64,000 nucleotides of DNA from a virus (lineage: Duplodnaviria > Caudoviricetes). The stretch's first letter is position 1; each line of letters starts with the position of its first letter. The notes under the pieces were generated by a model. That model was not told where the DNA came from and did no database searches. It saw nothing but the letters and a program-made list of their open reading frames with translations. Below, piece by piece: positions 1 to 64,000 of this stretch. The stretch spans positions 32,460 through 96,459 of the IMG/VR virus record IMGVR_UViG_3300021254_000029. The stretch is one strand, 5' to 3'. The translations under genes and the position numbers were made by a program.

Positions 1-433
1 CCTGCTTCAGGAGGTAGTTGCGCAGGGTGTAGTGCAGGATGGTGAAGTCGTGCTCGATGCCCTGCTGCTTGTAGCGGCTGATGGCCTCGCGCACAGCAGG
101 TGCAGGCCACCACTCGTCATAGGTCTGCGGCGCGCAGTGGCGGCGCAGGTCGGTGGCGAAGCGCTCCACTTCGCGCAGAGCTTTCTTCCCCTCGCGCACA
201 GCGAGTGCGGCGTGTTGGGGGAAGTTCTCGCGGTCGAAGAAGCGCCCGATGATGTCGTCTACGTAGGACATCATCGTCAGCGTGAAGATGCCGACGCTGC
301 GCGTACAGAGGTCTAAGAACGACATCCAGCGATCCAGTGTTGCATTGATGCGGTCGGTGTAGTTCTTGTCGGACTGCCGCTGTGCCGCGATGGCTGCGTG
401 CAAAGTGCCGACGGTTGTTGTGTTATCAGTCAT
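1..433 (-). CDS. Hypothetical protein, partial (runs off left edge)
   Basis: Open frame from ATG at 433 (MTDNTTTVGTLHAAIAAQ...) with no stop before the edge; same strand as neighbours. Confidence 0.6.
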   Translation of the reverse strand, partial: MTDNTTTVGTLHAAIAAQRQSDKNYTDRINATLDRWMSFLDLCTRSVGIFTLTMMSYVDDIIGRFFDRENFPQHAALAVREGKKALREVERFATDLRRHCAPQTYDEWWPAPAVREAISRYKQQGIEHDFTILHYTLRNYLLKQ

Positions 434-763
434 TCTTCAGTTCTTTATAGATTTTTTCCAACTCTTTGTCGCTGGCGCGCTGGTTCTGCTTCAGCACTTC
501 GAGGAAGCGGTCCCGTCCGAGGCGACGGTAGTGCTTCACGAAGTCCAGACGCACGAGGTCGGCAGGTTCTCCGGTTCGATGGCCTTCTCACGGCCAGCCT
601 TGTCCGCTAAGGCGGAACACTCGAAGATGTCCTTGCCTTCCTTGTTGACGATGACATAGACGTGTCCGTCCACTTTGATTTGTCCGTAGTACCGGGCGAT
701 GCTGAATGGGCTGTTGGCCCAATACTCCTCGGCCATACAGATAGGTACGAATGTAGTGTCCAT
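426..763 (-). pseudogene. Hypothetical phage protein with a 1-nt frameshift near 570 (pseudogene or sequencing error)
   Basis: ORF 536-763 reads ...KAIEP; the shifted frame continues GEPADLVRLDFVKHYRR...KELKND* to a stop at 426 overlapping the next start. Confidence 0.55.
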
Positions 764-784
764 TGTTGTTTTGTTTTTTAGGTG

Positions 785-1075
785 CTACCATCCCTCTCCG
801 AACACCCCATCAAGCGGGTCGTTATCCTCGTCTTGAGTAGTTGGTGGTGGCGCTGGTTCGCACATAAAAGCGGGTAACCAGGCTTTGGCTGGGCGCCCTG
901 GCATGTCGGCGAAGTTCAGCATCAGAAAGGCATGACGGGTGCCAATGCACTCGCCTATGCGGTTGCCATACTTCTCCGCCAACTTGCGTATAGCCTTGAA
1001 AAATTCATATTTATCCTCATAGCCATATTCATGGTGTGGAGGTATATTGGGATGAGATGTAATGCGGTAGAACAC
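785..1075 (-). CDS. Hypothetical protein
   Basis: 96 aa ORF in operon context. Confidence 0.6.
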   Translation of the reverse strand: MFYRITSHPNIPPHHEYGYEDKYEFFKAIRKLAEKYGNRIGECIGTRHAFLMLNFADMPGRPAKAWLPAFMCEPAPPPTTQDEDNDPLDGVFGEGW

Positions 1076-1117
1076 GATTTACGATTTACTATTTGACGAT
1101 TTACAATTTACAATGAT

Positions 1118-2272
1118 TTAGTCATTCAGCATCATTGGCATGACGAGGATGAGAACTGCAGTGTTCGGGTCCTGTTCAGCGGGCGTGAAGATCATTGCTC
1201 GGTTCGGTTCACTGAGAATAATGCAGATTTCCTTCGGCAGACGTGTAAGCACATCGAGGAGTAGGCTCCCCTTTGCGCCGATGGAAAAGCTCTTTGGCCC
1301 GTTGAAGGTAGCGCGAATCGTTTCCTCGCCACTTGTGGCAAAATCCACATCGCTGGCTTCCAACCTCAGTGCTTCTGCAGTCAGTGTGAGACGCACGAGA
1401 GCACTGTTTCGGTCGCTGAATGCCAAGACGCGGCGGATGGCCGGCACGAGTTCGGCAGCGTTTACGTTGGCTATGTAGGGACTGTTTTTTGGAATGACGC
1501 TGTTGTAGTTTGGGTAGCGCCCGTCGATGAGTCGTGCATGCAGTTCAAGTCCGTCAGCGTGAACGAAAAGCTGCTGCTCAGTAAATTCCATGCTTACTAC
1601 ACCACTGGCCTTGAATAATTGTCCACGTAGGATATTGGCGGTTTTCTTGGGCATAATCAAGGTGGCGTCACGCGCTGGCAATTTCACATCGTTGTCGATG
1701 GTGCTACGACGCACGAGAACTCTTCCGTTAGTCCCCACACAGGTCATGCTCTCAGGCGTAAGGTCGAAGAAAATTCCCGTCATCACGGGGCGTATCTCGT
1801 CGTCGGCCACGGCAAACAGCGTGCCTTCAATCTCCCCAAGCAACCGCGAGGCTGGCAGCGTCAGTGTGTCGCCGTTCTCGCCCAAGGCGGGGGGGGCTGG
1901 ATACTCGCTTGCGTGCTCTCCAACAATGTCAAAATGCCCATTGGCGTAGTCCCCACGGATTTCCATCGTCGCCATGTTGATGGCGAGCGTGACGGGCTGC
2001 GACGGTATTTCCTTCAGCGCATCTATAATCAACTTAGCCTTGACGCAAAAACGGCGTTGTTCAGTCTCATCGTCGGGCTTGAAGTTCGCAAGTGGGCACG
2101 AGAGAGTCAAGGTGTTCTCGGCATCACTGGCCGTAATTCCAAGCGCCTGATCCTCAGCTTTCACTTCAATAAGGAAGCAGTCGAGGATGGGCAAAGAGTT
2201 CTTGGAGTTCAGCACGCGTCCAGCCGCTGACAGTTGCTGCGCGAGGGCAGCGGAATCAAATGTGATTTGCAT
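1118..2272 (-). CDS. dnaN: DNA polymerase III beta subunit (sliding clamp)
   Basis: 384 aa; LPILDCFLIE, ITASDAE, RPVMTGIFF, GTNGRVL, RLIDGRYPNYNSVIP, LVMPM C-terminus typical of beta clamps. Confidence 0.93.
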   Translation of the reverse strand: MQITFDSAALAQQLSAAGRVLNSKNSLPILDCFLIEVKAEDQALGITASDAENTLTLSCPLANFKPDDETEQRRFCVKAKLIIDALKEIPSQPVTLAINMATMEIRGDYANGHFDIVGEHASEYPAPPALGENGDTLTLPASRLLGEIEGTLFAVADDEIRPVMTGIFFDLTPESMTCVGTNGRVLVRRSTIDNDVKLPARDATLIMPKKTANILRGQLFKASGVVSMEFTEQQLFVHADGLELHARLIDGRYPNYNSVIPKNSPYIANVNAAELVPAIRRVLAFSDRNSALVRLTLTAEALRLEASDVDFATSGEETIRATFNGPKSFSIGAKGSLLLDVLTRLPKEICIILSEPNRAMIFTPAEQDPNTAVLILVMPMMLND

Positions 2273-2276
2273 ATTA

Positions 2277-3341
2277 TTAATTTCTTTTAATTTTAGTTCT
2301 CATCTGTTCAATCTCCTTCGCCTTCTTGGCCATGCGATTAAGAATGCTCAAAATGAAAGGGAGGTTTGCCTCGTAGACCTGCTTCGGGTCGGTGAATCCT
2401 CCTTCGTCCATAACGGCTACGATGGTGTCTGACTCACCAGTGAGGGCAGTGTGCAGCGGATTGTGTTTCGCTGGTCCTCCGAAGAGGTCTGGGAAAACCG
2501 CCTCGTAAAACTGCATCGCAGTCTGATAAGCTTGAAAACAAATGTGGTAGAGCGCAAAGGCACTTGGATTACTCCGACTTCTCCAATCACTTCGCTCCAG
2601 TTGCTTCTCCCACCACTTCGCCAGCCAGTCTGCACGGTCAGCATCATAGCGATATTCCCAATGCAACCTGAAGCGGATACTACCGCCAGAGGTGTCGAAG
2701 AGGGCAAGTGAACGTGGGGTGAGTGCGGTGGCGAGAAACTGTGCCTGCAAGCGCTCGGTGACGCCTTCTTGGAATATCTGTGCCACGATGCCTTGCAGTT
2801 GCCGGTATTGATACCAAGTAAGGTTGTTAAGCGCCACCTGTGGCAGGGCAAAATATCTCTTACGCCACGGCAGGAAGCGCGAGGTGCAAATCACGACGTT
2901 CTCCTGTGGCATAGCCAGCGCATCTCGCCATTCTCCCACGGGATTGACGTAGCCTGGGTGCGGATCACGACGCTCCTTCACAACCTCACCCTGCTCATTC
3001 TTCTCTTCCTTATCGCCCATGTCGCCGTATGGGAAGTCGAACCACGGCAGTGCCTGCTTCGCCATTTGCGACAGCTCGCGCGCCGTGGTGGCAAATTGTC
3101 TCCAAGAGGGGGTGTGAAGAGTATAGAGGACTTCGCCCGTTCCCTTATGACATTCACATCTATCCATATAGGGTGCAATGTTATGATGGCATACCTCCAA
3201 CCGGCACAGCGTCAGCAGCGCTGCCACCCGTGCCGCGTCGGCATTCCCTGCATAACAAGCTTTCACATGCCAGCACTCGCACAACTGCTGCCAAGTGAGT
3301 TCACTCCAAGAGTGCGGGAGGGGAGGTAGGGAATCTGTCAT
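2277..3341 (-). CDS. Conserved Bacteroidetes phage protein (LPxSWxELT N-terminus; possibly tail-assembly-chaperone-like)
   Basis: Long ORF with LPHSWSELTWQQL; function is inference only. Confidence 0.55.
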   Translation of the reverse strand: MTDSLPPLPHSWSELTWQQLCECWHVKACYAGNADAARVAALLTLCRLEVCHHNIAPYMDRCECHKGTGEVLYTLHTPSWRQFATTARELSQMAKQALPWFDFPYGDMGDKEEKNEQGEVVKERRDPHPGYVNPVGEWRDALAMPQENVVICTSRFLPWRKRYFALPQVALNNLTWYQYRQLQGIVAQIFQEGVTERLQAQFLATALTPRSLALFDTSGGSIRFRLHWEYRYDADRADWLAKWWEKQLERSDWRSRSNPSAFALYHICFQAYQTAMQFYEAVFPDLFGGPAKHNPLHTALTGESDTIVAVMDEGGFTDPKQVYEANLPFILSILNRMAKKAKEIEQMRTKIKRN

Positions 3342-3474
3342 TACTGTCTTAGTTTTATCTCGTGATCCTGGCACGCCTTTGATGCTTGATCACAGCCATC
3401 GTTTGCGACAACTTCCTTTGGGAGGATAGGCAGAAAAAGGGTTAGGTCATCTGCCAGCCATGCGGTAATTGGTC

Positions 3475-3834
3475 TCATCTGTTTGGTTCACTAAGATTAT
3501 ATACATCTACACTTACTTCTACATTCTCTCCAAAACATTCGTTATGTGTTCGCATGAAATTATGAGCTCTCTCCTCATATTCACCAATGAGTTGTTTCAA
3601 CTTTTTTGCTTCCTCGAACTTCTCGCATTTGACGAGATGACCCAATGCGGCCTTCATCTCCGCAATTTGGTCGAACATGCTCTTCAGGTACAACGCAGAT
3701 TGCCTTGCTTCCATTCTATGCAGTTCAGCCTTTATGCTCGGAAGAAGGGTGAAGTAGCAACGGATAGCAAGCCAAGCTGTTGCGGCATAGCCTACAACAG
3801 CAGCAACATACATGACAGCAAGTATTATATCCAT
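3475..3834 (-). CDS. Membrane-anchored coiled-coil protein
   Basis: N-terminal hydrophobic helix followed by a helical region with EKFEEAKKLK (UVR-like). Confidence 0.6.
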   Translation of the reverse strand: MDIILAVMYVAAVVGYAATAWLAIRCYFTLLPSIKAELHRMEARQSALYLKSMFDQIAEMKAALGHLVKCEKFEEAKKLKQLIGEYEERAHNFMRTHNECFGENVEVSVDVYNLSEPNR

Positions 3835-3844
3835 GGCGTTACAA

Positions 3845-4294
3845 TTATCTCGCAGCGAGGGTATCACAGCCTATCACGTCCACAATTTTCGTTTCGCTGA
3901 GCTGCACGTTTACCCAGTCACCGAGCGTTCCATTCATGCCATCCTCGATGGTGTCGCGTGCATCGTCGAAATCCACAGCCTTCACCATCACCTCTTGCGG
4001 CGTACGCTTCTCCTTGCCCGTTTTCTCGTCGATCGTGATATACGCCAGCTTGGCGCGGAACCAGCGGTCGGCATCAGCCTGTTTGCTCTCGAAAATTTCC
4101 GCCACCGGCACACGTTTGATAGCCGTCACGTCAAACTCACCGCTTACATACGGCGCTATATACTCAACGAAGCGAGTCTCGGCTTCCGTGAAATTCGAGG
4201 CCAGCACGAGGTATTTTTCACTCACTTTCTTGATCACGCCATTTTCTTGAGTCTTGTCGCACCTAACAGTACACTCGTAATACATTTTGTTCAT
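3845..4294 (-). CDS. DUF4494 family protein
   Basis: YECTVRCDKTQENG..KKVSEKYLVLASNFTEAE and WFRAKLAYITIDEKTGKEKRT motifs. Confidence 0.85.
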   Translation of the reverse strand: MNKMYYECTVRCDKTQENGVIKKVSEKYLVLASNFTEAETRFVEYIAPYVSGEFDVTAIKRVPVAEIFESKQADADRWFRAKLAYITIDEKTGKEKRTPQEVMVKAVDFDDARDTIEDGMNGTLGDWVNVQLSETKIVDVIGCDTLAAR

Positions 4295-4327
4295 TTTAGT
4301 ACTCTTTTATATTAAACATAACTCTTG

Positions 4328-4720
4328 TTAGTTGATTTTTCTTTCTCGCATTTTCCGTCGTATAATAGAATCTTCTTCCCTACGGCGCCGTTCTTCAACG
4401 ATATGCTCGTAGAACTCGCGATGACAGGCAATATCCTCTTTGCTTAATTTAAGCAGTTGCTGAATGGCAGCCTTTTGCTTTGACGACATTTCAGAGGTTA
4501 TTGGGATGTCTTCAATACACTCATTGAGCAGCCGAATGATATTCGACTTACGCCATGCGGTTCTAACGCCCCATCCACGAACCCTCTCAATCTCTTTTTT
4601 ACAAGCACGCCAATAAGCAGTGTTAGCAGCCCCCTTAGAGGGCCCTTTATATATCCACACAACCCGTCCTGTCAAACATGATCTTCGGATTACGATTACT
4701 TGTTTATTTTTGCCAGACAT
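4328..4720 (-). CDS. Basic hypothetical protein
   Basis: 130 aa ORF in operon context. Confidence 0.6.
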   Translation of the reverse strand: MSGKNKQVIVIRRSCLTGRVVWIYKGPSKGAANTAYWRACKKEIERVRGWGVRTAWRKSNIIRLLNECIEDIPITSEMSSKQKAAIQQLLKLSKEDIACHREFYEHIVEERRRREEDSIIRRKMRERKIN

Positions 4721-4741
4721 ACTTTATTCTTTTTTGGGGCA

Positions 4742-7700
4742 TTACTCGCCTCCCTCCTCGGGATCTTTCTCGGGTGCAGCCTGAACCCAATCCTCATCAC
4801 CTTCATGAGAAGGGTCAAAGAAGTGGCGTGGGACGTAGCCTTTCCGGTAGAAGTAATACACTCGCGTACTGTTGCGCAGTTCGCGCGGCTTCCGTTCACC
4901 ACTTTTTTCGTCGATGGCTATGCTGTAGCCGTCAGGGCCCTTTGGGTGTTGCCACGCCGCACACTGACGAAAACCACGTTCCCTGTCAGTTGGTGTCAGC
5001 AGCACAACAGGCGGATCCACGACGTAGATGCTTGTCTTGATGTAGTCCGCCAGGTTGTCGCGGATGCGCTTGTAGGCAGCCTTCAGGGTCTTCTCGCCCA
5101 CGGTGATTCCGCAGTAGTCGAGCAGGCTTATGGCAAGCTCTCGCTGTGCGATGGGCGTACCGAGATGTCGTTTGTCGGCGAGGTACTGGGCTATCCACAA
5201 AGTGAATTGCTCGTCCTTGCTTGCAGCCAGTGCCTGACGTAGCAGGGCACGGCTGTCACGTGGCGGCCGCAGGGTCTCGTCGGGCAGCTGGAAGAAAAGC
5301 TGCGCACAGCCGAGCAGGAGGTTTCTGGCCTCGTTGAGCATGGCGGCAGGCAGGTTGCGCGACACTTCCTTGATGTGGTAGTCCTTGCGGAAATCGTCGG
5401 CGGGCGTGTGGGCTGGCCGGCTGCCGTCCATGCTTCGGGGATGATACCAGTCGCCCACGAGGATCTGATAGATACGTCGGCTCGTAGAGTCGCTGCTGAG
5501 GTCGAGTTGCTCGTTGCTGGCCACCACAAACTTCGGCAGGTCGTCGCCAGTCAGACGGACGGAGCCGTGATACAACCCACGCGAGGTGACACCCAGCGGC
5601 ATATTGTACATCTTCTTCGGCGAGAAACCTGCGGGCAACTCGTCCAGACAGACCACGTTGTGCAACCCCGGCACAATCTTCCCGAGTTCCTGCTCCAGGA
5701 TGATGTTCGACCCTTCCAATGCCTTGCCGTCGATGGTGAGGGAACAACGCACGAGCGAGAGCATTTCCAAGATGGCTGTCTTACCCGTGCCGCCCGACGC
5801 CAAATCCTCTCGCCGTGTGCCGTTGTCCGTGATGTGGATGAACTGCTGACGGTTGGCGGAACGGTGCCTTACCAATGCCGAACCGAGGGCATGGAGCATG
5901 GCGATGAAGTACATATCCTGCACCTGCTTCTCCGTCTTCGTCAGTTCCTGCGTCTGCTCCTTCTCCCAGAAGATGCGACAGGTGTTATAGAGGAAGCGGA
6001 AGTGCATGGGCATTTCGTCTATGGGTTTGTCCGTCACCAAACGGTATTTCCACAGCGCCTCCCACTGGTCCCAGCGCATATTCTCCTGCGCCCGCTCTTC
6101 TTGAGTCTTGGCGGTCTGCAATATCTCTTCGTGCTTGATGCGCTCCGGCTCGTAGAAGGGATTAACCTCCACGCGCCACGCTTGCGGCACAACCTCGAAC
6201 TTGCCGTCGAGGATGGCATCGGCGCTCGTCCACCACTTCATGCTGCTGTACGGCACCTTCTCTATCTTGTCGGCTGTAACCTTCACTGCCGTATTCTTGA
6301 AGAAGAAGTGGTCGAAGTCCTCGCCGAAACTCTTGTCGTTGAAATCCACTGTTTCGATACTTTCCATAACGTTCTGTTCCATCTTTGCTGAAAAAATAGC
6401 GCGTGAGAGCGCGCCCTTCTCGTCGTTGTATTCTTTGTGTGCCCTGAGCCATTCCGCCATGAGGTCACGGCTCTGCGCCACGAGTTTGTTACTGCCTTTC
6501 TGTCCTGTGAACAACTCACAGAACGTGTGGTCGTTGCCCAACAGGAAGAAGCGTGAATAGGAGTCATCGCCCTGCTCCACATATTTCCTCACCATACCCC
6601 TCGCGCGGAGGAACACGGGTGTATTGCGCAGGTCGAACTTATATCTGTTTCTCGGCGAACCATCCTTGTCCTTGCGCTCACTCTCGTACTGCCAGAACTG
6701 GCACGTCGGCGTGTCAAAAAGGGCATTGTCGAACCACTCCACGGGGTCGTCGTGCTGCACGTCGGCGGGCATCAGCCCCTCCACCTCCGCAAAGCGCGTT
6801 ATGAAGTCCGTGACATCTTTCAGCGGTTTCTGCAGTGTGCCTTGCGGTTTTCCCGCAAGGACAGTCCCCAGCTCCTTCGGCAGTCTCAGCCACCTCACCT
6901 GCGGATTGTTGAGCGCAATAGCCTGGCTTGCCGCCAGTCCCGTGGCATCCTCGTCATAGCATACATACAAGCCACCTTCCTTCGTCACGCCCAGCAACTT
7001 CTTGATGAAAGCCCGGAGCCAGCGGTTGGGTCGCACGTTGCCGCCCTTCTTGTCAAAACCCGCCTGCTCAGAATGCAACCACACAACATGGGTATTGCTA
7101 TGACTATACACCGCCATTGCATCCCTCGGACCGCTGCACAGCACCACGCGCTCGAACTTCACTTTGCCCGTTTCCTTGCCGTCCTTGTCCGTCACCTTTT
7201 CGTAGGGATGCCGCTCGTCCACCTCCGGTACGGCACCTTCCAGCGCATCCGTCAGCCCGGCATCGGCATACCAGCGATGCTCCAAGTCGGCATCCTCCGT
7301 GAGGCAATACCACGTCCACTTCGTCTTACCGTAGAAGTCCTTCGGCTCATATTTCTTTACGCCCCACGCATAGCGGAACATAAAAATGGGATAGTTCTTA
7401 GTGGCTCTTACGATGCTCACGTAGTAGCCACCCTTTTCCTTATTCTCTTTTCTCCGGATAAACCTCGCCACTGGCTCCACGCCAAACAGCCTTTCCACCT
7501 CTGTGCCCCACTGTGCAATGGTCCGCGCTTCGGCTTTCTTCGGCCCACGGTAGAAGCCCGCTCCAAGCGAGCACCAATACAGTGCCTCGCCCGTGTCGGG
7601 GTCGAACTGCGTCAGCAAATCGCCCGGCCTTATCTCCACCGCAGTGTGCTCGGCGGTTCTTGAAGTATCAAGCGTCCCTTCGGGCCGAGCGTCCCCACCG

Positions 7701-8242
7701 AGAACGATAGCATCCTTCCGGCTTGCCTTCCTCGTTGCCAACTCCACCCGGAATCCCAGCGCCTTCAGCCCTTCTTCCGTCCACTCTCCACGCTCGAACT
7801 GCGGTTCCTTGCCGTCCCACTCAGCATACTGCACCTCCGCCTGACGAAAAGCATTCCAGCCAATAATCTGTGTTCGCAGCGCGTTGTAGTACGGCTTCTC
7901 ACCCTCCTCCTCTTCCAATTCCACGTTGCAGCGTGTAGCCAGCTCCTTCAGCACCCGCTCACGTTCCTCGTCGGGCACCTTACCCGCCGGCAGACCCATC
8001 AGCCGTGCAGCTAACTGCACAGCCCCGAAGCCCTCCTCGTGGCACGCGAAGCACTTGAAGCCAAGGTCCGTCGCCCCCTTCCTCCCCTCCTTGTCAACGA
8101 TGAACGAAGGTCTATGGTCATCATGCCACGGACACAGGAACGATGCCGACTTGTCACCGTCGCGCATCGGCACCCTGCCCCACCCTCTCATCACCTCCAC
8201 GAGGCTCAGGCTATTTAATATGTCGAAGTTTTCCTTGTTCAC
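4742..8242 (-). CDS. DNA primase-helicase (CHC2 zinc finger, Toprim, P-loop helicase)
   Basis: CPWHDD...CFAC zinc finger; CSGPRDAM and CYDEDATG Toprim motifs; SGGTGKT Walker A; VCLDE Walker B; VASN motif. Confidence 0.88.
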   Translation of the reverse strand: MNKENFDILNSLSLVEVMRGWGRVPMRDGDKSASFLCPWHDDHRPSFIVDKEGRKGATDLGFKCFACHEEGFGAVQLAARLMGLPAGKVPDEERERVLKELATRCNVELEEEEGEKPYYNALRTQIIGWNAFRQAEVQYAEWDGKEPQFERGEWTEEGLKALGFRVELATRKASRKDAIVLGGDARPEGTLDTSRTAEHTAVEIRPGDLLTQFDPDTGEALYWCSLGAGFYRGPKKAEARTIAQWGTEVERLFGVEPVARFIRRKENKEKGGYYVSIVRATKNYPIFMFRYAWGVKKYEPKDFYGKTKWTWYCLTEDADLEHRWYADAGLTDALEGAVPEVDERHPYEKVTDKDGKETGKVKFERVVLCSGPRDAMAVYSHSNTHVVWLHSEQAGFDKKGGNVRPNRWLRAFIKKLLGVTKEGGLYVCYDEDATGLAASQAIALNNPQVRWLRLPKELGTVLAGKPQGTLQKPLKDVTDFITRFAEVEGLMPADVQHDDPVEWFDNALFDTPTCQFWQYESERKDKDGSPRNRYKFDLRNTPVFLRARGMVRKYVEQGDDSYSRFFLLGNDHTFCELFTGQKGSNKLVAQSRDLMAEWLRAHKEYNDEKGALSRAIFSAKMEQNVMESIETVDFNDKSFGEDFDHFFFKNTAVKVTADKIEKVPYSSMKWWTSADAILDGKFEVVPQAWRVEVNPFYEPERIKHEEILQTAKTQEERAQENMRWDQWEALWKYRLVTDKPIDEMPMHFRFLYNTCRIFWEKEQTQELTKTEKQVQDMYFIAMLHALGSALVRHRSANRQQFIHITDNGTRREDLASGGTGKTAILEMLSLVRCSLTIDGKALEGSNIILEQELGKIVPGLHNVVCLDELPAGFSPKKMYNMPLGVTSRGLYHGSVRLTGDDLPKFVVASNEQLDLSSDSTSRRIYQILVGDWYHPRSMDGSRPAHTPADDFRKDYHIKEVSRNLPAAMLNEARNLLLGCAQLFFQLPDETLRPPRDSRALLRQALAASKDEQFTLWIAQYLADKRHLGTPIAQRELAISLLDYCGITVGEKTLKAAYKRIRDNLADYIKTSIYVVDPPVVLLTPTDRERGFRQCAAWQHPKGPDGYSIAIDEKSGERKPRELRNSTRVYYFYRKGYVPRHFFDPSHEGDEDWVQAAPEKDPEEGGE

Positions 8243-8299
8243 AATTCATATCCAGTCTCTTTCACCTTGATTTTATCGCGGGTGAAGTTGATTTTTTCG

Positions 8300-8375
8300 T
8301 GGGAGGATGAGGACTCGAACCTCCGCTCAGGTCAGACTTATTCTACAGTTGCGCCATTTACTGTCTTTTCCTCCC
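8300..8375 (-). ncRNA. tRNA-like element (acceptor stem and T arm; non-canonical D/anticodon region)
   Basis: Minus strand GGGAGGA...TCCTCCC-A acceptor and GAGG-TTCGAGT-CCTC T arm; the middle folds as ACAGT/ACTGT with no canonical anticodon arm. Confidence 0.6.
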
Positions 8376-8472
8376 GTTTAAAAGTGCGTTAGTTCCTTAT
8401 GTAACCCAAACGCACTTCTTGCCGTCTTTCCGGCTGCCTTCCTAATGCTCCAGATATGGATAAGAGCGATCT

Positions 8473-9687
8473 TTATTTGTTGTTCATCTTCTCCACCACC
8501 TGCATCAGCATGTTCAGCCCAACGGCATCCATCGCGCTTCCGCTGCCGTTTCCATTGCCCATGATGATTTCAGGCACCCAGCGGACTTGGCTCTGTGCCA
8601 GCTCGTGCGCGATACCGATGGCCGTCTCTTTTTCGATGGTGGCGCGTTCCAACGGTGTTAGACCGGCACTGACAAGCGCACGGTTGGCAGCAGCCTTGGC
8701 TTCACCCTCTGCCTTGACTCGCTTGGCTACTTCCTCGGCTCGGGCAGCTTCCAGCCGAGCAACCTCGAACTCTTGTTCTGCCTTGGTCACGGCCTTAGCC
8801 TTTTCCTTTTCCTGTTCCCACTTGGCCGTCTCGGCGGCTTGCTTACCCTGCTCCGTCACGAGAATGGTCTTCTGTATGGCTTCCAAACTCTTGGTTTTCG
8901 ATGTCACCTGCGCCAAGTTTGCCGCCTTCTGTGCGTCTATCTGGTCCTGCGTCATCTTATCATATTTGATGTCCGTGATGCTGACGAGGTTGCAGACAAT
9001 ACCATACTGCGAGAACGGACTGACCTCCTGTCGCTTGTAACCACCTGGGGCGTTGCTATCAATGATTAGCTCAGCCTTCGCCACGATGTCGCTATCTCCC
9101 GTCAACTCATTTATGACTGTCAGCTTGTGCATCTTGGTCTTATACACACCATCGTTAAGTTGGTCGGTGATGTACTGAATAAGGTCGGTACGAGTTTCAC
9201 TGACACTCTCCAGAGATGACATAAGCGGACCGCAGGAAGTGACTACCTTGTAGAGCGTAGGACGGATGAGTGCAGAAATCAGAGCTTGCTCAGATCCGAA
9301 GTCCTGCTGTATCTTGCTCATGTGGTTTGCATCCGTTGGCAACACCACACGCAGCGAACCGATAATAAACCCTTTACCCTTATCGTTGAAGGTGACAGCT
9401 GCCCCTGGATTGTCACCTACGGCCACATAACCCTCTTCGTTTTTCTCCACGCCTGTAAACTCCACCTGCGAAGTTTTGTGGTACTCGTAGATGTTACCCC
9501 ACCACTGCTGTTGCAAACCTCCGTTGATCCATACGGCATAGTTGCCCGTGTAGGGGTATTGATTGACATAGATTTTCGACTTGTCGCAGTCCTCAAAGGC
9601 TCCCTGTAACAGGAAGAGCATAAAGATAATGAGGGCACCGACGCAAACGCCAACAATGTGGCTTTTCTTAATCTCAAATGGTTTCAT
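8473..9687 (-). CDS. SPFH/Band 7 (prohibitin/flotillin-like) membrane protein
   Basis: N-terminal TM helix, VTFNDKG motif, SPFH-like core, AE-rich coiled coil, VPEIIMG tail. Confidence 0.8.
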   Translation of the reverse strand: MKPFEIKKSHIVGVCVGALIIFMLFLLQGAFEDCDKSKIYVNQYPYTGNYAVWINGGLQQQWWGNIYEYHKTSQVEFTGVEKNEEGYVAVGDNPGAAVTFNDKGKGFIIGSLRVVLPTDANHMSKIQQDFGSEQALISALIRPTLYKVVTSCGPLMSSLESVSETRTDLIQYITDQLNDGVYKTKMHKLTVINELTGDSDIVAKAELIIDSNAPGGYKRQEVSPFSQYGIVCNLVSITDIKYDKMTQDQIDAQKAANLAQVTSKTKSLEAIQKTILVTEQGKQAAETAKWEQEKEKAKAVTKAEQEFEVARLEAARAEEVAKRVKAEGEAKAAANRALVSAGLTPLERATIEKETAIGIAHELAQSQVRWVPEIIMGNGNGSGSAMDAVGLNMLMQVVEKMNNK

Positions 9688-9877
9688 TTTTTTGTTTTTT
9701 AGTTGTTAAATAAATGAAGTAGTAGAATGGAATTAGTACTTTCGGGAATGTAATGTCTGCCTTGGTAAAGCGAATCACCCCGAAGAGTTGCAACACACAC
9801 AGCAGATAGTACACCGCCGCCAGCGGGATGAGCGTCATACTCAAAAGACGAGCGTAAATCATAGGCCTAAAAATCAA
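9674..9877 (-). CDS. Small membrane protein preceding the SPFH gene
   Basis: Two hydrophobic stretches, LIPFYYF motif, overlaps the SPFH start. Confidence 0.6.
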   Translation of the reverse strand: MIFRPMIYARLLSMTLIPLAAVYYLLCVLQLFGVIRFTKADITFPKVLIPFYYFIYLTTKKQKNETI

Positions 9878-10223
9878 AAGGGTCTGAACTCTCTATATCC
9901 TCTGCATCATCCGTGACAATCGCACTTGCCGATGACTCAACCTTATGACACGGACAGTCTGGACTATGGCGTAGGAAACAGTGATTTTTTTCACATTGTC
10001 TCACGGTATGACCAGACTTTCCGTCGCATGTGGCATACACCAAATAAAACTCATGTTTGCCAAGGTATATACTCTGGGCGTACAATTCACTGCTGTAGCC
10101 ACCAAAAACCACAGTTTCTTCGGAATCTGTCCCTTGCTGCGCCGGAGCTTCCTCACACGCGCCAAGAATCACGAAGACAGCTACCGCTAAAGCAGCTTTC
10201 AGAGAACAATAAATCTTTTTCAT
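9867..10223 (-). CDS. Putative lipoprotein
   Basis: MKK plus hydrophobic stretch plus LGAC lipobox; HSPDCPC motif. Confidence 0.65.
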   Translation of the reverse strand: MKKIYCSLKAALAVAVFVILGACEEAPAQQGTDSEETVVFGGYSSELYAQSIYLGKHEFYLVYATCDGKSGHTVRQCEKNHCFLRHSPDCPCHKVESSASAIVTDDAEDIESSDPFDF

Positions 10224-10246
10224 ATTTCTTGAGTTTAATCAGCAAT

Positions 10247-18392: not shown

Positions 18393-18632
18393 CTATTCAA
18401 ACTTATCCTTCCACACCAACCTCCCTTCGTCTATCAGGATGTCGACGCATCCCTCGTCGCCGTCGAAGACCTTTGCGACACAGCCCTCGGAGCAGAAGGT
18501 GTCCGAGTCATCCCAGACATAGCCGCTGGTGATGACCTTGCCGCAGACGGCACAGGTTCGCTTCCCGGTGCGGTCTTTTTCTTCGCGCTCGATGTTCTCC
18601 CAATAATCGGGATCGTCTCGTAGTGAATACAT
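18393..18632 (-). CDS. Small acidic zinc-binding protein
   Basis: CAVCG...FCSEGC motif. Confidence 0.65.
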   Translation of the reverse strand: MYSLRDDPDYWENIEREEKDRTGKRTCAVCGKVITSGYVWDDSDTFCSEGCVAKVFDGDEGCVDILIDEGRLVWKDKFE

Positions 18633-18654
18633 AATCTTGTCCTCCTACAATTTA

Positions 18655-19356
18655 TTATTCGGCCTTAATTGCTTCCAGTGCAGTCCTTTTGACGATGCCG
18701 CTCAGTTCTCTTCCATACGAGGTTGCTTCCTCGTACACATTCTCGAAGTCGATAGTATTATGCTCGAAGTCGCTCCAGCCCATCGGGTCCTCATATTCAC
18801 TGCAGGTATTCTCCCAACTTTCCTTGTGACTCTCGATGCAAGTCTTCAGGGACTCTATCCATCCGTCACGATCCTTGATTTCTTCAGGCGTCAGATCGTC
18901 GTCTGCGAAGCCATCATACTCGCTCAGTTCTTCGTCGTGCTTCTCCATCGTCTGCTGGATTGCTTCAATCATCTTCCTGCGCTCACTCTTCCAGGAGTAA
19001 TATCTGTCAGTAGTTACCAGCAGCTCGCGAACAAACTCGTCACTCTTATTGTCCGCGACTGGAGACCATACACAATCCACCAACAGGCATTGGTTATTCT
19101 CCTCGTTCCTGATTGGCCTTTCCGTGATTTCCTCACCCTCTTCGCATCCTTCAGCATAGACAGTCACCCACTGCACACGGTTGTAGTCTATATCATCCTT
19201 CGCCAGAAAATCATCCATCGGGATGAAGTCAGGTGCCCAGCAGCATGGGTGTTGAACTTCATAAATAACGCCCAAATTGCCTTCGTAGTTATAGATAGGC
19301 ATATTCTTTCCTGTTGCAGCCTTAAACTCCTGCTTTACCTGTTCAATAGTCTTCAT
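18655..19356 (-). CDS. Highly acidic hypothetical protein
   Basis: 233 aa, D/E-rich. Confidence 0.7.
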   Translation of the reverse strand: MKTIEQVKQEFKAATGKNMPIYNYEGNLGVIYEVQHPCCWAPDFIPMDDFLAKDDIDYNRVQWVTVYAEGCEEGEEITERPIRNEENNQCLLVDCVWSPVADNKSDEFVRELLVTTDRYYSWKSERRKMIEAIQQTMEKHDEELSEYDGFADDDLTPEEIKDRDGWIESLKTCIESHKESWENTCSEYEDPMGWSDFEHNTIDFENVYEEATSYGRELSGIVKRTALEAIKAE

Positions 19357-19458
19357 AGTTTTAAGTTTTTAGTGTTGTTAAACCATTCGTTTTATGTTTT
19401 ACAACACATCGGACGCGAAAAATGGTAAATAGTAAATTGTCAAATCGAAAATTTACAT

Positions 19459-19466
19459 TACCTTTG
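19459..19466 (+). promoter_or_regulatory. Bacteroidetes -7 promoter element driving the sRNA
   Basis: TACCTTTG with TTG about 20 bp upstream; antisense to all flanking genes. Confidence 0.7.
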
Positions 19467-19492
19467 CAACGCAATCCGATGGATTGTCATTC

Positions 19493-19519
19493 GTCAGCCC
19501 TCGGGCTGTGGATTGAAAC
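19493..19519 (+). CRISPR. Solitary type I-C-like repeat
   Basis: GT-CAGCCC-TC-GGGCTG-TGGATTGAAAC: hairpin plus the I-C 3' handle TGGATTGAAAC. Confidence 0.75.
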
Positions 19520-19535
19520 GAGCTTACGCTCTCAC

Positions 19536-19555
19536 AATTTCTACTGTATGTAGAT
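19536..19555 (+). CRISPR. Solitary type V-A (Cas12a) repeat
   Basis: AATTTCTACTGTATGTAGAT matches the AATT-TCTAC-loop-GTAGA-T Cas12a handle. Confidence 0.88.
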
Positions 19556-19570
19556 GACCGCAGATGCGGT

Positions 19571-19598
19571 GTCAGCGCCTGGCGCTGAGGATTAAGCC
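19571..19598 (+). CRISPR. Second class-1-like repeat mimic
   Basis: GT-CAGCGC-CTG-GCGCTG-AGGATTAAGCC; same architecture as 19493-19519 with a variant handle. Confidence 0.55.
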
Positions 19599-19623
19599 CC
19601 GTGGCCCACCCACGGGGCTCTTT
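19595..19623 (+). terminator. Intrinsic terminator of the sRNA
   Basis: AGCCCCGTGG/CCACGGGGCT 10-bp stem then CTTT. Confidence 0.7.
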
Positions 19624-19632
19624 CGTACCTGC

Positions 19633-19698
19633 TTACTTCAAGCCCATCTTGAACATGCAGGCAATCATAATGATTGCAAAAATCCAGTTTTCTACCAT
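19633..19698 (-). CDS. 21-aa hydrophobic peptide
   Basis: MVENWIFAIIMIACMFKMGLK with an A-rich leader like neighbouring genes. Confidence 0.5.
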   Translation of the reverse strand: MVENWIFAIIMIACMFKMGLK

Positions 19699-19718
19699 AG
19701 TTGTACGTTTTTTAGGGG

Positions 19719-20654
19719 TTAGACGTTAAAGTACTTCTCATCAATGATGTCTCGGATATCATCCTCGAAGGTATCAAGGTCTTCGACAATAGTCTTGGAC
19801 CAGAACTCGGTGGGGTTATTCTCATAGTCGCTACGCACGGAAGCGGCAGCAGCTGCGGCGTCATCATACTCGTAGAAATTGAAAGTCTCGTTCAATACTG
19901 AGACAAGATGTTCCTTTTCCTCGATGAGCATATCTCCCCATGAGTTAAAAGTCTTCTTCCGAAGGTCTTTCAGATAGCTCTCGATGTATGCTTCGGCCTT
20001 GAAGTTCCATTTCCACTCTCCTTCGCCGCACGAACAGCCGTCGTGCAGGCGCTCCTCAATCAGGTCGTAACGTTCTTGCGGCGACAAGCCTTCCAATTCC
20101 GATGCCTTAACCAATACGCTGCACTGGTTACGGAACGTATGGTCTTCGTGAATGCACATCTCCGTGGTTTCGCCATACATACCTCTGCGGATGTCGCGGA
20201 TGCCACGGGCATAACCGACATACCGATCCCAGTACCAGATGACCAAGATGGCGCCTGTGACGCTCTCGTATTCGTAGGTGATACCAACTTCATCGCGGAC
20301 GTCAATGTCACTGACGGAGGCAGCGATCTTCATCAAGTCATCGTCGCCAAACGCATCCTCGCCATATTCCTCCACATCTTCCCAATCAACGTCTTCGATG
20401 TCGTTGAGGGTGACGTTAGCCTCCATAAGGTCCACCTCGATACGTTCACCGAAGTCGGCCTTCTTAGCGCCGGACACTTCGCGAAGCTCAGCCTTCGCCT
20501 CTTCGATGTCGAAATATAGGGTGCCAACGTTGTCAACGTCTATAGGGTCGTCACTCCCATGTTCGCCATCCTGATAGGTATAGATACGGATAAACCATAC
20601 CTTCGCTGCTTCGCCCGTAGCCTTAATATGCTTAATAAAATCTATTGCTTTCAT
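19719..20654 (-). CDS. Highly acidic hypothetical protein
   Basis: 311 aa, very D/E-rich. Confidence 0.7.
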   Translation of the reverse strand: MKAIDFIKHIKATGEAAKVWFIRIYTYQDGEHGSDDPIDVDNVGTLYFDIEEAKAELREVSGAKKADFGERIEVDLMEANVTLNDIEDVDWEDVEEYGEDAFGDDDLMKIAASVSDIDVRDEVGITYEYESVTGAILVIWYWDRYVGYARGIRDIRRGMYGETTEMCIHEDHTFRNQCSVLVKASELEGLSPQERYDLIEERLHDGCSCGEGEWKWNFKAEAYIESYLKDLRKKTFNSWGDMLIEEKEHLVSVLNETFNFYEYDDAAAAAASVRSDYENNPTEFWSKTIVEDLDTFEDDIRDIIDEKYFNV

Positions 20655-20664
20655 AATTTTTAGT

Positions 20665-21117
20665 TTAATCTTTTGTTACAAATTCCAGTTCCATATCCAG
20701 CGCCTTGGCCACCTTCACGAGGATGTCAAGGCCCACGCTGTACTTACCCGCCTCGATTCGGGCGATGTGCTCACGGCTCACGCCCACGGCATCGGATAGT
20801 TGCTGCTGCGTCATGCCGTGTTCATTGCGCACCTGAGCGATACGCTGACCGATACGCTGACGCTCAACTTCTACGTGCGATCTAACGCGATCGCATACGA
20901 GATCTATCCACTCGCCGTTATCGCTCACCAGACAGTCGTTTACGACGTATTGCTGCCCATCTACCTCAATGGTCTCGCTGTCGATGTCGAAGTTCACCTT
21001 CAGCAGGGGGCAGTCCTTGTTGAACGGGATAGTCACGATGTAGTAACTACCCTCATTCGTGATTTCTCGGAAATTTTCAATTAAGAACATAAGTTTGAAG
21101 TTATTGCGTGTTACCAC
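20665..21117 (-). CDS. Protein with C-terminal XRE HTH (Aca-like position)
   Basis: IGQRIAQVRNEHGMTQQQLSDAVGVSREHIARIEAGKYSVGLDIL. Confidence 0.85.
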   Translation of the reverse strand: MVTRNNFKLMFLIENFREITNEGSYYIVTIPFNKDCPLLKVNFDIDSETIEVDGQQYVVNDCLVSDNGEWIDLVCDRVRSHVEVERQRIGQRIAQVRNEHGMTQQQLSDAVGVSREHIARIEAGKYSVGLDILVKVAKALDMELEFVTKD

Positions 21118-21308
21118 TTTCTGAATACACTTTGCCAGTCATGCCCTAACTCGCGGCATACACGGCGGGCATGGGCGATGGAATACTCTCCCGCGTAGCC
21201 CTCGCGGTCAATAAGCAGTTCTACGGCGTCCTCTCTTATCTGCCGGAACTCGAAGCATGTGGATGCCTCAATAGACATCAAGCGTTGTTTAAGACTCTTG
21301 TTTGCCAT
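21111..21308 (-). CDS. Small hypothetical protein
   Basis: MANKSLKQ..., first gene after the promoter at 21375. Confidence 0.55.
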   Translation of the reverse strand: MANKSLKQRLMSIEASTCFEFRQIREDAVELLIDREGYAGEYSIAHARRVCRELGHDWQSVFRKW

Positions 21309-21374
21309 AATCTCTTTGCCGACTTTAACCTCCTGCGCGGGAGTGTTAGAAGTTATTGTTTGTTGTAGCTGTTG

Positions 21375-21415
21375 CAAAGGTAATGGACTTTTTGCAATGT
21401 GACAAATAAATCACA
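21375..21415 (-). promoter_or_regulatory. Promoter with a palindromic operator
   Basis: TACCTTTG (21382-21375), TTTG (21406-21403), 20-bp spacing; TGTGA-N8-TCACA (21398-21415) straddles the -33 box. Confidence 0.7.
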
Positions 21416-21474
21416 AAGAAATTTATCCAAACGTGTTGCAGAACATAAAATCATTTACTATTTAATTTAACTAT

Positions 21475-21789
21475 TTATTTCACCTGCATCCATTCGTACT
21501 GGAGTTCTGCGCAGTAGTCATCGTCAAAGTCCTCGTAGTATTCCATACCCATCCGCACAGCTTCGTCCTCCATTGTCTTCCAGAAGTCTTCCTCCATGCC
21601 TTCGGGGTCGTTGACATTGTAGCGGGCGAGTTTCTGATTGATACGTGCTGCCAATTCCGTCATGCGCTCGTCGCTCCACGTCCATGCCAGCATAGGATCC
21701 GGCATACCCTCGTAGTCACTCCTTCGGATAGAGAAGTGTTCGTTCACCGCGAACACTTTCTCCATGATTGTTTGTTGTTTCTCGTTCAT
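21475..21789 (-). CDS. Acidic hypothetical protein
   Basis: 104 aa ORF. Confidence 0.65.
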   Translation of the reverse strand: MNEKQQTIMEKVFAVNEHFSIRRSDYEGMPDPMLAWTWSDERMTELAARINQKLARYNVNDPEGMEEDFWKTMEDEAVRMGMEYYEDFDDDYCAELQYEWMQVK

Positions 21790-21809
21790 AGATCTTCAAT
21801 TTTTAACTT

Positions 21810-21995
21810 TCAACTTTCAACTTTCCGCTCGAGCTCTGCTCGCTTCGCTTGCGAAGAACTCTCAACTATACTTATCCCGTTCTGTCGGGCTTTCTCATAG
21901 AAGTCCTGCCGGATAGCCTCAGTGGGGAGCCAGGCGAGCATCCGCCGCTCCTGTCCGTCCGGGGCCCGCAGGGTTAGTTCATAGATGCCGGCCAT
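21810..21995 (-). CDS. Small hypothetical protein
   Basis: MAGIYELTLR..., abuts the upstream stop. Confidence 0.5.
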   Translation of the reverse strand: MAGIYELTLRAPDGQERRMLAWLPTEAIRQDFYEKARQNGISIVESSSQAKRAELERKVES

Positions 21996-21996
21996 A

Positions 21997-22374
21997 CTAC
22001 TTTGTAGGCTGTCCATTCAACAAAGTACGGGTATTGTTCTTCAGGTCGGTGCGTAGATGTTTAATCCAGTCTATGTCGCGCATTTCGATGTAGCCTTCCT
22101 GCTTGGCATATTCTTCACTCACGGGTCGGAAATCTATCCACTCTTTCCCTGCCTTCCATGTCATCTTGGCCGTTATCTTTTCACCATCCTTCTTGAAGGT
22201 GATAGAGTCGGGCAGCCCATGCTGGCACATTTCGAGGAAAAACATTCTCACTACGCCAGGACAATAGTAGTAGGCAGTCAGTTCGTGTAGCGACACATTA
22301 CGGCATTTCTGGCCAGGAATATATTTACCCCAACCATCCTTGTCAATGTTGCAGCTGATAATATACTTCGTCAT
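21997..22374 (-). CDS. Hypothetical protein
   Basis: 125 aa ORF. Confidence 0.65.
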   Translation of the reverse strand: MTKYIISCNIDKDGWGKYIPGQKCRNVSLHELTAYYYCPGVVRMFFLEMCQHGLPDSITFKKDGEKITAKMTWKAGKEWIDFRPVSEEYAKQEGYIEMRDIDWIKHLRTDLKNNTRTLLNGQPTK

Positions 22375-22390
22375 AGTCGTTTTTGTTTAG

Positions 22391-22448
22391 TGGGCTTCTT
22401 GCTCAGGCAAGCGTCACCCTTGCGGGATGCCGAGCGCGCCCAGAAATT
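22391..22448 (+). repeat. 58-bp hairpin element, copy 1
   Basis: 57/58 identical to the reverse complement of 27904-27961. Confidence 0.85.
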
Positions 22449-22479
22449 ATACAAAATCTTTTCAAAATCTCACAGGACA

Positions 22480-24195
22480 TCATGCCACTTTCTCGAACCA
22501 GTCGCGCCAGTCGTCCACGCCTTTGCCTTTGTCCTGATAGATAGGCCATGCGTGGTTTGCGTTTCCGCTCTCATTGGTAATAAAGCCCAAGAAATAATCA
22601 TGTTCCCGTTCGGAGCGATACACCATATCCTTGCGGTACACCATTGTTCCGTCTTTGCATGTCATATCCTTCTTACAGCGGAATAGGTCGCCCTTGTCGA
22701 TGCGGGGAATAAGTTTCGATGGAGACTGCTGCCAACCGTCGCCCTTCTTGGGCAGTGTCCAGCCCTTTGTCTTGGCAACTTCGGCATTGAACTTATACCA
22801 CACATCCTCGTCCAGAAACTCGAAGTGCATAGTGCCCTTCTTGAACGCCTTGCAGCGGAAGAAGCCCCAAATAAACCATGTGTTCCATTCCAAGTGACTG
22901 CAGTCATACCATGCAGGAATTTCGTTATAGTCGCGCCCTGTCAGGTAGCACAACGCCTTGCAGACATCGTACATCTTATCTACGCTGGAACCGCTCACCC
23001 TCACATACTCGCGCCCTACCCTCTTGCGGGCCATACTCCAGGATTTCCCTGTATATTCCCAGTCGTAGCCGTCGCACATATAGGGGATGATAAACTTGCG
23101 GTTGACCATATAGTTGGCATTCGTCTTCCATGTCTCTCCCGCCGTGGAGTTTTCGGCACTGAACGAACATATATGCTCAAAGGCTTCCACCAATGCCTTG
23201 TGCATCCGCTGACCGTGCGTCTGCACAATCATGTCGAGCACACGGTAGATGTTGCCCATTGTGAAAGGCACGTTCACCTGTTTCTCCACAAAGCGGTTCA
23301 TCTGGTCGCGCAGCGATTGCGTTTCGTACTTTTCCATCTTTAGCATCTGGAAGATGGTGCGCCAATAGTATTTCTTCAGTTGCTTCTTGTACTCCTCTCG
23401 GGTGATACCCGTTACACGATTTTCGCGGGTCTCTACAGCGCGAAACTCTATGGGAGGCTCATCATACCGACTGTCCGTAGCCCGTGCCGTCTCGTTGATG
23501 CGCTGCGTCATCTCCATCACTTCGTCGAACATCTTCACGGCACTCATGTAGCGGTTTACCAGTTCGCGCACCACATTGTGCTGCACCAGTCCCTCCGTCT
23601 CGTTCATGTTCAGCGCGTCCTCGTCCTGCTGACTGAACATATAGTCCTGCCATTCCTCTTCGCCTGTGCCCTCCTTATAGAGTTTCACCAGCGCCACCTC
23701 CACGCTCGTCTTGCGCTCGGCGGTCTCAAACACCTTGCCCAGACGCTCCGTGTAGCCATAGAGCTGTATGTTTTCGTACAGGATTTTGTTGCGGTTGTAG
23801 CTGTGATATTCACTCACACTGTCATCGTTGCATAGTGCAATCACTACACATCCCGGAGGTGCAATCTCGAAAGCGTGTAGTATATGCTCGACACCCTTCG
23901 AGAAGGGCGGGTTCATCACAATCATATCCACGTGACTCACCTGCTCGCTCGTTACCGTCAGGAAGTCGTCTGCCACCAACCGACACTTGTCAGCCAATAG
24001 TTTCCTACAATGCGGGTCGTTCTCGCAAGCAATCACCTCCGCCGCACCGTTCTCCTTCAGCCAGTCAACAATGTTTCCGCTACCGGCGCTCGGTTCCAGG
24101 ATAATCTTGCCAGCCACGTCTTCGCCCATCATCATCTGCTCGATAACCTCCTTAGGCGTAGGATAGAAATCGGGGTTATTCGTAAATAAGTTCAT
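22480..24195 (-). CDS. Amino-DNA methyltransferase fused to a DUF4942-like domain
   Basis: DFYPTP, ILEPSAGSG, IVMNPPF motifs; C-terminal WGFFRCKAFKKGTMHFEF. Confidence 0.85.
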   Translation of the reverse strand: MNLFTNNPDFYPTPKEVIEQMMMGEDVAGKIILEPSAGSGNIVDWLKENGAAEVIACENDPHCRKLLADKCRLVADDFLTVTSEQVSHVDMIVMNPPFSKGVEHILHAFEIAPPGCVVIALCNDDSVSEYHSYNRNKILYENIQLYGYTERLGKVFETAERKTSVEVALVKLYKEGTGEEEWQDYMFSQQDEDALNMNETEGLVQHNVVRELVNRYMSAVKMFDEVMEMTQRINETARATDSRYDEPPIEFRAVETRENRVTGITREEYKKQLKKYYWRTIFQMLKMEKYETQSLRDQMNRFVEKQVNVPFTMGNIYRVLDMIVQTHGQRMHKALVEAFEHICSFSAENSTAGETWKTNANYMVNRKFIIPYMCDGYDWEYTGKSWSMARKRVGREYVRVSGSSVDKMYDVCKALCYLTGRDYNEIPAWYDCSHLEWNTWFIWGFFRCKAFKKGTMHFEFLDEDVWYKFNAEVAKTKGWTLPKKGDGWQQSPSKLIPRIDKGDLFRCKKDMTCKDGTMVYRKDMVYRSEREHDYFLGFITNESGNANHAWPIYQDKGKGVDDWRDWFEKVA

Positions 24196-24227
24196 AGTGA
24201 TTTTGAATTTTTATTGTTCGACAAATC

Positions 24228-24734
24228 TCATTCAATAATACTAAAAGTGTCGCTATCACCTTCAAGGTCGGTCCATCTGAACTCGAGCCAGTTGCGGTCT
24301 TCCTTCTTCTTTCCGTCACCGAAGTTGCGCCATCCAAAGTTAAGCTGGATGTCTGATACATGACTGATACAGATGTTGGCAGCAAAGATTTTAGCCTTTC
24401 TCATCGCCTCGCCCTTCTTGTCGCCTGTAAACTCTGCTATCTCGTCACGTATTTCCTTCTGCGTCATGCCATACTTACGGCGGACATTCAGACGTTTTTC
24501 AAGAGCCGCAAACGTACCCTTAAATATAACATCACCCTGACCGCCATTGCTTCTAATAGCAATCTCAGTTTCTTCACGTCGCTTGTACTCAGTTCCAAGT
24601 CCATCGAAAGCATCGAATGTGATTTCTCCACTATCAACACAAACTTTCACCAAACCTTGATTACCTTTCAGTCTAATTCCTGTGCCTGATACTCCCTCAG
24701 TCCAAAGGATAAGTTTTGATTTTTTCTGTTCCAT
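24228..24734 (-). CDS. Hypothetical protein
   Basis: 168 aa, lower GC. Confidence 0.6.
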   Translation of the reverse strand: MEQKKSKLILWTEGVSGTGIRLKGNQGLVKVCVDSGEITFDAFDGLGTEYKRREETEIAIRSNGGQGDVIFKGTFAALEKRLNVRRKYGMTQKEIRDEIAEFTGDKKGEAMRKAKIFAANICISHVSDIQLNFGWRNFGDGKKKEDRNWLEFRWTDLEGDSDTFSIIE

Positions 24735-24777
24735 AACGCTTGTGATTTTGAGCTTTAATTTATATCATTTTGATGGG

Positions 24778-25131
24778 TTAGGCTGCCTGTACTTTCAGTC
24801 CATACTCTTGCAGGGCAGCGTTGAGCTCATCGGCCAGTCTTTTCTTCTGCCCGAGAAATGATAGTACATCAACAATTTCCTTAACCCTTCTCCGTATATT
24901 ACCAGGCAGGTTTATCTCTGCATCAGCCTTGCATTTTTTCAACAGAGTTTCTACCGTATAAGTGCCTCGCAGTTTGCCCATATCTTCGGCGTGTCTAAGC
25001 ATTACGTCGTAGAGGTTTCGACGTTTTCCATCGTTGAGCCACTTAATCCATTCGCACCGTTTTACACAGCAGAGTTCACTAAAAATAATAGCCTGCTCTT
25101 CGGTTGCTTTCATTTTAATATAACTTTCCAT
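24778..25131 (-). CDS. Hypothetical protein
   Basis: MESYIKMK..., lower GC. Confidence 0.6.
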   Translation of the reverse strand: MESYIKMKATEEQAIIFSELCCVKRCEWIKWLNDGKRRNLYDVMLRHAEDMGKLRGTYTVETLLKKCKADAEINLPGNIRRRVKEIVDVLSFLGQKKRLADELNAALQEYGLKVQAA

Positions 25132-25193
25132 AGTGATTTGAGTTTTGTTAGATTTTGAATTAGATTTTGTTCGATTTCTTGCGGAGCAATCCC

Positions 25194-26675
25194 TTATGCT
25201 TCGTCGAGCACTGCCTGCAACTGGTCCAGCGTGACCACGGGAATGCCCATAGCCTTCGCCTTCTGCAGTTTCGAGGGACCTACGCCCCTGCCCGGCACGT
25301 TGGCGGTGCCGATGCACAGGTAGTCTGTATTGCTGCTCAGTTCAGAGCAAACCTTGTGTCCAGCATTGACGATATAGCGTCTGGCGGCATCGCGACCGTA
25401 GCCATCCACCGCAGAGGCGGTGAAACACCCACTGATAACAATGTTCAGTCTGTCCACGGGAGCCTTGGCGATAACAGCCTTCGGCATAGCAGGCTCTGCC
25501 TTCTTCACGGTTTGCTCCACTGGTTTCACCTCGACAGGGGCGGCGGCAGTGACGCGATAAATCTTCGGCGTCACATCGTTGCTCAATCCCACCTCTACGG
25601 TACAACCCTCCGTCACACCCAGCTCCTGCATCTTCGCCTCGCTGCCCAGACTGGTCTTCTCCACACGGCGACCGAGGATAGTCACCGGCTCCAACCATGC
25701 CACAGGCGTGCGGCGACCCGTTGCACCCACCGTTATCTCGATGCGACAGACGCGGGTCTCAGTGGTCTGTGCGGCAAACTTATAGGCAATGCTCGACTTA
25801 GGGTGATGCTCAGTTCGTCCGAGGGCGGCACCTGCAACACGATTGTTCACTTTGATAACCACACCATCTGTCGGGTACGGCAGCGACTCACGTTCCTGTT
25901 CATATTGTTTCAATAGTTCAGACAGTGCCTCGCTGTCATCCGCATAGCGATAGTTGCAGGTGAAGCCCATCGACTCGGCCAACTTCATGCTCCCCGTTTC
26001 CGAGGTGTCGAAATAGTCAGCCAGCACCTCCCATGCCACAAACACCAGCCGGGCGTTGTCGCTCGTTGGTGACATCTGATTGCACAGGCCACTGGCGGCA
26101 CTGCGGCAGTCTTTATAGTCGGCCACCAGACGGCTCAGTTCCGCCTTCGGGCAGACGACTTCTCCGCGCACCTCCACACGTCCGCAGAGGTTGATGCGCT
26201 GCGGCACGCTCTGCATCATGCCGACGTGCTGCAAGATGTCCTGACCCTGCATCTTGTCGCCACGGGTGGCAGCGCTGACGAGTTGACCATCCTGATAGAC
26301 CAGCGAGCAACTGATGCCGTCCATCTTCCATTCCGTCACATAGCCATAGCCACCACCAACACGCAGCAGCTTAGGCTCGGTCGTGGCACACCATTTCTGC
26401 ACGGCATCCGGCGTCTGCGCCTTCTGGCAAGACAGCATCGGTGTGCGATGTCTGATGAGCCGACGCCCATTGTCGGCAAGGTCGCTGCCGACGCACTGTG
26501 TTGGAGAGTCCGCCAGCGTCCACTCGGGATGCTCCTGCTCGGTCTGCTCGATGCGACCTACCAGAGCATCAAACTCTGCGTCGCTGATAGCCGGCCGACT
26601 CAAAACATAGTATTCATAACTGTGCTGCTTGGCAGCGTTTACGCTCTCGATGTATTCTTTCTGTGTCATAGCCAT
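25194..26675 (-). CDS. ligA: NAD-dependent DNA ligase (short form with BRCT)
   Basis: YY...ISDAEFD Ia domain, HRTPMLS, EWKMDG adenylation motif, ATRGD, EVRGEV, TDGVVIK, IAYKF, OB fold, BRCT (GPSKLQKAKAMGIPVV). Confidence 0.92.
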   Translation of the reverse strand: MAMTQKEYIESVNAAKQHSYEYYVLSRPAISDAEFDALVGRIEQTEQEHPEWTLADSPTQCVGSDLADNGRRLIRHRTPMLSCQKAQTPDAVQKWCATTEPKLLRVGGGYGYVTEWKMDGISCSLVYQDGQLVSAATRGDKMQGQDILQHVGMMQSVPQRINLCGRVEVRGEVVCPKAELSRLVADYKDCRSAASGLCNQMSPTSDNARLVFVAWEVLADYFDTSETGSMKLAESMGFTCNYRYADDSEALSELLKQYEQERESLPYPTDGVVIKVNNRVAGAALGRTEHHPKSSIAYKFAAQTTETRVCRIEITVGATGRRTPVAWLEPVTILGRRVEKTSLGSEAKMQELGVTEGCTVEVGLSNDVTPKIYRVTAAAPVEVKPVEQTVKKAEPAMPKAVIAKAPVDRLNIVISGCFTASAVDGYGRDAARRYIVNAGHKVCSELSSNTDYLCIGTANVPGRGVGPSKLQKAKAMGIPVVTLDQLQAVLDEA

Positions 26676-26703
26676 AATTCGTTTAATTCGTACAATTCGT
26701 AGT

Positions 26704-27366
26704 TTAGAGCAATACCGGCAGCTCCTTCCAGTAGTATTCGATGCCGTAGTAGCCGCTCTGCTCCTGCATGAGGTCGTCGATGCACTCCTTTAGCTCCTGC
26801 TCGTCCTCGTCACAGCAAGGCGTGAACTTCTCACGAATAGCCTTGCGTACTGCGGCTGGGTCGTTCTTGAATTTCTCGCGGCTTACAGCCAGGAGAACTC
26901 CGTGGTCGCGCTCGTCCTCGTCGTAGGAGCACAGCGCCATGATTTTCTTCTCCTTTTGCGATATGGGGTGCATAGCCTTCTCCAGCCATGCGGCAATGTT
27001 ACGCAGCACATCTTCCTGGATGTCCTCTGCGTCAAAGGTGATGTCACCAACTGCATCGCTTTCAAAAATGAAAGTCAGCGGCGTCACATCGTCGGAATCG
27101 TAGCACATGCAGTAGAGCCAGCCCGTGTCTTGCGAACCGTCATCGAAAGTGACGGTACATGGTTTCAGTCCGTCGCATACCGGCTTGCCATCGCCACCGA
27201 AGTGATAGAGGTCGATGCTGATAGCCGCGCTGTCGTCCATTCTCTCATGCACCCACAGCGTATGCCCTTCCATGCGTCCCTTGAAGTACGCTGCCTGAAT
27301 AGTGGCCATCAGATCGGTCAGATACTGAATAGTCTGTTGTTTGTTCATCTTTTCCATAATTATCAA
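26704..27366 (-). CDS. Acidic hypothetical protein
   Basis: 220 aa ORF. Confidence 0.65.
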   Translation of the reverse strand: MIIMEKMNKQQTIQYLTDLMATIQAAYFKGRMEGHTLWVHERMDDSAAISIDLYHFGGDGKPVCDGLKPCTVTFDDGSQDTGWLYCMCYDSDDVTPLTFIFESDAVGDITFDAEDIQEDVLRNIAAWLEKAMHPISQKEKKIMALCSYDEDERDHGVLLAVSREKFKNDPAAVRKAIREKFTPCCDEDEQELKECIDDLMQEQSGYYGIEYYWKELPVLL

Positions 27367-27591
27367 GAATTAGAGAATTAGAGAATAATCGGTTTTTTGA
27401 TGCTTGCGATGCGTGCTATTTCTGCGTCCATAGCACGCGGATTGTTGCCATAGATGATGAAGTGTCCGTTCCCCATCATGAAATCATTGTCCGTAGAACC
27501 GCGTTGCTTGTCATCGGCATCCAGCTTCCAGATGATTCCATTTTCTGTGGATTTGTGAATAGTCATAGTCGTAATTCGTGTAATTAGTAGT

Positions 27592-27807
27592 TTAGTTATC
27601 GCTCTCGCTGAACGCACTCAGCATGTCGTCGATAAAGAAACCCATCAGGCGATCGCAGTCACCTTGTTGCCAGCGTTCCAGCGTTGGCTTATAGTGCCGC
27701 TCGAAGTAAGACATGAAATCGGCAAACGTATCGAAGTGCCCGACCTTAATCTGTGTGCCGCCCTCTTCCATCTGGCGTGCGGCCTGTGCCAATGTCATTG
27801 TTGCCAT
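27592..27807 (-). CDS. Small hypothetical protein
   Basis: 71 aa ORF. Confidence 0.55.
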   Translation of the reverse strand: MATMTLAQAARQMEEGGTQIKVGHFDTFADFMSYFERHYKPTLERWQQGDCDRLMGFFIDDMLSAFSESDN

Positions 27808-27903
27808 AGTGATTGAGCTTTATGATGCCCTTACGGGCAGAAATTATATAACTGCCGCCGTTGGCGGGAAATTATTTATAGAATTTTATATTGAATTTTA
27901 TAG

Positions 27904-27961
27904 AATTTCTGGGCGCGCTCGGCATCCCGCAAGGGTGACGCCTGCCTGAGCAAGAAGCCCA
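27904..27961 (-). repeat. 58-bp hairpin element, copy 2 (inverted)
   Basis: See copy 1. Confidence 0.85.
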
Positions 27962-27969
27962 TCCCTACC

Positions 27970-28236
27970 CTACGCTTCCAGTCGTTGCACAGCCAGCTTG
28001 TGTGCCTTATACACATTGGGGATAACCTCACGGCGTGGGATATCCACAGCCACGTCGTAGTGCTTGCCACTGACAATCATTTCCACGCCGTACAGTTTTC
28101 GGTCGATACGATGCTGCCAGACATAAATCTTAGCGTACTTGTCGCCGTCGTGCGGCAGCGTGGCGTTCAGTTTGTCCGCCACTTCCAGATAGTCAATTCG
28201 TGCCATGACTTTATTTACAATTTGACGATTTACCAT
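27970..28236 (-). CDS. Small hypothetical protein
   Basis: 88 aa ORF. Confidence 0.55.
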   Translation of the reverse strand: MVNRQIVNKVMARIDYLEVADKLNATLPHDGDKYAKIYVWQHRIDRKLYGVEMIVSGKHYDVAVDIPRREVIPNVYKAHKLAVQRLEA

Positions 28237-28296
28237 TTACCATTTCATTCTTCACTCATCATTCCCAACGCTCCCCTTTAGGGGGCTCGGGGGCTT

Positions 28297-29952
28297 TCAC
28301 GCTGCCAGTCGTGCCCGCAGGGCCTCGCGCAGGCGGTCGGCGATGGATAGCGGAGCGGCAGGTTCTGCCTTAATAGGCACTGGCTTTGGTTGTGAAGTCG
28401 ATTTCACAACCACCTTGGCCTTCAGTGCGGCGGTTGGTTCTGCCAGCGCCGCCCCTTTTGCGCTGCACTTGCGCCCGCCGCGCTTCGGCGCAGCCTGTGC
28501 TTTGGTCTCCGTGCTTTCCGCCAGCCATGCCTCGATGTCTATAGTGTCCATCTCGTTGGCCGCCGGGTAGTAGTCGGCGCTTTCCGGCTTATCGTCGCGA
28601 CACATAGGCATCATAAGGCCTATTGTTTCGGCATTGCGGAACACCACCGCACGGGATTGTTCGGTATAGTGCATCTGCGTGGGTTGGAAGGCCAGCATCG
28701 CCAACGTCAGCTGTGCATTCAGCGCCGTAAACACTCCGCAGGCCACACCTCTCTCCACGGGGACCTGGGCGGTTGCGCTCTGCGAGAAATCTACGTCCTC
28801 GCCACTCAGTGTGATAGTTTCGGCACCCCGGCGCGCTGTCATGTACATATAATGCGACGCGCTGTTGAGCTGTGGCATCACTTGCTTCACGGCCTTCGCC
28901 ATGGCCTTTGCGTCGAAGGTGACAGCCCTGCCCACGGTACGAGGTATCACGCTCTGCCAGTTCGGGAATCGCCGTTCCTGCACCACCACGCCGCGCTTCC
29001 CTGTGCCGTCCTGAGCCGTGATTGTCATGGAAGCGTAGCTTTTAGCGTATTCGCGATAGTCGGAGAGCTCCACCTCCACTGTCACCGTGCCCTTCATCTG
29101 AGCGACCTCGCGCGGCAGGTTCACGATGTCCCATAGCAGCTCGCTCGTCACCTCGGCGGTATAGCCCTTAAGCTTGTGGGCTATCAGGATCTTTCCGTTT
29201 GTACATACGATGGTGTGTGCCTTGGTGTCCAAGGCAGGGTAACACATCGTGACCCGCGACTGATCATCATCCCAGCAGCGGCGCAACGGCGACAGCGCCT
29301 TGTCGGCCTCGAAGGTGAAGCGAGCCGCTGTAGTGCGCCCCTCCCGTACCTCTGTGGCGAAGGTGAACCGCCGCTGACGAGCTGCACCAACGCCCTCGGC
29401 CTTCTCCGCACGGGCTATAACCTCGAACAGCGAGAAGTCCGACGCCTGATAGCGCCCCGTGGGCGTTTCCACGGTGTACATCGTCTCTACGTCGCTCTCC
29501 GGCCATTCCACGGTCAGGGAGCCTTTGCGCGTAAAGTTGCACACCTCCTTGGCCGTGAAGGTGTCACGCCCATCAAGTCCATTCGCCTTGGCGCGGGCTG
29601 CCAGGTGCTCGCCAGCCTGATAGAGACCATCCAGCATCGTGCCGGCATGAATGACGTGCCGCTCAAACTGATGCCGCACGGCGAAGTCCTCGGCGGGATA
29701 GTCGTCGATGCTGCCGAGCACGCGGCGCACTCGCCACAATTCCTCGGCGGGGAACACCCTGCCCTCCTTACGCTCCGATTCCTGCACCTTCTCGATGGTC
29801 ACGCCTTCCGGCACGTCGGTGACGACCTGCTCGCCGCGAACGGCTACACGCTTCAGCGTTGTCAGATAGACCTCTGCGGGCCATCCCTGTGCCATATAGG
29901 CACGCATTTCGTCGTGGCTCTCGAAGTGCCACATTTTGTTTGTCTTTATCAT
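28297..29952 (-). CDS. Fusion protein with a C-terminal beta-clamp-like region
   Basis: IVCTNGKILI, RRFPNWQSVIP, LSGEDVDFSQSA, GLMMPM mirror clamp domains II-III. Confidence 0.75.
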   Translation of the reverse strand: MIKTNKMWHFESHDEMRAYMAQGWPAEVYLTTLKRVAVRGEQVVTDVPEGVTIEKVQESERKEGRVFPAEELWRVRRVLGSIDDYPAEDFAVRHQFERHVIHAGTMLDGLYQAGEHLAARAKANGLDGRDTFTAKEVCNFTRKGSLTVEWPESDVETMYTVETPTGRYQASDFSLFEVIARAEKAEGVGAARQRRFTFATEVREGRTTAARFTFEADKALSPLRRCWDDDQSRVTMCYPALDTKAHTIVCTNGKILIAHKLKGYTAEVTSELLWDIVNLPREVAQMKGTVTVEVELSDYREYAKSYASMTITAQDGTGKRGVVVQERRFPNWQSVIPRTVGRAVTFDAKAMAKAVKQVMPQLNSASHYMYMTARRGAETITLSGEDVDFSQSATAQVPVERGVACGVFTALNAQLTLAMLAFQPTQMHYTEQSRAVVFRNAETIGLMMPMCRDDKPESADYYPAANEMDTIDIEAWLAESTETKAQAAPKRGGRKCSAKGAALAEPTAALKAKVVVKSTSQPKPVPIKAEPAAPLSIADRLREALRARLAA

Positions 29953-30116
29953 AGTCGTATATGTTTGGGGGTGAATAGTCTTAGAAAAAGGACTGCCGCA
30001 TCATCACGACGCAGCAGCCCACACTCAAAATTCAAAAGTTATGTTTAGCAACATAATAGTTCCCGCAGTCGCATCAAAGCGGTAGGTCTGTGCCGCTGCG
30101 GGATAGTTTCACGATG

Positions 30117-30124
30117 CAAAGATA
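30117..30124 (-). promoter_or_regulatory. Bacteroidetes -7 promoter element
   Basis: TATCTTTG upstream of the clamp-like gene. Confidence 0.5.
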
Positions 30125-30183
30125 ATTCTTTTTCCGTGACATCCGTGCCATCTGTGGTCATTTTCCCACACAGATAGCACAGA

Positions 30184-30672
30184 TTATTTCACTTCCTTCT
30201 CCTTAATCTCTCCGTAAGTTCGGTTGGCGCAGTGGTCCTCGAAGAGGAAATCATCATCGTTCTTTATGCTCACAACCTCGTCGTATTCCTTCGATGCGGT
30301 CAGCGTCTGCCATTCTTCGTCCAGACACTTGCGAGCTTCCTCTTCCGTGCCGAACACATTCACAGATACGTTAGGCAGTTCCCACTCGCAGTCGTTCAGG
30401 AACGTCACCACATAGACGGTCTGCTGCTTCGCCTTCGCTTTCACCCTGGCATGTGCCCAGGCTTCGTTCACCACCTCGCCCAGCTCATGCTCATAATAGT
30501 TGTCGGCGAAGATTTCTTCCTCCTTGTCGCCCTCCTTGATGAAGACGGAATAGTAGGCATCGTCCACTTCCACGCCCGGCCCGTCGGGACGGACGATAAT
30601 CTCCATTCCGTACTGCTTCAGGTCCTCGTTAGCCATTTGCAGGGTGGCCTCCCAATCGTTTCTTGTATTCAT
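30184..30672 (-). CDS. Acidic hypothetical protein
   Basis: 162 aa ORF. Confidence 0.65.
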   Translation of the reverse strand: MNTRNDWEATLQMANEDLKQYGMEIIVRPDGPGVEVDDAYYSVFIKEGDKEEEIFADNYYEHELGEVVNEAWAHARVKAKAKQQTVYVVTFLNDCEWELPNVSVNVFGTEEEARKCLDEEWQTLTASKEYDEVVSIKNDDDFLFEDHCANRTYGEIKEKEVK

Positions 30673-30702
30673 AGTTCCGCTTAATCCGTTAAATCCGTTG
30701 TT

Positions 30703-31185
30703 TTACTCATTCACTTTCTCCACATCCCTGCGCAGGTGCCAGTAGATAGCCTGTGTCAGATAGTCCAGTTCAGCCAGCGACATTTCCGATGCCGGCTGGT
30801 GGGCAGGTTCAGCCATTTCACCCTGCCAGTTCACACCGCTGTTGAAGAACTGATAGAGCATCAGCGTCTCATATCCCGTCTCGTCACGCTCGATGTAGAG
30901 CGACCAGAAAGCGTGGTGCCCGAACTCGTCCGACAAGTCCTCTGGCGTGGGGTCTATGTCACCCTCAATGCCGTCCGCCCATCTCAGAGGCAAGGCAAAG
31001 GCACATCCGATTCTGGCAATGTCAAACACCTTTATGATGGTGTAGCCCTCGTCCTCCTCTATGCCGTGCTCGTCGCGGTAATAGTCGTTATAGTCGTCGC
31101 CGTTCTCACGCACCAGCGTCATCAGCGTGTCAAGCAGTTGTTCCTTGCACGCCTCTCTCACTTGATGAAGTCGCTCTGATTTCAT
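30703..31185 (-). CDS. Acidic hypothetical protein
   Basis: 160 aa ORF. Confidence 0.65.
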   Translation of the reverse strand: MKSERLHQVREACKEQLLDTLMTLVRENGDDYNDYYRDEHGIEEDEGYTIIKVFDIARIGCAFALPLRWADGIEGDIDPTPEDLSDEFGHHAFWSLYIERDETGYETLMLYQFFNSGVNWQGEMAEPAHQPASEMSLAELDYLTQAIYWHLRRDVEKVNE

Positions 31186-31288
31186 AGTTCGTTTCTTGTT
31201 TTTGTCCCGCAGAAATAGCGGAAATAGCGGAAATGTTCTGCGTGTATCCGCGATTTCTGCGAGACTGATTTAATTATGAATTAGCCAC

Positions 31289-32419
31289 TCACGCCGCCTT
31301 GGTAAACTTCGCCAGCACTTCGGGGTCGATATGCTTCAGGATGTTCTCGGGCACGTCCTCGCCCTTCATCAGTTTCTCCAGCATAGCCGCCACCTGCTTC
31401 TCCGCACTCTCGGCGGCACGGGATTCTTCATTCTTCACTCTTCGTTCTTCATTCTTCTTGGCTGCCCACTGCGCTTTCTTCTCTTCCCAGCGGGCCTTGC
31501 CATCGCGCTGTGCTTGCTCATAGATAGCCATGCAAGCATCCTCGGCACGGTGCCAGGCGTTCGCGTCGGCGGTGTTGTACGCTCCGCAGAGGGCCTTGGC
31601 CACGTCCATGTAGCGGACACCGAACAGCAGGATATACACCTTGTTGCCGTTCAGGTCGCGGCGATACGATGCCGACACCCACTTGTGCCCGGCGTCCTTG
31701 TGCGCCTTCCAGCGCGGGTCGTCCTCTCCGCCGAAGCCGATGATCTGCGGTGCTGTGTCGCCGCGCTTGGTGGTGTAGGTGGAGAACTGCACATGGGGAA
31801 GCAGACCCTCCCCCTGCCCCTCCCTTGTAGGGATGGGAGTAGATACCTGTGCCGGCTGTGCCTCGCTGATAGGTTGCTTCTTCTTCAGCGTCACCTTACG
31901 CTTGGGCGCAGGTTGTTCGTCGGTAATCTCCTCGGCCACTGCGTCCTGAATAGGCTCCTCTTTGTACTGCTCGGCGGTCATAGGCTTGCTGGCGGCTACA
32001 ACAATGTTATTCACTTGTGCGTTCTGCACGTTCTGGTTCTCGGACTTGGTGTTGGAAAGATTCAGTTTCATATTTTCGGTTGTTTGAGGGTTATTGTTTC
32101 GGTTGTTTGTGGCGGTAGTAGTCAGCTCGTCGCTGCCACGGCGCACGAGCTTCGTTGTAGGTTCGGGCATATCGCAGATAGCGACACGATGCCCTGCTCG
32201 AATGAGTCGGGGCAGGCACCAGTCGAGGTCCTGGTGCGGAAAGCAGCACATAGCCGTCGTGGGGTCGTTACGGAAATAGGCGAGGTTCAGATTCAGCTCC
32301 TTCGCCGCAGCGCGGGCATCGTCGTTGAATAGTTGGTAGAAGTCGCCGTTGCGGAACAGCAGCAGCGCGTCGGGATGCTTGCTCTTCAAGTCCCGATAGG
32401 TTTTCAATACGTTTGCCAT
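31289..32419 (-). CDS. Protein with N-terminal MutS domain I
   Basis: YRDLKSKHPDALLLFRNGDFYQLFNDDA...LPRLIRAGHRVAICD. Confidence 0.85.
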   Translation of the reverse strand: MANVLKTYRDLKSKHPDALLLFRNGDFYQLFNDDARAAAKELNLNLAYFRNDPTTAMCCFPHQDLDWCLPRLIRAGHRVAICDMPEPTTKLVRRGSDELTTTATNNRNNNPQTTENMKLNLSNTKSENQNVQNAQVNNIVVAASKPMTAEQYKEEPIQDAVAEEITDEQPAPKRKVTLKKKQPISEAQPAQVSTPIPTREGQGEGLLPHVQFSTYTTKRGDTAPQIIGFGGEDDPRWKAHKDAGHKWVSASYRRDLNGNKVYILLFGVRYMDVAKALCGAYNTADANAWHRAEDACMAIYEQAQRDGKARWEEKKAQWAAKKNEERRVKNEESRAAESAEKQVAAMLEKLMKGEDVPENILKHIDPEVLAKFTKAA

Positions 32420-32450
32420 AGTCAATTCGTGAAATTCGTGAAATTCGTTG

Positions 32451-33521
32451 TTAAATTCCCAGTCCGAACACCTCATTCAGCGTCTGGACAAACGCCAGGT
32501 TCTGCGGCAAGATGTTCGGCATATCCGTCCGAGCCACCTTGTAGATAGTCGTCGCACCCTGATAGATGTCATAGACGGTCATCGGTCTGCCCTGCAAGGC
32601 GCGCTCCGTTTGCACAATCGTCTGGTCCAGTCGGTTCAGCTGACTTGCGTCCATCGGATAGATGGCATAGTTGCCCGTCACCTGAGAGCGTATAGCAGCG
32701 TCACGGCTGTTGTACTTCGCATAGAGGTAGCGCAGATAGCCCATGAGCATCAGCACGTGTTCGTCCTTCAGCTCGTACTGCTGCATCCGTCGCAGCGCCT
32801 CCATGTCATCCACGAAGCGATAGCCTTGTAGCATCAGGTCCACCGCCTGCAGGAACTCCTGCGGGTTCAACTGCTTGCGGTTGCCATAGCTGCTCACGAG
32901 GTGCGAGGCTCCGAGGATAGTCTGATTACGGCAGGCGTGGCAGTGCGCTCCGATAGCGACCTGCAAGCCTTGTTGGTTGGTGGCCACGACGATATTCGCC
33001 ACATGGGTGTCGGTATGCTGACCGCTCAGTTCTATATTGCAGAAGACGCGGTTGAACGTCGCCGCCTTAAACGGTATGCGGTCGGTGCCCGTGCGCTCCT
33101 GGTAGGCTTCCTTCAGGGCACGGTTAATAGCGATGCCGTTGCCCTGCGCCTTGTTCACGTTGTCGGCCACGAAGAGGTCTGTAATTTTCACCTCGCCGTG
33201 ATAGTTCTTCGCCATTTGCGCCACCTTTCCGATGAGCGTATAGGCGTTCATACCATTGAGGAGGTCGCCGTTTCGGTCCTCGATGTCCGAGCCTGCGGCC
33301 AACTGCTCCAGCGTGATACCACGACTCTTACCCTCCTTGATAGGGGCGAAGTCGATGTTGTTGTCCGAGATAGGCGCAATCAGCGCGTTCTCATCAGCGC
33401 GGCTCAGCAACAAGTCCTCCAGAGGGATGTCGATAGGCTCGTAGGGCTTGTAGGTTGTCTGACTCATGTTGTTTCTCCTTGCCACGTGACGCTGTGGCAT
33501 AGCGATAGTTGTCGCTGTCAT
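32451..33521 (-). CDS. DUF932/DUF945-like protein
   Basis: GLQVAIGAHCHACRNQTILG and TVYDIYQGAT motifs. Confidence 0.6.
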   Translation of the reverse strand: MTATTIAMPQRHVARRNNMSQTTYKPYEPIDIPLEDLLLSRADENALIAPISDNNIDFAPIKEGKSRGITLEQLAAGSDIEDRNGDLLNGMNAYTLIGKVAQMAKNYHGEVKITDLFVADNVNKAQGNGIAINRALKEAYQERTGTDRIPFKAATFNRVFCNIELSGQHTDTHVANIVVATNQQGLQVAIGAHCHACRNQTILGASHLVSSYGNRKQLNPQEFLQAVDLMLQGYRFVDDMEALRRMQQYELKDEHVLMLMGYLRYLYAKYNSRDAAIRSQVTGNYAIYPMDASQLNRLDQTIVQTERALQGRPMTVYDIYQGATTIYKVARTDMPNILPQNLAFVQTLNEVFGLGI

Positions 33522-33553
33522 AATGCTTTTGAATTTTGATAGGTTATTTGTTT

Positions 33554-33643
33554 GGGGTCGCTGCGCTCAAAATTATTCAAAAATTCATTTCAAAAATTAT
33601 ATAATTTTATGGTCAATTTTCTTACAATTTTGAGCGAAGCGAC
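33554..33643. repeat. Palindromic REP-like element
   Basis: GGTCGCTGCGCTCAAAATT...AATTTTGAGCGAAGCGACC arms around an AT-rich core. Confidence 0.65.
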
Positions 33644-33683
33644 CAAGACTTTTCACTTCTCACTTTTCATTTTGCTCGTTGCC

Positions 33684-34535
33684 CTATTCGTGATAGAAGT
33701 CGTAGAGTTTCGTGCGCCATCCGTCCTTGCCCACTTTGCACGACACATCGCACAGGTCATCGCGGCGGAAGCGCGGTTGCGGTAGTCCGAGACCACAGTT
33801 GAGCGTAAACACAGGCGCCAGCACCGTGCCGCCTTTTTTACTCAAATAGATAGTGAAGGCTCGTCCGTGGGTCTCGTCCGCGTCCTGATGCCAACGGCGC
33901 AAGTCGCTTGAGAACCATATATGGTCTGGCTTTTGCAGATGGCCCTCGTCATCCTCGTAATAGAGACTCGCATCTAATACGATTTCCATGCCGTGATACT
34001 TCTCGTAGGGCGTAGCCTGTACGGGGTCGTACTTCGGCTTGCTGAACTCATCCTGCGCCCATGCCTCCAGCCGTTTGCAATAGTCGTCGATTTCCGCCTT
34101 TGTCATACAGGCGGCATCTTTGATTTCGTCCGATAGCTTACTGTAGAAGTCACGCAGCGCACGCACCTGCCCCGGTACGCTCCCCGCCCACAGATAGCGA
34201 GGATAGCCCTTGCGGCAGTCCATGCCCTCCGAGAAGAAACCCTCGCAGTCGCTCTTCAGTCGCGCCAGCATCATCATCTCGAACTCGTAACGCTTACACA
34301 ATTTCTCGTGTTCCGTAGGCGGGTTAGTGAGGATGATGATGCCCGTCAGCGTATAGTCAGGTTCGCCATCGGGGTCATCGCTCGGACATAGAATGTCCAC
34401 GGAGTTTATCTTTCCGCTCTCCACGGCGGAAAAGTGGTCCACATAGTAGCGACCTTTTTCGTCCTGATAGAGACCACCGTCCATCCAGTGCTCTCCCACC
34501 CTCGTAAGGGTTAATGTCCCATTTATTTGTGCCAT
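33684..34535 (-). CDS. Protein with an LPD11-like (large polyvalent protein) domain
   Basis: MMLARLKSDCEGF...YLWAGSVPGQV..LRDFY motif. Confidence 0.6.
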   Translation of the reverse strand: MAQINGTLTLTRVGEHWMDGGLYQDEKGRYYVDHFSAVESGKINSVDILCPSDDPDGEPDYTLTGIIILTNPPTEHEKLCKRYEFEMMMLARLKSDCEGFFSEGMDCRKGYPRYLWAGSVPGQVRALRDFYSKLSDEIKDAACMTKAEIDDYCKRLEAWAQDEFSKPKYDPVQATPYEKYHGMEIVLDASLYYEDDEGHLQKPDHIWFSSDLRRWHQDADETHGRAFTIYLSKKGGTVLAPVFTLNCGLGLPQPRFRRDDLCDVSCKVGKDGWRTKLYDFYHE

Positions 34536-34572
34536 AGTCGTATCTGTTTTTGAAATTCGTGATAATTCGTGT

Positions 34573-35106
34573 TTATCCCCACTCGCAGCCCTCCGCGTCC
34601 GTCTGTTCCCAGGCGATAGCGTAGGCCACAGCGTTAATCAGTCGTTCCATCGTGGCTTTCCACTCCTTGAATGTGTCTCGCAGTTCGTAGTCCTCAATGT
34701 GGATATAGTCCTCAATGTCGGCATTATAGTCAATGCACACCAGTGTCTTGAACAGCTGGGCATAGCTTACCACCTTGCCCATCTGATAGAGTGCGTCCAG
34801 ATGTTCCTTCGTTATCGGCTCGCACACCTCGCCGCCATAGCGCAGACGATGCGCCTCGTTGTTGAAGAAGATGCACCGCTGTACGAATAGGCACACGGCC
34901 TCGCTCAGGCGGTCGTACTCATAGAGGTGGTTAGGGTTGTGGAAGGGTAGGCCCATAGCCGTGCCCATGTCGATAGTGTGTCTCCTCCCCGTGCGGATAG
35001 AAGGCGATTGCAGGGTCTTCAGCACACTACCCATGCTGACGTCCCGTAAAATCATTACGCTCATAACTTTTGAATTTTTGAGTTTTACTTGATTACTTTT
35101 CGTCAC
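34573..35106 (-). CDS. Hypothetical protein
   Basis: ORF; true start probably ATG ~35064. Confidence 0.6.
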   Translation of the reverse strand: MTKSNQVKLKNSKVMSVMILRDVSMGSVLKTLQSPSIRTGRRHTIDMGTAMGLPFHNPNHLYEYDRLSEAVCLFVQRCIFFNNEAHRLRYGGEVCEPITKEHLDALYQMGKVVSYAQLFKTLVCIDYNADIEDYIHIEDYELRDTFKEWKATMERLINAVAYAIAWEQTDAEGCEWG

Positions 35107-35200
35107 TCAACACGGCATAGAAGCCGATGCAATAGAGAACGATTGCTAATACAATTTTTACGCAAATGTTGATTTCTTCCATGTTGTTTAGGATTTAGAG

Positions 35201-35452
35201 TTAGTCCTCCAGTGTATAGGCGGAATAGTCTGCCACCTTGAATATCACGTCGAGGATGAATTGAAAATTCTTCATGCTTACGCGCTCCGCAGAGCCTCCA
35301 TAGTTCTGCCAGTAGATGTACTCCTTGCCGTAGGATGGCGAGCCGTACCGCTCGCAGGTGTCAATCCAGCACACGGCCATAGAGCCATAGCGCAGCGTCC
35401 AGCCAGCCTTCAGCTTCTGATAGGCCTGGCGCAGTTTCTCACGTTTCGTCAT
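35201..35452 (-). CDS. Small hypothetical protein
   Basis: 83 aa ORF. Confidence 0.6.
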   Translation of the reverse strand: MTKREKLRQAYQKLKAGWTLRYGSMAVCWIDTCERYGSPSYGKEYIYWQNYGGSAERVSMKNFQFILDVIFKVADYSAYTLED

Positions 35453-35456
35453 AGTC

Positions 35457-36050
35457 TTATGCTGCCATTTTATAGGGTTGATAACTCTTGAATGTGTTCG
35501 GGTTCCACATATCGTCGCGTTTCATGCGGCGATCGCGCTTCCAGCCGAAGATGTCGGCGATATAGGGCATGAGGGAGTGACTGCGCTTGCGCACGTCCGC
35601 CTCGAAGTCCTCGCTATTGTACAGCAGCTCGTCTATTTCATCTTCGCTGCCATGGAACACGCGATAGGTGATGTAGTTCGTGCCGTCGTGGTGAGCGCAT
35701 ACGGCCTGACAGTCGTCCTGGTCGCAATAGTATTCGTTGCAGTCTTCCGAGATATTGAAGATGTCGCTCAGTTTGTCGCCCAAAATCTTGTAGCCCGTCC
35801 TGCGTCCGCGCCACGTCCCGACACTCGCGATGGCCACGATAGTGCCTCCTATCTGCCAGTTCAGGTTCATGCGCTCGCAGTCCAGCCAGTCGTTGATGTC
35901 TTCGCCGAACATCTCCCACGTATATTCGGGCACGTCCCCGTCGGGATAGTTAGCTGGGCCATTATCCTCGCGCCAAGCCTTCTCGTAGTCGTCATATTGG
36001 CAAGCATCGTCCGAGAAGATAACGTGCTTCCATTCCTTACGTTTTGCCAT
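35457..36050 (-). CDS. Conserved phage early protein
   Basis: IASVGTWRGRRTGY...HHDGTNYITYR motif. Confidence 0.65.
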   Translation of the reverse strand: MAKRKEWKHVIFSDDACQYDDYEKAWREDNGPANYPDGDVPEYTWEMFGEDINDWLDCERMNLNWQIGGTIVAIASVGTWRGRRTGYKILGDKLSDIFNISEDCNEYYCDQDDCQAVCAHHDGTNYITYRVFHGSEDEIDELLYNSEDFEADVRKRSHSLMPYIADIFGWKRDRRMKRDDMWNPNTFKSYQPYKMAA

Positions 36051-36069
36051 AGTGATTTTGAGTTTTTGT

Positions 36070-36429
36070 TCATGCTGCATTGAGTTCACGCTGATCCTCG
36101 CGCCAGCGACGCTCGCAGAGCGAGATAGAGAAATGTCCGTAGCGTTTGTGCCACGGGTCCAGACGCTCGTCCGGCTCGTCGAAGAACACCTGCCACAGGC
36201 CTTCGCAATAGCACAGGCGGCTCATGCCCACCTCGCGATCGTCGGCATAGGTGTGTACGTTGATAGGGCAATACTGCCCGGCCAGCGCAAACAGCGCGGG
36301 GCACTCCTGCCGATAGAAGTCCCTCATGGCACGTTCTTCGGCGTTGCCGTTCATGTCATACGGGTAGGTATAGGTGTATTCGCGTCCCCGTGTCGGGAGC
36401 ACGATACGCACTTTGCTGATAGTCGCCAT
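36070..36429 (-). CDS. Hypothetical protein
   Basis: 119 aa ORF. Confidence 0.6.
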   Translation of the reverse strand: MATISKVRIVLPTRGREYTYTYPYDMNGNAEERAMRDFYRQECPALFALAGQYCPINVHTYADDREVGMSRLCYCEGLWQVFFDEPDERLDPWHKRYGHFSISLCERRWREDQRELNAA

Positions 36430-36564
36430 AGTTCAGCCCTCCTTATTGTTTTTGTTAATCGCACGGTAGTAGTCCACCATGCGGATCTCACGCCCGTCGT
36501 CGTCATAGAAACGCGGGTGCAGGTTGTCGGTTCTATCTACTCTCATAGTCTTGTCCTCCATAGT

Positions 36565-36777
36565 TTAGGCATAGAGTCCATCGAAGGGATCCCATGTATA
36601 GTTCACACTGATGTTCTTGGCTTCGTCCTGCGCCATGTCGCTGATAGCGGCACGCGCTGCGGCGTCCATGCCGTTAGACACTGCCACTGATGCCAGGGCG
36701 ATGATGATACACTGATTCTGTGTCAGTCGCTGCGCACGCTTCTTGGCGGTGCTTGCCATTTTCTTTGTAGCTTTCAT
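36565..36777 (-). CDS. Small hypothetical protein
   Basis: 70 aa, A-rich leader. Confidence 0.6.
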   Translation of the reverse strand: MKATKKMASTAKKRAQRLTQNQCIIIALASVAVSNGMDAAARAAISDMAQDEAKNISVNYTWDPFDGLYA

Positions 36778-37204
36778 AATTTTTGAATTTTTTTAGTTAG
36801 TGTTTTTTTGAGGATAGAAAAGCATCCCCTGACGGGGAGGTGGGAGGGGTCTATTTGTCAAAGTACTTTGACGTGACGTCCTCGAAACGGTCGCGGCCCA
36901 TGAGGGCGCGGATGGCTGCAATAGCAGCACAGATGATGATGATTTCCATTTGTTCTCCTTATTTTCTTGGTTGATAGATAGACGGACACCGCATAAAAAG
37001 GCTGGTCATAGGTTGGCCAGCCTTTCGTTTAAGATAGTCCGCAATTCACCTTTTGTGACCTTTCGGACTTCGGATAGTTTCAGCACCGCCCATGCAAAGT
37101 CCACTATGAACTTTTTGACGGTACGCAGTGGGTATGTAGGCTCAGGCCGCTTTGCGGCTCTGCGCGCTTTCGGTAGCATGATGATTTGTGGCATAGTCTC
37201 ACCT

Positions 37205-37927
37205 TTACGCTGCAATACCGGCTTTCTTGGCCAGCTTGTTGTACTCGCTTGTGAGGGTGCGCACCTTGGCCTTGAGGGCACGCAGTTGTGTCTGGGCAGC
37301 CTTTTCACTATCCACCTTGTGAGCTTCGATAGCACTTGCGAGAGCATCGGCAGCCTCTTGCGCCTTACGCATACGCTCTGCGGCCTTCTCTGCGGCTGCA
37401 ATAGCGGCCTTCTCGGCCTTCTCGGCTGCACGCTCTTTTGCGCGAGCCTTCTGCGCCTTCGATACCTGGCCTTTGCGGTTCTTCGTAAGTTCGTCCGCAG
37501 TCTTCCCGAGCATAGCGGAGAAGGTATCATAGTTCACACTTTGCTCCAGCACTTCAGCGAGCATAGCGACAGACCAACCCTTCACGGGTACGAGCGCAAG
37601 CACCTTGACGGCCTTGCCCTTCTTGACAATAGGCTCGCCGTTTTCATCCTTTGCGGCTTGCATGGAGAAATGCAGGAACGAGCCGTCTTCTGCGTACATA
37701 CCTGCGTTGAGCTGCTTGCTCCACACTTCGGGCTGCATAGCCTTGACGTCAGTAAGGCCATAGGCTGCGAAGATTTCACGGCAGGCTCCGCCCTGAAGCG
37801 TCCAAAAGGTTTTAGCCACTTTGATAGCAGCCGACAAGCTCTTTTGAGCCTTGTTGAAGTCACGGATAGCCTTTGCAGCATTGATAGTCTCTGCGCTCTG
37901 AGCGCACTTTGCATTGATAGTAAACAT
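37205..37927 (-). CDS. Ala/Lys-rich first early protein
   Basis: MFTINAK...; high-expression codon usage, AAAATTCAAAATT leader. Confidence 0.75.
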   Translation of the reverse strand: MFTINAKCAQSAETINAAKAIRDFNKAQKSLSAAIKVAKTFWTLQGGACREIFAAYGLTDVKAMQPEVWSKQLNAGMYAEDGSFLHFSMQAAKDENGEPIVKKGKAVKVLALVPVKGWSVAMLAEVLEQSVNYDTFSAMLGKTADELTKNRKGQVSKAQKARAKERAAEKAEKAAIAAAEKAAERMRKAQEAADALASAIEAHKVDSEKAAQTQLRALKAKVRTLTSEYNKLAKKAGIAA

Positions 37928-37984
37928 AATTTTGAATTTTTTGAGGTTAAAAATTTGGTTATAGTTTGGCCATGATAGGCCGAT

Positions 37985-38625
37985 AGTGGGCACTGCGGGA
38001 ACTTGCACCCGCTGCAATGCTGCCTAATAGGTTCATTTAGCCCTCCTCCAGGTGTTGATAGTGTTACTTTGCTTCGCACCATACATTTTTCGGCACACTT
38101 CATCACTGTGTGACTATTACGCCTTGACAATACTTCGCTGCCGATAGGGTACACCAGACCCTGCTTTGCACTTTCCCGAGCTACTCTAAAGACTTCACAC
38201 CATACCTTCCGGCTCTTCGCTCCACTATCATAGATAGTGCTTCCGCACTGGATAGCTTCGCTATTGTGATGGGGCTATGCTTTCGGTGTGGCCTTTCAAC
38301 CTATCCGTAAGGATAGAGTACGTCCCTAACGTACTTGACGCCCTTTCCAGCCGTTCCCGTCTCTTCACTTTTCGGGCATAGTACACCCAGTCGTGTAGTT
38401 ATGCCATGCCATCATGTCAAAGATAGCGAGTCCGTTAAACGCTTTTAACCTTCGCTTTGTGCCTGCTCCTTACTGCGGCCTGCCTGCGGGACGTTTACAA
38501 CGCTTTTTATTAACCTGAGTTCACTTGCTATTTACACATCCTATCAAGTGAGAATGTTAGAAGGTGAGCGGGTGCCTCACTTATCCCCTTATTTGCCATT
38601 GGAAACGTCTTTGTTTCCTTTTGAC
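37985..38625 (-). ncRNA. Long structured leader / candidate large ncRNA
   Basis: ~640 nt without a credible ORF, many hairpins, boxA-like TCTTTGACAT (38423-38414), terminal GCGGG-TGCAAGTT-CCCGC. Confidence 0.55.
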
Positions 38626-38629
38626 GCTG

Positions 38630-38662
38630 CAAAGGTACGGCATTTTCTTGTATTTCTCCAAA
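38630..38662 (-). promoter_or_regulatory. Consensus Bacteroidetes promoter for the early region
   Basis: TTTG-N21-TACCTTTG. Confidence 0.8.
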
Positions 38663-38819
38663 CTTTTGCGGCATTTCCTTGTATTTTCACGCTTAAAATT
38701 GATTTATATCAAGTGAACGGCCTATTTTTGGGCAGAAAACGCCCTAAAAATTGCAACAGCAGGGCAGACAGCGCCGAGAACCACAATACGCGCGCGTGAA
38801 CATTGTAATGTATCAAAAA

Positions 38820-38958
38820 GGGCAGCAGCGGGGCAGCACCTGGGCAGCAGCGGGGCAGCACCTGGGCAGCAGCAGCAAGGCAGCAGCAGGGCAGCAGCAG
38901 GGCAGCAGCGGGGCAGAGGCAGCAGGGCAGAGGCAGCAGGGCAGAGGCAGCAGGGCAT
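38820..38958 (+). repeat. GGGCAG/GCAGCAG low-complexity tandem repeat
   Basis: Units such as GGGCAGCAGCGGGGCAGCACCT x2 and GGGCAGAGGCAGCA x3. Confidence 0.85.
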
Positions 38959-39167
38959 ATTTGCAGCGACGGCACGCCCAGCGCACCCACCCGAACTCTT
39001 GTGCGAGGCGCGGGGTCGTCTTCGCGTAAGGAAAGTGTTTCCAGAAAGATTTGGGGTGTAGGAAACTATTTATTATCAATCGTTGGGTAAAAAAACAAAG
39101 GAGGGAAAGCGGTTTGCTTTCCCTCCTTTGTCGTACAAAAGGATATATTTCCCAACTATTGTTTTAC

Positions 39168-40049
39168 CTATTCTTGGGCATACATGGGCGTGACATCATA
39201 ATGCTGTCTGTTGGCGGTGAGCATAGAGGCGACGCGGTTGAAGGTGGGTTCTTCCATAACGGCGGTAGTGATGCCGGTAGCCACGTCAGTCCACGGATGC
39301 ACTTCGCGAAAAGCCTTTGCGAGTAAGTCGGCATGGTCGAAAGCTACGGTGTAGTCGGGCGCTGCCTTGTATGCGGAATCCACTCGGAAGAAGAGGATGC
39401 CGTCTGGGTGAGCTTCGTAGAAGAGGCGGAAACGCTCGCGCAGGTCGAGCGCGGTGTCGTCCCATGGATTCAGTTCCTGCAATGGCGTTTCTTGCTTGGT
39501 TTTTATGGGCTTATCCACTTGTTTGTCAGGGCTCTCCATTGCAGCAACCTCATAACTGGAGAGTACCCCGGCAACGGAGAGAAGTTCTGCGTTTATACGG
39601 TCTACGTCCTCGCGACTGATACAACCATATACCTTTGAACTGGGAGAGACAAGGACGCTTTCTTTTCTGTCTTTAGACCATCCAAGCAATCGAGTAGTGA
39701 CGGCGGTAATATTCATGAGCTCGCCAACCCTCTTCATCGGCTCAACCAAGGCGGGGTCATAAGTATTACCACGTTGATTTGTAAACGTTTCCGGGCTCCC
39801 AAAAGTGAGCACATGACTACGGAGCAATTCAGCGAACTCACCCAAAGCTGCATTGAGCTTGGGCAGAGCTTTTGCAGTAAAGTTCCTGGGGAGCCCATCA
39901 ACACCTTTATTGTGTTTAAAGCAAGCACTGACCAAACTTGCACTTACCCCCATAAGCTCCGCCAATCGTGCCAGCTTCACGTCATGGTCAATCAAATATT
40001 GATAAAGCGTATCCTGCGATACCTGCACCTTTGATGTATTATCATTCAT
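39168..40049 (-). CDS. HTH protein with C-terminal MutS-I-like domain
   Basis: KLARLAELMGVSASLVSACF HTH; FYEAHPDGILFFRVD...HADLLAKAF. Confidence 0.65.
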   Translation of the reverse strand: MNDNTSKVQVSQDTLYQYLIDHDVKLARLAELMGVSASLVSACFKHNKGVDGLPRNFTAKALPKLNAALGEFAELLRSHVLTFGSPETFTNQRGNTYDPALVEPMKRVGELMNITAVTTRLLGWSKDRKESVLVSPSSKVYGCISREDVDRINAELLSVAGVLSSYEVAAMESPDKQVDKPIKTKQETPLQELNPWDDTALDLRERFRLFYEAHPDGILFFRVDSAYKAAPDYTVAFDHADLLAKAFREVHPWTDVATGITTAVMEEPTFNRVASMLTANRQHYDVTPMYAQE

Positions 40050-40077
40050 CAGTTTAAGTTTATTTGGTTAGCGAGGG

Positions 40078-40109
40078 CAAAGGTACGGCATTTATTTCTA
40101 TTATGCAAA
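40078..40109 (-). promoter_or_regulatory. Bacteroidetes promoter
   Basis: TTTG-N20-TACCTTTG. Confidence 0.75.
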
Positions 40110-40331
40110 TTATTTTCGGTATTTTTTTGCATTTTATGCTGCAGAACATATTATTTTGATTTACTATTTAACGATTTACAATTTACAATTTATGTACAAT
40201 TTTACTATTTGGCAGTTTCTTCACTCATTGTTATTTCTCTATTGGCGAGGGTAAAGAGGGGGTGGCATCGCGGGTGAGTCCGCGATGCACACCAGGGGAC
40301 GGGGCGCTGAGGGACAGGCCCGAGGCTTGGG

Positions 40332-40814
40332 TTAAGGCTGTGAGTCGTCGCCGTCGGCGGATTCGAGGCCCAGGTCTTCGATGGAGGCTCCGCTGAGCTG
40401 CAGCTCCAGGGCGGCAGCGGCGAAGGCGCGGGTGGGCACCTTGTGGAGGGTGATGTTGCCGAGCTCGAGCGTGAAACGGTTCGAGGGCTTGAAACGCACG
40501 TTGATGCTCTTGATGTTGCTGCGGGTGAAGGCACGCAGCGACTCAGCGCCCTCGCTGTTGCAGGTGAGGTGGAAGCTGCCGAGGTCGCCGAGCTGGATGC
40601 GGTAGCCGTCGGACAGCAGCTCGCGTGTGCAGCTGACGAGCTTCATGATGATAGCCACGACGTCGGCACGGTCGTAGTTGCAGCCGTGCGACACCATGTG
40701 GTCGGCGATCTCGTCGATGCCGAACTGTGACCGACTCTGGAGGTAGGCATAGGCCTTCTTGGGCTCTTGACTTTTGACAGGGTTGCCCAACATCGCTACT
40801 GAATAGTCTAACAT
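40332..40814 (-). CDS. Bacteroidetes HU/IHF-like DNA-binding protein
   Basis: LSDGYRIQLGDLGSFHLT...NVRFKPS. Confidence 0.85.
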   Translation of the reverse strand: MLDYSVAMLGNPVKSQEPKKAYAYLQSRSQFGIDEIADHMVSHGCNYDRADVVAIIMKLVSCTRELLSDGYRIQLGDLGSFHLTCNSEGAESLRAFTRSNIKSINVRFKPSNRFTLELGNITLHKVPTRAFAAAALELQLSGASIEDLGLESADGDDSQP

Positions 40815-41099
40815 GGCTTGATGATTAAAATTAAAAAAACAAGGATTTCAAGTTTCGGATGTTATATTAGAACTACGAATTTCACAAATTAAACGAATTT
40901 TTCATTGCCTATGGTTTACTTGAATTATATCGAATTTTACAAATTACTGAGCGAAGTGCTAAACAGGTTTCGCGAATATAATTGATGACAATGCGCAGCC
41001 GATAATTCGATTAATTCGTTTAATTCGTTGTTTTTTAAAAAGTAAGGATTTTAATATAAAAAAGTAGGGATTTTAATATAAAAAAGTATAGCTTTTTTT

Positions 41100-41507
41100 T
41101 TAAACCCTCAGCAGGAAGTCGTCGGCGCGGAGGATGCAGCAGTCACGGAGACGGCGTGTCTGGCCGCTGGCGGTGAACTGCACGAGGCGTGAGGGGAAGG
41201 CTCCGGGGCCGTCGGTATCGACGGCCAGGGTGACACATTCTTCGCCGAGGATGCAGTCGCCGTTGGAGGCGGCGACATACCAGACGCGCCAGGGGATGCG
41301 CTCGGGGACCTGGACGAGTTGACGAGTTGATGAGTTAACAAGTTGACGAGTTGACGAGTTGACGAGTTGACGAGTTGATGAGTTGACGGGTGGACGAGTG
41401 GGTTGTGCTGTGCCAACTTGTTTACTTGTCTGCTGGTCAACTTGTTTACTGACCAGGCGCGTGCGCTCGGCGACGCGACGCAGTTCAGAGAGGGAGAGGG
41501 TCTTCAT
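41100..41507 (-). CDS. Hypothetical protein with an in-frame octamer repeat insertion
   Basis: MKTLSLSELRR...(NSSTRQLV)x3...RRLRDCCILRADD. Confidence 0.6.
   Translation of the reverse strand: MKTLSLSELRRVAERTRLVSKQVDQQTSKQVGTAQPTRPPVNSSTRQLVNSSTRQLVNSSTRQLVQVPERIPWRVWYVAASNGDCILGEECVTLAVDTDGPGAFPSRLVQFTASGQTRRLRDCCILRADDFLLRV
41313..41398. repeat. GACGAGTT octamer tandem repeat
   Basis: About 10 degenerate 8-bp units. Confidence 0.85.
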
Positions 41508-41601
41508 AATGACGAATGACGAATGAGGAATGAGAAATGAAAAATTAAAAATTAAAAGTGAAAAATGACAAAAGTCAGCAAAGCTAAAAATGACGCTGCG
41601 T

Positions 41602-41931
41602 TCAGAGGTAGCGGAGCCAGGCGTAGGGCCGTCGGCGACTGAGGTAGTCGGTGTCGGCCTCGTTGACATAGGCTTCGGCCTCGAAGCTGATGGCGCGGTA
41701 GGCGCGGTGACTGTCGCGCAGGCGGATGAGCCGGAAGAGCCATTCGATGCCATACCAGAGGAAGAAGGGCAGGATAAGCATCTCCAGTTGCTGGCGGCCG
41801 TGTATGTGTTCGTGACGGGAGGCAGTGGGGGTGAAGCGCGCCGCGGCGGCACGGCGCACGAAGATGAAGGGCCACAGGGTGATGGCCAGGAAACCTCGGA
41901 AGGGGATGATGGTGTTGATGATGACTTTCAT
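41602..41931 (-). CDS. Small membrane protein with HExxH motif
   Basis: AITLWPFIF, RHEHIHGRQQLE, AYRAISFEAEAY. Confidence 0.75.
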   Translation of the reverse strand: MKVIINTIIPFRGFLAITLWPFIFVRRAAAARFTPTASRHEHIHGRQQLEMLILPFFLWYGIEWLFRLIRLRDSHRAYRAISFEAEAYVNEADTDYLSRRRPYAWLRYL

Positions 41932-41961
41932 AGTTTTTTTCTTAAACGGTGTTAAATCATC

Positions 41962-42600
41962 TTACATTTTGAACTTTCTGAATATTTTAAGCCACCAGGC
42001 GCGTTTCTTCAGGGCCCAGATGGCGGCGGCGAGGGCGAGGGTGATGAGCATGATGTTGGCGAGTGAGAGGCGTAGCTGCTGCCAGCGGGTGAGGGGCGCC
42101 GGCACTTCGACTTCCACGGGATAGGGTTGCGGCACCAGGCGCTCGCGGTATTGGATGCTGTCGCGGGTGGTCTCGCGGTGCAGGACGGTTACGGCCACAG
42201 GCGTGGGCTTAGTGGTGAGGGAATGATGGAGCAGGCCGTCGCGGATGGCGGCATCGGAGGCGGCGTAGTCGTTCTCGATGTGTGAGGCGGTGTCGGGCGT
42301 GACGTGATAGACGGTCTGCGGCGGGAGTGGCACAAGGATGGTGTCGGGCACGAAGACGGTGTGCGTATGGACGTGCGTCGAGGTGCTGTCGCGCGACTCA
42401 ACGAGGACGGTGCGCGTGGATCGGCAGCTTGCCATAAGGATGACGAGGAGGATGGCGATGATGATCCATGAGAGGATGGTGAGGAGACAACTCCAGCGGT
42501 CGGGCAGCCCGTCGTCGGCGGGCGGTTCGGCTGGCGGCCACTGGGGGTGGTGGAAGGGCGACGCGGGGTCGGTTGGGTGATAGTGATATTCTTCGTACAT
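41962..42600 (-). CDS. Lipoprotein with C-terminal TM helix (unimolecular-spanin-like topology)
   Basis: Hydrophobic stretch plus MASC lipobox, beta-rich middle, LTRWQ plus C-terminal TM. Confidence 0.6.
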   Translation of the reverse strand: MYEEYHYHPTDPASPFHHPQWPPAEPPADDGLPDRWSCLLTILSWIIIAILLVILMASCRSTRTVLVESRDSTSTHVHTHTVFVPDTILVPLPPQTVYHVTPDTASHIENDYAASDAAIRDGLLHHSLTTKPTPVAVTVLHRETTRDSIQYRERLVPQPYPVEVEVPAPLTRWQQLRLSLANIMLITLALAAAIWALKKRAWWLKIFRKFKM

Positions 42601-43139
42601 ATTGCTGAGATTTGGTGTCGCTATAAAATAGCGACGGAAAAGACGGAGGCAAGGGCGGTACGGGGCGCAAGGGCGGAATGAAAGGTAATGAAAAGACGGG
42701 CGCAAGGGCGGTACGAAAACAAAAAACCGCCACCCGTAATGAAAGCTACAACATACAGGGTGGCGGCGCGGTGGAGCGGTCCAAACAAACAAAAGACCGA
42801 CACCTGAAGAAATTTATCCCTTAATTGTTTTTCAACTTTTTTCTATGCGTCATCACGACGCTGGCAAATGTAAAGAAATTTATCGCCTCACGGCGGAGAG
42901 GAAAACATCGGGGCTGTGCTTTTTGGCATCTGTCAGGATGCCGTGCATAACGAGAACACGCCCCGATGTTATGGGGTCGCGGCGCAGACGCAGGGCGGGA
43001 GAGTACGGGAGGACCTGCGTTTTGAATGTGGTAGGAACTGCGGCGCGACAAAATTATCTAAAACAATGAAAGAACGAAATTACCTATATAAATATCAGCG
43101 AGTACAAAGGTACGGCAAAAAGGCGTAACGTGCAAACAT

Positions 43140-43660
43140 TCAGCCGATTATTACACACGATGGCGCAAAAAGCTGCGCAAAAATATTAGGATATTTGCGC
43201 TTTATTAGAGCCGTAATTTTGCGCAAATTGCTGTTTTTGAGGTAGTTATTATGTATTATTTTCAATATTTGCGGTATTTTTGAGATGAAAAGTATAATAA
43301 AAAAATTTATGCAATATGTATATTATATATATAACTATCTATATATCAACCATTTCCTTTTATTTGTAAATGTCTTTTTACTTATAGAGGGGAGCGGGGA
43401 GTGACGCGCGGATGCCTTGAAGAATGTGTAGCAGATTTCTTATATATATTTTTATGTTTTCATATAGTTTGGTCAAAAAATGGGTGTTTTCTAATAATTG
43501 GTGGAATTTTAAGGCGTAACACACTGAGTAATAATTCATTAGACAAAATTAAAGTCTAATAATGAAAAATTAGCTAACGTGCTGATAGATACCTTATTAG
43601 ACAATTATTAGAACGAGGGAAATTCTAATAAATATGGGCATTTTCTAATAATTCTGGGGA
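43140..43660. other. AT-rich non-coding region with short repeats (candidate origin)
   Basis: Multiple TCTAATAA/TTATTAGA and TGCGCAAA copies in both orientations. Confidence 0.45.
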
Positions 43661-43749
43661 GTTTTTTTCACGATGCGGATGGAAAAAGCCCGCCGCTGAT
43701 GCGACGGGCTCGGTGGCTGCGGGGAGGGGATGGGGCTGCTGGAATGACT

Positions 43750-45684
43750 TCACTCGAAGTCGAAGCGGAATCCGGCGAAGTAGATATCAAAGGTCGCGAC
43801 GAACTGGGCGTAGAGCCCGGGCACGTAGTAGTTGATGCGCTCCGGGGTGACGTGGGAGCCGCTGGTGAGGGCGAAGGTGATGCACCGCTTGCGGTCGTTG
43901 ACGCGGAGGATGACGAGCTGCAGCACAATGTCCTGTACGAATGTTGGGCGACTGGCGGCGTACTGCGTCTGGAGGTCGGCAGTGAAACGGCTGAGTTGCT
44001 GCTGCTCGTCGGCGGTGAGCGTGAGTCGGTTGCCAGCGAAGTCGTATTGTGGGGGCCTCTCCCCTGCCACGCCGATGGCGTCCTGCACGAGCTGACGTGC
44101 CTGCTCGGGGGTGGGTTCGTGGGCAGGGGCGTTCCGAGCGGGGGAACCGCTCGGCGCACTGGAGGCGGAGACGGGAGAGTGGGAAGCTGTGACGTCCTCG
44201 GCAGGGGAGAAACCAAGATCATTCTTTATATAGTCTTGCAGGCAGGCAAAGAGATACTTAGGCATCTCGCGTTCATAGCGTTTGCGTGCTTTCGCCAAGG
44301 CAGCGACGGTGGCGGCGTGCTCTTCGGATCCTGGGATGGTATGTCTCACGGCCTTCTCGGCTGCGATGAGTTGCTGCAGCGTATCGCATTTAGCAAAGTC
44401 GCGGGCATCAACACGGGCACGGAGCTCATCGACCTTGGCGCGCAGGTCGGCATAGGTGGCGGGTCCTACGCGCTCGGCGTTGACAAGGCGTGCGGCATAG
44501 TTCTCACGGATGCCGAGGCGTTGCATGATGTGTTTCTTCAGTTCGATGCGCTCCAAGGTCTCTGCAGACTTCTGCATGGACTGGCGGCCGGCATCGGTGA
44601 GGGTGAGGTCGAAGATGACGCGGACAGGCGTGGGCCGGTTGCTCTTGCCTGGTATGCTCTGCTTGACGACCTCTGCAGTGAAGGTGAATGGCACGCGGCC
44701 CACGGCGGCCATGCCGTTGAAGTCGGCGATGGTGGGGGCGAGGACTTCGCGGTGGAACTCGGACCACGACTCGTAGGTGCGGCGATAGCCCCCAGGGCGC
44801 GGTTTGCCCCGGTGGGGACCGTCTGTATATTTCTCTGTCTGTCGGATGACCGTGCCGGGTGCCGTGGAGATATATACGCCTCGCTTGCGCCCTCCGGGTT
44901 CGTCTTCGCGTACCCATCGCTCGACCTCGATCTTACGTTGGCTACGCGGCGTAATGTCCTCGTCGAGCTGCATCTTCAGGCGCAGTGCTATCCAGTCGAT
45001 TTCGATATGGGTGTATTGCTGCCAGTAGGGGGCAAATAAGTAGAGAATGCGTTCGGTGTAGGCATGAAGTTTGACGCCTGTGGTGTCGATGCTCTTGCCA
45101 TGGCGGGCGGGGTTGTAGATGGTGTGCGCGGCGCGCGGCTCGATGGCGATGGTGATCTTGGGGCCTTGTGTGGAGACGTATCTTGTGGAAACGTTACCTT
45201 TTTTGTCGGTGTATTCCTCTTCGCGGTAATTCCAAAGGATGGGCCTGTAGAGGTTGTACCACGTGAGTCCGTGTCCCAGCTCAGGGTCGTCGCCCTCGTA
45301 CTCGATGCGATACTCTCCTGCACGGACGATGGCATCGAAGAACTCGGCGTAGTGCTGGCGGTCGACACCCAAATCCTTCAGGGATACGGTGTAAAGGAAC
45401 TCGCCTTTGTTGACAAACTGCGTGGTCTTCGTTGCCACCTCAAAGCCTTGTTCCTCAAAGGCCAGGACAATCTGTCCATCGTCCATGCAACCGCTCTGCG
45501 ACTGGGCTTTGAGATGGTGCTGCATGACACCCTGAAGTTTTGAGACCAGGAGGCGCAGGGCGTAGTTGGTGGTGGAGCTGCTGGCGTAGCGGCCCAAGGA
45601 AAGGGCGATGGGTACGATGACCATGCTAATGTCGTCACCCTGACGTACCTTGACTACGGGTGCCTTGGTGTTTCGTTTTGCCAT
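43750..45684 (-). CDS. Plasmid replication initiator (Rep_3/RepA-like) with long C-terminal extension
   Basis: YALRLLV, VSLKDLGV...YAEFFDAI, YTERILYLF..WQ, WSEFHREVLAPTIADF winged-helix pattern; iterons directly upstream. Confidence 0.75.
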   Translation of the reverse strand: MAKRNTKAPVVKVRQGDDISMVIVPIALSLGRYASSSTTNYALRLLVSKLQGVMQHHLKAQSQSGCMDDGQIVLAFEEQGFEVATKTTQFVNKGEFLYTVSLKDLGVDRQHYAEFFDAIVRAGEYRIEYEGDDPELGHGLTWYNLYRPILWNYREEEYTDKKGNVSTRYVSTQGPKITIAIEPRAAHTIYNPARHGKSIDTTGVKLHAYTERILYLFAPYWQQYTHIEIDWIALRLKMQLDEDITPRSQRKIEVERWVREDEPGGRKRGVYISTAPGTVIRQTEKYTDGPHRGKPRPGGYRRTYESWSEFHREVLAPTIADFNGMAAVGRVPFTFTAEVVKQSIPGKSNRPTPVRVIFDLTLTDAGRQSMQKSAETLERIELKKHIMQRLGIRENYAARLVNAERVGPATYADLRAKVDELRARVDARDFAKCDTLQQLIAAEKAVRHTIPGSEEHAATVAALAKARKRYEREMPKYLFACLQDYIKNDLGFSPAEDVTASHSPVSASSAPSGSPARNAPAHEPTPEQARQLVQDAIGVAGERPPQYDFAGNRLTLTADEQQQLSRFTADLQTQYAASRPTFVQDIVLQLVILRVNDRKRCITFALTSGSHVTPERINYYVPGLYAQFVATFDIYFAGFRFDFE

Positions 45685-45713
45685 AATAGGATATTTTTTT
45701 GTTGTAGCTGACG

Positions 45714-45721
45714 CAAAGGTA
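45714..45721 (-). promoter_or_regulatory. rep promoter -7 element
   Basis: TACCTTTG 30 bp upstream of the rep ATG. Confidence 0.6.
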
Positions 45722-45894
45722 AGGAGAATTTTTGATTTGACTATTTACTATTTACCATTTTCTTTATTAAACATGTTGAGAAACATAATATTTGATGCGT
45801 TTATTTTCAATGCTTTGCGTTTTTTATGCTATATTTGCACAAGATAGGAATTTAAAAAGTGTATTAAAATCACAAGATAGAGGAAGGTGAGAAT

Positions 45895-46168
45895 GTCACG
45901 TTTCCACAAGAAAGGGTGGCACCGAATATACAGAAAAGCAGGCGTAAGTCAATGTTGTTTCTCGTGGAAACGTGACGGTTGATGGGTCACTTTTCCGCAA
46001 GAAAGGCGTAACGTTTCCACGGGAAAGACCGATAAGCGTCACGTTTCCGCAGGAATAAAGACACGTTTCCGCAAGATAGATGTCACGTTTTCACAGGAAT
46101 GGAAGACACGTTTCCACGAAATAAGAGACACGTTTCCGCAGGACTGAAGACACGTTTCCACGGGATAG
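45895..46168 (+). repeat. Iteron array (plasmid origin)
   Basis: Consensus G(T/A)CACGTTTCC(A/G)C(A/G)RGA; direct copies at 45895, 45986, 46008, 46038, 46060, 46082, 46105, 46127, 46149 (mostly 22-bp period) and one inverted at ~45958-45976. Confidence 0.88.
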
Positions 46169-46562
46169 GAGAGTTTAATAAGTTGCATTTCAATGTGTTA
46201 TGCGGCCTTATATACTATATATTACTGATATTTCTGTATTATTCCTATATAAAAAGAATGATAATCATCTTTTCTTTTTTGGAACGCCGATTGGAACCAT
46301 GGTTGGATGGCGGTTCTTTCTTGTGGAAATGTTACACCCGACCTAACCCCCTACCCCTTCCCTACCCTGCTCTGGCGGGAAAAAGGAAACCGCCAGTCGG
46401 CGCGGTGGCAGGCTGGCGGATGGTGTGATGGCTTCGATGGAATCACAGCTTTTACGATTTTTGTAGTCTGGGTTGCGACTCAATCGCAACATACGGGACG
46501 GCAAGGGTGACGGAGGACGGGTGGGGCGAAAGGGACGGCAAAGGGCAAGGGGTGATAGTTTG

Positions 46563-47249
46563 TCACCGGTTGGATTCTGTGCGGAGATACTTGTCAACTA
46601 TCTCTTTGAACTCTATTTGGCTGATGATGCGGATGTCACGGTCTTCGGCGCGGAGGGCTTCGACTTCGGCGAGTTTGGCGGGGCCTACCTTGTTTCCCAT
46701 GACGAAGACCTGCATGGTGCGCGAGACGCTGCGGTTGAGCTTGGCACCGAGGCGCTGGATCGCTTCGGCCACTTGTTCGCGTTCCATGTGGATCTGCTCG
46801 AAGGTGCCGGAGAGGACGACGACTTTTCCGTAGAGCGGATTGTCGGGGTCGGCGCCGTCAAGCTGCTGTGTGAGGTAGCTGCTGTCGATTTGCTTGTGTT
46901 TTTCCACCTTGGTCTTCAGTTCTTGGTTCTCACGCAGTGTCTCTTCGGAACGTCGGACAACTTCGCGGGCGACGGCGTTCATGGTTTTCTGTGTCTCCTG
47001 ATAGTGGTGCACCTGCTTGTGCAAGGCTTCGAGTGCTGTCTGTGCTTCGCTGTGGCGTACCCATCCGTCGGAGATGTCGTCGTCTGGGATCATATTGTCC
47101 TGGGCGAGGTACTGCTGGAGGAGCTGACGAGCTTCGCCTATGCGCTTTTCGGCCTCGTAGTAGTTGTTCCACTTGATTTTCACTTGGGCTTCGCGCAGGA
47201 GCTGGTCAGCTTGCTGCGGCAGAGTGTAGTCGTGGCTATACTGTTGCAT
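46563..47249 (-). CDS. Coiled-coil protein with C-terminal BRCT domain
   Basis: PLYGKVVVLSGTF...LGAKLNRSVSRT...GPAKL. Confidence 0.8.
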   Translation of the reverse strand: MQQYSHDYTLPQQADQLLREAQVKIKWNNYYEAEKRIGEARQLLQQYLAQDNMIPDDDISDGWVRHSEAQTALEALHKQVHHYQETQKTMNAVAREVVRRSEETLRENQELKTKVEKHKQIDSSYLTQQLDGADPDNPLYGKVVVLSGTFEQIHMEREQVAEAIQRLGAKLNRSVSRTMQVFVMGNKVGPAKLAEVEALRAEDRDIRIISQIEFKEIVDKYLRTESNR

Positions 47250-47292
47250 AGTGTATTTACTTAAATGCTTAAATAATTGTATGAGTAGATGT

Positions 47293-47772
47293 TTATTTGC
47301 GTGTTTGTTTTGTTCCCTTCCTTTGTCCGCGTAGAGGCCGGTTGCGTATTTCCGTTTGGCGTGCGGTAAATCCGTCGTCGGTGAGTTGTCCGAGTGCGTG
47401 GAGCTTTTCGACGATGGCAAGTTCTACAAAGTCCTGTCGCGTCATATTGGGGAGGCTGGAGCAATAGAGGCTGACGAGGTTGTACTCTTCCAGTGGTATC
47501 TGCGGATTAGGCAGTCGCATGAATTTGGGTTGCTGGACGGGTTGCCATTCCCCGTCGGATTGCCTTGTGGCTACGGGTGTGACGGTCAGCTTGGCTTTCC
47601 CCTCCTTCGGATTGTCGGCTGGGGATGATACGTCTGAGGTGATTGGTGTCTGTTGCGTGGTCGCCTGTTGTTCGATGGCGGCCACGGTGGCAGCCTGGTC
47701 GGCGAGCGCCTGGAAGGAGGAAAGTGCTACCCCACCCTGCTGCATCTGTTTGAATTTGTCTTTCTTTGCCAT
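47293..47772 (-). CDS. ParA partner (ParG-like centromere-binding protein)
   Basis: Downstream of parA; disordered N-terminus and MTRQDFVELAIVEKL RHH-like helix. Confidence 0.6.
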   Translation of the reverse strand: MAKKDKFKQMQQGGVALSSFQALADQAATVAAIEQQATTQQTPITSDVSSPADNPKEGKAKLTVTPVATRQSDGEWQPVQQPKFMRLPNPQIPLEEYNLVSLYCSSLPNMTRQDFVELAIVEKLHALGQLTDDGFTARQTEIRNRPLRGQRKGTKQTRK

Positions 47773-47774
47773 AA

Positions 47775-48066
47775 TGCTTATTTAATTAAATGATTAAATA
47801 CTTGAATGAGTATATACTTATCTACATATATGCTTATATGCGTATTTGCTTAAATGCTTATATGGGTATCTACTTGAATGATTTTATAGCGTAATATTTA
47901 TTCTCATCTGCTTATATGCTTGCATACTTACCTACTTATATAATTGGATGTTTATTTAATTATCTGATTGCATGAGCATATAATCATTTAAGTATATGAG
48001 TATATGAGTATATGATTAAATAAGTAAATACGCATGTGATTAAATAAGTAGATGCTTGAATGATTG
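47775..48066. repeat. AT-rich ~8-bp repeats (centromere/parS-like)
   Basis: Recurrent TGCTTATA/TGAGTATA/TAAGTA units; similar clusters at ~47255-47300 and 49120-49168 over the parA promoter. Confidence 0.55.
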
Positions 48067-48067
48067 T

Positions 48068-48928
48068 TTAAGCGAACTTCCTCAGGTACTCAGTGGCGAG
48101 GGCGGTATAGTCTTCGGCGGCGCGTCCGGCAGAGTAGGTGGTGAACACGTCTTCGCGCAGGGCCTGACTCTCAATGATGTCCTTGGAACGGCGGATGGCC
48201 GTCTGGAAGGTCTCGCGGAATGACTGGCGGATTTGCGGCTCGTAGAGTTTGGCGGAGCGCAGTTTGGCATCGAGTTTGGTAATGAGGATGCCGTGGATGG
48301 TGAGGTTGCCCGTGTCGGCTCCCACCTTGCCTGCGGCTACGGCGATGTTGGCCATACCCTTGACGCTGGCCTCTTCCAGTTCTGTGGGGATGATGTAGCC
48401 GTCTGCGGCGTAGAGGGCGTTATAGGTCATGCGCGACATGGCGGGCTGGGTGTCAATGAAGATGAAGTCAAAGGCAACCCCTTCCTGGCCTCCCCCCATA
48501 GGGGAGGAAATGATTGATGGCAACTCTTCTCCTGTGCGGTTGTCGATTGGTCGTGAAAGGATTTCCTTCAGCGCTTTGCTGGGGTTGGGGCGCAGGGAGA
48601 GGATGGCGTCGATACCGTTCAGATTGACGGATGCGGGAGTGTAGTATAGACCGTTGTCGGCACGATAGACGGGAAGCCCCTGTTGTTCGTTGCACAGGGC
48701 TGTGTAGAGGGTGGGGAATCCTTCCAGTTCGCGGCGGTCGTCCCAACCGAGGAAGTAGGAGAGGTTGCGCTGCGGGTCGCAGTCGATGACGAGGACTCTG
48801 TAACCTTCAATGCGTCGGCTGATGGCCGATGCGAGGTTCAGGACGGTGCTGGTCTTGCCGGCTCCGCCTTTGTTGTTTGACACGGCTACGATGTGACGCA
48901 GCTGGTGTGTCCGTTGCTTTTTTGCCAT
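48068..48928 (-). CDS. parA: ParA/Soj partition ATPase
   Basis: NNKGGAGKTS deviant Walker A, VLVIDCDPQRNL, FDFIFIDTQP. Confidence 0.92.
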   Translation of the reverse strand: MAKKQRTHQLRHIVAVSNNKGGAGKTSTVLNLASAISRRIEGYRVLVIDCDPQRNLSYFLGWDDRRELEGFPTLYTALCNEQQGLPVYRADNGLYYTPASVNLNGIDAILSLRPNPSKALKEILSRPIDNRTGEELPSIISSPMGGGQEGVAFDFIFIDTQPAMSRMTYNALYAADGYIIPTELEEASVKGMANIAVAAGKVGADTGNLTIHGILITKLDAKLRSAKLYEPQIRQSFRETFQTAIRRSKDIIESQALREDVFTTYSAGRAAEDYTALATEYLRKFA

Positions 48929-49112
48929 AATAATAATTTATAAAATGTTGAACATCGTTTCTCGCGGTTCGACATTTCTTTTGCCTCGGCATAACAGGTC
49001 TTGCCTGATGCTCCGACACGCTGCACCCAGTCAAGTAAACTTGATGGTCGCAGTCTTGTGTTGCCGGACATGTCGGCATATGCTTTCGGCTGTCAGAATG
49101 TTGTAGCTGGTG

Positions 49113-49120
49113 CAAAGGTA
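49113..49120 (-). promoter_or_regulatory. parA promoter -7 element
   Basis: TACCTTTG with TTTG 20 bp upstream, overlapped by the repeats. Confidence 0.65.
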
Positions 49121-49348
49121 TGCTTATATAAGCAAATGAGCAAATAATTAAATGAGTATTTAAGTAAAGTGTGTTGTAAAACATAAAATGAGCGGTGTAT
49201 CTGCACCCAAGCGTGGAATTGGAGATGCCCAATTTTTAAGTCTCGCGATTGCCCTTGACTTGAAAGTGCGGTATATGTATATTGCACGAAAAGACAAAAG
49301 ACGTGCCGAATAAGGTGGGTTTAATGTAGAATTAAAAAGGCGATAGTT

Positions 49349-49816
49349 ATGTTAGCACAATTAGAAAAGGTACAGGTGTTTCGCATCAACGGGCAATTAG
49401 TGGTTGCGCTGTCGATGGATGAAGCCTTAAACCTGTGGCGCATGTACTGTACTTCTCCAACGACAGAAGTGCTTCAGGTGGAGCGGGTGACTAATCTCGG
49501 TACCGCTGATAATCTGGCATGGATAATGAACAACATCTTTGGAGATAATTTCAGCGACGAATATCTAAAGTCGAAAGCGAAATTAGCGGCGATGGAACTG
49601 AAAGTGCAAGAAATGAAGGCAGAAATCTGCGGACTGAAGGTTCGTAAAGATGCCATACAGAAGCTGCAAGATGAACTTAGAGCGGCTAAATCGCGTGAGG
49701 ATGCCTTAGACGCCGGGTTGTCTCTAAAGACGGAGCGCGTGAAGGATTTAGAGGAGCAGGTGAAATGGTACAAAACGCAGGTGGCTGAATTTAAGAGAAG
49801 TATGAAGAAACGATAA
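49349..49816 (+). CDS. Coiled-coil hypothetical protein
   Basis: 155 aa; first gene of the rightward unit. Confidence 0.65.
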   Translation: MLAQLEKVQVFRINGQLVVALSMDEALNLWRMYCTSPTTEVLQVERVTNLGTADNLAWIMNNIFGDNFSDEYLKSKAKLAAMELKVQEMKAEICGLKVRKDAIQKLQDELRAAKSREDALDAGLSLKTERVKDLEEQVKWYKTQVAEFKRSMKKR

Positions 49817-49838
49817 AAAACCCTATAATTGCAATAAT

Positions 49839-50123
49839 ATGGCAGACAACGTGAATCATCCGGCTCACTATACGAGCCATCCGAGCGGGGTGGAGTGCAT
49901 CACGATTGCAAGGCACTACTGCTTCAGTATTGGCAGCGCCATCAAGTACCTGTGGCGGGCGGGGCTGAAAGAGGATGCGGACAAGACACCGCTCGAGAAG
50001 GAGATCGAGGACTTGGAGAAGGCGGTGTGGTTTATACAGGACCGCATCAACGAGCTGCGCCACAAGGACGGGCTTCCGATGGGAGGAGCGATGGAGGAGA
50101 TGCTGGATAGGGAAAGGGCATGA
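49839..50123 (+). CDS. DUF3310 family protein
   Basis: DNVNHPAHY...ECI...AIKYLWRAGLK...EDLEKAVWFI. Confidence 0.9.
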   Translation: MADNVNHPAHYTSHPSGVECITIARHYCFSIGSAIKYLWRAGLKEDADKTPLEKEIEDLEKAVWFIQDRINELRHKDGLPMGGAMEEMLDRERA

Positions 50124-50228
50124 GAGGACGACAGGGGACGGGAATTTATACCGTGAGGGTAGCAGGGGCTGCGATGATATCGCAGCATACGAAAACAGAA
50201 AAGAAACAACAAACATTAAAACTAAATA

Positions 50229-50642
50229 TTGAATAAGGTGACTGAGAAGGGAAAGAAGCATGAGCTGGCGCTGCGGGCCATTGAGGGCCTGCGGGCGGCG
50301 GCGGTGGAGGTCGTGAATCTGTTCGCGGAGAAGCATGATCTGCCGAGGTGGGACGGCCGGGACACGTATTTCGTGGATGAGTTCTGCGACACGTGTATGT
50401 TCGGGGACTATGCCTTCGGAATGCAGACGATGATTGAGGATCTGACGAACGACCTCCCGGAGGAGGAACTGATGCGGTGGTACGACTACACCTGTGATTA
50501 CATGGAGGCGTTCGGGTCGTCGGACGGTTGTCCGAACTTCCGGGCGTGGTGCCAGGGTGCGCCGCGTGTGGAGCTTGGGCCGATAATGGAGAAGAAGAGG
50601 GAACTGGAGAAGATGATTGCAGAAGCCAAAACGGGGTTCTGA
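50229..50642 (+). CDS. Hypothetical protein
   Basis: WYDY...PNFRAWCQGAPR motif; start uncertain. Confidence 0.65.
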   Translation: MNKVTEKGKKHELALRAIEGLRAAAVEVVNLFAEKHDLPRWDGRDTYFVDEFCDTCMFGDYAFGMQTMIEDLTNDLPEEELMRWYDYTCDYMEAFGSSDGCPNFRAWCQGAPRVELGPIMEKKRELEKMIAEAKTGF

Positions 50643-50783
50643 GTGAAAAGTGAAAAATGAAAAGTGAAAAGTGAAAAGTGAAAAATAGAAGTAACCGCAG
50701 AGGCGCTGAGAACGCAATGGTTTTTCTTACACACAAATTATCACGAATTGACCATAAATTTTCACAAATTAAATTTTACGACT

Positions 50784-51071
50784 ATGAAACAGATTGACAG
50801 GGAGAAATTTCAGAAGAAGATGGAGCGGGTGAGACTGCAGTTCAGCATGACGTACTTCGGGAAGAGCAACAACTGGAAACTGGCGTGCAGAATCAACGAC
50901 AAACTGCAGACCCTGGAGCGTATGACAGACGAAGACCATCTGCTGCTGTGGCAGTTGCTCAACATCGCACTGGGAGCACAGGCCAAGGAGATGTTGAAGA
51001 GAGATCTGCTGCCGGACGAATTGGCGAAGATGTACCGGGAGGCGGGCAGTGCTGCGCAAGTGAAAAAATGA
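50784..51071 (+). CDS. Hypothetical protein
   Basis: MKQIDREKF... Confidence 0.6.
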   Translation: MKQIDREKFQKKMERVRLQFSMTYFGKSNNWKLACRINDKLQTLERMTDEDHLLLWQLLNIALGAQAKEMLKRDLLPDELAKMYREAGSAAQVKK

Positions 51072-51220
51072 AAAGTGAAAAGTGAAAAATAAGAGTTAGC
51101 GCAAAGACGATATGAAATACGGGCTGCCATATAAGGGAAGCAATAACAGGCTGCCGGAGGGCGGGATGGCAGGCTGCGATAATATCGCAGCATACGGAAC
51201 AACTAAACACTGAGGGCTTT

Positions 51221-52387
51221 ATGATTAAGAAACTGACGACGGGTGAATACCTGAAGGATTATAGGACGATGACGGCGCAGGAGCGCGAGGCGTACCGCAA
51301 GAGGGTGGGGGAGTGGTTGCGTACGGCTGGGGAGCGGCTGCTGGCGTTGACGGACAGGCCGATGGCGAAGGCGCAGAACCTGATGTCGATGAGTGCGAGG
51401 TGGATGAAGGAGGACTGCGAGGCGGCGCACGAGGGGGCTGTGCTGCTGACGGCACTGATGGCGGTCGCGGAGACGTGGCTGCCGAGTCAGTTGTGGGTGA
51501 AGAGTGCGTGGAGGGCGGTCCGACAAATCAATTCTGTTTTGTCGGAAGTAAAAAGTGAAAAGTTCTTGGACGAGCCAAGCGGCATAGCCGAGCGAAAAGT
51601 GAAAAATGAGGCTGGCGTGGCGAAAGAGGAGCCTGCGGAGAAAACCCGCAAAGGAACGCAGGCCGTCGCCGCAGAGTCCAGTCCAACCGATAGTGGAATG
51701 GATGGCGATAGAATCGCCTCGGAAAAGACGGGACGGGCTTTGTCGGGAGAATCGACTGGTACTCAGACGGAACAAGAACCAACGGGGACTCTGACAAAAC
51801 AAGAAAATGCTCAGGGGACAGGCGAGGTGCTTATTGTCCCCATGCGGCCTAAGCACATTGACCAGTACGTTTACCTGTTACCGAAGGGGACGCAGGAGCG
51901 GGCAGGGGCTGTCAGAGGGCTGCTGCGGGAGTTGGACGAGGCACGCGAGAAGATGCGCCTGTTGATGGAGGATGCCCAGGCGAAGCCGGATGCACGGGCG
52001 GCGTGGGCAAGGAAGGCAACGAGGATTGACGCGACGCTGAAGGGGATTTACAAGGAACTGGATGCGGAGTGGGAGAAGTTGGTGAAGAGCGGCCGGGTGA
52101 CGGTGGATGCGCTGGGGAACGCGAACGTGGCACCTTCGCCGCAAAACGGCGAAGCACAGGACACGGTTGCGAAACTGACCTCGGAGCAGAAGGCGAGACG
52201 CAGGGAGCTGCGGAAGTGGCTCATCGACCTGCGACGCGGCAAGGAGGGGGAAGCCAGAGAGAAACGCATCGAGCAGTGGAAGATGAACTGGAAGGAGTAC
52301 CTGACGCTGGAACCGCTGGAGAGCGCGCTGAAGGACGAGAAGGTGGTGGCGGCAGCGGAACACTTCGGAGTGGAAATCAATTCATAA
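51221..52387 (+). CDS. Hypothetical protein with in-frame repeat insertions
   Basis: 388 aa; RPKHIDQYVYLLP; AAAAGTG repeats at ~51550-51606. Confidence 0.7.
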   Translation: MIKKLTTGEYLKDYRTMTAQEREAYRKRVGEWLRTAGERLLALTDRPMAKAQNLMSMSARWMKEDCEAAHEGAVLLTALMAVAETWLPSQLWVKSAWRAVRQINSVLSEVKSEKFLDEPSGIAERKVKNEAGVAKEEPAEKTRKGTQAVAAESSPTDSGMDGDRIASEKTGRALSGESTGTQTEQEPTGTLTKQENAQGTGEVLIVPMRPKHIDQYVYLLPKGTQERAGAVRGLLRELDEAREKMRLLMEDAQAKPDARAAWARKATRIDATLKGIYKELDAEWEKLVKSGRVTVDALGNANVAPSPQNGEAQDTVAKLTSEQKARRRELRKWLIDLRRGKEGEAREKRIEQWKMNWKEYLTLEPLESALKDEKVVAAAEHFGVEINS

Positions 52388-52404
52388 TTCATAATGAGTA
52401 CAAC

Positions 52405-52593
52405 ATGGAAGCGACCTTTTCTTTCGACAAATTGAACAAAGACCGCATAGCACTGAATATCGTCACAGACAATATGCAATCTCTGGTTTTCTTAACACGC
52501 ATGGAGTTTCTGAAGCTCATGGCAAAGATGTTCGATTACAGGGATGCCAATGTAGATGAGCTAAGGGAAGTTTGCGGGGGCGGGCATACTTAA
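52405..52593 (+). CDS. Small hypothetical protein
   Basis: MEATFSFDKL... Confidence 0.5.
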   Translation: MEATFSFDKLNKDRIALNIVTDNMQSLVFLTRMEFLKLMAKMFDYRDANVDELREVCGGGHT

Positions 52594-52636
52594 CACGAAT
52601 TGGCCATAAATTATTCACGAATTAAAACTTACGATT

Positions 52637-52894
52637 ATGACACAGGAAGTATTTGACAAGGCTAAAGAACTTCTGGCAAGTATCAGCGCTACGAAAGACC
52701 AGATTACGCGAATTGAAATTCTGATGGAGGCGTGCAGCAAGCAGAAACGTCCGTTTGCGCTGCGCGACACGGCAGACCTGACAAGTCCGATTATTCACCT
52801 TTCACAGGAGGAAGCCCTGCCTTTACTTGAGAAGAAGCTGGAAGGGTACAGACGAGGACTTGAGAAGCTGGAGAAGGAGTTCGATAAATTGTAG
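52637..52894 (+). CDS. Small coiled-coil protein
   Basis: 85 aa ORF. Confidence 0.65.
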   Translation: MTQEVFDKAKELLASISATKDQITRIEILMEACSKQKRPFALRDTADLTSPIIHLSQEEALPLLEKKLEGYRRGLEKLEKEFDKL

Positions 52895-52903
52895 CCCAGA
52901 CGT

Positions 52904-52974
52904 GGGGGATTGGTGTAATGGTAGCACATGAGATTTTGGCTCTCACAGTGGAGGTTCGAGTCCTCCATCTCCTA
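52904..52974 (+). tRNA. tRNA-Gln(TTG)
   Basis: Cloverleaf; TGAGA-TTTTGGC-TCTCA anticodon arm; GGAGG-TTCGAGT-CCTCC T arm. Confidence 0.9.
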
Positions 52975-52983
52975 CGCTGAAAA

Positions 52984-53054
52984 TGGCTGTTGGTGTAGTG
53001 GCAGCACGCATGACTCTGGATCATGAAGCACAGGTTCGATGCCTGTACGGCCAA
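52984..53054 (+). tRNA. tRNA-Gln(CTG)
   Basis: Cloverleaf; CATGA-CTCTGGA-TCATG anticodon arm; ACAGG-TTCGATG-CCTGT T arm. Confidence 0.9.
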
Positions 53055-53086
53055 CAACGATAAACATTAGCATAACTCACAGCGAT

Positions 53087-53416
53087 ATGGAAATATTTGA
53101 CACACCCCAAAAGGAGCAATGTCCGGAAGTAAGGACGGAAGTCGTGCAACAGCAACAGCGGGAGTACAAACTGATAGGAAAGCAACGTCGGAGGCCTGGA
53201 CATACCGTGTTTTCGCTGAACGTGAAGACGGGTGAGATAAAACCTGCTCCAATGATTTGCGATGTGGCGTTTACAATGTCCAGCAAAACAGAAAAGCGTC
53301 GTCGGATAGATATTGAACCCGATTGCATCTACAGGCAGGCATTGAACAAGAAGAACTTCGTCAAGATACTGGTGAGGGAGGGCATACTTAGACAGAGGGT
53401 GGTCAAGAAAAAATAA
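53087..53416 (+). CDS. Conserved phage hypothetical protein
   Basis: PGHTVFSLNVKTGEIKPA...YRQALNKKN. Confidence 0.7.
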   Translation: MEIFDTPQKEQCPEVRTEVVQQQQREYKLIGKQRRRPGHTVFSLNVKTGEIKPAPMICDVAFTMSSKTEKRRRIDIEPDCIYRQALNKKNFVKILVREGILRQRVVKKK

Positions 53417-53570
53417 TAGTGGCCGCGATGGTATCGCGGCATACGGAACAACAAAAAGTGAAAAAATAAAAGGTACCGCAGAGGTGCGGAGGGAGCAGAG
53501 AGAAATCCGTGGAATCCGCGTAATCCGTGGTCGAGAAAAATAAATGGTAAATGATTAAATCGTAAATGAT

Positions 53571-54095
53571 ATGACATTTCACAGTATTGTGCGCCAATGG
53601 TGCAGAATATACAAGCCAATGTTGGACAGTAGCACGAACGGGAACAGACGTTTTTACCTTACGGACTCAACGGCTGGCGTGGTAGAGCTTGCCAAAGGCA
53701 TTAGCAATTCCTTCTCCCCTTGCGTAGTGATGGAGAGCAATGTGGAAGGAGGCGGTCCGATAGAGAGGCCAAAACGTAACTACCCCATTTATTTCTTTGT
53801 CCGGGCCAGGGATATGGCTGACGGCGATGCCGCTGCTGAAGCAAAGGAGGAAGCATGGTATCACGCTCAGAATTTCCTTGCATGGCTAAGAGCTAAGCGG
53901 AATAAAGAACTGGAAAGGTGTATTGATGGCGATTTTTCTCGCATCGACCTTGACGGTGCATTGATCGACATCCAGACCTGTGGGCCAATCGAAAACGGAT
54001 GGTTCGCTGTGCTAATTCAGTTCGAGCGTGAAGAGCCACTTAATCTGTGTGTAAATGAGGATTTATATGTTGAGGAGTGTGAGTGCGAGTGTTAG
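53571..54095 (+). CDS. Phage protein (possible tail-completion-like)
   Basis: 174 aa; function is inference. Confidence 0.55.
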   Translation: MTFHSIVRQWCRIYKPMLDSSTNGNRRFYLTDSTAGVVELAKGISNSFSPCVVMESNVEGGGPIERPKRNYPIYFFVRARDMADGDAAAEAKEEAWYHAQNFLAWLRAKRNKELERCIDGDFSRIDLDGALIDIQTCGPIENGWFAVLIQFEREEPLNLCVNEDLYVEECECEC

Positions 54096-54138
54096 GCTGC
54101 AATAAAATAGCAGCGGAAGGAACGGAGTACATTAAACA

Positions 54139-54378
54139 ATGACGATAATGGATAAGAGTTGTTCGACCTGCGCAAAGAGGGTTTTAAAACTTTATTCCGA
54201 TGGCAGGGAGGAAACCTGCTGCGGGCTTGAGCCTGATATGAAGGTAAATGCACGAATGCACTGCGAGGAATGGGAACAACAGAAAAACAATAGAATATGT
54301 ATCATCATTACAAAGATGACATCTGGGGGCACAAGGTGCCTTACATGGAAGCAAACCACGACACGGCTACGCGACTGA
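54139..54378 (+). CDS. Small Cys-rich protein
   Basis: CSTC...CC...CEEW. Confidence 0.5.
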   Translation: MTIMDKSCSTCAKRVLKLYSDGREETCCGLEPDMKVNARMHCEEWEQQKNNRICIIITKMTSGGTRCLTWKQTTTRLRD

Positions 54379-54615
54379 TGGAGGACGCGCGGAACGAGAT
54401 AACGAGGGTGGTGGACGTGCCACGGAACGTGCAGGCGCTAATCAAGATGTGAGAGAACCGCGATACAATCGCGGCGAAATAAACGAAACGACAAGAGTAA
54501 ACCAAAAACGGTGAAAGCCGAGTATTAACAATCAAAAACAAAACGGCTCTTCATCCTTTCCAATCCGCGAAGAAATGGAAAAGACTGGAAAGTTTTGCAA
54601 AAATTAGCAAGGATT

Positions 54616-55376
54616 ATGCAGCTTGACACTATTTCCCATGGCGACTGTCTGGCGGGCCTGAAAGGTTTGCCTGACTGCTGCGTAGACTTGGTAATCATGG
54701 ATCCTCCCTACGTGATAGGTAACACGGGAGGCGGATTCTGGTCGAAGGCCACGGAGGGCAACCATTACAACGCACGCGGCACAAGGAAAGGGATGGAGAG
54801 GCTGGAACAGATAAAGGATGGTTTCGACCTGGCCGTATTGGACGAGCTGTGCCGCGTGATGAAGAAGGTCAACGCCTACATCTTCTGTAGTCAGAAACAG
54901 ATTCAGCCATACCTGGAATACTTCGTCAACGGCAAGGGTTGCAACTGGAACCTGATATCATGGCACAAGACCAATCCGATTCCGGCTTGCGGCAACAAGT
55001 ATCTGAACGACACGGAGTACATTCTCTTCTTCCGGGAGAAGGGTGTACGGGTATATGGCTCGTATGAGACAAAGCGGACGTTCTACACCTCGCTGCGAAA
55101 CCAGCAGGACAACGTGCACTACAATCATCCTACGGTAAAACCGCTGCCTCTGATACGCCGCTTCATCCAGAACAGCACCCTGTCGGGGGGGGGGTAATTC
55201 TCGACCCCTTCATAGGCAGCGGCACAACGGCTGTGGCGGCCCTGAAGGAAGGGCGGCACTTTTTAGGCTTTGAAATCAATGCCGACTACTGCAAGACGGC
55301 GAAGGAGAGAATCAAGGCAGTGAATAATGAGCTGCAACGGTGTTGCGGCATAGAAGACAGACAAGACGGACTATGA
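54616..55376 (+). pseudogene. N4/N6 DNA methyltransferase (beta class) frameshifted at a G10 tract
   Basis: DLVIMDPPY and HPTVKP in frame 1; SAM motif VILDPFIGSGTT in the shifted frame after G10 (55185-55194); that frame ends in an ATGA overlap with the next gene. Confidence 0.88.
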
Positions 55377-56027
55377 AGGTACTGGAACTATTCAGCGGCA
55401 CGGAGTGCCTGAGCGATGCTTTCCGACAGCGAGGGCATGAGTGCTTCACGGTAGATTGGGACGAGCGCTTCCCGTCGTCGCTGCACTGCGACATCATGGA
55501 ACTGACGGCCGACATGATCCGTGAGCGGTTCGGGCAGCCCGACGTAATCTGGGCTGGATGCGACTGCACCACGTTCTCGGTGGCCGCCATCGGCTTCCAT
55601 CGGACGAAAGACCCTGTGACGGGTTCGCTGCTGCCCAAGACGGAGAAAGCACGGCGAGCCGACGAGGTGAACAGGCACACGCTGCAACTCATCCGCGAAC
55701 TCAACCCGCGCCTCTGGTTTATCGAGAACCCGATGGGCGGACTGCGGAAGATGGACTACATGCAGGGTTTGCCGCGCCACCTGATAACCTACTGTCAGTA
55801 TGGTTTCTCTTACCGCAAGGCAACGGACATCTGGACCAACCACCCCGACCCGCAGTTCCGACCGCCCTGCAAGAACGGCGACCCCTGCCACGAGCGGGCA
55901 CCGAGGGGAACGAAGCAAGGGCTGCAGGCCATTAAAGACCGTGCAGCGCGAGCAAAATACCCCCCCACTTTGTGAGCACATCGTGGGGATTTGTGAAAGG
56001 GAAATCACAAAGAACCGGCCGCGATAG
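55373..56027 (+). CDS. C5-cytosine methyltransferase-like protein; C-terminus frameshifted at a C7 tract
   Basis: VLELFSGT, DVIWAGCDCTTFS, FIENP, YCQYG..YRKATDIW; stop at 55975, LCEHIVGICE lies in another frame after C7 (55960-55966). Confidence 0.78.
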
Positions 56028-56087
56028 AATCGCGGCGTAATAAACGGGACGACAAGATAGACGAAATAAACGAAACGACAAACGATT

Positions 56088-56720
56088 ATGGCAACACTTT
56101 ACAAGCAAGGGAGTAGGGGAGAGGTGGTACGGCAGATACAGAAGGCTTTGCGGCTATACCCCGACGGGATTTGGGGACCGCTGACGACGGAGGCCGTGAA
56201 GCAGTTTCAGCGGGAGCACGGGCTGAAGGATGACGGAATCGCGGGCCCTGCTACGTTGGCGAAACTGCTGCCGGACATGGCAAAGTCGGCGCTGGGACTG
56301 AAACGGTCGCGGCGGCGCATCACGGAGATTATCGTGCATTGCACGGCCACGCCGGAGTATCGCGACTATACGGTGGCTGACATCCGGCTGTGGCATAAGC
56401 GGCAGGGATGGAGCGACATCGGCTATCACTATGTGATCTATCGCGACGGAACGGTACATGAGGGGCGCGACGTGGATATCAGCGGAGCGCACTGCACGGG
56501 GCATAACGCCAACTCGATTGGCGTGGTGTATGTAGGCGGCGTGGCTCCCGACGGCAAGACACCGAAGGACACGCGCACCGACCTGCAGAAGGCGGCACTG
56601 CTCTCGCTGCTGCTGGATCTGCGCAAGCTCTACCCCAAGGCGGAGATTCACGGGCACCGCGATTTCGCGAATAAGGCGTGCCCGAGTTTTGATGCGACGA
56701 GGGAATACAGGAGAGTTTAG
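56088..56720 (+). CDS. Endolysin: PG-binding domain plus N-acetylmuramoyl-L-alanine amidase
   Basis: DGIWGPLT..AVKQFQ..GL..DGIAGP; IIVHCTAT, IGYHYVI, GAHC.GHN, GHRD..KACP. Confidence 0.93.
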   Translation: MATLYKQGSRGEVVRQIQKALRLYPDGIWGPLTTEAVKQFQREHGLKDDGIAGPATLAKLLPDMAKSALGLKRSRRRITEIIVHCTATPEYRDYTVADIRLWHKRQGWSDIGYHYVIYRDGTVHEGRDVDISGAHCTGHNANSIGVVYVGGVAPDGKTPKDTRTDLQKAALLSLLLDLRKLYPKAEIHGHRDFANKACPSFDATREYRRV

Positions 56721-56801
56721 AGTGGGCGGCCTTCTCTCCTCGATATAACGATATAACGAGATAACGACTGGCCGCCATCGACAATAACGGCAATAACGAC
56801 T

Positions 56802-57134
56802 ATGGCAGAACAGAACGAAGAGAAACCGAGGAAGGTGACGGACATCGACGCGGTGAGCGACAACGCGGAGGCGGCGGTGATGGGATTCATTGAGCGATGG
56901 GTGCCGATGCCGGGCTTCGCCATCGGCGTGGAGGTGATGGATGCCGGACAACTGCGCGATGCGATGGGACTGCGGGCAACAATCGACTGGGGCGACCCGT
57001 GGCCGAAGGCGGAGCGGTTGCTGTTGGAGCATGGCTTCCGCTGGCACTGGCTCGGTTCGCAGCGGGTGATGTACTTGCAAGAGAAGGACGGGTTCGTGCC
57101 CGACACGGGGTGGACGGAGGCGGACGAGATATAA
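56802..57134 (+). CDS. Hypothetical protein
   Basis: 110 aa ORF. Confidence 0.6.
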   Translation: MAEQNEEKPRKVTDIDAVSDNAEAAVMGFIERWVPMPGFAIGVEVMDAGQLRDAMGLRATIDWGDPWPKAERLLLEHGFRWHWLGSQRVMYLQEKDGFVPDTGWTEADEI

Positions 57135-57185
57135 CCACTGATTGATTTTTGAACAACGAATTACACGAATTATAAGAAAGGCGAT

Positions 57186-58037
57186 ATGACAGAAGAATTA
57201 CAGCATAAAGTGGATGCCGCCGTCAGGCTGATACAGTCGGCAGGATATGAGGACGGGCGCCCCGTGGAGGTGGCCTACTCGGGTGGCAAGGACTCTGACG
57301 TGATACTGGAACTGACACGCATGGCGGGCATTCCCTATCGTGCCATCTACCACAACACGACCATCGACCCGCCGGGCACCATCGCCCACGTCAAGGAAAA
57401 GGGAGCGGAAATCGTGCAGCCGCCCAAGACATTCTTCCAGCTCATTCAGGAGATGGGGATGCCCAACCGATTCCAACGGCACTGCTGCCGATACCTGAAG
57501 GAGAGCAAGACGCTGGACCGCTGCATCATGGGCATCCGTAAGGCGGAGAGCACCGACCGCAACAAGAACTACGAGGAGCCGACGGAGTGCCGCTACTACG
57601 GTTCGGGACGCAAGACGAAGAAGAACCACGTCGAAGCGTTCTATCCCATACTGACGTGGACAGACGAGGATGTGGTGAAGTTCATCGAAGAGCGCGGCAT
57701 CCGTCTGCATCCGCTCTACTACCGCGAGGACGGCACCATCGACCCGAAGCGCAGGCTGGGCTGTATGTGCTGTCCGCTGGCCTACTACCGCAAGCGCATC
57801 GACTACTTCCGTCACTATCCGGGCATGGTGAAGGCTTACTGCCGTGCCGCAGAGCGTTACCGCCAGTCGCATCCCGACGTGGAGACGGTGGGCAAGTATG
57901 CCGACGTGTACGAGTGGTTCACGCGAGAGGTATTCTTCGAGCGTCAGTCTTGGTGGGAAGACCACAAGACGGTGACGCAATTTACCCCCCCCCAATACCA
58001 AGAGTTCCTGGAACGCTATTTCGGCATAGAGTTGTGA
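57186..58037 (+). CDS. PAPS reductase family protein
   Basis: VAYSGGKDS, CCRYLKE, GIRKAES..R, PILTWT, RLGCMCCP. Confidence 0.9.
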   Translation: MTEELQHKVDAAVRLIQSAGYEDGRPVEVAYSGGKDSDVILELTRMAGIPYRAIYHNTTIDPPGTIAHVKEKGAEIVQPPKTFFQLIQEMGMPNRFQRHCCRYLKESKTLDRCIMGIRKAESTDRNKNYEEPTECRYYGSGRKTKKNHVEAFYPILTWTDEDVVKFIEERGIRLHPLYYREDGTIDPKRRLGCMCCPLAYYRKRIDYFRHYPGMVKAYCRAAERYRQSHPDVETVGKYADVYEWFTREVFFERQSWWEDHKTVTQFTPPQYQEFLERYFGIEL

Positions 58038-58169
58038 CACACCCCACCAACCCCACACTGCACTCAAACGAAAATTTGACAGCAGTATCAGAAAACCCAC
58101 GCTCTCATCAAATTTTCGTTTGATGAACAAGAAAACAATTTTTGATGAACAACATATTTCAATAGCACT

Positions 58170-58883
58170 ATGGCAGAAGAAACAACAACCATATCGCAGA
58201 AGCTGATGACGGGCGCACTGATGCACTTCGAGCGGGGGGTGCCGATTACCGACCTCGACCTGCGGCGCGAGCACAAGGAACGCCTCGCACGGGTGCAGCA
58301 CGTGTATTGGCAATGGGTGAAGAACCCGATTACGCTTGACCCCTTCGCCATGTTCAAGCAACTGGTGAAAGGCCTGGGTGCTGATATTTACTCCGAGTGG
58401 CGCATGGCGCAGAAGGACAAGTTCTTGTTCGACTTCGTGGTGGAGCACATCGCGCCGCCGAGCCGCCGCATGGACGAGGCGAAGGTACGTGCTGCTGCGG
58501 ACAAGATGATGAAGATAGGTATGGAGACGGACAACGTGAACGCACTCGACAAAGGCTCGAAACGCCTCATGGAGGTGGCACAGCTGGATAAGCCGGAGGA
58601 TGCACGGACCGACATGTCGAAGGTGGCGTTCCTGCCGACTGTGGTGGTGACGGACATCCGCGAGGTGGACGACACCAAGGAGAATATCGACGACGAGGAG
58701 ACAAAGAGAATCATCGCACAGTACGACGCTTTCGTGGATGAGAAGCACCAGGCTATCGACGACAAGGTGGCGGCGATGGAGGCACGAAGTGCGGCCATGA
58801 GCATGATGGAACCCGAACCGCCACGGAAGGAGAACGTGAATGTCATCAAGACAGAAAAGGAGGAAGAGTCATGTCAAGAATAG
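58170..58883 (+). CDS. Putative terminase small subunit
   Basis: Helical ORF overlapping the terL start. Confidence 0.6.
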   Translation: MAEETTTISQKLMTGALMHFERGVPITDLDLRREHKERLARVQHVYWQWVKNPITLDPFAMFKQLVKGLGADIYSEWRMAQKDKFLFDFVVEHIAPPSRRMDEAKVRAAADKMMKIGMETDNVNALDKGSKRLMEVAQLDKPEDARTDMSKVAFLPTVVVTDIREVDDTKENIDDEETKRIIAQYDAFVDEKHQAIDDKVAAMEARSAAMSMMEPEPPRKENVNVIKTEKEEESCQE

Positions 58884-60814
58884 GCACCAACCCCAATATC
58901 AGCAGCGACTCCTTAGAGGCGAAGATGCTGCCCGACGTGGAGGATCCGCGCACGGGCGACGGCATGACGGCAGTGGATTATGCCCACGACGGTGTACACA
59001 AGGTGTATCTGAACCGCTGGCAGAAGGAGGTGCGCAACTTTGGCTCGCGCACCACCTACGTCCGTGCCGGTCGTGGTACGGGCAAGACCTCGTACATCGG
59101 CGTTCACATGGTGGACGTGACTATCGGTCTGCCCCGTCAGATGGGCGGTTTCGTGGGTGCCAGTGCCAAGCAACTCTACACACGCACGATGCCAAACGCC
59201 CTGAAGGTGGTGAACACGCTGGGTTTCGAGAACTTCTACTTTCTCGGACAGGCACCGCCAAAACTCCGTTGGGACTATCCGCTGGCCAAGCCCCGCTCGT
59301 GGGAGAACATCGTGCATTTCGCCAACGGCTTCTGCTGGCAGATGATCAGCCTGTGCGTCAAGGGTAGTGCCAACGGCCTGAACCTCGCCGCACTCATCGG
59401 TGACGAAACGAAGTACCTGCCGTGGCAGCGCGTGAAGGAAGAAGTGCTGCCCACCCTGCGCGGCGACTTCATGCCGCCCTCTGCCCGCAAGATAGAGAAG
59501 AAGGCGTGGGGTAGGGGGACTGACCCGAAAATCAACAACCACTGGCTCTCGCAACTCTGGGTGAGCGATGCCGGACTGACCCAGCAGCAATGCCAGTGGG
59601 AGAGGGAGAAGGACTCGGAGAGCCACGAGGTGAACGACCAGATAGCCACGATGATGGCCGAACTGAAATACTTGGAGAAGCACAGCCCACGCGCCGCCGC
59701 CGCCTTGGCACAGAACGATAACTATCTGCGCAAACTGCACCGTCTGCGTACCGACAGCACCTGCTTCTGGAACTTCTCCAGCGTGGAGAACCTGAGTATG
59801 CTCGGAGCCGCCTGGCTCAGGGATATGCAACGACAGATGCCGCCCCTGCTCTTCAACCTCATGGTGCTGGGCGTACCGCGTGGCGGTTCGCGCGACGGCT
59901 TCTACGGCAACCTCGACATCGAGAGCGTACACGGCTACACCGAGGAACAATACAGCCGCGAGTACAGCGACAGTTACTCCATGCTGGCCGACAAACTCAC
60001 GGTGAAGAAGAAAGGCACGGCACTGGACGTGCAACGCTACCCCACACGCTACGAGACCGAAACACTCGACATCGACGAACTGGGACGCATCGGCGAGGAA
60101 GACAACTGCGAGTACGACATGGACCTGGACTGGAACAGTCCCCTGCTCATCGCCTTCGATGCCAATGCCAACATCTCGTGCATGGTGGTGGGGCAGTTGC
60201 GCGGCGAAGAACTGCTCATACAGCGTTCGCTCTTCGTGATGAACGAGCGGAAACTGCGCTCGCTGTGCCGTCAGGAGTTCGGGCGCATCTACAAGCCCTT
60301 CCTCCGCAAGGGCTGCGGCGAAGTGGTGCTCTACTTCACCGCCACCGTCAAGCAGGGAGCCAGCACCGCCTACGCCGTGGAGGGAGCCGACGACAACCGC
60401 TTCGACCGCGTAGTGGTGCAGGAACTCTCGGACATAGGCTTCAAGGTGACGGCCATCGACACGGGCGCACCGCTGCTCCATGCCGTGAAGTACCAACTCA
60501 TGTCCGACCTCATGTCTGGCGTACAGATGCCAAGACTGCGCATCTGCACCGACCCTGGACGCAACACCTACCTCATTCCTGCGCTGGAGAACACAGCCCT
60601 CGTGCCCGGCACCTTCCGCAAGGATAAGTCGAAAGAGAAACTGAAAGCTACCGACGAGGAGAGCATGGGTGGCGACCCCCGCACCCGCACCGACATCACC
60701 GATGCCTTCGACGACCTCGTGATAGGCGTGAAGTACCACGGCGTGACAGGACAGAAGAAAATCGGCGGACGACTGAGAGGACGGTTTGGGAACTTGGCGG
60801 GAATACCGAGGTGA
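58871..60814 (+). CDS. terL: Terminase large subunit
   Basis: AGRGTGKT Walker A, LIGDETKY Walker B, IAFDANAN and TDITDAFD nuclease motifs. Confidence 0.9.
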   Translation: MSRIGTNPNISSDSLEAKMLPDVEDPRTGDGMTAVDYAHDGVHKVYLNRWQKEVRNFGSRTTYVRAGRGTGKTSYIGVHMVDVTIGLPRQMGGFVGASAKQLYTRTMPNALKVVNTLGFENFYFLGQAPPKLRWDYPLAKPRSWENIVHFANGFCWQMISLCVKGSANGLNLAALIGDETKYLPWQRVKEEVLPTLRGDFMPPSARKIEKKAWGRGTDPKINNHWLSQLWVSDAGLTQQQCQWEREKDSESHEVNDQIATMMAELKYLEKHSPRAAAALAQNDNYLRKLHRLRTDSTCFWNFSSVENLSMLGAAWLRDMQRQMPPLLFNLMVLGVPRGGSRDGFYGNLDIESVHGYTEEQYSREYSDSYSMLADKLTVKKKGTALDVQRYPTRYETETLDIDELGRIGEEDNCEYDMDLDWNSPLLIAFDANANISCMVVGQLRGEELLIQRSLFVMNERKLRSLCRQEFGRIYKPFLRKGCGEVVLYFTATVKQGASTAYAVEGADDNRFDRVVVQELSDIGFKVTAIDTGAPLLHAVKYQLMSDLMSGVQMPRLRICTDPGRNTYLIPALENTALVPGTFRKDKSKEKLKATDEESMGGDPRTRTDITDAFDDLVIGVKYHGVTGQKKIGGRLRGRFGNLAGIPR

Positions 60815-61006
60815 ACAACGAATTAAACGAATTGTACGAATTAAGACTTCTGCAGTTTCTGCGATTTCTGCGCGACAAGAGTAAAACTAAATCAGATATT
60901 AAGCAGTTCCGAACAGGCTTATTTCTCCGCTAAAATTTAATTTAAGCAGAAAACCTACAAAATCGGGGCTTAAATTTTCAGAAAAATCAATTTAAGGATA
61001 AAAACT

Positions 61007-61477
61007 ATGGTACGACCCAAAGACTACAAACAGCATTTCATCAGTCAGGTGGTGAAGCGGAGCGGTATTGCCAGGGCTACGGTGGAGCAGGTGCTGCCCG
61101 CCGTGTTCGATGAGTTGCGCTATCAGCTCAGCGAGGGTGCCAGGTGTGTGCCCATCGAATCGTTCGGCACCTTCGCCGTTGTGGATATACCCGAGCGAAC
61201 TTACCACTACACCTACGGCGGACGCAACGAGGACCGCACCATCGCGCCCACGCAACGTCTGAAGTTCGCACCCACGAAAAATATGCGCCAGGAAATCCTC
61301 ACGCACACCTTCGACCCCTCGCGCCGCAGTTTCACGCATAACCCCAAGGACCCGCCCATCCGCACGCGGAAAGACCTCGTGTATGACAACAGCCGCAAGG
61401 TATTCTATCGGGAACCGGTAGCCTCTCCCCAACCCCTCCCCAAGAGGGAGGGGAGTAGTTACCTTCTTTGCCCTTGA
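61007..61477 (+). CDS. HU/IHF-like DNA-binding protein
   Basis: FISQVVKRSGI...VPIESFGTF...RLKFAP. Confidence 0.75.
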   Translation: MVRPKDYKQHFISQVVKRSGIARATVEQVLPAVFDELRYQLSEGARCVPIESFGTFAVVDIPERTYHYTYGGRNEDRTIAPTQRLKFAPTKNMRQEILTHTFDPSRRSFTHNPKDPPIRTRKDLVYDNSRKVFYREPVASPQPLPKREGSSYLLCP

Positions 61478-61527
61478 TTTTGCACTTATTCACACCTATC
61501 TTGCAGACAAAAACACAGACACACGAT

Positions 61528-63345
61528 ATGGCTAAGAACAAGAACGGCGGCGGCATACCCGTACATCGTCCAAAGGACATGAAGGAGTTCCGTGAACTCA
61601 ATCAGTCGCTCAACCAAAGGCGGTACATCGCCATCGACGCACTGCGACCGGGGCTGCTGCACAGCATTACGCTGGGCGACCGCGACACGTCGGAGACACA
61701 GGCACAGGACATGGCAACGTGTATGGGTGGCAGGGGCACCATCAGCAACGGCCCCCTGGCAAAGGTGGCATGGAGTTTTGACAGCAGCGAGAAAACGCCG
61801 ACCGCCATCAGCAAGGACGGCAAACCGCTGGGACGCGGGTATATCAAGTGGGGCGCGGGCGACAACCTGCCCTCGCAGATTTATGCGCTCTCGAAGGCAC
61901 TGCCCTACACGGCGGCTCCGCTCCGCTACCTCTCCGACCTCGCCACGGGACTGGGCGTGCGGATGATGTATCAATTCGAGGACGACACGATGTGTCTCTA
62001 CGAACATGCCGGCTACCGCATCCTGCAACGTATAGAGGCACTGAAGAAGGACGAGCCGCAGGACACCTACGGCGGCGACTTCGCCAAGGATCCCGATACG
62101 CAGCGCATCGTGCCTATCGGCGAACTGGACAAGGAGAAACGTCCCGACCCGCTGCTGCGTGGCATAGGCATCGACTATTGGCGCGATGCCTACCGCGAAT
62201 GGCAGCGCACATGGGAGGGTGAGGACACCACCTACGCCGACGGCACGCCGCGACACATACCCGGACTGCGCGAGTTCCTGGAGAATAACGACCTCGACCT
62301 GAACTTCCTGCAGTGCATGAAGGAAGACCAGATGTTCGACCTCTACTTCCCCACTGTTGGCTTCGAGCGTGGACGGCGCGGACAGTGGGACCCCCGCATC
62401 GTGCGCATCGGTTTCCTCAGCATCGTGCATGGCGGCATACGCTATGAGGTGATGAACGAGTACCGGCACATTCAGAATATCTACTTCGGCGAGAAGTTCC
62501 GTGGCAACACCCTGACGGAGGGACACACCCTGAGCGGAAAGGACGAGGATGTGGTGATGTACCCCGTGGCGGAAGCGACGCGCCGACTGGAGGAGTGGCG
62601 CTATCAGGTGGAATCGAACCAGCGCACACGCATCAAGGACCGCCCCGTGTGGGTGACATGCCCCATCTACTACGGCACACAAAATTACTACCAGCAGCCC
62701 GACTGGTGGAGCATCATCCTCTCCAAGGCTTACGATTTTTCTTCTACCATCCTTTTTGACAAGGCCAAGCAGCGTGAGAACTCAACTTCGTGGTCAAAAA
62801 TTCTCTACATCAGTCTTGATTACCTTAATATGATCTTCAACGACCTCGGCATAGCCGGCGATATGGAGAAGCAGCAGAAGTTCATCGACGAACTGGACCA
62901 GAACGTAGAGCAGTTCATACAGCAGCGCGAGAACAACGGTAAGATGATGCGGCAATTCATGTGGCTGGGTCAGGACGAAAAGGAACACCACAACATCGAA
63001 ATTGTGGATATAGCGCAGACGAAGAGCGACGTAGCCAAGGCCGGCAAGGAGGAGCTGGAACTTTCCACCTCGCCCATCTTCCTCGCCTTCGGTGTTGATC
63101 CCCGCGACATCGGTGTGCCGATGGTCAGTGCCTCAAACGGCGGTACGGCACTCCGCGAGATACGCCTGATGAAGCAGCAGCTGCTCAATGTGCGCCAACG
63201 TGCCTACCTCCGCTTCCTCCGCGATGTCTGCACGTTCAACCGCTACGACCGCCATTGCCGCCCCGTGGTGATGCAACAGACGTTCACGACGCTGGACGCC
63301 TCGAAAACGGGGACGAAGGAAACCGTGGCCGGAGAGGGCGCGTGA
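61528..63345 (+). CDS. Portal protein
   Basis: Follows terL; YIKWGAGDNLP, YYQQPDW, IFLAFGVDP, GGTALRE motifs of Bacteroidetes phage portals. Confidence 0.85.
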   Translation: MAKNKNGGGIPVHRPKDMKEFRELNQSLNQRRYIAIDALRPGLLHSITLGDRDTSETQAQDMATCMGGRGTISNGPLAKVAWSFDSSEKTPTAISKDGKPLGRGYIKWGAGDNLPSQIYALSKALPYTAAPLRYLSDLATGLGVRMMYQFEDDTMCLYEHAGYRILQRIEALKKDEPQDTYGGDFAKDPDTQRIVPIGELDKEKRPDPLLRGIGIDYWRDAYREWQRTWEGEDTTYADGTPRHIPGLREFLENNDLDLNFLQCMKEDQMFDLYFPTVGFERGRRGQWDPRIVRIGFLSIVHGGIRYEVMNEYRHIQNIYFGEKFRGNTLTEGHTLSGKDEDVVMYPVAEATRRLEEWRYQVESNQRTRIKDRPVWVTCPIYYGTQNYYQQPDWWSIILSKAYDFSSTILFDKAKQRENSTSWSKILYISLDYLNMIFNDLGIAGDMEKQQKFIDELDQNVEQFIQQRENNGKMMRQFMWLGQDEKEHHNIEIVDIAQTKSDVAKAGKEELELSTSPIFLAFGVDPRDIGVPMVSASNGGTALREIRLMKQQLLNVRQRAYLRFLRDVCTFNRYDRHCRPVVMQQTFTTLDASKTGTKETVAGEGA

Positions 63346-63391
63346 CCATTTTGAGGGCGCCATCGAAATGGTAGTGAAAAGTGAGAAATAC

Positions 63392-63434
63392 AAACCGGCG
63401 ACGAGGTGAGAGCCTTGCCGCCGGTTTGGTTTTT
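63392..63434. terminator. Hairpin terminator between convergent genes
   Basis: AAACCGGCG...CGCCGGTTT followed by GGTTTTT. Confidence 0.6.
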
Positions 63435-63445
63435 ACAGGAATGCC

Positions 63446-63568
63446 TTAACACTCACAGACGATGGCGAGTTGGCCGCAAGCGGCACCACTCTCAATCTCT
63501 GCCTTGGTTGCGATGGCCACGGCATAGTCGTAGCCCATGCTCTCAAGAGCCTGTTTGATTGCTTCCAT
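63446..63568 (-). CDS. 40-aa peptide with Cys-rich C-terminus
   Basis: MEAIKQALESMGYDYAVAIATKAEIESGAACGQLAIVCEC preceded by AAAGGAGGT. Confidence 0.55.
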   Translation of the reverse strand: MEAIKQALESMGYDYAVAIATKAEIESGAACGQLAIVCEC

Positions 63569-64000
63569 TGTTTACCTCCTTTCTGTCTTTAAGAATCCAT
63601 ACTGACACATCTTTCAGTCCGTCGTTGGATTGGTGGCAGCACACGAAGCCTTCCTCACGCATGATGGTGAAGTAGTCTCTCCAGCGGGGCGAGATGTATA
63701 TATTCTGCTCATTGTTTACAAATCTGTACCAAACGCGGTCGAGGAAGACGTTGGCGGCAAAGTGGGCAGCGTCGCAGTCTTTGACGACAACCTTACCGCC
63801 CATCTTCATAAATCTGCGAAGACAGCGCACCGTGCGCCTGATGTCGGGCAGATGGTGAATGACGTTGCTCACGTTGAACACGTCCACCGTGTGAGGCTCC
63901 AGCCCGATAATGCTGTCTCGTCCGTCGTATTGGCAGTCGAGCGTCGGGCTGGTGGTCACGTCACATTTCTTGTAACCCGGCAGCGGATTAACCGCATCCG
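63543..64000 (-). CDS. Class I SAM-dependent methyltransferase, partial (5' end off the edge)
   Basis: DVFNVSNVIHHLPD...RRFMKMGGKVVVKD; a GCG-like motif at the edge is in another frame. Confidence 0.7.
   Translation of the reverse strand, partial: DAVNPLPGYKKCDVTTSPTLDCQYDGRDSIIGLEPHTVDVFNVSNVIHHLPDIRRTVRCLRRFMKMGGKVVVKDCDAAHFAANVFLDRVWYRFVNNEQNIYISPRWRDYFTIMREEGFVCCHQSNDGLKDVSVWILKDRKEVNNGSNQTGS

Follow-up and report, generated by a model that had tools for sequence, protein, structure and literature searches.

What is the role of a short stretch of phage DNA in which look-alikes of CRISPR repeats of different types follow one another? The DNA analysed here (64 kb, referred to as the window) is the last part of a 96,459-bp IMG/VR virus record that is approximately 80% complete. 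A first-pass annotation of the window had described a self-contained unit of this kind and proposed that its RNA product mimics the repeats of several CRISPR systems. On direct reading of the sequence, every element in that annotation's list is in place, base for base, and the phage does carry a self-contained unit, with a promoter-to-terminator layout and with the repeat look-alikes in sense orientation. We think it probable that this element is a phage gene for a non-coding RNA of ~150 nt that acts as a composite RNA anti-CRISPR, i.e., a decoy resembling the Racrs.

Layout and surroundings of the RNA gene

The RNA gene lies on the plus strand of the window (19459-19625) and is flanked by two minus-strand genes (18655-19356 and 19719-20654). 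Its parts are given in Table 1. The RNA is predicted to fold as the chain of hairpins listed there, with a free energy of -71.6 kcal/mol (z = -4.9), and none of 200 shuffled sequences folds as well. The U-tract that follows the terminator in the window is weak, consisting of three U only.

Table 1. Predicted features of the RNA gene, in window coordinates.
Feature	Position	Strand	Description	Basis
Promoter box TACCTTTG	19459-19466	+	Bacteroidota-type -7 (TAnnTTTG); predicted transcription start ~19472	Direct reading
5' leader hairpin	19471-19487	+	7-bp stem, 3-nt loop	RNA fold
Type I-C repeat look-alike	19493-19519	+	GTC, 5-bp stem, 4-nt loop, 11-nt handle TGGATTGAAAC	
Type V-A (Cas12a) repeat look-alike, full length	19520-19555	+	36 nt	
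V-A unit, 5' mini-hairpin	19520-19531	+		
V-A unit, linker	19532-19535	+		
V-A unit, handle	19536-19555	+		
Hairpin where a Cas12a guide would begin	19557-19570	+	5-bp stem, 4-nt loop	RNA fold
Second I-C-like unit	19571-19598	+	GTC, 7-bp stem, AGGATT, then five bases of the terminator stem	
Terminator	19595-19625	+	10-bp GC-rich stem (19595-19619), 5-nt loop, short U-tract	RNA fold

Could such a unit turn up by chance? When up to two mismatches are allowed, the V-A handle pattern is expected 0.07 times in the window; it was found once, and there as an exact match. The 11-nt I-C tail alone is not unusual by chance in a window of this size; what gives it weight is the context. A covariance model of the I-C and V-A pair, described below, gives the locus 66.5 bits (E ~1e-12), and in a search with this model the locus is the sole copy of the pair in the whole 96-kb phage. 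We also considered whether the plus-strand ORFs at 19422-19553 and 19564-19722 might be coding, and rejected this on account of the single-base loop indels and the compensated stem changes seen in the nearest relative.

Neither cas12a nor a CRISPR array or CRISPR family was found in the 96-kb phage record. At the gathering score, Rfam identifies in the whole phage no CRISPR or other RNA family besides three tRNAs, namely tRNA-Lys(UUU) and two tRNA-Gln (window 13026-13099 and 52904-53055). A TnpB of 425 aa is encoded on the minus strand (window 16712-17989), 1.5 kb from the RNA gene. It contains OrfB_IS605, Cas12f1-like TNB and HTH domains, matches a PHROG transposase with an E-value of 6e-131, and is not a cas gene; no link between it and the repeat-mimic RNA was seen.

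The immediate surroundings of the RNA gene (window 18393-21117, minus strand) comprise a gene for an HTH_3 protein (20665-21117) and ORFs of 311, 233 and 79 aa, and this is an acr/aca-like setting. All three ORFs lack a Pfam or PHROG match; for the 311- and 233-aa ORFs a PDB sequence match is absent as well, so that no known Acr can be named next door. A 21-aa hydrophobic ORF ends beside the shared terminator.

Recurrence and structure in a phage family

Is the element peculiar to this phage? We searched viral contigs with a key consisting of the exact I-C tail, a gap of 8-30 nt, and then the V-A handle. In this exact search the chain from I-C tail to V-A handle is present in 41 viral contigs, and the 41 loci share one plan: a promoter box; an I-C-like hairpin with its handle; a small hairpin; the V-A handle; usually another hairpin; and a terminator. 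Three bacterial assemblies contain the same chain, all of them Prevotellaceae (uncultured Prevotella, G001; Leyella stercorea, G002; Prevotellamassilia timonensis, G003), and further metagenome contigs also carry it. In the GenBank phage collection, neither the window element nor the commonest family member has a relative. The element to which the first-pass annotation drew attention is thus real and not a one-off: viral contigs, genomes and metagenome contigs place it in a conserved, covarying family of Prevotellaceae phages.

The transcription signals recur with the units. Of the 47 family loci, 42 have a promoter box upstream on the sense strand, and none has one on the opposite strand. At the terminator position, 46 of the 47 have a run of at least four T, the exception being the window with its three T. 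The flanking genes of the carriers are mostly unrelated to each other, and an HTH gene is nearby in four. In a metagenome relative (L231:500-700, minus strand), the I-C unit is immediately preceded by an additional GC-rich hairpin that has no handle; the number of hairpins thus varies within the family.

We are interested in whether the hairpins are maintained as structures. A covariance model was built on the I-C and V-A pair, and 21 distinct members were realigned with it. In the resulting alignment, which was fitted to the model's own structure, 94.8% of the cells are paired, and 6 of the 15 pairs change on both sides (24 cells). The observed covariation score was reached by none of 500 shuffles, and the signal collapses in controls with slid partners. 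The covarying pairs include two in the I-C stem and all four in the V-A 5' mini-hairpin. The stem of the Cas12a handle never varies across the realigned members; since the loci were found with the I-C tail and the V-A handle, the invariance of these two motifs is partly by construction.

One relative, the metagenome contig L229, came to light through another motif. Its V-A stem is unchanged, and its loop is altered by a one-base indel; in its third unit the inner stem is replaced with full compensation, and the tail and terminator are identical to those of the window. The hairpin that follows the V-A handle (19557-19570) is also identical in L229, and is present with an altered stem in L028. 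Judging from these aligned sequences, we conclude that the structure of the RNA element is under selection.

The units also occur in other combinations. In a subfamily of loci (L007, L015, L023, L027, L040, L045 and L228), a 30-nt I-B-type repeat is found upstream of the I-C unit as a near-perfect copy. The I-B-type repeat forms arrays of >100 units in Leyella stercorea (An906), which is itself a carrier of the I-B version, and a closely similar repeat is labelled I-B in the supplement of PMC10651486. No viral contig has the I-B-type repeat directly before the V-A handle. In this three-type version (L007:9088-9260, minus strand, and the other members), one and a half I-B-type repeats lie within a long-range clamp stem, and the I-C and V-A units follow. 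A likeness to Cas13b repeats was considered for the leader of this subfamily and dropped; the stretch is better explained as the clamp stem around the I-B unit.

The order of the two main units can also be reversed. In five contigs that belong to two sequence families (L223:3990-4170 and L226:415-560, both plus strand, and L224, L225 and L227), the V-A look-alike precedes the I-C look-alike. Here a promoter box is followed by a bare V-A handle, which is predicted to open the transcript, and, immediately after it, by a full I-C repeat; the 3' part is a stretch of ~42 nt in one family and a small hairpin in the other, and then comes the terminator. The two gene orders imply that the fusion of I-C and V-A look-alikes arose more than once.

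These comparisons bear on the simplest alternative to a decoy, namely that the locus is an inert relic, a recombination scar, or a structured RNA or terminator region without a CRISPR role. Such an origin would agree with the 11-nt I-C tail, which alone is not rare, and with an Rfam scan of the locus that yields only a weak CRISPR-DR10 match (E = 5). It does not agree with an architecture kept in >45 loci with unrelated flanks, complete with compensatory changes, sense-strand promoter boxes and terminators. Moreover, L229, the nearest relative, is 91.6% identical across the 167-nt unit while the surrounding DNA does not align, and the units occur in two independent gene orders as well as in a version with I-B. 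A relic, scar or role-free structure is in our judgement quite unlikely.

Host repeats and the identity of the units

Which repeats do the units resemble? Two CRISPR loci are present in the carrier genome G001, one with cas12a and an array of 17 repeats, the other of type I-C with an array of 18. The V-A repeat of G001 (36 nt) is composed of a 5' mini-hairpin, a short linker and the 19-nt handle that is found in most family members. Its I-C repeat (32 nt) is composed of GTC, a GC-rich hairpin and an 11-nt handle identical to that of the window, and the I-C arrays of both G001 and G003 end in the window's 11 nt. In 12 host V-A repeat consensus sequences, a 5' mini-hairpin is present ahead of the handle in eight or nine. 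The first-pass annotation's view that the units resemble host CRISPR repeats, I-C and V-A systems both occurring in Prevotella, is borne out by these Prevotellaceae arrays, which carry the handles in question. The exact V-A handle of the window, a loop variant, was found in none of 401 sampled host genomes.

The host repeats also change how the element is divided. The stretch 19520-19535 had been taken for a first spacer; it is really the part of a 36-nt V-A repeat that contains the 5' mini-hairpin. Joined to the handle, it makes a full-length V-A look-alike, so that the I-C and V-A units abut without a spacer. Across the family the V-A unit is 33-39 nt long.

The third unit had been proposed to mimic a second class 1 system. 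The family comparison gives another picture, with an I-C-like hairpin, the first six bases of the handle, and then the terminator: the unit starts with GTC, a stem and (A/T)GGATT, as in the I-C repeat, and then passes into the terminator stem. Homologues with other stems are present in most family members and absent in L023 and L028. The tail of the third unit occurs in no array in 151 sampled host genomes, with a maximum of two matches per genome. Used as a key in viral contigs, the same tail gave 67 matches, all attributable to chance and none with repeat context. On the strength of the family comparison and of the lack of a host array with this tail, the simplest reading of the third unit is a second I-C-like repeat, cut short where it joins the terminator. 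In the arrangement originally suggested, a class 2 repeat nested between two class 1 repeats, a V-A repeat does lie between; the third unit, however, is most simply a truncated I-C-like one and probably adds no further system.

The segment between the window's two I-C-like units measures 51 nt and consists of the V-A repeat and a hairpin, both conserved in relatives, which sets the element apart from a mini-array. There is a likeness to viral mini-arrays (PMC11656645) in that two same-type repeat-like units frame a segment, which in several relatives has the length of a natural spacer. The differences are that the framed segment is a repeat of another type and is conserved across unrelated phages, that the second repeat is truncated, and that no target was found. 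Could the element nevertheless be a mini-array for competition between phages, supplying guides against related viruses to the Cas proteins of the host? Viral mini-arrays are known (reviewed in PMC11656645), and this much speaks for the idea. The family offers no unique spacer-like sequence, the intervals between the repeat units being taken up by a further repeat or by a hairpin that is itself conserved. The same "spacers" turn up again in phages of unrelated background, and no protospacers for the inter-repeat segments were seen in the family loci compared. We consider a competition array extremely unlikely.

A related possibility is that the two I-C-like units form a mini-array in which the V-A repeat is a real guide, so that Cascade-Cas3 would be sent against the host V-A array or against rival elements with V-A units. 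Several relatives have 34-38 nt between the first I-C handle and the second I-C-like hairpin, close to the 33-36 nt of host spacers, and in most members the "spacer" contains the 19-nt V-A handle that is identical to host V-A repeats. The region that would be the PAM-proximal seed is the mini-hairpin; the family preserves its pairing and not its sequence, and it has no match in any of the 12 host V-A consensus repeats. In addition, the "spacer" of the window is 51 nt, L023 and L028 have no second I-C-like hairpin, and the reverse-order family cannot work in this way. An I-C guide of this kind is very unlikely. We give similarly slight credence to a mixed form in which a true I-C crRNA has a Cas12a-repeat "spacer" and the same RNA also soaks up Cas12a.

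How often do hosts have the two systems? We found cas12a in 13 of 201 species sampled from the host family, csd1 in 15, and both in 2. With cas12a and csd1 together in only 2 of the 201, a benefit of linking both units is presumptive. The carrier genomes themselves have cognate arrays, which are of types I-C and V-A in G001, I-C in G003 and I-B-type in G002.

Are phages with the element exposed to host immunity? We compared a set of 134 spacers, taken from sampled host arrays, with the phage sequences. For P. timonensis, I-C spacers agree with phage contigs that carry the element at 34 of 34 and 32 of 33 positions, and the matched protospacers are flanked by TTT or TTC. The window's own phage is matched by none of the 134 sampled host spacers, and in the three carrier genomes there are no self-targeting spacers against their own element-bearing regions.

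In another genome (G067; L215, ~position 906), a lone V-A repeat handle, followed on its 3' side by a stretch resembling a spacer, is located ~125 nt upstream of a Prevotellaceae cas12a. This solitary repeat is a candidate CreR-like autoregulator.

Decoy or guide

How might a composite decoy work? The transcription, the binding and processing by Cas proteins and the inhibition that we infer would run as follows. The gene would be transcribed from its own Bacteroidota-type promoter up to its own terminator, and the RNA would display an I-C look-alike abutting a full-length V-A look-alike, next a structured stretch in the position of a guide, and then the truncated second I-C-like hairpin. In a host with a type I-C system, Cas5d would bind the first hairpin and cut at its base; the Cascade subunits would then load on an RNA that begins with an I-C handle and ends with an I-C-like hairpin, the Cas12a repeat occupying the spacer position, and the complex formed would be aberrant or unable to target. 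Where the host has Cas12a, this enzyme would bind its handle and cut off the upstream part, and the remaining self-paired "guide" could not target. If loading proceeds as proposed, each unit would serve as the other's filler, and one small gene could cover hosts with either I-C or Cas12a. The decoy reading draws on the likeness of the units to repeats, their orientation, the architecture, the covariation, the host arrays and the targeting of carriers by I-C spacers.

There is a precedent for each of the two main units. Camara-Wilpert et al. (2023, PMC10651486) showed that RNAs with a single repeat of type I-C, I-E, I-F or V-A inhibit the corresponding system. Like these Racrs (RacrIC1, RacrVA1-3), the element is encoded by a phage outside a CRISPR-cas locus, has host-repeat-like sequence and structure, and has its own promoter, here a predicted one; the RNA gene also adjoins an HTH gene and unknown acidic ORFs. 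Unlike them, it is not solitary. Its three repeat-like units are packed into 106 bp, and class 1 and class 2 look-alikes together with a second I-C-like hairpin make up a single unit of ~150 nt without spacers. It also differs in its host phylum, Bacteroidota, and its anti-CRISPR activity is a predicted one.

The main competitor to a decoy is a guide of the Cracr type, in which one or both units would mimic CreR or CreA and steer Cas12a or Cascade to the host's own cas (or toxin) promoter so as to repress it. Cracrs of types V-A and I-C are known from viruses, consisting of a single repeat, a short guide and a terminator (10.1101/2024.10.29.618823). The element is like the Cracr arrays described there in having several repeat-derived units in one phage transcript (a predicted one here) directed against host CRISPR-Cas, and the V-A version of Cracr, too, is a repeat with a short 3' part and a terminator. 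The ~42 unstructured nt after the I-C handle in one reverse-order family could be a real guide. The element is unlike Cracrs in that the types are mixed here, whereas the units of one Cracr array always address variants of the same type; moreover, no Bacteroidota are among the hosts reported in that preprint.

Does the sequence after the V-A handle behave as a guide would? The stem of the hairpin at this position changes with compensation between relatives, which is unexpected for a guide, and in L023 the V-A handle runs straight into the terminator. No guide to a cas or toxin promoter, which a Cracr needs, emerged from a comparison with 13 regions upstream of cas12a and the I-C loci of two hosts. 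The first-pass annotation had suggested comparing the spacers with host cas promoters in search of a CreA-like role; in these same regions the comparison returns only 8-9-mers at chance level, and among these few hosts there is no PAM-flanked match of at least 10 nt. A 9-mer of the prophage copy in G001, found inside the cas12a coding region of G001 with a TTTT flank, was treated as chance.

Plain sequestration can fail against V-A systems that are autoregulated through CreR, as the same preprint argues (10.1101/2024.10.29.618823). Because decoys can fail in this way, and a candidate CreR-like repeat precedes cas12a in one host genome (G067), repression by a Cracr-type guide keeps some weight, and we rate it as unlikely.

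How does the composite decoy relate to what has been described? In the literature searched, solitary single-type repeat RNAs and same-type mimic arrays are known already, and no combination of I-C and V-A look-alikes was found. The statement that no mixed-type array had been described agrees with this search, incomplete as it is; with the same incomplete coverage, no RNA anti-CRISPR study in Prevotella or Prevotellaceae was found. The published finder drops repeat matches that are <100 bp apart and needs >=90% identity to a known repeat (PMC10651486), and with these two filters a mixed-type class would be missed. If the decoy reading is true, phages would assemble modular RNA decoys as they stack protein anti-CRISPRs, the modules being I-C, V-A and, in the subfamily, I-B, and a large class of such genes would escape current finders by design. 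Likewise, a natural scaffold of ~60 nt that is recognised by both Cas5d/Cascade and Cas12a may exist, and such a scaffold could be of practical value as an off-switch for Cas12a tools. Prevotellaceae are major gut bacteria of humans and animals.

One part of the RNA stands outside the common plan. In the family comparison, only L028/L230 and L229, the closest relatives, share the 5' leader hairpin. The 5' arm of this hairpin is the complement of GGATTG in the I-C handle, and in L229 the promoter box and leader together resemble two I-B-type repeat ends with an insertion between them. The leader hairpin may be a remnant of an I-B unit, or it may be an alternative pairing partner for the I-C handle.
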